Assembly: GCF_000018785.1 (NCBI RefSeq)
Contig: NC_010163.1
Coordinates: 420,001 to 452,000, forward strand
Origin: Acholeplasma laidlawii PG-8A
Lineage (GTDB): Bacteria; Bacillota_I; Bacilli_A; Acholeplasmatales; Acholeplasmataceae
Direction: 5' to 3'
Length of the DNA: 32,000 nucleotides
In this document: positions 1 to 32,000 of the stretch, one piece after another
How the letters are laid out: the number at the start of each line of letters is the position of its first letter
How positions within the stretch are numbered: position 1 is the stretch's first letter
Notes under the pieces: model-generated
What the model was told of the DNA's origin: nothing
Databases searched by the model: none
Seen by the model: the letters and a program-made list of their open reading frames with translations, nothing else
Position numbers and translations under genes: made by a program

Positions 1-1083
1 TGATTCGGCTAGAATTCTAGTTGAGTTTGCTAAAGGTACTTCTTTACCACCGTCAAAGAAGAAGGTAACGTGGGGGTATTTTTCAGTCTCAGCTGCACGG
101 ATTTGTTTGAAACCATTTTTTTCAATAACTTCACCGTATAGATCATCAAAAGTTTGAAGTTCGAATGCTAAAGGACCTTTAACAGTTTCTTTATAATGCA
201 TCATAGATACTAAGAAGATATTCTTTGGTGCTTTAGAAACATTTAACATTGGTTTACCTTCTGTGTAAATTGTTTTAGCAGCACTTGGATTAGATAATGC
301 AGTGGCAATACGAATTGCTCTGTCAGGTCTAAAGTTTGCAAAGATGACAGCATCATCGTTTTCGATTAAACCTTTGTCGTTTACGATAAATGGTTTAATG
401 AATTCATCTTGAATACCACTCTTATAACTTGATTCAATACCGTCTAGTGCACTATTAAAGTGTGGGCCATCGCCTAATGTCATTGCATCAAATGCTAATT
501 GAACACGGTCCCAGTTGTTGTCTCTATCCATTGCATAGAATCTACCTGAAACTGTTGCTACATTAAAACCATAATCTACTAAAGTTTTAACGAAACCATA
601 ACCAGATTCTTGTGGCGTATCACGGCCATCAGTGAATACATGTAGGTAAGTTCTGTCTAAGATGTTTTGTTGTTTAGCAAAATCGTATAATGCTAAATAG
701 TGTCCCATTTGGGCATGTACACCACCATCAGAAACTAGACCCATAATGTGTAGTTTAGAATTATGTTTCTTAGCATGTGCTACTGCATCTAAAAATGCTT
801 GATTCTTAAAAAAGGAACCATCTTTAATAGCAACATTAATTCTAGAAAGTGATTGCCAAACAATACGTCCAGCACCTAGGTTTAAGTGACCTACTTCACT
901 ATTACCCATTTGACCTTCTGGTAATCCAACTGCCTCACCAGATGTTACTAGTGTGCTATTTGGATATTCTTTAAGTAAGTTGTCTAAATATGTTGTATCT
1001 GCAAGTGTTACAGAGTTTGAATCAGATGCTGGAGCTATACCAAGACCATCCATGATAATTAAAGCTGCAAATTTTTCTTTCAT
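1..1083 (-). CDS. gpmI: 2,3-bisphosphoglycerate-independent phosphoglycerate mutase. The N-terminal ~360 aa are present; the C-terminus runs off the left edge.
   Basis: Reverse-complement translation from ATG (rc of 1081-1083) reads MKEKFAALIIMDGLGIAPASDSNSVTLADTTYLDNLLKEYPNSTLVTSGEAVGLPEGQMGNSEVGHLNLGAGRIV..., the typical iPGM N-terminus. GAGGT RBS (rc of 1091-1095) lies 7 nt upstream. Absent from the ORF track because the frame is open at the window edge. Confidence 0.9.
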   Translation of the reverse strand, partial: MKEKFAALIIMDGLGIAPASDSNSVTLADTTYLDNLLKEYPNSTLVTSGEAVGLPEGQMGNSEVGHLNLGAGRIVWQSLSRINVAIKDGSFFKNQAFLDAVAHAKKHNSKLHIMGLVSDGGVHAQMGHYLALYDFAKQQNILDRTYLHVFTDGRDTPQESGYGFVKTLVDYGFNVATVSGRFYAMDRDNNWDRVQLAFDAMTLGDGPHFNSALDGIESSYKSGIQDEFIKPFIVNDKGLIENDDAVIFANFRPDRAIRIATALSNPSAAKTIYTEGKPMLNVSKAPKNIFLVSMMHYKETVKGPLAFELQTFDDLYGEVIEKNGFKQIRAAETEKYPHVTFFFDGGKEVPLANSTRILAES

Positions 1084-1305
1084 ATATATACCTCGTTTCT
1101 ATTTCATTAGTATTATACTATACTTTGTAAAACGTTTAATTATTTTATATATATGAAAGGGCATACATTTTAAAAATAAAAAAAATATGTTAAAAATGAG
1201 CATATCTTAGGTGTTAAAACATAATATGATTAGATTGAACAAATCCCATAATTAATATACTTAAACCCATATTTACATTTAGAAATGTTTTAAATTATCG
1301 TTTCT

Positions 1306-1335
1306 TTGGTATATATTTGTGTAAGATGATATAAT
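1306..1335 (+). promoter_or_regulatory. Sigma-70-type promoter for the ribU leader
   Basis: TTGGTA (1306-1311), 18-nt spacer, TATAAT (1330-1335) preceded by TG. The predicted TSS falls just before the riboswitch. Confidence 0.45.
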
Positions 1336-1344
1336 TTTTACGAA

Positions 1345-1475
1345 TCCAATTAAATCATCTTCGGGGCGAGGCGCAATTCCTCACCGGCAGTTAAAGTCTG
1401 CGAGCAAATTTTACATTTGCAGGATCCTGTGTAATTCAGGTACCGACAGTATAGTCTGGATGAGAGAAGAAAATT
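1345..1475 (+). promoter_or_regulatory. FMN riboswitch (RFN element)
   Basis: Conserved RFN core strings: TCTTCGGGGCGAGG..AATTCCTCACCGGCAGT...CTGCGAGC...GTACCGACAGTATAGTCTGGATGAGAGAAGA. It sits directly upstream of a riboflavin-transporter-like gene. Confidence 0.9.
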
Positions 1476-1496
1476 ATTCCTTTTTTAGGTATTTTT

Positions 1497-1534
1497 GGTT
1501 ACCCGAACTTTATTTTGTTGGGTAACTTTTTATT
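1497..1534 (+). terminator. Intrinsic terminator acting as the riboswitch expression platform
   Basis: GGTTACCCGAAC ... GTTGGGTAAC stem followed by TTTTTATTTATT, located between the RFN aptamer and the ribU RBS (AAGGAGG). Confidence 0.75.
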
Positions 1535-1552
1535 TATTAAGGAGGTTGCCAC

Positions 1553-2281
1553 ATGCAACAAATTATAGAGTTTCTACAAAACAATATGCAAATTATAGAG
1601 ATAAGTTTAATTACTATCTTTGCGATTGCATTAATCATCTTATTTATCTTCGCTTTTAGAGTAGAAGGTAAAATCGAAAGTCATACTAAGAGAGTGAAAA
1701 AAATGGTTACCATATCCATTTTATCTGCTATCAGTGTGATACTTTATTATTTCATAAAGTTCCCGCTGGGCTGGATCATACCATTTATTCCACAATTTTT
1801 GGATATTCAATTCTCGGCAGTACCAATTTATATTGGTGGATTTATGTTTGGTCCAATTAGTGGTAGTATAATTGCTATTATTAGGTTCATTGTAAAATTA
1901 CCTGGATCCTCCACACTTGGTACAGGAGAATTAGCTGACTTACTTATTGGACTTGCTACTGTATTAGTATCTTCAATCATGTATCATAGAAATAAGACAA
2001 AAAAGACTGCAAAAAGAGCTTCAATTTCAATTGTATTTGTTTGGGTTATTGCAGCAGTTTTATCTAACTGGTTATTCATATTACCTTTCTATATGAATCT
2101 TTACGGTTTTGATGCTGTCTTAGGGATGTTAACAGTAATACCGGGTGTAAATGAACAAAATTATATGTTGTTATATATTTTATATGCAGTTATACCATTT
2201 AACATTGTTTTATCAGGTATGGTAAGTTTCTTGACATTTGTTTTATACAAACGTTTATCCATTGTTTACAAAAAGATTTAG
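1553..2281 (+). CDS. ribU: Riboflavin transporter, ECF S-component RibU/YpaA-like, with an extra N-terminal TM helix
   Basis: Polytopic membrane protein under the FMN riboswitch, with a strong AAGGAGG RBS 7 nt upstream of the ATG. The segment KRVKKMVTISILSAISVILYY resembles the usual RibU N-terminus, preceded by ~45 extra residues containing one TM segment. Confidence 0.75.
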   Translation: MQQIIEFLQNNMQIIEISLITIFAIALIILFIFAFRVEGKIESHTKRVKKMVTISILSAISVILYYFIKFPLGWIIPFIPQFLDIQFSAVPIYIGGFMFGPISGSIIAIIRFIVKLPGSSTLGTGELADLLIGLATVLVSSIMYHRNKTKKTAKRASISIVFVWVIAAVLSNWLFILPFYMNLYGFDAVLGMLTVIPGVNEQNYMLLYILYAVIPFNIVLSGMVSFLTFVLYKRLSIVYKKI

Positions 2282-2403
2282 TTAATTATTCTATAATTAG
2301 TGTAAGTATGCGTTTTCATTGCAAGATTACTTTCACTAAAGTTTTAATTATTGTATAATATAGGTGGAAAAATTCTATAAAAAATTTTATAAAGGAGAAT
2401 TAA

Positions 2404-3702
<1,299 letters not shown>

Positions 3703-3720
3703 GTTTAAAACCTTAAAAGA

Positions 3721-3752
3721 AAGTGCTGCAATTTATTTGCAGCACTTTTTAT
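3721..3752 (+). terminator. Intrinsic terminator of eno
   Basis: Perfect 10-bp stem AAGTGCTGCA / TGCAGCACTT with a 7-nt loop and a T-run. Confidence 0.85.
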
Positions 3753-3884
3753 TATGTTTTATAAGATAAATGATATATATTTCATATATAAAATCCATAT
3801 TCTTTCAGTGAGTGGCTGTTATCATGTTATAATATTTAGTGATAGACATTGAATTAAACATATACATTATGGGGGGGGAATCTT

Positions 3885-4253
3885 ATGAGAATAGCACTTA
3901 TCGCACACGATAAAAAGAAAGATTTAATGATTCAATTTACTAAAGATCATGAAGACTATTTATCAAACCATACATTATACGCAACCGGGACAACTGGTAC
4001 ACGTATTATGGAACACACAAAACTTAAAGTTAATTTAAAGAAATCAGGTCCACTCGGTGGTGACCAAGAAATTGGTTCAATGATCGCTAATGGTAAACTC
4101 GATTTAGTATTTTTCTTTAGAGACCCATTAACTGCTCAACCACATGAACCTGATGTATCTGCACTATTAAGACTTTGTGATGTTTATGATGTTCCACTAG
4201 CAACAAACAATGCTGCTGCGGACTTGTTTATCAAACACTTAAAAGGGAAGTAA
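3885..4253 (+). CDS. mgsA: Methylglyoxal synthase
   Basis: [15 protein letters not shown]...LYATGTTG...[10 protein letters not shown]...[32 protein letters not shown] is the canonical MGS sequence. Confidence 0.93.
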
Positions 4254-4258
4254 TCTAT

Positions 4259-4894
4259 ATGAAACAAGAGTTCACACCTAAAGAACTCCAAAAGATGGAG
4301 CAACAAAGACGTAAAAAAAGAAATGTGAAAGACTTTATTAATAAGGATTATATTGATGAAAAAGGTGATGCCATTGTTGATGTAGTCATCAATGACCGCA
4401 GTCAACTATTTTCACCATATTCTAATAAGATGTTATTAAAAAATGAAATATTTACGTACTTAGATACAATCGCCGATCCGATACCTAATATTTATCCATT
4501 AGTGATTAATTTTATTGTTACAGACTTATCGACCATTAACCAAGAATATGTTAAAGAAGCTTTAAAAAGATATTACTGGTTTAGTTATAAGGCAATGGAA
4601 TCTAAACTAAAAAGAGATTTTATATTTATATTTGTTTATTTTATACTAGGTTTATTATTGATCATTGGTTTTAACTTGATTAATTTTAATGAACTAGGTA
4701 TAAATTCAACTTGGCAAAGTGTTATAGAAAGTGTAATTACTATCTTTGTATGGGTCATTGTATGGGAAGCTATTTCTCAACTCATTATTGGACGTAAAGA
4801 AAAAAAGGATGAAATGCTTAACGAAAAGCAAATGGCTCTAGCAGAAATTAAGTTTTATGAAAGTTTAAGTGATGCAGATACTAAAGTCAATTAA
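4259..4894 (+). CDS. Hypothetical membrane protein: basic N-terminus and two TM helices in the C-terminal half
   Basis: 211-aa ORF starting 5 nt after the mgsA stop. TM segments are FIFIFVYFILGLLLIIGFNLI and VITIFVWVIVWEAISQLII. I recognise no family. Confidence 0.6.
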   Translation: MKQEFTPKELQKMEQQRRKKRNVKDFINKDYIDEKGDAIVDVVINDRSQLFSPYSNKMLLKNEIFTYLDTIADPIPNIYPLVINFIVTDLSTINQEYVKEALKRYYWFSYKAMESKLKRDFIFIFVYFILGLLLIIGFNLINFNELGINSTWQSVIESVITIFVWVIVWEAISQLIIGRKEKKDEMLNEKQMALAEIKFYESLSDADTKVN

Positions 4895-4911
4895 GAAAAA
4901 CAAGAAAAGAG

Positions 4912-7110
4912 GTGTCTGACACCATGAATAAAGAATTCATTAAATGGTTTTATGACCAAAAAAGTATACAAGTAACTTATGAACTTGTAAAAGAAGTATA
5001 TAAAGAAAAAACAGATGAATTATTAGAAGCACATAAAGAATATTTTGATATTATTGATAACACACATATTCAATTAAAAAAGCGCTATGCATTAGGTAAA
5101 ATTACGATTAAAAGAACTATCGCTTTTTTAATGATGCCAGAAGGCGCAAAAGATATTGCTATTGATTTATTTGATTTAAATGGAGCAATGGAAAGTGATA
5201 TTGTACTTGCAGATATTGTAGGATACAATCCATACATTAAAGAGATTATTCACTCAAATCTAACTAAATTAATCGCAGACGTTAAAATACGTAGTGATAA
5301 GAAGATGAGATTTGATGCCAATGAAGCTCAGAATAAATTGATTATTGTAAAAGATGTACCAGATTACCTTGTAGATGGACATGTGGTGCTACTAGATGTA
5401 ACTGAGGTTACAAGAACTCAAATATTTACCAAATTTAGAGAAGTTATTGGTCATAAAAACGATCCTGACATGGAAATTGTTAAGATTGTTTATGAGTATG
5501 AATGGCCACTTAAATTTAGTAAAGAAGTATTAAATGAACTACATCATATTAAAATTGATCATGAATATGAACGTAAAACAAGAAGAGATATCACAGATAA
5601 ATTAGTTGTAACAATTGATGGTGCAGATGCTAAAGACTTAGATGATGCGATTAGTTTAGAATATTTAGAAAATGGTAACTTCAAATTAGGTGTTCATATT
5701 GCAGACGTCTCATACTTTGTAAAAGAAGGTAGTTATTTAAATGAGGCAGCTTATAACCGTGCAACATCTGTTTATTTAGCAGATAGAGTTATCCCTATGA
5801 TACCTCATGGTTTAAGTAATGATTTATGTAGTTTAAATCCAAACGAAGATAAATACACAATTACTTGTGAAATGGAATTAAACCCTGATATTGAAGTAGT
5901 TAACTATGATATTTATGCATCTATTATTCAAAGTAAACATCGTCTAACTTATCATGATGTCAATCAGTTGTTTAAAGAACATCAATCTACTGGTTTTAAG
6001 GAAGTAGATAAGATGTTATTTACAATGAATGAAATTGCTCAAAAGTTAAAACAAATCCGCACAAAACGTGGTGCGATAGATTTTAATTCTACAGAACTTA
6101 AATTTGTATTAGATGTTAATGGTGATGTTCTAGGTGTTGAAGAGCGTACCACAGATGAGGCGGAAGCACTCATTGAATCTTTCATGATTCTTGCAAATGA
6201 AACGGTCTCAAGACATTTCTTCTTTAATGATTTACCGGGTATCTACAGAGTGCATGAAAAGCCTACTTCTGAAAAATTAGATATTGCTTTTGAATCCAGT
6301 GCTAAACTTGGGTTTCGAGTTGATCAAAGTGCTAAATCAAGTGCTCAAAAACTTCAAAGATTAACCAAGAAAGTTGCCCAGACACCTTACGAATATATCA
6401 TTAACATGATTTTATTAAGAAGTATGCAAAAAGCAATCTACTCAGAAAAACCAATTGGTCACTTCGGTCTAGCTAGTGCATACTACTCACACTTTACATC
6501 ACCGATTAGAAGATATCCTGACCTTTTACTCCACCGTATGATTAGAGACTTAATGCTTAACAATCCGGATGCTGAAACTCTAAAAAAACTAAAGAAACAC
6601 TATAGAGATTTAATGCCTTCCTATTCAGAACATACATCTAATCAAGAACGTCAAGCTGTAAATATGGAAAGAGAAGTCAATAAATTAAAGAGCCGTCAAT
6701 ATATGGCACAATTTATCAATCAATCATTTGATGGACAAATTGTATCGATGATGCCAAGTGGTTTCTTTGTAAAATTAGAAAATGGTATTGAAGGTTTAGT
6801 AAATGTTAGAAACGTTAATCAATATTTAATCTATGATGATGAAGCACTCTTATTTTATACAGAACGTGGTAAAAGATACCGCTTAGGTGATAAAATTAGA
6901 GTGAAACTGATTAAAGTAGATGAAGTGGAAAATAATATCGACTTTACAATTGATCCACAAAATCACGCAGAAGACTATAAAGCACATAAAACAAGTACAT
7001 CTAAGGTCAAGCGTAAACCAAATCCTGCGGATATGGGTAAATCTAGAAAGACTAAATCGAAAGCGCCAAAAAGTGGTAAAAAAGGATTTGGACCTAAGAA
7101 AAACAGATAG
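4912..7110 (+). CDS. rnr: Ribonuclease R (3'-5' exoribonuclease, RNB family)
   Basis: RNB catalytic motifs DGADAKDLDDAISL and HFGLASAYYSHFTSPIRRYPDLLLHR, a C-terminal S1-like domain and a Lys-rich tail. The track start is GTG 4912; ATG 4924 is better spaced from the GAGGTG RBS (4909-4914) and may be the true start. Confidence 0.93.
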   Translation: MSDTMNKEFIKWFYDQKSIQVTYELVKEVYKEKTDELLEAHKEYFDIIDNTHIQLKKRYALGKITIKRTIAFLMMPEGAKDIAIDLFDLNGAMESDIVLADIVGYNPYIKEIIHSNLTKLIADVKIRSDKKMRFDANEAQNKLIIVKDVPDYLVDGHVVLLDVTEVTRTQIFTKFREVIGHKNDPDMEIVKIVYEYEWPLKFSKEVLNELHHIKIDHEYERKTRRDITDKLVVTIDGADAKDLDDAISLEYLENGNFKLGVHIADVSYFVKEGSYLNEAAYNRATSVYLADRVIPMIPHGLSNDLCSLNPNEDKYTITCEMELNPDIEVVNYDIYASIIQSKHRLTYHDVNQLFKEHQSTGFKEVDKMLFTMNEIAQKLKQIRTKRGAIDFNSTELKFVLDVNGDVLGVEERTTDEAEALIESFMILANETVSRHFFFNDLPGIYRVHEKPTSEKLDIAFESSAKLGFRVDQSAKSSAQKLQRLTKKVAQTPYEYIINMILLRSMQKAIYSEKPIGHFGLASAYYSHFTSPIRRYPDLLLHRMIRDLMLNNPDAETLKKLKKHYRDLMPSYSEHTSNQERQAVNMEREVNKLKSRQYMAQFINQSFDGQIVSMMPSGFFVKLENGIEGLVNVRNVNQYLIYDDEALLFYTERGKRYRLGDKIRVKLIKVDEVENNIDFTIDPQNHAEDYKAHKTSTSKVKRKPNPADMGKSRKTKSKAPKSGKKGFGPKKNR

Positions 7111-7128
7111 TACATAAAGGAATCTTAC

Positions 7129-7578
7129 ATGAAAATTATTACTCAAAATAAAAAAGCACATTTTGAATATTTTATTGAACAAAAATTCGTGGCTGGTATT
7201 AAACTTCAAGGTAGTGAAGTTAAAAGTATTAGAGCGGGCAAATGTTCAATTAATGAAGCCTATATCACATTTAGAAATGGAGAAGTTTTTATCTTAAACA
7301 TGCACATTGCAAAATTTGATGCATCCTCTATTTTTAATCATGAAGAAACGAGAACTAGAAAACTATTATTAAACAGAAGCGAAATTGATAAACTTATGGG
7401 CGCACAGACTAGAGATGGTATGACCATTATTCCTTTAACTGTAGAACTTCATGAAGGTTTAATTAAAGTAGTTATTGCACTTGCTAAGGGTAAAAAGTTG
7501 TTTGATAAACGTGAAACGATTAAAGAACGTGATATCAAACGTGAACAGCAACAATCACTTAAAGGGAAAATGAGATGA
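7129..7578 (+). CDS. smpB: SsrA-binding protein (trans-translation)
   Basis: NKKAHFEYFIEQKFVAGIKLQGSEVKSIR...RTRKLLLNRSEI is typical SmpB, in the conserved rnr-smpB order. Confidence 0.95.
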   Translation: MKIITQNKKAHFEYFIEQKFVAGIKLQGSEVKSIRAGKCSINEAYITFRNGEVFILNMHIAKFDASSIFNHEETRTRKLLLNRSEIDKLMGAQTRDGMTIIPLTVELHEGLIKVVIALAKGKKLFDKRETIKERDIKREQQQSLKGKMR

Positions 7579-8561
7579 ACCAAAAAATAAAAGTGGGATT
7601 AATGCTTGGTGGCGGTGGTGCAAAGGGTAGTTACCAACTAGGTGTCATCAAGGCATTAGAAGAATTAAATCTCTTAAAACACATTGATGCGATATCAGGT
7701 GTTTCAATAGGTGCAATCAACACACTTTTATTAATGAGCAAAAAAAGCCATAAAGAAATGGTGAAAATTTGGGATATCATGGACTCTGAAAATGTCTTTG
7801 GTACCAAACAATCTATCTTAAAAGAAAAAAGACTTTATGATTTTAGACCGGTCGCACAAAAGCTAATTGAAAGTGTCGATCTTAAACGCATTAAAAGATC
7901 TAAATATCAAGGTTTCGCAACTGCAGCACGTATTTATGATAAGGAATCATTTATTCATCAAATTAAAACAGATACTATGGAAAAGAAAGTATTTCATTTA
8001 AATGAAGAAGATGATCCGTTTATCTCGGTGATGGCCTCTTCTTCAATTCCGCTTGTATTTGGTCCGACAACCATTGGTGAACATAAATATGTAGATGGTG
8101 GTGTTATTGATAACTATCCAGTTCAACCATTAATTGAAGCAGGGTGTAACTTTATTTTTGCAATTGCATTAGATTACGGGTTTAACCCACATATTTATGA
8201 TAATTATGATATTACGATTGTTAACTTTACATCAACTTCTGCATTTGAATCGAATCGTTTAGCGGATATGCTAGATGTTGTGAAGTTTAATCTGGAGTTT
8301 AAAACTGAAAAAGAAGAACTTGGATACTATGTAGCTAAAACAATGATTTCAAAAATGATAGATGAACGCATGATTAAGCGTTCCTTTGGCTTTACATCCT
8401 TTATAAAAAAGACTGGGTTTAAAGTCTTAGAATTATCAAAATTTGAAGAGATGTTTGTAAAACATAAAAAAAATCAAGAACGAACTAAACTAAGAAAAAT
8501 GATTAAAGAAAATAAAAAGTTAAGAAAAAAATCAAAAGGGGTAGAACAAATCAATGAATGA
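7575..8561 (+). CDS. Patatin-like phospholipase with a Lys-rich C-terminal tail
   Basis: Oxyanion motif GGGGAKG, nucleophile elbow GVSIG (GxSxG) and catalytic Asp in VDGGVIDNYP. The start overlaps the smpB stop (ATGA). Confidence 0.85.
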   Translation: MNQKIKVGLMLGGGGAKGSYQLGVIKALEELNLLKHIDAISGVSIGAINTLLLMSKKSHKEMVKIWDIMDSENVFGTKQSILKEKRLYDFRPVAQKLIESVDLKRIKRSKYQGFATAARIYDKESFIHQIKTDTMEKKVFHLNEEDDPFISVMASSSIPLVFGPTTIGEHKYVDGGVIDNYPVQPLIEAGCNFIFAIALDYGFNPHIYDNYDITIVNFTSTSAFESNRLADMLDVVKFNLEFKTEKEELGYYVAKTMISKMIDERMIKRSFGFTSFIKKTGFKVLELSKFEEMFVKHKKNQERTKLRKMIKENKKLRKKSKGVEQINE

Positions 8562-9429
8562 GTTAGATATTATACGCTTTATACAAGGTATTAGAAATCC
8601 TTTTTTAGATACACTCATGGAACTCTTAACAGAGTTAGGTGATCAACTCGTATTTATTGCGATTGCATTAGTAATCTATTGGTTTTTTAATAAAAGGGTA
8701 GCATTTAAGCTCGTATTTGTATTTATTAGTAGTGCTATTATAAATGAACTATTAAAAGGAATTATCGCAAGAAATAGACCGTATGTTGAAGATCCATCCC
8801 TTGGTGTAGGTACCCTTACTCACGGCTATAGTTTCCCTTCAGGACATGCTCAAAATACAGGTGTGATTACAACGGTTTTATACCAAAATTATTCAAAGAA
8901 ATCGAACTGGTTAAAATGGGTATTACTGGCTGCATTAATTATTGTGCCATTTACCCGCATGTACTTGGGTCAACACTACTTAACAGATGTACTTGCAGGT
9001 TTAGCCTTAGGTATTGTTATAGCACTTGGTGTTTCTAAAATAGTGGATATGATGGACGATAAAGAACACTTATTTGGATTACTCATCACAATCCCATTAG
9101 TTGTTATCGTATTTATTGTTTCAACATTTAGACAATCATATGATGAACTTAAAAACCTATTTGTTGCAGTAGGTGGCTTAACTGGATTCTTTGTCGGTTA
9201 TGCAGTAGATAAACTATATATAAAATATAATGACTTACCAAAAGGCATTAAGATTTTATATAGAGCACTAATTGGTGCTTTAATTGTTGGTGTATTCTAT
9301 CTAGGATTAAGTTTCTTATTTGATATGATTGCAGTCGATAATTTATACTTAGATTTTGTTAGATACCTATTTGTAGGCTTTGGTGGTAGCGCAATTTCTA
9401 TGTTTGCATTTAAAAAGTTAAAGGTGTAA
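8554..9429 (+). CDS. PAP2-family membrane phosphatase (phosphatidic acid / undecaprenyl-PP phosphatase-like)
   Basis: Three PAP2 motifs: KGIIARNRPY, FPSGHAQ and TRMYLGQHYLTDV. Multiple TM helices. Overlaps the patatin gene by 8 nt. Confidence 0.85.
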   Translation: MNELDIIRFIQGIRNPFLDTLMELLTELGDQLVFIAIALVIYWFFNKRVAFKLVFVFISSAIINELLKGIIARNRPYVEDPSLGVGTLTHGYSFPSGHAQNTGVITTVLYQNYSKKSNWLKWVLLAALIIVPFTRMYLGQHYLTDVLAGLALGIVIALGVSKIVDMMDDKEHLFGLLITIPLVVIVFIVSTFRQSYDELKNLFVAVGGLTGFFVGYAVDKLYIKYNDLPKGIKILYRALIGALIVGVFYLGLSFLFDMIAVDNLYLDFVRYLFVGFGGSAISMFAFKKLKV

Positions 9430-9430
9430 T

Positions 9431-9844
9431 ATGGTATTTCATAAATCGTTTAAAGAGTTAACCAAAGAAGAACTTGTTGAAATATTTAAGCTAAGACAAA
9501 CTGTTTTTATGGTTGAACAAGAAATTATTGAAGTTGATATTGATGACCATGATCTTGTATGTGAACACTTGTTTATCAAAAAAGATGGAAAAATTGTTTC
9601 ATATGCGAGACTTATAGAAGAAAAAGAAGAACTTTATATTGGTAGAGTAGCAACTCTAAAAGAATATAGAAAAAGAGGTTTTACTACTGAAATCATTAAA
9701 TACTTACAAGAAAGACATGATGTACTTGCTGTAAGTAGTCAAGATATTAGAATAGATTTCTATAAGAAGTTAGATTTTAAAGTCGTTGGAAGAAAATATA
9801 AAGATGCAGGTATTTGGCATCAAAAAATGGTCTATATTAAGTAG
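9431..9844 (+). CDS. GNAT-family N-acetyltransferase (ElaA-like)
   Basis: 137 aa. The acetyl-CoA motif region is IGRVATLKEYRKRGFTTEII. Starts 1 nt after the PAP2 stop. Confidence 0.75.
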   Translation: MVFHKSFKELTKEELVEIFKLRQTVFMVEQEIIEVDIDDHDLVCEHLFIKKDGKIVSYARLIEEKEELYIGRVATLKEYRKRGFTTEIIKYLQERHDVLAVSSQDIRIDFYKKLDFKVVGRKYKDAGIWHQKMVYIK

Positions 9845-9858
9845 ACCATTTTTCACTT

Positions 9859-9935
9859 GTATCCGTAGCTTAACTGGATAAAGCATTCCCCTCCGAAGGG
9901 AAAGAGTGTCAGTTCAAACCTGATCGGATACACCA
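9859..9935 (+). tRNA. tRNA-Arg (anticodon CCG), CCA encoded
   Basis: Hand-folded cloverleaf. Acceptor stem GTATCCG/CGGATAC, D stem GCTT/AAGC, anticodon stem TTCCC/GGGAA with loop CTCCGAA (anticodon CCG), T arm GTCAG-TTCAAAC-CTGAT, and 3' ACCA. Length 77 nt. Confidence 0.9.
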
Positions 9936-9983
9936 TTATTTATTTAATTTTTGACTATTAATTAATATTTTAGAGGAATAAAA

Positions 9984-10355
9984 ATGGCTAAAAGAGTTTA
10001 TTTTGTACTGATGTTAACTTTACTAACACTTTTAATCTACTTAGTTTTTAAAATTAAGTTTATGTCATATACATCAATCGTTATCCTTACAGTAACTACA
10101 TTACTACTCGATATAGTATACACTTATAAAAATCCTAAATACAGTAAAGTATTGGTTATCTCTGATTTATTATCAATAGTGATATTTAGTGTATATATAG
10201 TATTTGCTATAAATGAAAATCCACCAGTAAATGCAGGTGATTTTTCATTATTACCAATCTTGTTATTTGTTGTATCACTTCCATTAATTATAACAACACA
10301 TCTGGCAATGAATATAAAAGTGATTTTAGACTCACAAAACAAGGTATCAAGTTGA
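9984..10355 (+). CDS. Hypothetical small membrane protein (about 4 TM helices)
   Basis: 123-aa ORF that is almost entirely hydrophobic helices. No recognisable family. Confidence 0.55.
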   Translation: MAKRVYFVLMLTLLTLLIYLVFKIKFMSYTSIVILTVTTLLLDIVYTYKNPKYSKVLVISDLLSIVIFSVYIVFAINENPPVNAGDFSLLPILLFVVSLPLIITTHLAMNIKVILDSQNKVSS

Positions 10356-10357
10356 AT

Positions 10358-10380
10358 TGACTTTGAAAAGTCGTTTTTTT
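10358..10380 (+). terminator. Weak intrinsic terminator
   Basis: Short GACT/AGTC stem followed by GTTTTTTT. An extended -10 (TGCTAAAAT, 10391-10399) follows. Confidence 0.35.
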
Positions 10381-10426
10381 GGCTCTAATGTGCTAAAATA
10401 GAACTATAAAATTTAGGGGTGACTAT

Positions 10427-11452
10427 ATGAATATATTAAATAAACTGATAAAGGAAACTAGTAAAATTGATTTCTTGTTTCCTAATACCTTTGAACAGTT
10501 GATGAATGATGAATACTACGACTATGACAAATTTGAGTGGTTTTTATATTATGTATTTAAAATGAATGGTTCAAATGTTAGAAAACTAGGTAAAAAGGGA
10601 CAGGGTGATGGTGGTGCAGATCTTATCGTCTCAGATAAACTTGCAGATGGTGGTGTAAGAAGAATTGGTATACAAGCCAAATACTGGAAGAATAAGGTTG
10701 GGGCAGGTCCTATCAATCAACTTGCAAGTGCTAAAAGCCGTCTAGATCTTACTGATTTATGGATTATCACAACATCTGATTTAACAACTGATGCAAAGGA
10801 AATCGCTGAATCCATGGATATAAAAATATTACGTGGTGAAGATGTAACAAATCTAATAGAGCATGTTAAAAGTATTTATGAGAATGATATTAAAGAAAAA
10901 GGCGATTCACCTATTGAATTTATCAAAGAGGAACCGGTTAAAGTTGATACTAAAGTAGAAGCTAAAAATGAAGATGATAATGAAGATTCTGATTTGGTCA
11001 AGAAATTTAAGACACTTAGATTACAATTGGCTAAGGAACATAAGATGTATCCTTTGTATAATGTATACAACAATGCCATGATTGATGATGTCATAGCAGC
11101 AAATCCAAAAACAAAAGAGGAACTGGCTAATGTTAAGGGATTTGGTCCACACAAGGTTAACCTATTTGGTGATGCTATTATCAAACTATTAAAAGATAAT
11201 GCAGTTACTTCTAATGAAGAAACTATCGATAAAGATAGTGAGTTATTTCAAAAACTAATTGCTGAACGTCCAAGAATCTCTAAATTTAATAAAATTCCGG
11301 TAGAAGCAGTTTACACAGATCAAGTAGCTAAGAATTTAGCTAAGATGAAACCTAAAAAGATAGAATATTTAGAAAAGATATTTGGTTTTGATAAAAAGAA
11401 TATAGAAATATTTGGAGAATACCTTGTAAACTTTATTTCCAAAAACTCTTAA
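10427..11452 (+). CDS. Mrr-type (PD-(D/E)xK) restriction-endonuclease-like domain fused to two HRDC-like domains
   Basis: The N-terminus has the Mrr_cat pattern GQGDGGADLIV...RIGIQAKYWKNKVG...LWIITTSDLTTDAKEIA. After an acidic linker come two ~65-aa HRDC-like segments: KKFKTLRLQLAKEHKMYPLYNVYNNAMIDDVIAANPKTKEELANVKGFGPHKVNLFGDAIIKLL and ELFQKLIAERPRISKFNKIPVEAVYTDQVAKNLAKMKPKKIEYLEKIFGFDKKNIEIFGEYL. Confidence 0.75.
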   Translation: MNILNKLIKETSKIDFLFPNTFEQLMNDEYYDYDKFEWFLYYVFKMNGSNVRKLGKKGQGDGGADLIVSDKLADGGVRRIGIQAKYWKNKVGAGPINQLASAKSRLDLTDLWIITTSDLTTDAKEIAESMDIKILRGEDVTNLIEHVKSIYENDIKEKGDSPIEFIKEEPVKVDTKVEAKNEDDNEDSDLVKKFKTLRLQLAKEHKMYPLYNVYNNAMIDDVIAANPKTKEELANVKGFGPHKVNLFGDAIIKLLKDNAVTSNEETIDKDSELFQKLIAERPRISKFNKIPVEAVYTDQVAKNLAKMKPKKIEYLEKIFGFDKKNIEIFGEYLVNFISKNS

Positions 11453-11506
11453 AGTTCATTACTTAATTGCCGATATTTTTAACATTTGATGTAAAAGAGG
11501 TAATAT

Positions 11507-12520
11507 ATGAAAAACTACGCTGTTATACTCAAATTTGATAAACGAAGTGAAAATCAAATCCAAAAACTAATACATAAGTTAAACAAGGAACTTGGGGTTG
11601 ATTATCTGATACCACCACATATTACACTGGGTGTTTTTCAAACTGATGATTTAGATAAATATGTAGATAAATTTAATATTTACTCAAGAAAACTAAGAAC
11701 AGGTGAAGTCATATTTGCATCTTTAGGACAGTTTGTACCTAAAGTAATTTATCTTGCACCACTTATGAATGAAGTGTTGTTATACAACCATAGTGTTATA
11801 AGTGAAATGCTTGAAGACCTTGTAGGCCAGGATGAGTTAATATCAAACTATGCACACTATCAAAAAGATCAATGGCAACCACACTGTACGCTAGGTGCTA
11901 AGTTAGACACTAAAAAGATGCTAACGGGTTTGGTTTCTATGGTTAAAGACTTTAAACCTATTATTGGTAAAATTAAAAGTGTGTCTATTGTTGAAGGTGA
12001 ACCTTATTTAGAACTACAAGCACTCTCAAAAACTATTAGGACAAAATCAGATACACATCAATTATCAACTTATTCAGTTAAGGTGATTAGCAAAATCATT
12101 GTAGAAGGCTCACCTGAGTTTACTGATAAAAACTATTCTGATGATATAAACTACTATGAAGAACAAGTTTTACTCTTTGAAGCCAACTCATCAGATGATG
12201 CTTATGAAAAAGCTGAAAGATATATGGCTAAAGTAATGCTTATTGGACCTCACAAAAATATTTATGGACAAACTGTTAGATATGAGGTTTTAGAATATGT
12301 AGATTGCTATGAGTTATTTGAAAAGCCATCTAACCAAGAACCTGAAGTATACTCAAGTATGTACTTTGTTCCTAAAGAAGTTTCTGATGAAGTGTTTTTA
12401 TCAAATCGATTTAATTACTATATTGATGATGAAGAACAGGATAAGCATGATAAGTGGGAAGATAGTAAAAGAAAAGTTATTTTAAACGCCGAATTTGAAA
12501 AACTATTTAAAATACGATAA
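11507..12520 (+). CDS. 2H (LigT-like) phosphoesterase domain fused to a DUF4288-like C-terminal domain
   Basis: Two HxTx motifs (PPHITLG and QPHCTLG) with LigT-like spacing in residues 1-175. The C-terminal ~150 aa (YSVKVISKIIVEG...YYEEQVLLFEANSSDDAYEKAERY...GQTVRYEVLEYVDCYELF) resemble DUF4288 as I remember it. Confidence 0.7.
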   Translation: MKNYAVILKFDKRSENQIQKLIHKLNKELGVDYLIPPHITLGVFQTDDLDKYVDKFNIYSRKLRTGEVIFASLGQFVPKVIYLAPLMNEVLLYNHSVISEMLEDLVGQDELISNYAHYQKDQWQPHCTLGAKLDTKKMLTGLVSMVKDFKPIIGKIKSVSIVEGEPYLELQALSKTIRTKSDTHQLSTYSVKVISKIIVEGSPEFTDKNYSDDINYYEEQVLLFEANSSDDAYEKAERYMAKVMLIGPHKNIYGQTVRYEVLEYVDCYELFEKPSNQEPEVYSSMYFVPKEVSDEVFLSNRFNYYIDDEEQDKHDKWEDSKRKVILNAEFEKLFKIR

Positions 12521-12548
12521 ATACGATCCAATCGGATTGTATTTTTAT
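12521..12548 (+). terminator. Intrinsic terminator closing the 10427-12520 operon
   Basis: 9-bp stem ATACGATCC / GGATTGTAT (one G-T pair), loop AATC, followed by TTTTTATT. Confidence 0.8.
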
Positions 12549-12610
12549 TAGAAGCATTAAACATTTACCGGTTTAGTGATAAAATAGAAGTATATGGGGA
12601 GGTTATACTT

Positions 12611-13570
12611 ATGAAAGTTATAACAATAGGTGAACTATTAATAGATTTCATACCTAAGGAAAAAGGTGTAAATCTAAAAGGAGTCCAAAACTTTATAAAA
12701 CATGCAGGTGGAGCACCAGCAAATGTAGCAGCAGTGGTTGCTAAACTTGGTGGTGAGTCTATATTTTTAGGACAAGTTGGTCATGACAGTTTCGGTAGTT
12801 ATTTGATTGATAAACTAAAATCATTTAATGTAGAAACTAAATATATTCACCAAACATCTAAAAGACCAACATCACTGGCGTTTGTGAGTTTAACAGATGT
12901 AGGTGATAGAGATTTTGTATTCTATAGAAATCCCGGTGCGGATGAATTATATGAAGCATCTATGGTGCCTAAAAAAGAATTTGACAGAAACATCCTACAT
13001 TTTTGCTCTGTATCACTAACAGATAACCCAATTAAAGAAGCACACATCAAAGCGATTGAACTTACTAGAAAGCATAACGGATTAGTAAGCTTTGATCCAA
13101 ATATTAGACTGGCGTTATGGCAAGACCATAAAAAAATGCTGGATGTCATTTATGAATTCTTACACTTAACAGATATCGTTAAAGTATCTAGTGATGAACT
13201 AAACTTTATGACAGGCTTTGATGATGAACAAGTAGCGATTAAATCCCTATTTGTTGGTCAAGTGAAAGTAGTCATCGTGACTAAAGGTAAAGAAGGTTCT
13301 AGACTATACTTTAAAGATATTGATGCAGTCATTAAACATCCTGGATTTACAATAAATAGTATTGATACCACAGGTGCAGGCGATGCATTTATGGGTGCCT
13401 TCCTATATCAACTCAGTAAAAACAATCTTATCTTAAATCAATATAACAGTTATGACATTTTAAAATTTGCAAATGCCTATGCAGCACTATCTACTACAAA
13501 ACTAGGAGCAATGGAAAATATTCCTAGTCTTGAAGAAGTTGATGCAATGATTAATAACTACAAAGAATGA
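12611..13570 (+). CDS. scrK: PfkB-family sugar kinase (fructokinase-like)
   Basis: Starts MKVITIGELLIDFIP, has GGAPANVA, and the PfkB signature DTTGAGDAFMGAF near the C-terminus. RBS is GGGGAGG. Confidence 0.8.
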   Translation: MKVITIGELLIDFIPKEKGVNLKGVQNFIKHAGGAPANVAAVVAKLGGESIFLGQVGHDSFGSYLIDKLKSFNVETKYIHQTSKRPTSLAFVSLTDVGDRDFVFYRNPGADELYEASMVPKKEFDRNILHFCSVSLTDNPIKEAHIKAIELTRKHNGLVSFDPNIRLALWQDHKKMLDVIYEFLHLTDIVKVSSDELNFMTGFDDEQVAIKSLFVGQVKVVIVTKGKEGSRLYFKDIDAVIKHPGFTINSIDTTGAGDAFMGAFLYQLSKNNLILNQYNSYDILKFANAYAALSTTKLGAMENIPSLEEVDAMINNYKE

Positions 13571-13721
13571 TGTTTAATAGCCTTATAAGGCACTTATACG
13601 CCGATTATCAACCGTATTCACTATTCAAATAAGACCGCTTTCGCGGCCTAACTAAGGTTTCAAATGTATATAAATCATAGTATTTACATTATGTAAAATA
13701 TGCTAATTACTACAAAATATC

Positions 13722-13756
13722 ATCACCAAGCAGTTAACTGCTATGGTGATTTTTTG
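13722..13756 (+). terminator. Strong intrinsic terminator ~150 nt downstream of scrK
   Basis: 12-bp stem ATCACCAAGCAG / CTGCT(A)TGGTGAT with one bulge, loop TTAA, followed by TTTTT. Confidence 0.75.
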
Positions 13757-13782
13757 TATCTAAAATGATGTGTATTTTCAAC

Positions 13783-13811
13783 TTGCTTTCATCAAATTGC
13801 TTGTATATAAT
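13783..13811 (+). promoter_or_regulatory. Sigma-70-type promoter of the Y-polymerase/yolD operon
   Basis: TTGCTT (13783-13788), 17-nt spacer, TATAAT (13806-13811). Confidence 0.55.
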
Positions 13812-13836
13812 GAAGAAACTAGGGAGGCGAAATAAA

Positions 13837-15111
13837 ATGGAAGACCTTAAAATATACCAACTAAATAAAACAATTTTATGTATCGATCTTAAAAGTTTTT
13901 ATGCATCAGTTGAATGTGTTTTAAGAGGACTCGATCCATTTAAAACACCACTAGTTGTTGCTGATAAATCTAGGGGCGGTGGCTCTATTGTACTTGCGGT
14001 GTCACCTTACTTAAAATCTTTAGGTGTACCTTCACGCTGCAGAATATTTGAACTACCTGAGGATTTAAACATCATTTATGCAAAACCTCAGATGCAAACA
14101 TATCTAGAATATTCAGCATCAGTCATTGGCGTCTATCTAGATTTTATAAGTGAAGCTGATCTTTATGTATATTCTATTGATGAAGCATTTCTAGATTTAA
14201 CAAGTTACCTAGCATATTATAAAAAGACAGATATAGAACTTGCAGAAGAAATACTAAATACCATTACATCTAAATTAGGTTTAACTGCAACGTGTGGTAT
14301 TGGACCTAATATGATAATGTCTAAATTAAGTATGGATATTGAAGCTAAAAAGAACCCTAATAATATTGCTAAATGGAACTATGATGATATTAAAGATCAC
14401 TTATGGCCAGTGACACCACTTTCTAAAATGTGGGGGATTGGTCATCGAATGGAATCCCATTTAAATAAGCTTGGATTATTTACGATAGGAGATATCGCAA
14501 ACTATCCTAAAGAGAAGTTAAAACGTAGATTTGGTGTCTTAGGAGAAGAGTTATGGTATCACACCCATGGCATCGATCTAAGTGAAATTAAAGATAAATA
14601 TAAACTTAGAACAAAACCTAAATCATTTGGTTCTGGTCAAGTGCTATTCAGAGATTATAGTGAAACGGAAATCATGACCATTATATTAGAGATGGTAGAT
14701 GATGTAACGCGTAGACTTAGAATTGCTAAAAAGCGTGCCCAAACGATTAGTCTATCTATAGGCTATACTAAAAGTGTAGCCGGTGGTTTTTCTAGACAAG
14801 TAACGCTTGAACAACCCACATCATCTGAAGCTACCATATATCAAACATGTCAAGACTTATTTGATATGTATTATGAAGGGTATCCAATTCGTACAGTAGG
14901 TGTACACCTTTCTAAATTAACAGATAGTAAAGTATATCAATATTCATTATTTGAAGATGCACATCAGTTAGAAAAAGAATACCAACTCCATATGACAATG
15001 GATAAAATCAAACATAAATTTGGTAAAAATTCAGTTATTAGATTATCTTCTGAACAAGAACATGCAACTGCCAAACAAAGAAACAAACAAATAGGTGGCC
15101 ATCATGTATAA
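13837..15111 (+). CDS. Y-family (translesion) DNA polymerase, UvrX/DinB-like
   Basis: Motifs CIDLKSFYASVEC, SIDEAFLD and MWGIGHR. The track ORF begins at 13765, but ATG 13837 follows an AGGGAGG RBS (13821-13827) and matches the family N-terminus. Confidence 0.9.
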   Translation: MEDLKIYQLNKTILCIDLKSFYASVECVLRGLDPFKTPLVVADKSRGGGSIVLAVSPYLKSLGVPSRCRIFELPEDLNIIYAKPQMQTYLEYSASVIGVYLDFISEADLYVYSIDEAFLDLTSYLAYYKKTDIELAEEILNTITSKLGLTATCGIGPNMIMSKLSMDIEAKKNPNNIAKWNYDDIKDHLWPVTPLSKMWGIGHRMESHLNKLGLFTIGDIANYPKEKLKRRFGVLGEELWYHTHGIDLSEIKDKYKLRTKPKSFGSGQVLFRDYSETEIMTIILEMVDDVTRRLRIAKKRAQTISLSIGYTKSVAGGFSRQVTLEQPTSSEATIYQTCQDLFDMYYEGYPIRTVGVHLSKLTDSKVYQYSLFEDAHQLEKEYQLHMTMDKIKHKFGKNSVIRLSSEQEHATAKQRNKQIGGHHV

Positions 15112-15433
15112 GGATAGAGGCATTATTAAGTGGGCACCATTTGATGCATTAAATGGATTTCATGAAACAATTGAAGCCTATAAATATGAAAAAGGTAAAA
15201 AGGATAGACCAATACTTTTAGAAGATAAGTTAAATAAACTAGATGAACTACTTAAGGAAGCTATAGAAAACAGGTTAGATATTCAAATTTACTATTATTA
15301 TGACGGCTATATTAAAAATATCTATGGTCATGTTAAAAAGCTAGATCGCAATTATAGATATATGATATTGGATAATGGCATTAGATTAGCCTTAGATGAT
15401 ATTGTAGATATCATACATCTACCTAAGGATTAA
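15104..15433 (+). CDS. YolD-like protein (accessory partner of Y-family polymerases in Firmicutes)
   Basis: N-terminal YKDRGIIKWAPF motif, ~110 aa, overlapping the polymerase stop (ATGTATAA). AGGTGG RBS at 15093-15098. The track start is GTG 15095. Confidence 0.8.
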   Translation: MYKDRGIIKWAPFDALNGFHETIEAYKYEKGKKDRPILLEDKLNKLDELLKEAIENRLDIQIYYYYDGYIKNIYGHVKKLDRNYRYMILDNGIRLALDDIVDIIHLPKD

Positions 15434-15561
15434 TGATTTGATAAAAGTATAAAATGTGTAAACAGTTCACACATTTCGATTATGAAAAACGTCTTAACTG
15501 GGCAGTTTATGTTAAAAAATACACTGTGAAACGCTTACATAAAATGATTTGATAAACCGAG

Positions 15562-15590
15562 TTTACAAATCATTTTTTATGGCCTATAAT
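15562..15590 (+). promoter_or_regulatory. Promoter of the marR-ABC operon
   Basis: TTTACA (15562-15567), 17-nt spacer, TATAAT (15585-15590). Confidence 0.6.
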
Positions 15591-15607
15591 AGTTAGGTAC
15601 CTAACTA
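15590..15607 (+). promoter_or_regulatory. Perfect 18-bp palindrome, probable MarR autoregulatory operator
   Basis: TAGTTAGGTACCTAACTA is a perfect inverted repeat. It abuts the -10 hexamer and lies 4 nt upstream of the AGGAG RBS of marR. Confidence 0.6.
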
Positions 15608-15614
15608 ATAAGGA

Positions 15615-16058
15615 GTGATATCAGTGGAAAAACAACTCATAAAAGAATTGTTTATATTAACAAGTAAATTAAAAAGAATAATGGATAAAAAATATCTGGA
15701 AAATGATTTACATACTGGCCAAGCTAGAGTTTTAATGTATTTACATAGAAATCAGAGCGAGGTTGTATATCAAAAAGATATAGAAGCCTTTTTTCAAATC
15801 CGTGGTGGTACAGTCACGGGTATGATAGATACTTTACAAAATTATGAATATATTCAAAGAATAGATTCAGAGATTGATAAAAGAAAAAAACGTATTGTAT
15901 TAACACCTAAAGGTGAAGAGGTCGCATTAAGTGCGGTTAAAACAACACAAGATATGGAAAATAATATCTATGAGTTATTAACAGGTCAAGAACTTTTAGT
16001 ATTTCAAGGTGTTGTTGAAAAGATGAATAAATTTATAGATGAGGAGGAAGCAAATTGA
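15615..16058 (+). CDS. MarR-family transcriptional regulator
   Basis: About 145 aa with a winged-helix region LHTGQARVLMYLHRN...QKDIEAFFQIRGGTVTGMIDTLQNYEYIQR...DKRKKRIVLTPKG. The likely true start is GTG 15624 (AGGAG at 15611-15615). Confidence 0.85.
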   Translation: MISVEKQLIKELFILTSKLKRIMDKKYLENDLHTGQARVLMYLHRNQSEVVYQKDIEAFFQIRGGTVTGMIDTLQNYEYIQRIDSEIDKRKKRIVLTPKGEEVALSAVKTTQDMENNIYELLTGQELLVFQGVVEKMNKFIDEEEAN

Positions 16059-17809
16059 GAAAGTTATTTAAATATTTTAATACCGTTAAAAAAGAGTTGT
16101 TTCTAATTCCTATTTTAATTATTGTTGAGGTTATATTTGAAATACTTATTCCTATATTTATGAGTAAGTTAATTGATGATGGGGTAAACGCGGTAGATAG
16201 TTTTGGTGTAGCTAGTCCTAATAAAGAAGTTATTCTTTATTACGGTGCACTCATGATTATTTCAGCAGTGATTGCTTTAGTATTTGGTGTTTTAGTTACT
16301 AAAACAGCAGCTAAGGTATCTACTGAGTTTGGTCATAATCTTCGTCAAGCACAGTTTGAAAAGATTCAAACTTATTCATTTGAAAACATAGACAACTTTA
16401 AAACATCTAGTTTAATTACTAGAATGACAATGGATGTCAATATGATTCAACAATCTTTAAATATGACATTAAGAGTGGCATTAAGAGCTCCTGCATTACT
16501 GATTTTTTCTATTGGTAGTATTGCAATATTTGCAGGTACTTTAGCAGCAATATTTGTCATTGTAGTACCTATTTTAGTGATTGGGTTTTACTTGATCTTA
16601 AGCAGAGCACATAAATACTTTATTAAGATGTTTACTAAAATTGACCATTTAAACCTTACAATTCAAGAAGATTTAATCGGTATACGTACTGTAAAGTCTT
16701 TTGTAAGAGAAGATTATGAAACAAATCGTTTTGATAGAGCTACAAAAGATGTAAGAGATATATCGGTTAAAGCTGAAAAAATCATTACATTTAATAGACC
16801 ATTAATGCAATTTTCGATCGGACTAAGTTTCGTGCTTATTGGGTGGTTTGGTTCTCAAATGATGAGTATTGGTGACTTAACAGAAGGTCAGTTTGCTAAT
16901 ACAATTACATATGTAAACCAAGTATTATTTAGTTTACTCATGCTTAGTCAAATATTTTTAATGTTTGCGATGTCAAGAGCATCGATTGCTCGTATTAATG
17001 AAGTATTGGATGAAGAACCGTACTTAAAGGAAACTGAAAATCCAGTACATGACGTTCTAGATGGTTCATTTAGTTTTAATCAGGTAAGTTTTAAGTATGG
17101 ACAAATGTCAGATAAATATGTTCTAAAAGATGTGAATTTAAAAGTAGAAAGTGGATCATATGTAGGTATTTTTGGATCGACTGGTACAGGTAAATCAACT
17201 CTTGTCCAATTGCTTGCTAGACTTTATGATACAACAAGTGGAGAAGTTCTAGTGGGTGGTAAAAACGTAAAAGACTATGGTTTAGAGGCATTAAGAAAAG
17301 AAGTTATTTTAGTACTTCAAAAAAATGTATTATTTAGTGGTACGGTTCGTGAAAACATCCAGTGGGGTAAAAAAGATGCCACTGATGAAGAAATCATTCA
17401 AGTGTTAAAACAAGCCCAAGCTTATGATTTTGTGATGGCAATGGAAAAAGGATTAGACACACATATTGAACAAGGTGGTGTCAACTTAAGTGGTGGACAA
17501 CGCCAACGCTTAACGATTGCTAGAGCATTAATTGGAAGTCCTAAAATATTAATACTAGATGACTCTACATCTGCAGTAGATACTAAAACAGATGCATTAA
17601 TTAGAGAAGCATTTAGAAAAGATATGCCACATATGACAAAAGTTGTCATCAGTCAAAGATTAAGTTCAATTGAAGATGCCAATCAAATTATATTAATGGA
17701 TGAACAAGGTATCAATTCAATTGGTACACATGAAGAATTATATCAACATAATGCAATGTATAAGACGATATATGATGCACAAAGCAAATCAAAGGAGGTA
17801 GAAGAATAA
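16055..17809 (+). CDS. ABC exporter, fused permease/ATPase subunit 1 (multidrug/lipid type)
   Basis: Six-TM domain plus an NBD with Walker A GSTGTGKST, signature LSGGQRQR and Walker B ILILDDSTS. TTG start overlaps the marR TGA (TTGA), preceded by GAGGAGG. Confidence 0.9.
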   Translation: MRKLFKYFNTVKKELFLIPILIIVEVIFEILIPIFMSKLIDDGVNAVDSFGVASPNKEVILYYGALMIISAVIALVFGVLVTKTAAKVSTEFGHNLRQAQFEKIQTYSFENIDNFKTSSLITRMTMDVNMIQQSLNMTLRVALRAPALLIFSIGSIAIFAGTLAAIFVIVVPILVIGFYLILSRAHKYFIKMFTKIDHLNLTIQEDLIGIRTVKSFVREDYETNRFDRATKDVRDISVKAEKIITFNRPLMQFSIGLSFVLIGWFGSQMMSIGDLTEGQFANTITYVNQVLFSLLMLSQIFLMFAMSRASIARINEVLDEEPYLKETENPVHDVLDGSFSFNQVSFKYGQMSDKYVLKDVNLKVESGSYVGIFGSTGTGKSTLVQLLARLYDTTSGEVLVGGKNVKDYGLEALRKEVILVLQKNVLFSGTVRENIQWGKKDATDEEIIQVLKQAQAYDFVMAMEKGLDTHIEQGGVNLSGGQRQRLTIARALIGSPKILILDDSTSAVDTKTDALIREAFRKDMPHMTKVVISQRLSSIEDANQIILMDEQGINSIGTHEELYQHNAMYKTIYDAQSKSKEVEE

Positions 17810-19662
17810 TGACAAAACAAGAAACTAAAATATTTAAAAAATCAACTACCTTTGTAAGATTGATGAAACTTGTCTATGTAAGAAATAAATTACCTTTAAT
17901 TTTAGTACTAATCTTCATGGTGGTTTCAACAATCGCCAACGTTAGTGGATTAAATACCCTACAAAACGTGATGGATGAAGCACTTCGCATGTATGAAGTA
18001 GGTAGTACAGATTTTAGTGGTGTCATTAAGTTATTAGGTATGATGGTTTTATTCTATGTAATTAATATTTCATTTACCTTTGCACACTTAAGATTGATGG
18101 TACATGTAAGTCAAAACAGCTTAGTGCATTTAAGAACGAGTTTATTTGATCACATGATGGATTTACCACTTAAGTATTTTGACTCAAATAAACACGGTGA
18201 TATCATGAGTAGATTCACTAATGACGTGGATGCAACACGTCAAATGGTATCTCAAAGTTTACCTCAGTTAACCGTATCCTTAATGTTGATGGTTGGTTAC
18301 TTTATAGCGATGGTTGCTATTTCTTGGGTACTTGGATTATTTACTTTAGTGTTTGCTGTAATTTTAATTGGTATAACTAGAATCATTAGTAAAAGAACTA
18401 GAAAGTATTTTAATGCACAACAAAAAAATACTGGCTTATTAAACGGTTATATTGAAGAAATGATCGAAGGACAAAAAGTTGTTAAAGTATTTAGACATGA
18501 ACAAGAAGCAATTGAAGGTTTTGGTCTCTTGAATGAAAAAGTAAAAGACTCAGCTAGAATTTCAATGACACGAAGTGGTATGCTCATACCAATATCCATT
18601 AATCTTGGTTTCTTAGGGTTTGCATTAACTGCAATCTTTGGAGGTATGCTTGTACTAAGCGGTTATTTATCTGTTTCTGGATTAGTCTTATATTTAATAT
18701 TTACAAGACAATTTATGGGACCAGTCAACCAAATGAGTCAGCAATTAAACTTTGTTCAAATGGCACTTGCAGGTGCAAGCCGTGTATTTGAAGTGATGGA
18801 TCTAGAAAAAGAAGTAGATGAAGGTCATGTAACTTTAACTTATGCTAAATATGAAAATAAAGAACTAATAGAATCTGATGAACCAACTGATATTTGGGCA
18901 TGGAATAATAAGGGCACACTGATTAGATTAAAAGGTGATGTGAGGTTAGATCATGTAGACTTTGGATATAGTAGCGATAAATTAGTATTAAAAGATATAT
19001 CTGTATTTGCTAAACCTGGACAAAAGATTGCATTTGTTGGTTCCACTGGTGCTGGTAAAACAACCATTACGAATCTAATTAACCGTTTTTATGAAATTAA
19101 TAATGGAATAATTACATTTGATGGTATTGATATTAAAGATATTAAAAAGTCAGCACTTAGAAAGTCTTTAGGTATTGTTTTACAAGATACGCACCTTTTC
19201 CAAACAACAGTAAGAGAAAACATTAGATATGGTAAGTTAGATGCAACGGATGAAGATGTTATTGTTGCAGCTAAACTTGCTAATGCGCATGAATTTATCT
19301 TAAAACTTCCTAATGGCTATGATACTATTATCACAGATGATGGTGCAAACTTAAGCCAAGGACAACGTCAGTTATTGTCGATTGCACGTGCTGCAATCTC
19401 AAATCCACCGGTATTAATCTTAGATGAAGCAACTTCATCCATTGATACCTATACAGAAAAATTAATCCAAGATGGTATGGATAGATTAATGACAGGTAGA
19501 ACAGTATTTGTCATTGCGCATAGACTATCTACCATTAAAAACTCAAAAGCTATCATCTTACTTGAAGATGGTAACATCATAGAACGTGGTAGTCATAATG
19601 AACTCATTGATTTAAAAGGAACTTATTATGAACTATTTACAGGTAGTTTTGAATTAGAGTAA
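17809..19662 (+). CDS. ABC exporter, fused permease/ATPase subunit 2
   Basis: Walker A GSTGAGKTT, signature LSQGQRQL and Walker B VLILDEATS. The start overlaps the upstream stop (TAATG), suggesting a heterodimeric pair. Confidence 0.9.
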   Translation: MTKQETKIFKKSTTFVRLMKLVYVRNKLPLILVLIFMVVSTIANVSGLNTLQNVMDEALRMYEVGSTDFSGVIKLLGMMVLFYVINISFTFAHLRLMVHVSQNSLVHLRTSLFDHMMDLPLKYFDSNKHGDIMSRFTNDVDATRQMVSQSLPQLTVSLMLMVGYFIAMVAISWVLGLFTLVFAVILIGITRIISKRTRKYFNAQQKNTGLLNGYIEEMIEGQKVVKVFRHEQEAIEGFGLLNEKVKDSARISMTRSGMLIPISINLGFLGFALTAIFGGMLVLSGYLSVSGLVLYLIFTRQFMGPVNQMSQQLNFVQMALAGASRVFEVMDLEKEVDEGHVTLTYAKYENKELIESDEPTDIWAWNNKGTLIRLKGDVRLDHVDFGYSSDKLVLKDISVFAKPGQKIAFVGSTGAGKTTITNLINRFYEINNGIITFDGIDIKDIKKSALRKSLGIVLQDTHLFQTTVRENIRYGKLDATDEDVIVAAKLANAHEFILKLPNGYDTIITDDGANLSQGQRQLLSIARAAISNPPVLILDEATSSIDTYTEKLIQDGMDRLMTGRTVFVIAHRLSTIKNSKAIILLEDGNIIERGSHNELIDLKGTYYELFTGSFELE

Positions 19663-19667
19663 AAAAT

Positions 19668-19691
19668 AAGGAGAATATAATTATTCTCCTT
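19668..19691. terminator. Bidirectional terminator between convergent genes
   Basis: Perfect 10-bp stem AAGGAGAATA / TATTCTCCTT with loop TAAT, an A-run on the left and a T-run on the right. Confidence 0.75.
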
Positions 19692-20388
19692 TATTTTTAC
19701 CTTTAAATCGCGCCAATATCTCATCCCAGTGACGTAAAATCTTTTGTCCAATATAAAATATAATGACATAGATTGCTATCCAAATAACCCAACCCCAAAC
19801 CGTATCTAGTCGAATGAGGCTTGCACCGTATGCAGTTAAATATATAGGAATTGTTCTAGTAATAAGTAAAGTGATTGAAAAGAATCTAAATCGCATGGGT
19901 GTAATACCAGCGACCATACAAATAATGTCATCAGGAAACCCTGGAAGCAACATCGTTAAGAAAAAAACTACCTTTTCGCGACCTTTCATCATATCTAGGT
20001 ACTTATCTAACTCTTTATCACCTAATATCCAGCGAAGTAGTTTCGTACCAAATATACGGCCTACATAAAAACTAATCACACTACCAATTAATACACCAAT
20101 GATTGCAAGTGTTGCTCCTTCAAATGGACCATAAACGTAAGTACCTGCAAATATTGTAGGAATATTGGTTACGGGTATAATGGTTGTTTGAAGTAAGTTG
20201 ATGAGTATATAGATGAATTTACCTAAATTACCATAACTTTCTATCTTTTCTTTAATAAAATCAGCATCTGTAAAATACTTATTGAGTCCAAGTAAAAAAT
20301 AAAGTAGTATAAATACACCAACAATGGCTACAAGTATTATAGAAGTTATAAGTATTTTTTTCTTTGTATCTTTGTTCATCATAATCAC
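19681..20388 (-). CDS. TVP38/TMEM64 (DedA/SNARE-associated) family membrane protein
   Basis: 235-aa polytopic protein with the family-typical region LLPGFPDDIICMVAGITPMRFRFF. Confidence 0.75.
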   Translation of the reverse strand: MIMMNKDTKKKILITSIILVAIVGVFILLYFLLGLNKYFTDADFIKEKIESYGNLGKFIYILINLLQTTIIPVTNIPTIFAGTYVYGPFEGATLAIIGVLIGSVISFYVGRIFGTKLLRWILGDKELDKYLDMMKGREKVVFFLTMLLPGFPDDIICMVAGITPMRFRFFSITLLITRTIPIYLTAYGASLIRLDTVWGWVIWIAIYVIIFYIGQKILRHWDEILARFKGKNKGE

Positions 20389-20443
20389 CTAACTTATTAT
20401 ATCAAAATTTGAGTCTGATGGGTTTGTGCCACAATTAAAGAAT

Positions 20444-20490
20444 AAAAAAACTCTAACTAGACCCAAAAATTAGGTCTAGATAGAGTTTTT
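20444..20490 (-). terminator. Intrinsic terminator of fabV
   Basis: AAACTCTAACTAGACC ... GGTCTAGATAGAGTTT stem with one mismatch, flanked by an A-run and a T-run. Confidence 0.7.
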
Positions 20491-20502
20491 AAACTATATA
20501 AA

Positions 20503-21723
20503 TTAATCTGCTAGTAAATCAAGATACTTATCAGTTTTGTAGGTTGTTTGAAGTGCGTCTAAATCAATTTCTTGATCTGTATTTACACCTGGTACATTAA
20601 ATCCGTTGATTTGGTAAAACTCATCTAAGAATAATTTAGTACCTTCTAAATCTAAGAATGATTGATCAATGTCTTTATGCATCAGTTCATTAATACGTTC
20701 TTGAAGTTTAGAATCCATTTCTAGATGGTCTAAACGGATTCGTCCGTTTTCATCTAGAATTCTGTTGTTGCCATAAATCATATCTTTAAATAATCTATGT
20801 TTATGTTCTAGTGTAGTTTCGTGTGTACCATTTTTAGTCATTTCATCAAATAGATAGGATACGTAAATTGGCATTTGAGGAATAAATACACTTGCTTTAG
20901 ATACAATAGCTTTACTTGAAGAAATTAGTGCTTCACCATTATATTTAGCTTTTAATGAAGTGTTTAATCTGTCGGCAGTAGCTTCTAAATCTAGTTTAGC
21001 TTGACCAATTGTACCAGAGCGGTAAATTGCATCCGTATTTTTTCCACCAATATATGTGTAAGAAATAGTTTTAAAATCCTTTGCTAAAACACCAGCGTTA
21101 TCTAAGTATGTTACCCAGTCACTCCAGTCTCCCCCACCCATAACAAACACAGTATCTTTTGTTTCTTGTTCTGTAGCTGGTTCAACAGTTAATGGTTCTA
21201 CATGCATCGATTTAATATCAATGGTGCGTCCTACAGCTGGCTTACCTAAAGGTTTAATAGATGAACGAATTAGTTCGCCTGTTTCAACATTTTTACGTGC
21301 ACCAGATGCTAGAGAATAAATGAGTAAATCAATTTGGCCAAATTCTTTTTGGATTTTTTCTAGAATAGCCTTTTTGGTTTCAGGGATAAATGCATCTGCA
21401 TTAAAATCAAAATGTTTTTGATTTAGATCTTTTACTGCATCCTGGAAAAATAAGTTATTCCAGTAACCAGCAGAACCTGTTTTACTACCACGTGGTATAC
21501 TTTCAAATGAAACGTTAATAGTATTTGCATCTGAAGCAAATGCTAAACTAATACGAGATGCTAGTCCGTAACCTGATGATCCTCCAATAATTAATACATT
21601 TTTAGGACCTTTATATTTAGGTAATTTTTTAACATCTTCAATATAGTTATTGACCATTTTTTGAACACCTAATGGATTTGAGTTTGTAAAGAAGTTACTA
21701 CGTATAGACGGTTTAATAATCAT
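20503..21723 (-). CDS. fabV: trans-2-enoyl-ACP/CoA reductase, FabV type
   Basis: MIIKPSIRSNF... N-terminus, NAD-binding VLIIGGSSGYGLASR, and about 400 aa of colinear FabV/TER-like sequence. Confidence 0.9.
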   Translation of the reverse strand: MIIKPSIRSNFFTNSNPLGVQKMVNNYIEDVKKLPKYKGPKNVLIIGGSSGYGLASRISLAFASDANTINVSFESIPRGSKTGSAGYWNNLFFQDAVKDLNQKHFDFNADAFIPETKKAILEKIQKEFGQIDLLIYSLASGARKNVETGELIRSSIKPLGKPAVGRTIDIKSMHVEPLTVEPATEQETKDTVFVMGGGDWSDWVTYLDNAGVLAKDFKTISYTYIGGKNTDAIYRSGTIGQAKLDLEATADRLNTSLKAKYNGEALISSSKAIVSKASVFIPQMPIYVSYLFDEMTKNGTHETTLEHKHRLFKDMIYGNNRILDENGRIRLDHLEMDSKLQERINELMHKDIDQSFLDLEGTKLFLDEFYQINGFNVPGVNTDQEIDLDALQTTYKTDKYLDLLAD

Positions 21724-21749
21724 GATTGTCTCCTTAATTTTGGTAAAAT

Positions 21750-21766
21750 GTTTTGAATATCAAAAC
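21750..21766. promoter_or_regulatory. 17-bp palindrome, FabT-like operator candidate
   Basis: GTTTTGA-ATA-TCAAAAC has perfect 7-bp arms. It lies between a TATAAT (rc of 21776-21781) and the fabV RBS. Confidence 0.5.
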
Positions 21767-21856
21767 TATTTATATATTATACATGAAATTTATCTTTAGT
21801 GGTAGAAAGTAGTTGTTTATTCGTTATTGGTATTTTTAATAGGGTGTTAGAAATGT

Positions 21857-21883
21857 ATAAAAAAAGAACCCAAGTACTGGGTT
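21857..21883 (-). terminator. Intrinsic terminator of hsp20
   Basis: On the minus strand: AACCCA-GTACT-TGGGTT followed by CTTTTTTT. An alternative 11-bp long-range stem is possible (AAGAACCCAAG 21864-21874 with CTTGGGTTCTT 21901-21911). Confidence 0.75.
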
Positions 21884-21918
21884 TTGGTAAACTGGAATTG
21901 CTTGGGTTCTTATCATGG

Positions 21919-22332
21919 TTATTTAAGTTCTAAATAACGTTTTTCAGGCTCTTTTTTGGTTTCTTTTGGAAGTTCGATATGTAACATACCGTTTTCAAAA
22001 GTACCATTGATTTCATCAAGATGTAGGTTACCTACATAATAACTACGTTTCATAGTACCTTCATATCTTTCTTTTCTGATGTATTTAGTAGCTTGATCTT
22101 TGGTTTCTGAATTCTTAGAAGTATGAGCTTCTATAGTTAAGTAACCATCCTCTAAGCTTACCTTTACATCCTCTTTTTTAAATCCAGGAAGTTCTACGGA
22201 TAATGAGTAACCATTTTGTGTTTCTTTAATATCTGTTCTCATTAAGTTAGAAGTAGTCACCGGATTAAGCACATTGAAGTCTTCGAAGAAATCATCAAAG
22301 AAACTTCTATTCTTGTTCAATAAACTCAACAT
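21919..22332 (-). CDS. ibpA: Small heat-shock protein, Hsp20/alpha-crystallin family
   Basis: Alpha-crystallin domain DIKETQNGYSLSVELPGFKKEDVKVSLEDGYLTIEA...GMLHIELPK. The start is placed at ATG (rc of 22330-22332) after an AAAGGGAG RBS. The track extension to 22422 would run through the promoter and CIRCE. Confidence 0.9.
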   Translation of the reverse strand: MLSLLNKNRSFFDDFFEDFNVLNPVTTSNLMRTDIKETQNGYSLSVELPGFKKEDVKVSLEDGYLTIEAHTSKNSETKDQATKYIRKERYEGTMKRSYYVGNLHLDEINGTFENGMLHIELPKETKKEPEKRYLELK

Positions 22333-22393
22333 AGTTTTTACACTCCCTTTATTTTTATTTTTGAACTTGATGTATCTTTCCAAGTCCACATAT

Positions 22394-22422
22394 AGTATAT
22401 CAAATATTATTGGCACTGTCAA
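22394..22422 (-). promoter_or_regulatory. hsp20 promoter
   Basis: On the minus strand: TTGACA (rc of 22417-22422), 17-nt spacer, TATACT (rc of 22394-22399). Confidence 0.65.
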
Positions 22423-22436
22423 GTATAGAGTGCTAA
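22410..22436 (-). promoter_or_regulatory. CIRCE-like inverted repeat (HrcA operator)
   Basis: The minus strand reads TTAGCACTC-TATACTTGA-CAGTGCCAA, against the CIRCE consensus TTAGCACTC-N9-GAGTGCTAA. The left arm is perfect and the right arm has 2 mismatches. It overlaps the -35 element. Confidence 0.75.
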
Positions 22437-22461
22437 TTTTGTGATATTTTATCGATTGTAT

Positions 22462-22495
22462 ATAAAGAAAAGCTCAATCCTATTTAGATTGAGCC
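22462..22495 (-). terminator. Intrinsic terminator of the FAD-oxidase gene
   Basis: On the minus strand: GCTCAATC-TAAATAG-GATTGAGC followed by TTTTCTTTAT. Confidence 0.75.
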
Positions 22496-22513
22496 TCAAT
22501 GATTATTAATGTA

Positions 22514-23857
22514 TTAAAATACTTTTCCAGGATTTAATAAGTTTTTAGGATCAAGTGCTTTTTTAATTAATTTCATCACATGGATGTTCTCTTGGTTTGT
22601 CATTTTTAGGAAATGTTCTCTCTTGAAGTAACCAACACCGTGCTCTGCAGAAATTAAACCACCTAAACGATACACTTCTTTATAGAGATCATCTAAGAAT
22701 GCATGACGTTTAGCTTGCCAAACGTCATCTGAAAGTGCATCTTTCATCATGATTGTATGGATATTACCATCACCAGAGTGACCGAAGTTTAACACTCTAA
22801 TACCATGTTTTGTTTCTAACTCTTTAGTATAACGAATCATGTCAGCAAATTTATTAATAGGTACAACTTCGTCTAACATTTCAAAGTATGTAGCGTTCAT
22901 AATACCGTAAAGAATAGAATCTCTCATTTGCCATGCTTCGGTAGCTTCTTTTTCATTTAAGAAAATTTGTTCTATAGCCTTTTTATCACCAATTTGGTGA
23001 ATTAGGTCTAATGAATTATTGATGTTTGTTAATTCATTTCCATCAACAGTTAATAAGATGTACGCTTCACCTGTTTGTGAGATGAATTTTTTATTTAAGA
23101 AGGATTCACTAAATTTGATGGATTCGCGGTCAAATAACTCAAGTGCAGCTGGTAAGATACCAGTTTTTAAAATCTCAATTACTGTATCTGTTGCTGTAAA
23201 TGGATCATTAAATGCTAATACCATTGATTTATTGAATTTAGGTTTTGGTACAAGTTTTAATGAAACTTGAGTTGTAATCCCTAAAGTACCTTCAGAACCG
23301 ATAAATAAATCTAGTAAATCATAACCTGAAGCATCTTTAATTGTTTTACCACCAAGTGCTAATTTAGTGCCATCTGCTAAGACAACATGCATGCCACGAA
23401 CGTTTTCTCTTGTAGCGCCATATTTAATTGCACGCATACCACCAGCATTGGTAGATACGTTACCACCAATAGAAGACATTTTAGAGGCAGGGTCTGGTGC
23501 ATACATTAAACCATGCTCATCAGCTATCTTTTGAACATTTTCTAGTGTGATACCAGGTTCTACAGTTAAGGTCATCGTTTCTAAATCAACTTCAACGACT
23601 TTATTCATTAAACTAACGTCGATGATTAATTCGCCACCAACTACCGGTATTTGAGAACCAGCAGCACCTGTATTTGCACCACGTGCAATAATTGGCATAT
23701 TTTGAGCATTTGCAAATTGAACTGCTTTAATAACTTCATCTTCGTTTATAGGTTTTACAACACCATAAACTTTGTTCGCACCAAAAGGGTTTTGGTATAC
23801 ATCAGGTACATCAGTACCGATAAACACTCTACTTGAATCTTGGATTATGTTTTTCAT
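22514..23857 (-). CDS. FAD-linked oxidase (GlcD / D-lactate dehydrogenase-like)
   Basis: 447 aa. N-terminal FAD_binding_4-like region (PIIARGANTGAAGSQIP...GGNVSTNAGG) and a C-terminal FAD-oxidase_C-like HGDGNIH motif. Confidence 0.85.
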   Translation of the reverse strand: MKNIIQDSSRVFIGTDVPDVYQNPFGANKVYGVVKPINEDEVIKAVQFANAQNMPIIARGANTGAAGSQIPVVGGELIIDVSLMNKVVEVDLETMTLTVEPGITLENVQKIADEHGLMYAPDPASKMSSIGGNVSTNAGGMRAIKYGATRENVRGMHVVLADGTKLALGGKTIKDASGYDLLDLFIGSEGTLGITTQVSLKLVPKPKFNKSMVLAFNDPFTATDTVIEILKTGILPAALELFDRESIKFSESFLNKKFISQTGEAYILLTVDGNELTNINNSLDLIHQIGDKKAIEQIFLNEKEATEAWQMRDSILYGIMNATYFEMLDEVVPINKFADMIRYTKELETKHGIRVLNFGHSGDGNIHTIMMKDALSDDVWQAKRHAFLDDLYKEVYRLGGLISAEHGVGYFKREHFLKMTNQENIHVMKLIKKALDPKNLLNPGKVF

Positions 23858-23992
23858 GTGAACTCCTTATATATTTTATATATAATTAATTATAATGAAT
23901 ACGCTTACTTTATTCAATTTTGAGGACTTGGATACGTAAAATATTCAAGTTATGAAAAATACTTTTAACTTATCGTAAATAAACCATAGTTA

Positions 23993-24021
23993 ACATAAAA
24001 AAAACAAACTTGTTAGTTTGC
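23993..24021 (-). terminator. Putative terminator overlapping the phnA stop
   Basis: CAAACT/AGTTTG 6-bp stem followed by a long T-run on the minus strand. The stem is AT-rich and weak. Confidence 0.4.
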
Positions 24022-24348
24022 TTTTTTAACAAAGTCTGATTTTAATTTCATTTGACCAAAATCTTTAATTTTACAGTCGATATCATGGCCATCTTTTGCA
24101 TCTTCAATTAACCTAATACCTGTAACTTTTGTACCTTGCTTAATCACACTCGAAGAACCTTTTACTTTAAGATCTTTAATGACGATAACATCATCACCAT
24201 CTACTAATATATTATTATTGGCATCTTTGACAGTGAACTTATTTTCACTTTCAAGTTGAGCAGGATCCCAACTATACTGACAAGCAGAACAAACCATCAT
24301 GCCGTTATCTTCATATGTATATTCAAATCCACAACTTGGACAACTCAT
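24013..24348 (-). CDS. phnA: PhnA/YjdM zinc-ribbon protein
   Basis: [27 protein letters not shown] (two CxxC pairs) plus the conserved C-terminal domain [21 protein letters not shown]...DGHDIDCKI. The start is placed at residue M85 of the track ORF, after an AGGTG RBS. Confidence 0.88.
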
Positions 24349-24520
24349 ATAAACTACACCTACCTTATAATCATTATGTTCATTCATTATACCATAATCA
24401 ATTTCGGACCCCAAATGTGGGTAAATTTGAGGATTACGCATTAAAAATATTTTATTTTTATTTTTTACCAATAAAACACACCATGTCTTTCGTATATATG
24501 GTGAAAGGTAGGAATTACAC

Positions 24521-25486
24521 ATGAAAAAAACATTTAGTATTGCATTATTAATGATTACAGCCTTAACATTAGTAGGTTGTAAATCTGAAAACTCAAACAT
24601 ACTTGAGTTTAAAAATAAAGAAAGCGTGATGGCATTTCAACTAAGTTCATCTGTTGATGTCATAGAACAAGAAACACCAGAAACAACTACAACAAATGAA
24701 GAAACTGTTGAAGTTGTAACAGAAGAACAAGTAGAAGCTGTAGAAGAGATTAGCCCATATGTGGTCATGTTTGAAAATATGTTAGCTTCAAAAAACGGGT
24801 TTAGCCATGAAACTAAACCATCAGATTTAGAAGGTTATACACATATGCAAGTCGTAACTATTCCAGACTTCGAAGGTCAATCTAATACTTATGTTATGTA
24901 TTATAATATAACTAGCAATTTAGAAGATGACAATGACGATATGGATGATGATCATGATGAAGACGATGATGACGATGATGACGATGATGATGACAAACAT
25001 GTAAGTATTAACGACATGGAAGAGGAATTTACATTTGAAGGTATCATCCAATACAAAGATCTAACCTATACTGTCTATGGTAAACAAGAACTAGAATCCG
25101 ATGAAATGGAATTAGAATTTACAACAAAAATAGATGAAAATAACTATGTTGTTGTAAAATATGAAGTTGAATCTGCAGAAATTGAATTCCAATATGAAGT
25201 GTACCGTGAAGGTAGTAAAATTTCTGAATTTAAAGTAGAATTTGAAACTGAAGATGATGAAACAAAAATAGAATTAGAATATGCATCTGATAATCAATTT
25301 GGTAAATATGAATTTGAATTAGAAGAAAAAGACGGTAAAACAGTCTTAAAAGTAGAATTTGAAACAGAACTTGATGGCGTTTTTACAAAAGGTAAAGCAT
25401 ATTACAATGTAACTTATGATGAAAATAATCAAGCACATTATGAAATCATATTTACAAAACAAAGTGATCAAAGTCTAGAAGACTAA
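24521..25486 (+). CDS. Very acidic surface lipoprotein with a poly-Asp tract; paralog of the ectodomain of ORF 26037-27173
   Basis: Signal peptide plus lipobox [20 protein letters not shown]. Acidic tract [26 protein letters not shown]. The C-terminal half consists of E/D-rich alternating beta-strand-like repeats ([17 protein letters not shown]...). Confidence 0.8.
24923..24994 (+). repeat. GAT/GAC trinucleotide tract (includes about 3 copies of GACGATGAT) encoding poly-Asp
   Basis: 24 consecutive codons, of which 20 are Asp or Glu. 24962-24994 is a near-perfect 9-nt tandem repeat. Confidence 0.9.
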
Positions 25487-25531
25487 GTATAAACATGGTA
25501 TCATCGTATATAGATAAAGAAGGGCATTTTT

Positions 25532-26056
25532 ATGAAACTTGATCAAGACGCAATCGATAAACTAAAAAATGGCGATGATACAACATTTGAAAAACTATAC
25601 CATGACACCAAACGCGGTGTCTATGGTATCGTCTTTTCTATTTTAAGAGATCACGATAAAACCGCTGATGTACTTCAAGATGTCTATATGAAGGTGTTAA
25701 TCAAAATTAACCAGTATAAAGTAGGCACAAACTTTAATAGTTGGATTATGCAAATAGCGAAAAATTATGCAATTGATATTTATAGGCAAGAAAAGAAACA
25801 TACCCATATAGAAGATGAAGTTCTAGAACAGGTAGTATCAGAAGATAGGGATTTACCTGATGAAAAATCAAAAATACTTATGATGCTTGATAACTTAACT
25901 GAAGATGAGCGGATAGTGATTATATTAAAGGTGTTAGATGATTTAACACATAAAGAAATTTCTAAAATTATCGATAAACCAATTGGCACAGTACTCTGGC
26001 TATACCAAAAAGGTTTAGATAAATTAAAAGATTATTATGGTGAATATGATGCGTAA
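25532..26056 (+). CDS. ECF-type (group 4) sigma-70 family RNA polymerase sigma factor
   Basis: 174 aa. Region 2 (DVLQDVYMKVLIKINQY...FNSWIMQIAKNYAIDIYRQ) and region 4 HTH (LTEDERIVIILKVLDDLTHKEISKIIDKPIGTVLWLYQKGLDKLK). Confidence 0.88.
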   Translation: MKLDQDAIDKLKNGDDTTFEKLYHDTKRGVYGIVFSILRDHDKTADVLQDVYMKVLIKINQYKVGTNFNSWIMQIAKNYAIDIYRQEKKHTHIEDEVLEQVVSEDRDLPDEKSKILMMLDNLTEDERIVIILKVLDDLTHKEISKIIDKPIGTVLWLYQKGLDKLKDYYGEYDA

Positions 26057-27173
26057 AAAAGATATGTTAAACTCAATTAAATCAGATATAGAATCTCATA
26101 TTCCAAAAGATGCACCTAAAATGGATTATGCACTTATAAGTGCATTAAGAGCTGAGGAAGATTTAGGACAAGAAAGCCTTCCTAAGCGTTTTAGAATGCC
26201 TATATTTAATTTAAAAATGGTCATGAGTGTTTTACTTATATCCATTATTGCTGTAGGTATTTGGGTACTTAATACACCTAAAGGCATAAGTGAAGTAGAA
26301 CTACCGTCTGGTAAGGACATTCTAGAACAAGAAATGAATGTATTACCATTATCATTTTTATCTAATGCTTCACTTTTACCATCTGCAAAAGATCGAAATA
26401 TCAACCAAAATCTATCCTTAAATCTAAACACAAACCTTACTGATGTTTCCCCGATGGATGATTTAAAACCATTCTTAAGTCTTGTAGAATCTATTTTAAA
26501 TGGTAAGACTAAACCTGTTGTAGAGGTTAAAGTTTCCACCAATCCAGAATATGAAACCTATGTAGTTGTTCAAACATCAGATTTACTTGGTATGGGTTTT
26601 AGTTATGAATTATATTACAATGTAAAATCATTTGATAAAAAAGATGATAACACTACTTTTAGTATTGAAGGTATCATGATTAAAGATGGTTTAAACTATA
26701 CCATGTATGGTAAAAAAGAAGTAGAGTCTGATGAAGAGACCATCACAATCAGAAGTTATCTTGATGATGTAACTTATATTGAAACAATCTATGAAACAGA
26801 TACAGAAGAATCTGAGTATACCATTAAGCATGTAAAAAACAATCAAACTATTTATGAATCTGTCCTTCAAATTGAAAGTGATGAAGAAGAGTTTGAAATT
26901 GAATTAGAAATATATACAGCTTCTACAAAATCTGTTTATAAAATGAGTTATGAACTAGATGAAGATGAACCTGTAATTGAAATAGAGTTTGAAATAGAAG
27001 AACTTATAACTGGAAATAAAAAATCTGGTGAAATGTCTATATACATACGTATAGACGATGTCACCAACATGAGTCATTATGAGGTCTTTATTACGACAGA
27101 AGATGAAAGTTATGAAGAAACATATGATAGAGATGATCATGAAGATGATGACGAAGATGACTTAAGTATTTAA
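26037..27173 (+). CDS. Putative anti-sigma factor: short cytoplasmic N-terminus, one TM helix, and an acidic ectodomain paralogous to lipoprotein 24521-25486
   Basis: Overlaps the end of the sigma gene. TM helix is MVMSVLLISIIAVGIWVL. The ectodomain aligns by eye with the lipoprotein (FSIEGIMIKDGLNYTMYGKKEVESDEE vs [27 protein letters not shown]) and has an acidic C-terminus DRDDHEDDDEDD. There is no zf-HC2 motif, so the anti-sigma role rests on position and topology only. Confidence 0.6.
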   Translation: MVNMMRKKDMLNSIKSDIESHIPKDAPKMDYALISALRAEEDLGQESLPKRFRMPIFNLKMVMSVLLISIIAVGIWVLNTPKGISEVELPSGKDILEQEMNVLPLSFLSNASLLPSAKDRNINQNLSLNLNTNLTDVSPMDDLKPFLSLVESILNGKTKPVVEVKVSTNPEYETYVVVQTSDLLGMGFSYELYYNVKSFDKKDDNTTFSIEGIMIKDGLNYTMYGKKEVESDEETITIRSYLDDVTYIETIYETDTEESEYTIKHVKNNQTIYESVLQIESDEEEFEIELEIYTASTKSVYKMSYELDEDEPVIEIEFEIEELITGNKKSGEMSIYIRIDDVTNMSHYEVFITTEDESYEETYDRDDHEDDDEDDLSI

Positions 27174-27182
27174 TTAAAGATG

Positions 27183-27215
27183 AAAACTTGATTTAGGTCA
27201 AGTTTTTATTTTTAT
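27183..27215 (+). terminator. Intrinsic terminator after the sigma/anti-sigma unit
   Basis: 9-bp stem AAAACTTGA / TCAAGTTTT, 6-nt loop, followed by TTATTTTT. Confidence 0.7.
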
Positions 27216-27261
27216 GTTCATACTATAATAAGGGTGTAGAATAAGAAAAGAGGTATGAACA

Positions 27262-27564
27262 ATGAAAGAAAATAGTTTTAAGTTAGCTAGAAATACATAT
27301 ATGGATAAATTAAAAATGTATGTACCAATTGTTGATCGTGTACATGGTAAACTACATCCTGAGTTTCATGATGTAAGACGCGTATTTGATGTACTTGATG
27401 ATAAACTTAATCAAAGTAATTTAGACTTAAAAAATGAGTTTGAAGCGTTAAAAGTAATCACTAATCATTATAAAGTACCACATGATGTATGTGAAAGTTA
27501 TGAAGCCGTTTACCAAATGCTAGAAGAACTTAATAAGGCATATGATGAAAGTGCGGTGGTCTGA
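27262..27564 (+). CDS. Small His/acid-rich helical protein of unknown function (hemerythrin/RIC-like VHGxxHPE motif)
   Basis: 100 aa. RVHGKLHPEFHDV plus a second cluster NHYKVPHDVCESYE. The stop overlaps the ATPase start (TGATG). Confidence 0.6.
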   Translation: MKENSFKLARNTYMDKLKMYVPIVDRVHGKLHPEFHDVRRVFDVLDDKLNQSNLDLKNEFEALKVITNHYKVPHDVCESYEAVYQMLEELNKAYDESAVV

Positions 27565-29420
27565 TGGTCTCATTTATACATAAACAAAGGATGAAAATCA
27601 TGATACTTTCATTCTTATTGATTGTATCAGGGTTTATAGCACATTATGTTTTCGATCAAAAACTGATATTTGATGTAACATTTATCATTGCATCTGTTAT
27701 AGGTGTATTACCGATTGCAATATCTGCCTTTCAAGCATTAAAAGTGAAAGTTATTAGTATTGATTTACTTGTTACAATTGCAGTTGTTGGTGCATTTATT
27801 ATTAAGGCATATGAAGAGTCTGCAATTGTTACATTCCTATTTTTATTTGGTGCTTATTTAGAACAAAGAACACTTAATAAGACAAGATCAGCGATTAAGG
27901 CACTAACTGAAATGGCACCTGAAACTGCACTTAAAAAGATGGATGATGGTGAGTTTTTAGAAGTTGGTATTGATGATGTAGAAGTAACTGATATTTTATT
28001 AGTTAAAACGGGTGCTAAGGTGCCTGTGGATGGTATTGTTTTAAGTGGTAGTGCCTATATTAATGAAGCAAGTATTACAGGTGAAGCAGTATCTGTTAAA
28101 AAAGTTGTCGACTCCAAAGTATTTGCAGGTACGATTTTAGATAATGGAACAATAGAAATCATTGCACAAAAAGTAGGAGAAGATACTACGTTTGGTAAAA
28201 TCATAGAACTTGTTGAAGAAGCACAAGATTCGAAGTCTGAGGCTGAAAAGTTTATTGATAGGTTTGCTACATGGTATACGCCGTTTGTTTTAGTACTTGC
28301 GCTTATTGTTTGGGTGATTACACAAGATGTAGCATTAGCTATTACAATACTCGTACTAGGTTGCCCGGGTGCGCTTGTGATTGGTGTACCAGTATCTAAT
28401 GTTGCAGGTATTGGAAATGGTGCAAGACATGGTGTGTTACTAAAGGGTAGCGAAGTGATTGGTAACTTTAGTAAGGTGGATACCATCGTTTTTGATAAAA
28501 CAGGAACACTTACAATTGGACACCCTGTACTAAGATATGAGGCTTATTATGAATTGGATAAAAAAGATATCATACCTTATATTTACAGTGTAGAAAAACA
28601 ATCAGATCATCCGCTTGCAAAGGCTATTACCAATCATTTGAAAGATGCCAAAACACTACCTATAGACCACACAGATGTTATCAAAGGTGGTGGGATTGTT
28701 GCAAGTATTCATGAAAGAAAAGTATTTATTGGAAATACAGTACTTATGAAAGATAATGGTATAGAAATAAAGTCAGATATCATGGATGAAATTAGTAGAT
28801 TAGAACATGAAGGACACTCCATAGTGCTTACGGCTATAGATGAAAAGTTAGTAAGTTTAATGGGTATTCGTGATGAAGTAAGACCGAATCTTAAAAAGGA
28901 TTTAAAACATATCAAAAAAATGGGTGTTAAAAACTTAATCGTATTATCTGGTGATAATCAAGGTAGTGTTGATATCGTAGCTAAAGAGTTAGGACTTACA
29001 AAAGCAATTGGCAACATGTTACCAGAAGATAAAGCAAACTACATTAAGGAACTAATGAATGAAGGTCATATCATCGCCTTTGTAGGGGATGGTGTGAATG
29101 ATAGTCCATCGATTGCACTTGCACATATTGGTATAGCAATGGGTGGTGGAACCGATGTTGCGATTGAAACATCAGATGTTGTATTAATGAATGATAACAT
29201 CAATAAATTACCACATGCTTTAGGGTTAGCAAAAGCAACTAAACATAATATGATCCAAAATATATTAATTGCAATAGGCGTTGTAGTCGTATTATTAGTA
29301 AGTTTATTTTGGGGTGAATGGGTGAATATGAGTATTGGTATGTTAGTTCATGAAGCAAGTATATTAGTAGTCATTTTAAATGCCATGAGACTTTTAAGAT
29401 TTAAAACAAAGATTAATTGA
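27564..29420 (+). CDS. P1B-type heavy-metal-translocating ATPase lacking an N-terminal metal-binding domain; TM motif is CPG
   Basis: ITGEAVSV (TGE), GCPGALVIGVP (28362-28370 encodes CPG), DKTGTLT, HPLAKAI (HP dipeptide) and GDGVNDSP. At 618 aa it starts directly with TM helices. Confidence 0.88.
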   Translation: MVSFIHKQRMKIMILSFLLIVSGFIAHYVFDQKLIFDVTFIIASVIGVLPIAISAFQALKVKVISIDLLVTIAVVGAFIIKAYEESAIVTFLFLFGAYLEQRTLNKTRSAIKALTEMAPETALKKMDDGEFLEVGIDDVEVTDILLVKTGAKVPVDGIVLSGSAYINEASITGEAVSVKKVVDSKVFAGTILDNGTIEIIAQKVGEDTTFGKIIELVEEAQDSKSEAEKFIDRFATWYTPFVLVLALIVWVITQDVALAITILVLGCPGALVIGVPVSNVAGIGNGARHGVLLKGSEVIGNFSKVDTIVFDKTGTLTIGHPVLRYEAYYELDKKDIIPYIYSVEKQSDHPLAKAITNHLKDAKTLPIDHTDVIKGGGIVASIHERKVFIGNTVLMKDNGIEIKSDIMDEISRLEHEGHSIVLTAIDEKLVSLMGIRDEVRPNLKKDLKHIKKMGVKNLIVLSGDNQGSVDIVAKELGLTKAIGNMLPEDKANYIKELMNEGHIIAFVGDGVNDSPSIALAHIGIAMGGGTDVAIETSDVVLMNDNINKLPHALGLAKATKHNMIQNILIAIGVVVVLLVSLFWGEWVNMSIGMLVHEASILVVILNAMRLLRFKTKIN

Positions 29421-29493
29421 TTTAAATCAAGGTTTATTAAAATACTTGAGTATATAATAGAAGTATAAAATAAAAATAAAGGAAGTAATAATA

Positions 29494-29726
29494 ATGAAAA
29501 AAACTACAATTCAATTAGAAACATTAACTTGTCCGTCTTGTCTACAAAAAATAAATAATGCAGTAAAAGGCTTAGATGGTGTTAATAAAGATAGTGTCAA
29601 TGTCATGTTAATTCAAGTAAAGTTAAATTAGAATTTGATGACTCAAAACTAGATATTGATAAAATTGACCAAGCAATTAAGTCTCAAGGATATGAAGTAA
29701 TCAAATCTAATACAAAAGATATCTAA
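29494..29726 (+). pseudogene. HMA-domain metallochaperone (CopZ-like) interrupted by a 1-nt frameshift
   Basis: Frame 1: MKKTTIQLETLTCPSCLQKINNAVKGLDGVNKDSVNVM, then a stop at 29629-29631. From 29610 in the +1 frame: NSSKVKLEFDDSKLDIDKIDQAIKSQGYEVIKSNTKDI*. Joined, they form a complete ~77-aa HMA fold. The break is at the TT at 29608-29609, where TTT is expected. Confidence 0.8.
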
Positions 29727-29761
29727 GTAAAAAATGAAACCGATTTGTTAACATGAATCAT

Positions 29762-29790
29762 TTGACTTCAAATCTATAATCATATATAAT
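29762..29790 (+). promoter_or_regulatory. Sigma-70-type promoter of the EIIA gene
   Basis: TTGACT (29762-29767), 17-nt spacer, TATAAT (29785-29790). Confidence 0.6.
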
Positions 29791-29822
29791 CACTTAGGCT
29801 AAACGAGTAAAGGAAATAATAT

Positions 29823-30269
29823 ATGAACTTATTTGAAATTGATCATATCCATTTAGATTTAGAAGTATCCAGTAAAGATGAACTCTTTGACTTTATTGCT
29901 AATGCACTTAAAGCATTAGGGCGTATTACTGAAAGTGCTGATTTTAAAAAAGCGCTAGAAAAACGTGAAAGCGAAATTTCGACAGGTCTTGGTGAAGGTC
30001 TAGGTATGCCACATACTTTAGATACATCTGTGATGTTTCCAACGATGCTATATATTCGCTTAAAAAACGAAATAGACTATCAAGCAATCGATGGTTTACC
30101 AGTAAAGGAAATATACGCAATTGCAATGCCAAACAGCTATCAAAAAGAGCATTTAGAGTTGATTAGCAAGATTGCTACTATCTATATAGATGAAACATCA
30201 AAACAAGAAATTAGAGCACTAGATACAAAAGAAAGTATTCATAGTTTCATCTCTAAAAACTTAAAATAA
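29823..30269 (+). CDS. Stand-alone PTS EIIA domain protein (fructose/mannitol/PtsN type 2)
   Basis: 148 aa. PTS_EIIA_2-like pattern with the phosphorylatable His in GEGLGMPHT. Confidence 0.8.
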   Translation: MNLFEIDHIHLDLEVSSKDELFDFIANALKALGRITESADFKKALEKRESEISTGLGEGLGMPHTLDTSVMFPTMLYIRLKNEIDYQAIDGLPVKEIYAIAMPNSYQKEHLELISKIATIYIDETSKQEIRALDTKESIHSFISKNLK

Positions 30270-30277
30270 CACAAAGT

Positions 30278-30312
30278 CCGCATAAATTATCGTTTATGCG
30301 GTTTTATTTTTT
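30278..30312 (+). terminator. Intrinsic terminator of the EIIA gene
   Basis: CCGCATAAA / TTTATGCGG 9-bp stem followed by TTTTATTTTTT. Confidence 0.85.
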
Positions 30313-30343
30313 ATGGCATGTTAAAATAATTTTAGGTGATGAC

Positions 30344-30853
30344 ATGAGAGTTGAAATTTGGTTTGACTTCAATCAAGAGAGTTTAGAAGTCATAAATAAT
30401 TTAAATAATGCCTTTGAGCGCTTTAAACATTCTAAAGATGTGGATATCTTATTTAGATCTTTACCGCAAAAAGAAGAGCACTTTAAATACCATGAAATAT
30501 TTCAGTATGGGAGAAAAAAAGGATTAAAACACAGTTATTTATGTACTGTTTTTGATTTATTTAAAAGTAAAACTGATTTGACAACTGGTTTAGAAAGCCG
30601 TTTATCACCATATCATGTAGATATTAAAGATTTACAAACAAATTTAAAAGATCATAAGAGTTTAAGAATTGTTAAAAATCAATTAGAACATGCAGCACTT
30701 CAAAAAATCGATACTGCTCCAACACTTACCTTTACCCATGGGTTTAGATTAGTGGGCGTTAGTTCTATTTCTGATATTGAACAAACCTTAATTAAGATGT
30801 ATGAAAAGGACTCTGGAATTAAATACTGTATAGAAGAAGATTGTGAAAGATGA
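30344..30853 (+). CDS. DsbA/FrnE-like thioredoxin-fold protein lacking the CxxC active site
   Basis: MRVEIWFDFNQESLEV aligns with the I-E-I-W-S-D-F-x-C-P-x-C start of FrnE-like DsbA proteins, but has NQES in place of CPxC. C-terminal APTLTFTHGFRLVGVSS resembles the cis-Pro loop region. The start is placed at ATG 30344 after TAGGTGA; the track start at 30296 lies inside the upstream terminator. Confidence 0.6.
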   Translation: MRVEIWFDFNQESLEVINNLNNAFERFKHSKDVDILFRSLPQKEEHFKYHEIFQYGRKKGLKHSYLCTVFDLFKSKTDLTTGLESRLSPYHVDIKDLQTNLKDHKSLRIVKNQLEHAALQKIDTAPTLTFTHGFRLVGVSSISDIEQTLIKMYEKDSGIKYCIEEDCER

Positions 30854-30874
30854 TGTGAAAATCATCTTTTTTTG
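30847..30874 (+). terminator. Intrinsic terminator overlapping the DsbA-like stop
   Basis: AAGATGAT / ATCATCTT 8-bp stem, loop GTGAAA, followed by TTTTT. Confidence 0.7.
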
Positions 30875-30952
30875 TAAATATGCATAAAAATGAGTGGCAT
30901 CATGGTATACTTGATAAGGTTCAAAAAACGAAAAAGAAATAAGGGATACTAA

Positions 30953-32000
30953 ATGGCAATTTTATTTAACGATTTACCAATATTAGATACAACAAAAGTA
31001 GCATTAGAAAAATTAGGTTTTACTGAAGCTACACCAATACAGGAACAAGCAATTCCAAAGATGATTTTAGGTTTAGACTTAATCGGTCAAGCTCAAACAG
31101 GAACAGGAAAGACATTTGCTTTTGGCATACCGATGGTCGAAAAAACTGATACATCCTTAAGACAAACTCAAGGTTTAATTTTAACTCCAACTAGAGAATT
31201 AACAAATCAAGTGTACAAAGAGATTATTAAATTAGTGAAGTTTTACCCAGAATTAAGAGTTACAACCATCGTTGGTGGTGAGTCCTATGAAAAACAATTC
31301 AAGGAACTAGACAGAAAACCACATATCATTGTTGCAACACCAGGACGTATTATTGATCATATCGATCGAGGTACAGTGGATTTATCACACATTACAACAC
31401 TTACATTAGATGAAGCTGATGAAATGTTAAAAATGGGTTTCCAAGATGATATCGAACGCATTCTACAAACAACACCAGAAACACGTCAAACTGTATTATT
31501 TTCTGCAACAATGCCAGCATTTATTAAAAAGATAGCTAAAAACTATCAAAAAAATCCTGAGCTTATTAAAATTGAAGCAAAAAGTTTAACAGTTGATCGT
31601 ATTACTCAAGCTTACTTCTTAGTTAAAGAAAAAGAAAAACAAAGTTTATTAGAACGTCTATTAGATTTTGAAAATCCATCAACTGCAATTATTTTTGTGA
31701 ATACAAAAGCAGGTGCGGATAGAATTACTGAAAGTTTACAAAAAGCAGGATTTACTGCGGATGCACTTCATGGTGACTTAAAACAATCACAACGTACATA
31801 CGTTATGAATCGTTTTAGAAGTAAACAACTATCTATCTTAGTAGCAACAGACGTTGCAGCTAGAGGGTTAGACGTTGATGATGTTGAAATTATTGTAAAC
31901 TATGATTTACCTCAACAAGATGAAATCTATGTTCACCGTATTGGCCGTACAGGTCGTGCTGGTAAAAAAGGTAAAGCATTCACATTTGTTACACCACTTA
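30953..32000 (+). CDS. cshA: DEAD-box ATP-dependent RNA helicase (CshA-like); the C-terminus runs off the right edge
   Basis: Q-motif FTEATPIQ, AQTGTGKT, PTRELT, DEADEML, SAT and HRIGRTGRAG. Open at the window edge, so absent from the ORF track. Confidence 0.92.
   Translation, partial: MAILFNDLPILDTTKVALEKLGFTEATPIQEQAIPKMILGLDLIGQAQTGTGKTFAFGIPMVEKTDTSLRQTQGLILTPTRELTNQVYKEIIKLVKFYPELRVTTIVGGESYEKQFKELDRKPHIIVATPGRIIDHIDRGTVDLSHITTLTLDEADEMLKMGFQDDIERILQTTPETRQTVLFSATMPAFIKKIAKNYQKNPELIKIEAKSLTVDRITQAYFLVKEKEKQSLLERLLDFENPSTAIIFVNTKAGADRITESLQKAGFTADALHGDLKQSQRTYVMNRFRSKQLSILVATDVAARGLDVDDVEIIVNYDLPQQDEIYVHRIGRTGRAGKKGKAFTFVTPL

Follow-up and report, generated by a model that had tools for sequence, protein, structure and literature searches.

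The type IV restriction enzymes Mrr, MspJI and AspBHI are single polypeptides in which a PD-(D/E)xK nuclease core (Mrr_cat, with a D...QxK motif) is preceded by an Mrr_N winged-helix or an SRA-like reader of modified bases. HRDC folds are found in RecQ, BLM, WRN and RNase D, where they accompany a helicase or a 3'-5' exonuclease core. The 2H phosphoesterases include the Arabidopsis CPDase acting on ADPr-1'',2''-cyclic phosphate, YjcG, LigT/ThpR and AKAP18, as well as viral signal erasers: Acb1 (anti-CBASS), the poxvirus cGAMP PDE, and the 2'-5'A phosphodiesterases rotavirus VP3 and coronavirus ns2. CBASS, Pycsar, Thoeris and type III CRISPR possess a signal-producing enzyme and a signal-sensing effector domain.

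The window, the whole stretch of DNA analysed, comprises 32,000 nt of Acholeplasma laidlawii PG-8A (NC_010163.1, 420,001 to 452,000, forward strand), and all coordinates are window positions. Gene 1 encodes an Mrr-type nuclease with two HRDC modules, and gene 2 encodes a 2H phosphoesterase fused to DUF4288. With a probability of about three in four, we read the locus as a small strain-variable slot in an ordinary chromosome, in which two accessory genes of independent function lie on one transcript by chance.

Compared with Mrr, MspJI and AspBHI, the gene 1 product has the same nuclease core and motif and is likewise a single polypeptide, with relatives that sit among restriction genes. However, it lacks an N-terminal Mrr_N winged-helix or SRA-like reader (Pfam, model), its match to MspJI covers the nuclease part only, and its domains run in the opposite order, the nuclease coming first and two C-terminal HRDC modules being the only DNA-binding ones. 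The two HRDC folds are shared with RecQ, BLM, WRN and RNase D, but are carried on an endonuclease instead of a helicase or 3'-5' exonuclease core. The gene 2 product shares two HxT motifs and the 2H fold with CPDase, YjcG, LigT/ThpR and AKAP18 (TM 0.56-0.72, target-normalised), whereas the identity is only 10-17% and none of these proteins carries a C-terminal DUF4288; LigT itself is a fold-level match only (E 0.02-0.06, 9-11% identity). The viral erasers are 12-16% identical to it. The likeness to Acb1 is one of fold (TM 0.64-0.67, 12-13% identity), and that to the penguinpox cGAMP PDE is one of fold with a weak sequence match (E 0.017); unlike these proteins, gene 2 is chromosomal and not phage-borne. 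In contrast to CBASS, Pycsar, Thoeris and type III CRISPR, the locus contains neither a signal-producing enzyme nor a signal-sensing effector domain.

An Mrr nuclease core joined to two HRDC modules

Gene 1 (10427-11452, forward strand; ABX81032.1) encodes a 341-aa protein that was assigned by Pfam, AlphaFold, Foldseek and exact sequence look-up. A short helical lead-in (residues 1-32 of the AlphaFold model) precedes the Mrr_cat core at residues 33-144 (10523-10858, forward strand), which was recognised by Pfam at E 9.6e-18 (64.8 bits against a cut-off of 21). Pfam, the alignment of relatives and Foldseek define the catalytic set as E37, D65 and Q83-A-K85. In 27 relatives, down to 30% identity, D65, Q83 and K85 never vary and E37 is retained in at least 90%, and the model for the inactive NA-iREase1 scores under its cut-off. 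Judged by these residues, the gene 1 product is a stand-alone Mrr-type PD-(D/E)xK DNA endonuclease with its catalytic set intact.

The two HRDC modules occupy approximately residues 189-261 and 269-340 (10991-11446, forward strand; Pfam, PDB profile matches, Foldseek) and are matched by the Pfam HRDC family in two stretches (E 1.8e-21, 76.3 bits). The first module matches RecQ and BLM in PDB profiles, and the second (residues 265-324) matches the WRN HRDC. The first superposes on RecQ HRDC structures with an rmsd of 1.1-1.6 A and approximately 30% identity (Foldseek), the 1.1 A value being that for Deinococcus radiodurans RecQ. The model is confident overall (pLDDT 87.7), and its low-confidence stretch is an acidic linker at residues 172-186. 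The nuclease core, linker and tandem HRDC arrangement therefore agree, across Pfam, PDB profiles and Foldseek, with the architecture given in a preliminary description of this DNA, and the motifs quoted there (GDGGADLIV, IGIQAKYW and IITTSDLTTDAKEIA in gene 1; HITL and HCTL in gene 2) are all present in the translations.

Mrr_cat, linker and the two HRDC modules account for the whole protein, and no CARF, SAVED, SLOG, STING or Macro sensor was found in it by Pfam, the model or Foldseek. No NCBIfam recQ or rnd helicase or exonuclease core was found either; these models match their HRDC ends far under cut-off, as for TIGR01389 recQ, which aligns over its last ~85 positions only (67 bits against a cut-off of 640). 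In gene 1, two RecQ-type HRDC modules replace the usual winged-helix or SRA reader domain. PADLOC v2.0.0 returned domain-level matches only (the HRDC end of DpdF, the nuclease end of ZorD, and mREase_IV), and no full-length component match was obtained for gene 1, gene 2 or eight relatives. The Mrr-HRDC architecture, with RecQ-type HRDC as its sole DNA-binding modules, thus has no PADLOC model, and a literature search found no description of it.

Two roles were weighed for this nuclease. In the first, which we regard as possible although a minority prospect, gene 1 is a DNA repair or recombination nuclease whose HRDC modules recognise forks, D-loops or Holliday junctions as in RecQ and BLM. 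The closest relatives of these modules are indeed RecQ, BLM and WRN, and weaker fold matches include the Hjc resolvase and EndoMS/NucS (Foldseek). In every A. laidlawii contig seen, the gene also has the same chromosomal position, two genes from the polY/YolD translesion pair, and five of 15 loci with long context have ordinary or ambiguous neighbours. However, the best structural matches of the nuclease part are the nuclease domains of modification-dependent restriction enzymes, MspJI and AspBHI. The family is patchy and small (78 homologue clusters among 5.8 billion), its genomic context differs in almost every genome, and the copy at one locus (L007) is apparently frameshifted. Moreover, in at least seven of the 15 long-context loci the neighbours include full-length or canonical restriction or defence genes, a count that rises to ten if helicases with partial defence-model matches are included.

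The genes adjoining gene 1 relatives include a SauUSI-like type IV enzyme (1.5e-107), PDC-M46A/B (1e-106, 1e-127) and HsdR (4.6e-110), with OLD, GmrSD_C and SLFN-type helicases as further neighbours. PDC-M46 is a Lamassu-like PADLOC candidate, and in two genomes, Haploplasma modicum (L009) and a Clostridia MAG (L015), a complete PDC-M46A/B pair is followed directly on its 3' side by a distant gene 1 relative (32-37% identity). Conversely, PDC-M46 genes are missing from the window, none of the PDC-M46 models is matched by the Mrr-HRDC protein, and the association concerns two of the 15 long-context loci. It is this neighbourhood, and only this, that suggests a defence role for gene 1. The HRDC pair may guide the nuclease to DNA that is single-stranded or branched, for instance intermediates of phage replication or recombination, in which case the protein would act as a single-gene, type IV-like defence nuclease. 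Such an enzyme would recognise DNA structure rather than DNA modification.

A mobile 2H phosphoesterase fused to DUF4288

Gene 2 (11507-12520, forward strand; ABX81033.1) encodes a 337-aa protein consisting of a 2H phosphoesterase (residues 1-172) and DUF4288 (residues 188-283 with a C-terminal helix), as assigned by Pfam, Foldseek and exact sequence look-up. DUF4288 (PF14119) was matched over profile positions 1-84 of 84 at E 1.5e-23 (83.3 bits against a cut-off of 27). Its conserved signature is common to 29 relatives, in which the polar residues K, D, E-E, N, Y, Q, E and S are strongly conserved. The 2H assignment was borderline in Pfam (2_5_RNA_ligase2, 26.4 bits, slightly below the cut-off of 27) and was confirmed by Foldseek, with the Arabidopsis CPDase (E 3e-6, TM 0.72) and also YjcG, AKAP18 and LigT as matches, although the structure model is moderately confident (pLDDT 66.8). 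The fusion that had been described for gene 2 is thereby upheld for both of its parts.

The HxT motifs are H38-I-T40 (HITL) and H126-C-T128 (HCTL). H126 and T128 are invariant among relatives, and the first motif is present in every sequence that covers that part, so far as sequence can tell identifying the product as a catalytically intact 2H phosphoesterase fused to DUF4288. No NCBIfam family, LigT/ThpR included, was matched at E up to 1, and gene 2 has no match of any kind in PADLOC v2.0.0. No match was found in 50,697 phage records, and IMG/VR viral contigs gave one partial 30% match. Gene 2 forms five homologue clusters. The fusion is very rare: among the best 150 matches, from 1.84 billion representatives searched, one other 50%-identity cluster carries it.

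Gene 2 is a horizontally mobile single-gene cassette. An orthologue with 61% identity is preserved as a unit of ~1.2 kb with 96-99% nucleotide identity across three unrelated neighbourhoods, and orthologues move between defence islands at that identity. For one orthologue, a SIR2-HerA system and a NUDIX gene lie just upstream. The copy in A. laidlawii CP103951.1 follows two serine recombinases approximately 60 kb from gene 1 and contains an in-frame stop, and is therefore a pseudogene.

The enzyme would act as a ring-opening phosphodiesterase, on RNA ends that carry a 2',3'-cyclic phosphate or on an ADP-ribose derivative with a 1'',2''-cyclic phosphate; alternatively, it could cleave a 2'-5' or cyclic oligonucleotide. 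DUF4288 may serve as its substrate- or partner-binding module. Foldseek and a literature search found no structural or literature precedent for DUF4288. This domain is also fused to a Macro domain (P0180), and 2H and Macro enzymes catalyse consecutive steps in ADPr>P and ADPr-1''P processing (PMC9503650). The alternative partner hints at ADP-ribose or cyclic-phosphate chemistry, as does the top-ranking fold match of gene 2, the Arabidopsis CPDase.

It is improbable that gene 2 has a housekeeping role, as a YjcG/LigT-type enzyme that heals RNA ends or clears ADPr>P, and no role in conflict. The 2H domain has numerous standalone relatives (28-45% identity, about 175 aa), which occur in unremarkable contexts, for instance on Clostridium butyricum megaplasmids, and the fold likeness to B. 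subtilis YjcG and E. coli LigT is in keeping with such a function. Against it, gene 2 is missing from sister strains of the same species, with a pseudogene in one, and it travels among defence islands with little sequence change; the restriction of the fusion to two 50%-identity clusters among the matches listed and the lack of a LigT/ThpR family match also point away from it.

Nor do we consider it likely that gene 2 is an immunity protein or antidote, in which DUF4288 would provide immunity-type binding and the 2H or Macro enzyme would reverse damage by the RNase or ADP-ribosylating toxin of a competitor. Arrays of small genes with ankyrin-repeat and SUKH genes are typical of polyimmunity loci. 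On Priestia plasmids, standalone DUF4288 genes occur in arrays of small genes, directly 3' of an ankyrin-repeat gene in two of five loci and with two SMI1/KNR4 (SUKH) genes in one of five. Fusion to two damage-reversing enzymes and the solo mobility of gene 2 would also suit this role. However, ten small neighbours of the standalone DUF4288 genes gave no immunity-family match, the sole match being a sub-threshold TPR. The contexts were unremarkable in three of the five plasmid loci, and no toxin gene was observed beside any gene 2 orthologue examined. The conserved polar residues of DUF4288 would also fit a ligand-binding or catalytic role.

A joint reading of both architectures is similarly doubtful. 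Here DUF4288 would be a new domain that binds or senses nucleotides derived from ADP-ribose or carrying a cyclic phosphate and that recruits eraser enzymes (2H, or Macro in P0180), and 2H-DUF4288 would be a mobile single-gene modulator of NAD/ADPr-based immunity. Mrr-HRDC would, separately, be a new defence nuclease encoded by one gene and guided by DNA structure through its HRDC domains, not by modification.

Transcription unit

The two reading frames and the extended -10 element were recovered at the positions originally proposed, and a strong terminator follows gene 2. The promoter element of gene 1, TGCTAAAAT, lies at 10391-10399 on the forward strand and was read directly from the sequence; it is not listed by the promoter consensus scan because no -35 hexamer matches. 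From 10368 to the gene 1 start codon, this region is 100% conserved across four strains (L017, L027 and L028 among those compared). Upstream, folding of 10356-10426 identified a hairpin, GACTT-TGAA-AAGTC followed by G and T7 (10359-10380, forward strand), which is kept in sequence in four strains. This hairpin is the terminator of the preceding ORF, and the gene 1 transcription unit is thus isolated.

No significant fold was found in the 54 nt that separate the genes (z -0.7), as had been claimed, and folding and consensus scan revealed neither a terminator nor a convincing promoter there. Downstream, an intrinsic terminator with an 11-bp hairpin and a U-tract (12519-12549, forward strand) starts within the gene 2 stop codon. 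Folding of the hairpin (12519-12544) and U-tract gave -11.8 kcal/mol (z -4.4), against -12.1 for the sister strain L017, which has an A-U pair where PG-8A has a G.U wobble. Co-transcription of gene 1 and gene 2 is probable.

A strain-variable slot and the pairing of the two genes

Gene 2 lies within a strain-variable cassette slot (11461-12505, forward strand) defined by blastn breakpoints and junction alignments. In L017, L018, L027, L028 and L029, the same slot holds an unrelated insert of ~707 nt with a 146-aa ORF that has no Pfam match, between flanks that are 95-98% identical. The 3' third of gene 1 (11133-11460, forward strand) is also diverged and forms the left part of a recombination tract separating two A. 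laidlawii haplotypes. The profile against L017 shows 98-100% identity up to 11132 and 86-91% over 11133-11460; at 11133, divergence between the haplotypes rises sharply, from 0-2% to 9-14%, and it continues to the cassette. The amino-acid changes in gene 1 within this tract are conservative. On the other side, the terminator is common to both haplotypes, and the alignment is identical from 12521 on, except at two substituted hairpin positions, 12525 in the stem and 12530 in the loop. As the tract takes in the 3' end of gene 1, one of the haplotypes must have arrived with a gene 1 copy attached; the junction between gene 1 and the cassette is therefore somewhat older than a single strain, a point against the reading of two independent genes.

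The slot resembles defence-island hotspots in its conserved flanks, its alternative cargo and a recombination tract that reaches the flanking gene, and its cargo families are found among defence genes elsewhere. By contrast, it is very small (one gene); no integrase or flanking repeats were found, and the window around it is housekeeping chromosome.

The preliminary description had proposed a functional two-gene module, and a synteny test set beforehand contradicted it. By tblastn, full-length or near full-length gene 1 relatives occur without gene 2 at 22 loci (named as L001-L007, L009, L010, L012-L015, L017, L018, L021-L023 and L027-L029), and the gene 2 fusion occurs without gene 1 at six (L016, L019 and L030-L033). 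The two genes are neighbours in no other lineage examined, which argues for two separate accessory genes and against a two-gene defence system. Their pairing is confined to one clonal A. laidlawii haplotype of the PG-8A-type lineage (17 contigs, one context). In five sister contigs, gene 1 at 96% identity is present without gene 2, which indicates that gene 1 needs no gene 2 antidote. A toxin-antitoxin or nuclease-immunity pair, in which the toxin would not occur without a co-varying cognate partner, is not supported either: gene 1 at this identity precedes an unrelated gene, and the neighbours of distant relatives are of all kinds.

A two-component conflict module in the PG-8A lineage is accordingly very improbable. 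In such a module the nuclease would be the effector, while the 2H enzyme would either produce, remove or reset a signal (an RNA end or a nucleotide) or serve as antidote to the nuclease. Several observations would accord with it: the conserved promoter, hairpin-free gap and single terminator make co-transcription likely; the arrangement is stably inherited and fixed in the 17 contigs; and 2H enzymes can degrade immune nucleotide signals, with the gene 2 model resembling Acb1 and the poxvirus cGAMP PDE by fold. Both gene families also recur in defence islands, and the earlier view of them as accessory, conflict-type genes holds in this respect. However, in addition to the solo loci, the sister contigs and the independent travel of gene 2, the proposed logic of nucleotide signalling is not borne out: gene 1 has no sensor domain, and no cyclase, TIR, CD-NTase or Cas10 signal synthase is present in the window, where Pfam on ORFs of at least 100 aa returned housekeeping and transport genes only. 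The pair is absent from PADLOC.

In the reading of two independent accessory genes, the solo loci, the slot swap and the ~1.2 kb mobile unit together indicate that recombination placed the gene 2 cassette between the gene 1 stop codon and its terminator, which alone accounts for its co-transcription with gene 1. Since the pairing arose by accidental capture of a cassette in a single lineage, the locus has no significance as a two-gene system. The accident is worth recording because the arrangement as an operon would by itself have pointed to a new defence system. Two architectures are left, Mrr-HRDC and 2H-DUF4288, both uncharacterised, both resident in defence islands and neither surprising in kind.

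The surroundings correspond in part to those originally described. The polY/YolD pair is nearby (13765-15433), although "next to" and "prophage-type" were loose terms: a PfkB kinase gene stands between it and the operon, no phage genes were found around it, and the pair is kept in all strains examined. A tRNA-Arg gene (CCG; 9859-9935, forward strand; ARAGORN, Rfam tRNA 64 bits) lies upstream as stated and forms the left landmark of the strain-variable region. It is not directly adjacent, however, and is separated from gene 1 by a 123-aa ORF outside the operon (9984-10355, forward strand; ORF list) with its own hairpin and T-run. This ORF has no Pfam family, is hydrophobic by eye and probably encodes a membrane protein. 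It is 92% identical in L017, L018 and L028, with a divergent patch at its 3' end (87-89% nucleotide identity), and only a remnant persists in L027. In that strain (CP103951.1), the tRNA-Arg gene keeps the same relative place, with five additional small genes before gene 1.

Distribution of the gene pair and mobility of gene 2

Gene 1 (10427-11452, + strand; 341 aa, exact match to ABX81032.1) and gene 2 (11507-12520, + strand; 337 aa, exact match to ABX81033.1) were found together in 17 contigs. All 17 have the same context, and the pair therefore represents one inherited haplotype. Five contigs from other A. laidlawii strains (L017, L018, L027, L028 and L029) show full synteny with the window and have flanks that are 95–98% identical, with ~707 nt in place of 11461-12505. 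The replaced segment starts 8 nt past the gene 1 stop codon and ends 15 nt short of the gene 2 stop codon. The ~707-nt replacement encodes a 146-aa protein with a hydrophobic N-terminal segment. This protein is unrelated to gene 2 in sequence and matches no Pfam family, which is why it was rejected as an analogue of gene 2. Of the loci retrieved, 22 encode a gene 1 relative of full or nearly full length and have no relative of gene 2 in their flanking sequence; another six have the gene 2 fusion and lack a gene 1 relative. The preliminary description had proposed a two-gene conflict module, and the synteny check named there refutes it, as the two genes are not neighbours outside this haplotype. 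Their accessory, conflict-associated nature is supported for each gene separately: both families often reside in defence islands elsewhere, but separately.

The two A. laidlawii haplotypes differ by 0–2% across the first ~700 nt of gene 1 and by 9–14% from 11133 up to the cassette junction, with only conservative amino-acid changes in the diverged tract of gene 1. On the right side of the cassette, haplotype identity returns shortly before the shared terminator. Given the jump at 11133 and this return, the haplotype difference is, on sequence grounds, a homologous-recombination tract with its left crossover inside gene 1. Two further patches (15506-16005 and 16256-16505), which span MarR and the beginning of the gene for the first ABC transporter, are 94–96% identical to the sister strain L017 against a background of about 99.5%. 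Such a pattern is suggestive of mosaic recombination in this part of the chromosome.

Gene 2 itself, judged from nucleotide comparisons, behaves as a mobile single-gene cassette. A 61% identical orthologue in another Acholeplasma-like lineage forms a ~1.2 kb unit, composed of the coding sequence with ~120 nt upstream and 45–130 nt downstream, and three otherwise unrelated neighbourhoods (L030, L032 and L033) have this unit in common at 96–99% nucleotide identity. Near the orthologue, L032 and L033 have 146-aa ORFs that show no relation to the equally long cassette protein of the sister strains. A. laidlawii CP103951.1 carries a gene 2-like copy (57% identity) about 60 kb from gene 1. This copy (7857-8861 of locus L016, which covers CP103951.1 495702-512562) immediately follows the genes for two large serine recombinases and an MmeI-type enzyme, a position from which it is probably decaying cargo of a mobile element, and it contains an in-frame stop just past the first HxT motif (PPHMTL*). 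In L016 (3666-4180) and L030 (13699-14213), a DUF6933 gene is found no more than about 5 kb from the 2H-DUF4288 gene, once upstream and once downstream; the two DUF6933 genes, from two lineages, are 77% identical over 515 nt.

In the non-laidlawii Acholeplasma-like lineage, a ~100-nt intergenic repeat with iterated (T)GAGTAA motifs was observed 5´ of several small cassette genes. Copies are located in L030 (6605-6707, 7883-7986 and 9041-9137), L032 (6675-6778, 7884-7985 and 9952-10056), L033 (3162-3273, 7883-7984 and 9041-9135) and L019 (24-109), and none is present in the window. The genes behind the repeat comprise a NUDIX gene, a 146-aa gene, the gene 2 orthologue, a 62-aa gene and a 265-aa membrane gene. 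The repeat looks like a shared promoter/operator or a cassette-boundary element.

Transcription signals and chromosomal setting

The upstream 123-aa ORF is closed by a hairpin and T-run identified by folding (10359-10380). It is followed by the extended -10 element TGCTAAAAT (10391-10399) which, like the gene 1 ribosome-binding site, is 100% conserved in the four strains compared. Folding of the 54-nt spacer between the genes gave no significant structure (z -0.7), and an 11-bp hairpin with a U-tract (12519-12549; -11.8 kcal/mol, z -4.4) follows gene 2 as a terminator; the sister-strain terminator has an A-U pair where the window has a G.U wobble. Because of the upstream hairpin, the conserved promoter, the unstructured spacer and the closing terminator, the co-transcription of gene 1 and gene 2 claimed earlier is credible in this haplotype. 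An internal gene 2 promoter was rejected: the sole consensus match, TTAACA-16-TAATAT (11479-11506), runs right up to the ATG and is thus unable to drive a translatable gene 2 mRNA. No RNA element was found in the intergenic regions, and the sole Rfam match in the region is tRNA-Arg (9859-9935). A 19-nt motif, GTG(C/A)TAAAATAGAA(C/G)TATA, occurs at 10390-10408 and 12576-12594 with 89% identity between the copies. The first lies in the promoter/5´ leader of gene 1 and the second in that of the PfkB kinase; an extended -10 is present in both.

The window is housekeeping chromosome. Genes for an ECF transporter, enolase, MGS, RNase R, SmpB, patatin, PAP2 and GNAT proteins, followed by tRNA-Arg and the 123-aa ORF, precede the pair, and genes for the PfkB kinase, polY/YolD, MarR, two ABC transporters and others follow it. 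The window contains no integrase and no phage or known defence genes, and no flanking repeats, direct copies of the tRNA 3´ end included, were found around the pair. Prophage or integrative-island origin was rejected on the lack of integrase and phage genes and of flanking repeats. An origin of either gene from phages or plasmids was likewise discarded, as tblastn searches of both and pattern scans of IMG/VR gave single-domain partial matches only, and phage genomes contain neither protein. The interval from tRNA-Arg to PfkB is strain-variable. In the gene 1 locus of CP103951.1 (L027 3287-6000, corresponding to window 9859-10426), five extra small genes, one with a LytTR domain, lie upstream of gene 1, and the 123-aa ORF is reduced to a remnant.

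Gene 1 and its relatives

The Mrr_cat and HRDC assignments made earlier for gene 1 are correct (Mrr_cat E 9.6e-18; HRDC E 1.8e-21, in two stretches). In a confident structure model (pLDDT 87.7), the nuclease part matches the catalytic domains of MspJI and AspBHI, the first HRDC superimposes on the RecQ HRDC at 1.1 Å, and the second matches WRN. Glu37, Asp65, Gln83 and Lys85 are kept across 27 relatives with identity down to 30%, so the nuclease looks active. Homologues form 78 clusters in Acholeplasmataceae, Erysipelotrichia, Bacilli and Izimaplasma MAGs. One relative, in an Acholeplasma sp. MAG (L007 7974-8925), aligns as two overlapping pieces in different frames, with a longest ORF of 179 aa, and probably represents either a frameshifted pseudogene or a misassembly.

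Defence genes are neighbours of gene 1 relatives at 7 of the 15 long-context loci by a strict count and at 10 of the 15 by a lenient one. These neighbours include a full-length SauUSI-like type IV enzyme (L006), HsdR/type I R-M (L012, L034 and L035), an OLD-family nuclease (L034), GmrSD (L036), SLFN-type helicases (L035 and L036), UvrD, SF1 and RecQ-UvrD fusion helicases (L010, L013 and L014), and a complete PDC-M46A/B Lamassu-like pair (L009 and L015). With the catalytic core intact and the HRDC pair as its sole nucleic-acid-binding equipment, gene 1 is inferred to encode a stand-alone DNA endonuclease, which its HRDC domains would guide to single-stranded or branched DNA, in a single-gene, restriction-like defence. 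At five of the 15 loci, the neighbours are ordinary or ambiguous. The main rival, a role of gene 1 in repair rather than defence, is considered unlikely. Compared with other Mrr-type nucleases, the gene 1 protein has an unusual reader; no report that connects HRDC domains with Mrr nucleases in a defence role was found in the literature searched, and PADLOC has no full-length model for the gene 1 or the gene 2 protein.

Three recurrent arrangements were observed around the relatives. Mrr-HRDC genes with 32–37% identity are located directly 3´ of PDC-M46A/B (LmuA/LmuB-like; E down to 1e-127) in Haploplasma modicum and a Clostridia MAG (L009 5161-8930 and L015 5404-8762), which suggests a conserved three-gene arrangement. 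Helicases of the SLFN-g3/DUF2075 type, one with a faint GIY-YIG match, lie just upstream of close gene 1 relatives (about 55% identity) on two unrelated contigs (L035 4971-6749 and L036 651-2522). In L001 (9755-10810), L014 (10221-11273) and L021 (9405-9860), the first or second gene downstream of the gene 1 relative encodes a Fic-domain protein; these proteins are 29–34% identical to one another.

Gene 2 and the DUF4288 fusion

The earlier 2H and DUF4288 calls on gene 2 also hold. DUF4288 is matched at E 1.5e-23. The match to the 2H model, at 26.4 bits, falls slightly below the cut-off of 27; the N-terminal half has a 2H phosphoesterase fold. The best fold match is the Arabidopsis ADP-ribose-1´´,2´´-cyclic-phosphate phosphodiesterase, followed by YjcG, AKAP18, phage PDE, poxvirus cGAMP PDE, LigT and Acb1, and both HxT motifs are conserved. 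For the DUF4288 half, no structural precedent was found, and neither 'DUF4288' nor 'PF14119' is mentioned in the literature searched. Among 2H esterases, gene 2 stands out by its uncharacterised partner domain. Homologues form five clusters. When 1.84 billion representatives were scanned exhaustively with HMMER, 730 hits were obtained, and among the best 150 of these a single cluster, P0081, spans both domains; the others are standalone 2H (~175 aa) or standalone DUF4288 (~120–160 aa) proteins. A. hippikon has the 2H half alone (44% identity).

From the intact active site, the action of the closest folds on ADP-ribose/RNA-end cyclic phosphates, and the Macro domain as an alternative DUF4288 partner, we infer that gene 2 would encode a cyclic-phosphodiesterase whose substrate would be an RNA>p end or a nucleotide derived from ADPr, the DUF4288 domain being a putative binding module. 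Macro enzymes process the intermediate that comes next in the pathway of the ADPr cyclic-phosphate 2H enzymes (PMC9503650). Repair, signal erasure and immunity to a toxin are candidate roles. That DUF4288 is an immunity-array component is a weak lead: standalone DUF4288 genes on Priestia plasmids have ankyrin and SUKH neighbours, but other neighbours of such genes gave no support, and the lead stays weak because ten small neighbours have no Pfam match at the gathering score.

The DUF4288 domain has the conserved signature WYxVK...GxP...D...EE...AxSF...AE...NxYGQxV...DCY...EVYS. In P0180 (329 aa), it is fused N-terminally to a Macro domain, and in P0204 (301 aa), it occurs as a tandem duplicate.

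Follow-up and report, generated by a model that had tools for sequence, protein, structure and literature searches.

An acidic lipoprotein and the ectodomain of an anti-sigma-like membrane protein are paralogs flanking an ECF sigma factor gene in Acholeplasma laidlawii

A stretch of 32,000 nucleotides of Acholeplasma laidlawii PG-8A DNA (hereafter, the window) contains a three-gene unit in which the gene of an ECF sigma factor lies between those of an acidic surface lipoprotein and of a single-pass, anti-sigma-like membrane protein; comparison of the two flanking products confirmed that the lipoprotein and the ectodomain of the membrane protein are true paralogs over essentially the whole of the mature lipoprotein. 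The strongly acidic domain that they share is undescribed, having neither a Pfam or NCBIfam model nor a structural relative. We give about an even chance to the reading that the unit constitutes a self-contained ECF feedback loop in which a copy of the product serves as sensor.

The three-gene unit and its proteins

The elements of the unit, in the numbering of the window, are the following:

24462..24503, + strand: ECF-type promoter of the lipoprotein gene (T-run, -35 core and -10), matching a conserved motif
24521-25486, + strand: lipoprotein gene, an ORF of 321 aa; acidic surface lipoprotein, its mature part paralogous to the sensor ectodomain
25532-26056, + strand: ECF (group IV) sigma gene, an ORF of 174 aa between the two paralogs
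26037-27173, + strand: gene of the single-pass anti-sigma-like membrane protein, an ORF of 378 aa
27175..27214, + strand: stem-loop followed by a U-run, probable intrinsic terminator directly 3' of the operon (RNA fold -17.1 kcal/mol)

The preliminary description, made from the letters of the DNA, had taken the middle gene for that of an ECF sigma factor, and the profile searches bear this out: the protein matches Pfam Sigma70_r2 (1.3e-11) and Sigma70_r4_2 (1.7e-9), lacks region 3 and region 1, and reaches 80.3 bits with TIGR02937 (cut-off 42.9). None of the NCBIfam equivalogs that would confer a named identity (SigW, SigY, SigV, SigM, SigX etc.) was reached, the scores being 87 vs 194 for SigY and 83 vs 209 for SigW. 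As to its ECF group, the main text of Casas-Pastor et al. 2021 (PMC7826278) makes no mention of Tenericutes, Acholeplasma or a lipoprotein, and a limited literature search found no characterised ECF system of the Acholeplasma group.

The product of the first gene has the lipobox signal peptide and invariant Cys of a bacterial lipoprotein (lipobox L-V-G-C, with Cys20 at 24578-24580), a lipobox-like motif ending in Cys being present in nearly all of the 25 homologs compared, and the genome encodes LspA (PF01252, 100.8 bits). The mature protein is 29% D+E with a net charge of -66.

The third product is divided into three parts, all encoded on the + strand:

26037..26201, + strand: cytoplasmic N-terminal segment of ~45-55 aa, the presumed sigma-binding part (alignment of 24 homologs, AF2)
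26202..26270, + strand: single TM helix, residues ~56-78, a hydrophobic stretch read from the sequence
26271..27173, + strand: ectodomain, residues 79-378, with lipoprotein-like fold and the acidic tail DRDDHEDDDEDD (BLASTP, AF2, alignments)

The short N-terminus, the lack of a zinc-finger motif and the single TM helix that had been noted for this protein were all borne out. The cytoplasmic part measures 38-55 aa across 29 homologs, a hydrophobic window occupies the same place in 13 of the 13 homologs screened, and the helix is predicted to be oriented N-in because K/R residues precede it; the protein contains no Cys whatsoever and therefore no HxxxCxxC. In the alignment of 24 homologs the N-terminus displays the conserved motif M-K-K-K-x-I-K-x-x-I-K-x-x-I-E-S-H-I-P...I-D-F, and AF2 predicts helices at residues 7-21 and 31-44. 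A class I anti-sigma domain, ZAS included (four helices, ~80-90 aa, HxxxCxxC), was rejected, the N-terminus being short and Cys-free. A profile of the 24 N-termini found no match among PDB chains at E<=10, nor did any of the 24 members, searched individually, match an anti-sigma family of Pfam. Residues 1-55 are presumed to bind the sigma factor.

In position and predicted topology the downstream gene is anti-sigma-like, as had been supposed: it overlaps the sigma gene, up to and including the stop codon of the latter, the overlap amounting to 8-20 nt according to the choice among three candidate ATG starts, and its product combines a single N-in helix with an extracytoplasmic domain, the layout of a membrane anti-sigma coupled to the adjacent sigma gene. 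The same sigma/anti-sigma-like layout recurs in the other loci carrying all three genes, the two genes adjoining each other in 26 of 27 such loci of relatives; the exception is the closest relative (L022), in which an in-frame stop interrupts the sigma ORF. A gene for an M50 site-2 protease is also present (PF02163, 209 bits, genome positions 1205559-1207016).

Conservation of the triad in other genomes, proposed earlier as a check, is extensive, so that the module is widespread in the class and not private to this genome. The three genes occur together in at least 30 genomes, at 17 Acholeplasmataceae-type loci and at 13 loci of other families, and their linkage persists across two orders (lipoprotein-sigma-anti-sigma and sigma-anti-sigma-lipoprotein) and at least eight families. 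This supports the view that lipoprotein, ECF sigma and membrane protein behave as one unit, and the conservation suggests their co-transcription. Judging from genome comparison, the module is nevertheless dispensable: a near-identical relative (G031) has deleted it, and within the genus it is found in 4 of 10 genomes.

The stem-loop at 27175..27214 is more stable than expected of its composition (z=-5.55; none of 200 shuffles equally stable) and probably represents a terminator parting the operon from a downstream unit that encodes a heavy-metal P1B ATPase and a small hemerythrin-like protein. These two genes were considered as further members of the conserved unit and rejected because the pair adjoins the three genes elsewhere solely in L022, because the stem-loop and, 3' of it, a separate TATAAT-like -10 box lie in between, and because G031 has retained the pair while losing the module.

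The domain shared by lipoprotein and sensor

That the ectodomain aligns with the mature lipoprotein, an observation originally made by eye, was substantiated by BLASTP (E=3e-12, 24% identity over ~340 columns), all three of the peptide pairs quoted at that time falling within the alignment. The formal pairwise and profile alignment that had been called for likewise gave significant similarity: the Smith-Waterman scores, 255 and 251, stand far above those of 500 shuffles (58+/-10 and 66+/-11; z=19 and z=17), so that acidic composition alone is insufficient to explain the match. Furthermore, the anti-sigma-like protein used as query matches lipobox-bearing proteins of other genomes (4e-36, 7e-26), and cross-matches through relatives extend to 1e-36. 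Ectodomains and lipoproteins have in common invariant Y-x3-Y-N, E-G-I and Glu positions; the nearly invariant Glu residues (190/192/195, 217/220, 242 and 268) flank beta-turns between the strands predicted by AF2.

Acidity is a universal property of the family, having been found in 62 of the 62 ectodomains and lipoproteins examined, with net charges from -14 to -111; the ectodomain of the window is 24% D+E, with a net charge of -48. Taken with the conserved glutamates, this universal acidity suggests that the shared domain may bind cations.

In the AF2 models the domain consists of two to three helices followed by a meander of ~14 beta-strands. The lipoprotein (pLDDT 76.5, pTM 0.72) has helices at 33-48 and 68-92, then 14 beta-strands, and the ectodomain helices at 99-110 and 140-155, then ~15 strands. 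Amphipathic strands of this kind, with one hydrophobic face, would suit a hydrophobic ligand as cue equally well.

The Asp/His-rich tract into which both proteins had been said to run is indeed present in both; in the membrane protein, however, it forms the C-terminal tail, whereas in the lipoprotein it is internal and is encoded by a repeat:

24923..24994, + strand: GAT/GAC repeat of variable length, giving an Asp-rich loop between beta-strands 3 and 4 of the lipoprotein

The repeat family defined by this tract (D1) has a further match where the membrane protein has its acidic tail (27102-27180), the tract is shorter in a 96%-identical lipoprotein homolog (P0008), and the junction of the module deletion in G031 falls within the repeat.

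The domain had not been recognised when it was first described, and it resisted all subsequent searches. The two proteins of the window matched no family of Pfam-A 2025 or NCBIfam release 20 below E=0.01; among 33 homologs searched against Pfam there were only three isolated sub-threshold matches (E 0.004-0.01), each in one or two members, and among six distant members nothing below E 0.047. The domain profile found nothing below 0.06 in PDB sequences, and Foldseek searches of the PDB with both AF2 models returned no match at E<=0.001, the best TM-score being 0.26 or lower. An RseB/LolA-like fold was considered and rejected, neither protein being in the Foldseek lists and no PDB sequence matching the profile below 0.06. 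The domain is nevertheless far from rare, since the profile detects it in 109 of the 399 genomes sampled from the class and in 1407 protein clusters (50% identity) at E<=1e-3, 446 of them at E<=1e-30, both lipoprotein and anti-sigma forms being included.

The relationship between the two forms does not appear to be that of two old sister families. In the tree the label changes 5-6 times between lipoprotein and sensor, a separation into two clades being rejected (AU p=0.0017), and a single ancient duplication giving rise to both was rejected (the same AU value, and none of 200 bootstrap trees), subject to the caveat of composition. The mixing of the two forms would fit with selection keeping the members of a pair matched. 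The likeness of lipoprotein to sensor is 0.29 within the same genome vs 0.24 across genomes, a weak excess that shrinks when polar residues are removed, and therefore shared lineage composition may contribute to the result of the tree. Strict genome-by-genome concerted evolution is not supported, the rank of a protein's own partner being often mediocre.

A third copy of the domain occurs in the same genome within a second sigma/anti-sigma pair, where the same type of ectodomain accompanies a different exported protein, of the RsgI_M type, which is the apparent target of this second system. Two intact ECF-type sigma genes, and one with an in-frame stop, were detected in the 1.5-Mb genome, and two of these genes use this type of ectodomain.

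The promoter and its reach

Upstream of the lipoprotein gene, a T-run is followed by the -35 core CCAATAAAA (24468-24476) and, after 14 nt, by the -10 CGTATATA (24491-24498). The corresponding motif, TTTTnnACCAAYAAAA-N13-15-(C/T)GTWTA, was found 5' of lipoprotein genes at ~35 loci of several families, with a spacing of 17-18 nt from CCAAT to CGT within the conserved CCAAYAAAA-N13-15-CGTWTA. Whichever the gene order, it stands before the lipoprotein gene; it occurs 5' of the sigma gene at four or more of the eight order-B loci, and two unlinked lipoprotein genes have it upstream as well.

With a matrix trained on relatives only, the lipoprotein promoter scored 36.4, the best value in the 1.5-Mb genome, followed by sites of the second system at 30.4 and 28.2, the null maximum being 19.8. 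Searches of five genomes with the exact pattern yielded one CGT-type site each, always 5' of the lipoprotein gene of the three-gene unit, and in the A. laidlawii genome the lipoprotein promoter is the sole CGT-type exact match; since weak or divergent promoters escape scans by exact pattern or by matrix, "only target" must be read here as only strong consensus site. The operon thus begins with a conserved promoter whose -10 is of the CGT type, as is expected of ECF autoregulation. We infer that this promoter is used by the operon's own sigma factor and that, among the strong consensus sites, the lipoprotein is the sole non-regulatory output.

A candidate feedback loop and its alternatives

In the feedback loop that we propose, the membrane protein would use its short N-terminal helix to keep the sigma factor membrane-bound until an extracellular cue acts on the ectodomain. 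The anti-sigma would then be eliminated, plausibly through regulated proteolysis in which the M50 site-2 protease of the genome takes the last step. The freed sigma factor would transcribe lipoprotein, sigma and anti-sigma genes from the CCAAT...CGT promoter, and the lipoprotein, having the same binding surface and lying on the same face of the membrane, would take up the same cue, thereby turning the sensor off again; the outcome would be a negative feedback fitting the supply of lipoprotein to demand. We take the cue to be a cation, whether a divalent metal ion, a polyamine or a cationic peptide, because of the net charges of the family and of the conserved glutamates flanking beta-turns. 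As to mechanism, the decoy, the partner exchange and the homotypic interaction suggested at the outset are all candidates.

The layout of the operon and the promoter evidence would fit equally well if the lipoprotein were a partner of the RseB kind, binding the ectodomain in a homodimer-like manner and shielding it from the first cleavage, so that loss, shedding or titration of the lipoprotein would induce the operon and its level would itself be the quantity sensed. The grouping in the tree of lipoproteins and sensors of the same lineage is as expected of a mutually recognising pair, and the amphipathic strands could pack with their hydrophobic face on a second copy; the confident AF2 monomer (pTM 0.72) suggests, however, that this face is already buried, partners with net charges of -66 and -48 would need cations between them to overcome their mutual repulsion, and lipoprotein and sensor of one genome are scarcely more similar than those of different genomes. 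We consider this arrangement unlikely. Quite improbable, in our estimate, is that the ectodomain acts as a sentinel of surface damage, standing in for the lipoprotein coat in such a way that proteases, detergents or failures of export or lipidation would strike both, leading to proteolysis of the sensor and replacement of the lipoprotein. Bacteria of the Mollicutes type have no wall, so that their surface lipoproteins are, as is generally known, directly exposed; the lipoprotein-led operon is the only strong sigma target found, and the sensor retains the whole fold of the product, not merely a binding site. Yet such a role would leave unexplained both the near-invariance of specific glutamates and the uniform acidity of the family, and no candidate for a site-1 protease was identified.

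The absence of any functional coupling, the lipoprotein being an ordinary surface protein that is paralog and neighbour by chance and the true targets of the sigma factor lying elsewhere, would account for the solo lipoproteins of the family that have no sigma gene nearby (three of five also without the promoter motif) and for the second system, in which the same ectodomain type is paired with an RsgI_M-type exported protein. It appears very improbable to us in view of a three-gene linkage that survives two gene orders and at least eight families, of a promoter motif that moves with the lipoprotein gene when the order changes, and of the lack of another strong site in five genomes. The least probable of the alternatives is that the meander forms a half-barrel with a greasy interior for a lipid, fatty acid or sterol, through which the supply of membrane lipid or the presence of amphiphiles would be sensed, the acidity serving to keep the domain off the anionic membrane. 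Hydrophobic residues and Glu alternate along most strands, helices precede the sheet as they do in LolA-type proteins, and the weak, non-significant Foldseek matches are barrels or lipid-binding sheets (VDAC/Tom40, lipovitellin, FABP-like), but none of these reaches E<=0.001 or a TM-score above 0.26, LolA, RseB and LprG are absent from the Foldseek lists, and their families gave no sequence match.

Returning to the feedback loop, a bolder version of it would be a product-sensing homeostat novel for ECF systems, in which the lipoprotein is the sole output of the sigma factor and the anti-sigma reads the lipoprotein pool through its same-fold copy, whether it pairs with the lipoprotein or the two compete for a cation at the conserved glutamates beside the beta-turns, sensor and product having been re-matched several times in the class. 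We hold this version only tentatively and regard it as rather doubtful.

A close known counterpart in layout is the rpoE operon of E. coli, an autoregulated operon coding for the ECF sigma factor sigmaE, the single-pass N-in anti-sigma RseA and the extracytoplasmic accessory protein RseB. Here too an ECF sigma gene adjoins that of a single-pass N-in anti-sigma-like protein, the operon includes an extracytoplasmic accessory, and release would be expected to come about by regulated proteolysis with a final cut by an M50 site-2 protease, the gene of which is present. Unlike RseB, which is not a paralog of the periplasmic domain of RseA, the accessory has the same fold as the sensor domain, is a lipoprotein encoded by the first gene after the ECF promoter, and in the Foldseek searches showed no fold like that of LolA/RseB; next to the anti-sigma domain of RseA the N-terminal segment is very much shorter, the two being unrelated in sequence, and the host has neither outer membrane nor wall.

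As regards the idea of a sensor built as a copy, a near parallel is SigI-RsgI of C. thermocellum, where the RsgI ectodomains are carbohydrate-binding or glycosidase modules that also occur in cellulosome components. In SigI-RsgI (C. thermocellum, B. subtilis) as here, the ectodomain of the sensor copies a module of sigma-induced proteins, so that both meet the same external substance; by contrast, the present sigma factor is a plain two-domain ECF, the anti-sigma-like protein contains no RsgI_N or RsgI_M domain (Pfam), and the shared domain has no known ligand. Staphylococcal BlaR1/MecR1, whose outer domain has a penicillin-binding/beta-lactamase fold and which signal through a zinc-protease domain and a repressor, resemble the unit in that the outer domain of the sensor is paralogous to the class of proteins handling the inducer and in that signalling is proteolytic (as proposed here); they differ in lacking any relation of sequence or fold to it, in employing a zinc protease and a repressor instead of sigma and anti-sigma, and in having a known ligand. 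Finally, class II short anti-sigma factors (CnrY of Cupriavidus, NepR type) bind sigma through a segment of one or two helices, as opposed to the four helices of class I, and an equally short cytoplasmic segment of one or two helices is predicted here; there is, however, no detectable sequence similarity, and sensor domain and anti-sigma-like segment are here parts of one protein, whereas with CnrY the metal sensor of the periplasm is a protein apart, CnrX.

A model and a structure of the shared domain would allow the annotation of thousands of proteins now called "hypothetical". Little is known about how wall-less bacteria sense the outside, and the module bears on this question. If the sensor is indeed a copy of the product and the regulon a single operon, the circuit would be a very small one, with one promoter and one output in a culturable organism, and would stand alongside SigI/RsgI and BlaR1 as an example of a possibly recurrent route by which a sensor is built.

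The three-gene unit and its surroundings

The genome holding the window is a single contig of 1,496,992 bp with a G+C content of ~31%, of which the window represents bases 420001–452000; in database searches the nearest homologs of the window proteins bear the labels Acholeplasma, Acholeplasmataceae or Tenericutes. The features of the unit are the following.

24462–24503, + strand: predicted ECF-type promoter (conserved motif), 17 nt upstream of the ribosome-binding site
24521–25486, + strand: lipoprotein of 321 aa; open reading frame with a signal peptide ending in the lipobox L-V-G-C
25532–26056, + strand: ECF sigma factor of 174 aa; open reading frame with Sigma70_r2 and Sigma70_r4_2 matches
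26037–27173, + strand: membrane protein of 378 aa; short N-terminus, one hydrophobic helix (~residues 56–78) and a 300-aa outer part
27175–27214, + strand: stem-loop and U-run directly 3′ of the third gene (−17.1 kcal/mol, z=−5.55)

The three reading frames lie on the + strand as the preliminary description had placed them. The sigma factor is a member of the ECF family by Sigma70_r2, Sigma70_r4_2 and TIGR02937, the last with a score of 80.3 bits (cut-off 42.9), and reaches none of the named-sigma models in the NCBIfam scan. Its stop codon is overlapped by the membrane-protein gene, three closely spaced ATG codons being found there. The membrane protein contains no cysteine and therefore no zinc-finger anti-sigma motif; the lack of this motif and the presence of one transmembrane helix, both claimed earlier, are thus borne out, the single hydrophobic helix spanning approximately residues 56–78.

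The stem-loop probably marks the end of the operon, and a TATAAT-like box is found between it and the next gene. The 100-aa gene and the heavy-metal P-type ATPase located downstream could be ruled out as parts of the module since, among the loci examined, only the closest relative has them behind the unit and since the ATPase pair stays in place in a relative from which the module is deleted. This pair (27262–29420) persists in two close relatives irrespective of the presence of the sigma module; its 100-aa gene, which displays a weak match (7e-10) to the C-terminal part of the RIC/ScdA di-iron proteins, ends at the start codon of the ATPase, a P1B heavy-metal enzyme without N-terminal metal-binding domain.

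The deletion is seen in G031, the genome of a very close relative (locus L083, 5186–6108) whose flanking genes are 93–99% identical: ~2.15 kb are gone, comprising the sigma and sensor genes along with the remainder of the lipoprotein gene, and the lipoprotein remnant meets a stop after residue 123. Because the junction lies within the GAT/GAC-rich acidic tracts of both paralogs (24954–24981 and 27133–27160 in the window), recombination or slippage between these tracts was probably the cause of the loss.

An acidic domain common to lipoprotein and sensor

The paralogy between the lipoprotein and the ectodomain of the membrane protein is real and covers the whole mature lipoprotein. The alignment made by eye in the preliminary description is upheld by BLASTP (E=3e-12 over ~340 columns), all three peptide pairs quoted there falling inside the aligned region. 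As both proteins are very acidic, a shuffle control was run, in which Smith–Waterman scores of 255 and 251 were obtained vs 58±10 and 66±11 for the shuffles (z=19 and z=17, respectively). Furthermore, a database search with the anti-sigma query retrieves proteins from other genomes that carry a lipobox (4e-36 and 7e-26), and a joint alignment of 34 sequences displays invariant Y124, Y128, N129, G174 and E195 in addition to a number of glutamates that are nearly invariant. Conservation between the two paralogs is highest at 25028–25105 vs 26658–26735, a stretch encoding F-x-x-E-G-I … Y-G-K-x-E-x-E-S-D-E that is still 73% identical in DNA over 78 nt.

The domain, which the preliminary description did not recognise, belongs to no curated family: Pfam-A and NCBIfam yielded nothing for either the lipoprotein or the membrane protein, Pfam nothing credible among 33 homologs or six distant members of the family, and the PDB sequences nothing below E=0.06 for the domain profile. 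AlphaFold2, run on single chains, gave with the family alignment a usable model of the lipoprotein (pLDDT 76.5, pTM 0.72), in which helices 33–48, 68–75 and 78–92 are followed by 14 antiparallel strands connected mostly by two-residue turns, and the same layout for the ectodomain (pLDDT 71). Neither model found a Foldseek match in the PDB at E≤0.001, the best TM-scores (≤0.26) being those of generic barrels, avidins, lipovitellin and OspA. In the strands hydrophobic residues alternate with Glu, and the nearly invariant glutamates 190/192/195, 217/220, 242 and 268 flank the β-turns; the strands may build a half-barrel, a barrel or a sheet. Acidity is a trait of the family, the net charge ranging from −14 to −111 in all 62 ectodomains and lipoproteins examined. 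The Asp-tract of the lipoprotein, encoded by GAT/GAC codons (24923–24994), varies in length, being shorter in a 96%-identical homolog of 316 aa (P0008), and the corresponding loop ranges from nothing to >60 residues in other family members.

A single-sequence search, which detected the family in 33 of 101 genomes, suggested its restriction to the Acholeplasmataceae, whereas a profile search found the domain in 109 of the 399 genomes with which the class was sampled and in 11 of 30 families, including 22 of 22 genomes of one family; four well-sampled families (0/21 to 0/49 genomes each) gave no profile match. Against a library of 1.84 billion proteins the profile matched 1407 clusters at E≤1e-3, of which 446 reached E≤1e-30, matches beginning at residue 1 representing the lipoprotein form and those beginning near residue 55–60 the anti-sigma form. 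Conservation of the triad in other genomes, raised as a question in the preliminary description, was established by ORF-level checks in 17 close loci and 13 loci of other families, the genes being arranged either lipoprotein–sigma–sensor, as in the window, or sigma–sensor–lipoprotein. Five lipoproteins of the family have no adjoining sigma gene. Three solo lipoproteins of one family (f7; loci L059, L060 and L066, in genomes of 2.3–3.4 Mb), with neither a neighbouring sigma gene nor the promoter motif, group tightly in the tree as a separate clade; the domain can therefore exist outside a sigma circuit.

Lipoproteins and sensors fail to separate into two clades when 62 domain sequences are placed in one tree. 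A careful tree, limited to 46 rows by the exclusion of long or odd ones, requires 5–6 changes of the lipoprotein/sensor label, a single change being found in none of 200 bootstrap trees, and lipoprotein monophyly is rejected by the AU test (p=0.0017). The sensors of each of three major lineages group with the lipoproteins of their own lineage, either as sisters or interleaved with them. This pattern is consistent with duplication, domain replacement or gene conversion having occurred several times, by which sensor and product would have been kept matched. Pairs from the same genome are barely more alike than cross-genome pairs (0.29 vs 0.24) and this gap shrinks when polar residues are left out, so that lineage-specific composition may help to pull the partners together in the tree.

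Promoter motif and predicted regulon

Upstream of the lipoprotein genes, in otherwise unconserved DNA, a motif is found that consists of TTTTnnACCAAYAAAA, 13–15 nt and (C/T)GTWTA, the distance between CCAAT and CGT/TGT being 17 nt in 28 sites and 18 nt in seven; in its layout the motif corresponds to an ECF promoter. It stands before the lipoprotein gene in both gene orders, this being the first gene of the operon when the order is that of the window; in the other order it also precedes the sigma gene in at least four of eight loci. Of the five lipoprotein genes without linkage to a sigma gene, two carry it as well. In the window, transcription from this motif would be expected to begin at about 24504–24506.

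With a matrix trained on the relatives' sites only, and with the reversed sequence as null (maximum 19.8), the PG-8A genome contains three sites far above the null: the lipoprotein promoter (36.4) and two sites of a second system (30.4 and 28.2). In five complete or nearly complete genomes an exact-pattern search found exactly one CGT-type site per genome, always before the lipoprotein of the three-gene unit (5/5). As far as strong consensus sites can tell, the regulon of the sigma factor would be its own operon, with the lipoprotein as the only non-regulatory product.

The second system is an ECF sigma/anti-sigma pair (genome 411716–414323, i.e., 5716–8323 of locus L053) ~6 kb upstream of the window start, endowed with an ectodomain of the same type, which comprises 350 aa and matches the family profile at E=6e-37, and with no lipoprotein. 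Its promoter-like sites, ACCAATAAAA-N-TTGTATATTAAG, have TGT in place of CGT and precede the sigma gene and the next gene, whose product is an exported protein of 310 aa bearing an RsgI_M domain (PF23750, 3.6e-23). A third ECF-like reading frame (genome 132892–133320; TIGR02937, 48.6 bits) contains one in-frame TAG and is either a disrupted gene or the boundary between two genes.

In many relatives (L023–L035) the lipoprotein–sigma spacer carries an extended −10 box (TGnTAnAAT), downstream of which a strong hairpin, often with AAGGAG/CTCCTT, precedes the real ribosome-binding site; this element may act as an internal promoter of the housekeeping type, as a 5′ stabiliser or as a partial terminator. 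No hairpin is present in the 45-nt spacer of the window (25487–25531).

The putative anti-sigma factor and the proposed circuit

That the membrane protein is an anti-sigma factor we infer from its coupling to the sigma gene in every locus having all three genes, from its predicted N-in single-pass topology and from a conserved N-terminal helix (M-K-K-K-x-I-K-x-x-I-K-x-x-I-E-S-H-I-P…I-D-F); its 38–55 cytoplasmic residues match no anti-sigma domain in Pfam or the PDB. The observation made in the preliminary description is confirmed and its interpretation stands in part. Architecture, paralogy, conservation and the promoter motif with its uniqueness are found, the anti-sigma identity being putative. 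Since the genome encodes an M50 site-2 protease and LspA, proteolytic release and lipoprotein maturation are both possible.

Our preferred reading is a feedback loop in which the sensor is a copy of the product: the ectodomain would detect an external cue, the sigma factor would be freed and lipoprotein synthesis raised, and the lipoprotein, having the same surface as the ectodomain, would take up the same cue and thereby silence the sensor. The charge of the domain and its conserved glutamates point to a cationic cue. A main rival is RseB-like protection by direct pairing of lipoprotein and ectodomain. The other main rivals would have the domain act as a sentinel for surface damage or bind a hydrophobic ligand. 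Among known systems, the unit would resemble σE–RseA–RseB in having an accessory extracytoplasmic protein within an autoregulated operon, and SigI–RsgI or BlaR1 in that the sensor domain copies what the system induces or what handles the inducer. By the sequence and fold comparisons made, the shared domain does not belong to the RseB/LolA families, and the membrane protein belongs neither to the RsgI family nor to the class I/ZAS anti-sigma families.

Text searches of the literature retrieved no paper that deals with ECF systems in Acholeplasma or Tenericutes, and neither taxon is mentioned in the main text of the ECF reclassification paper (PMC7826278). The unit is a predicted regulator built on an undescribed, widespread domain and would, in the reading preferred here, represent a minimal “sensor = copy of product” circuit that is directly testable in a culturable organism.
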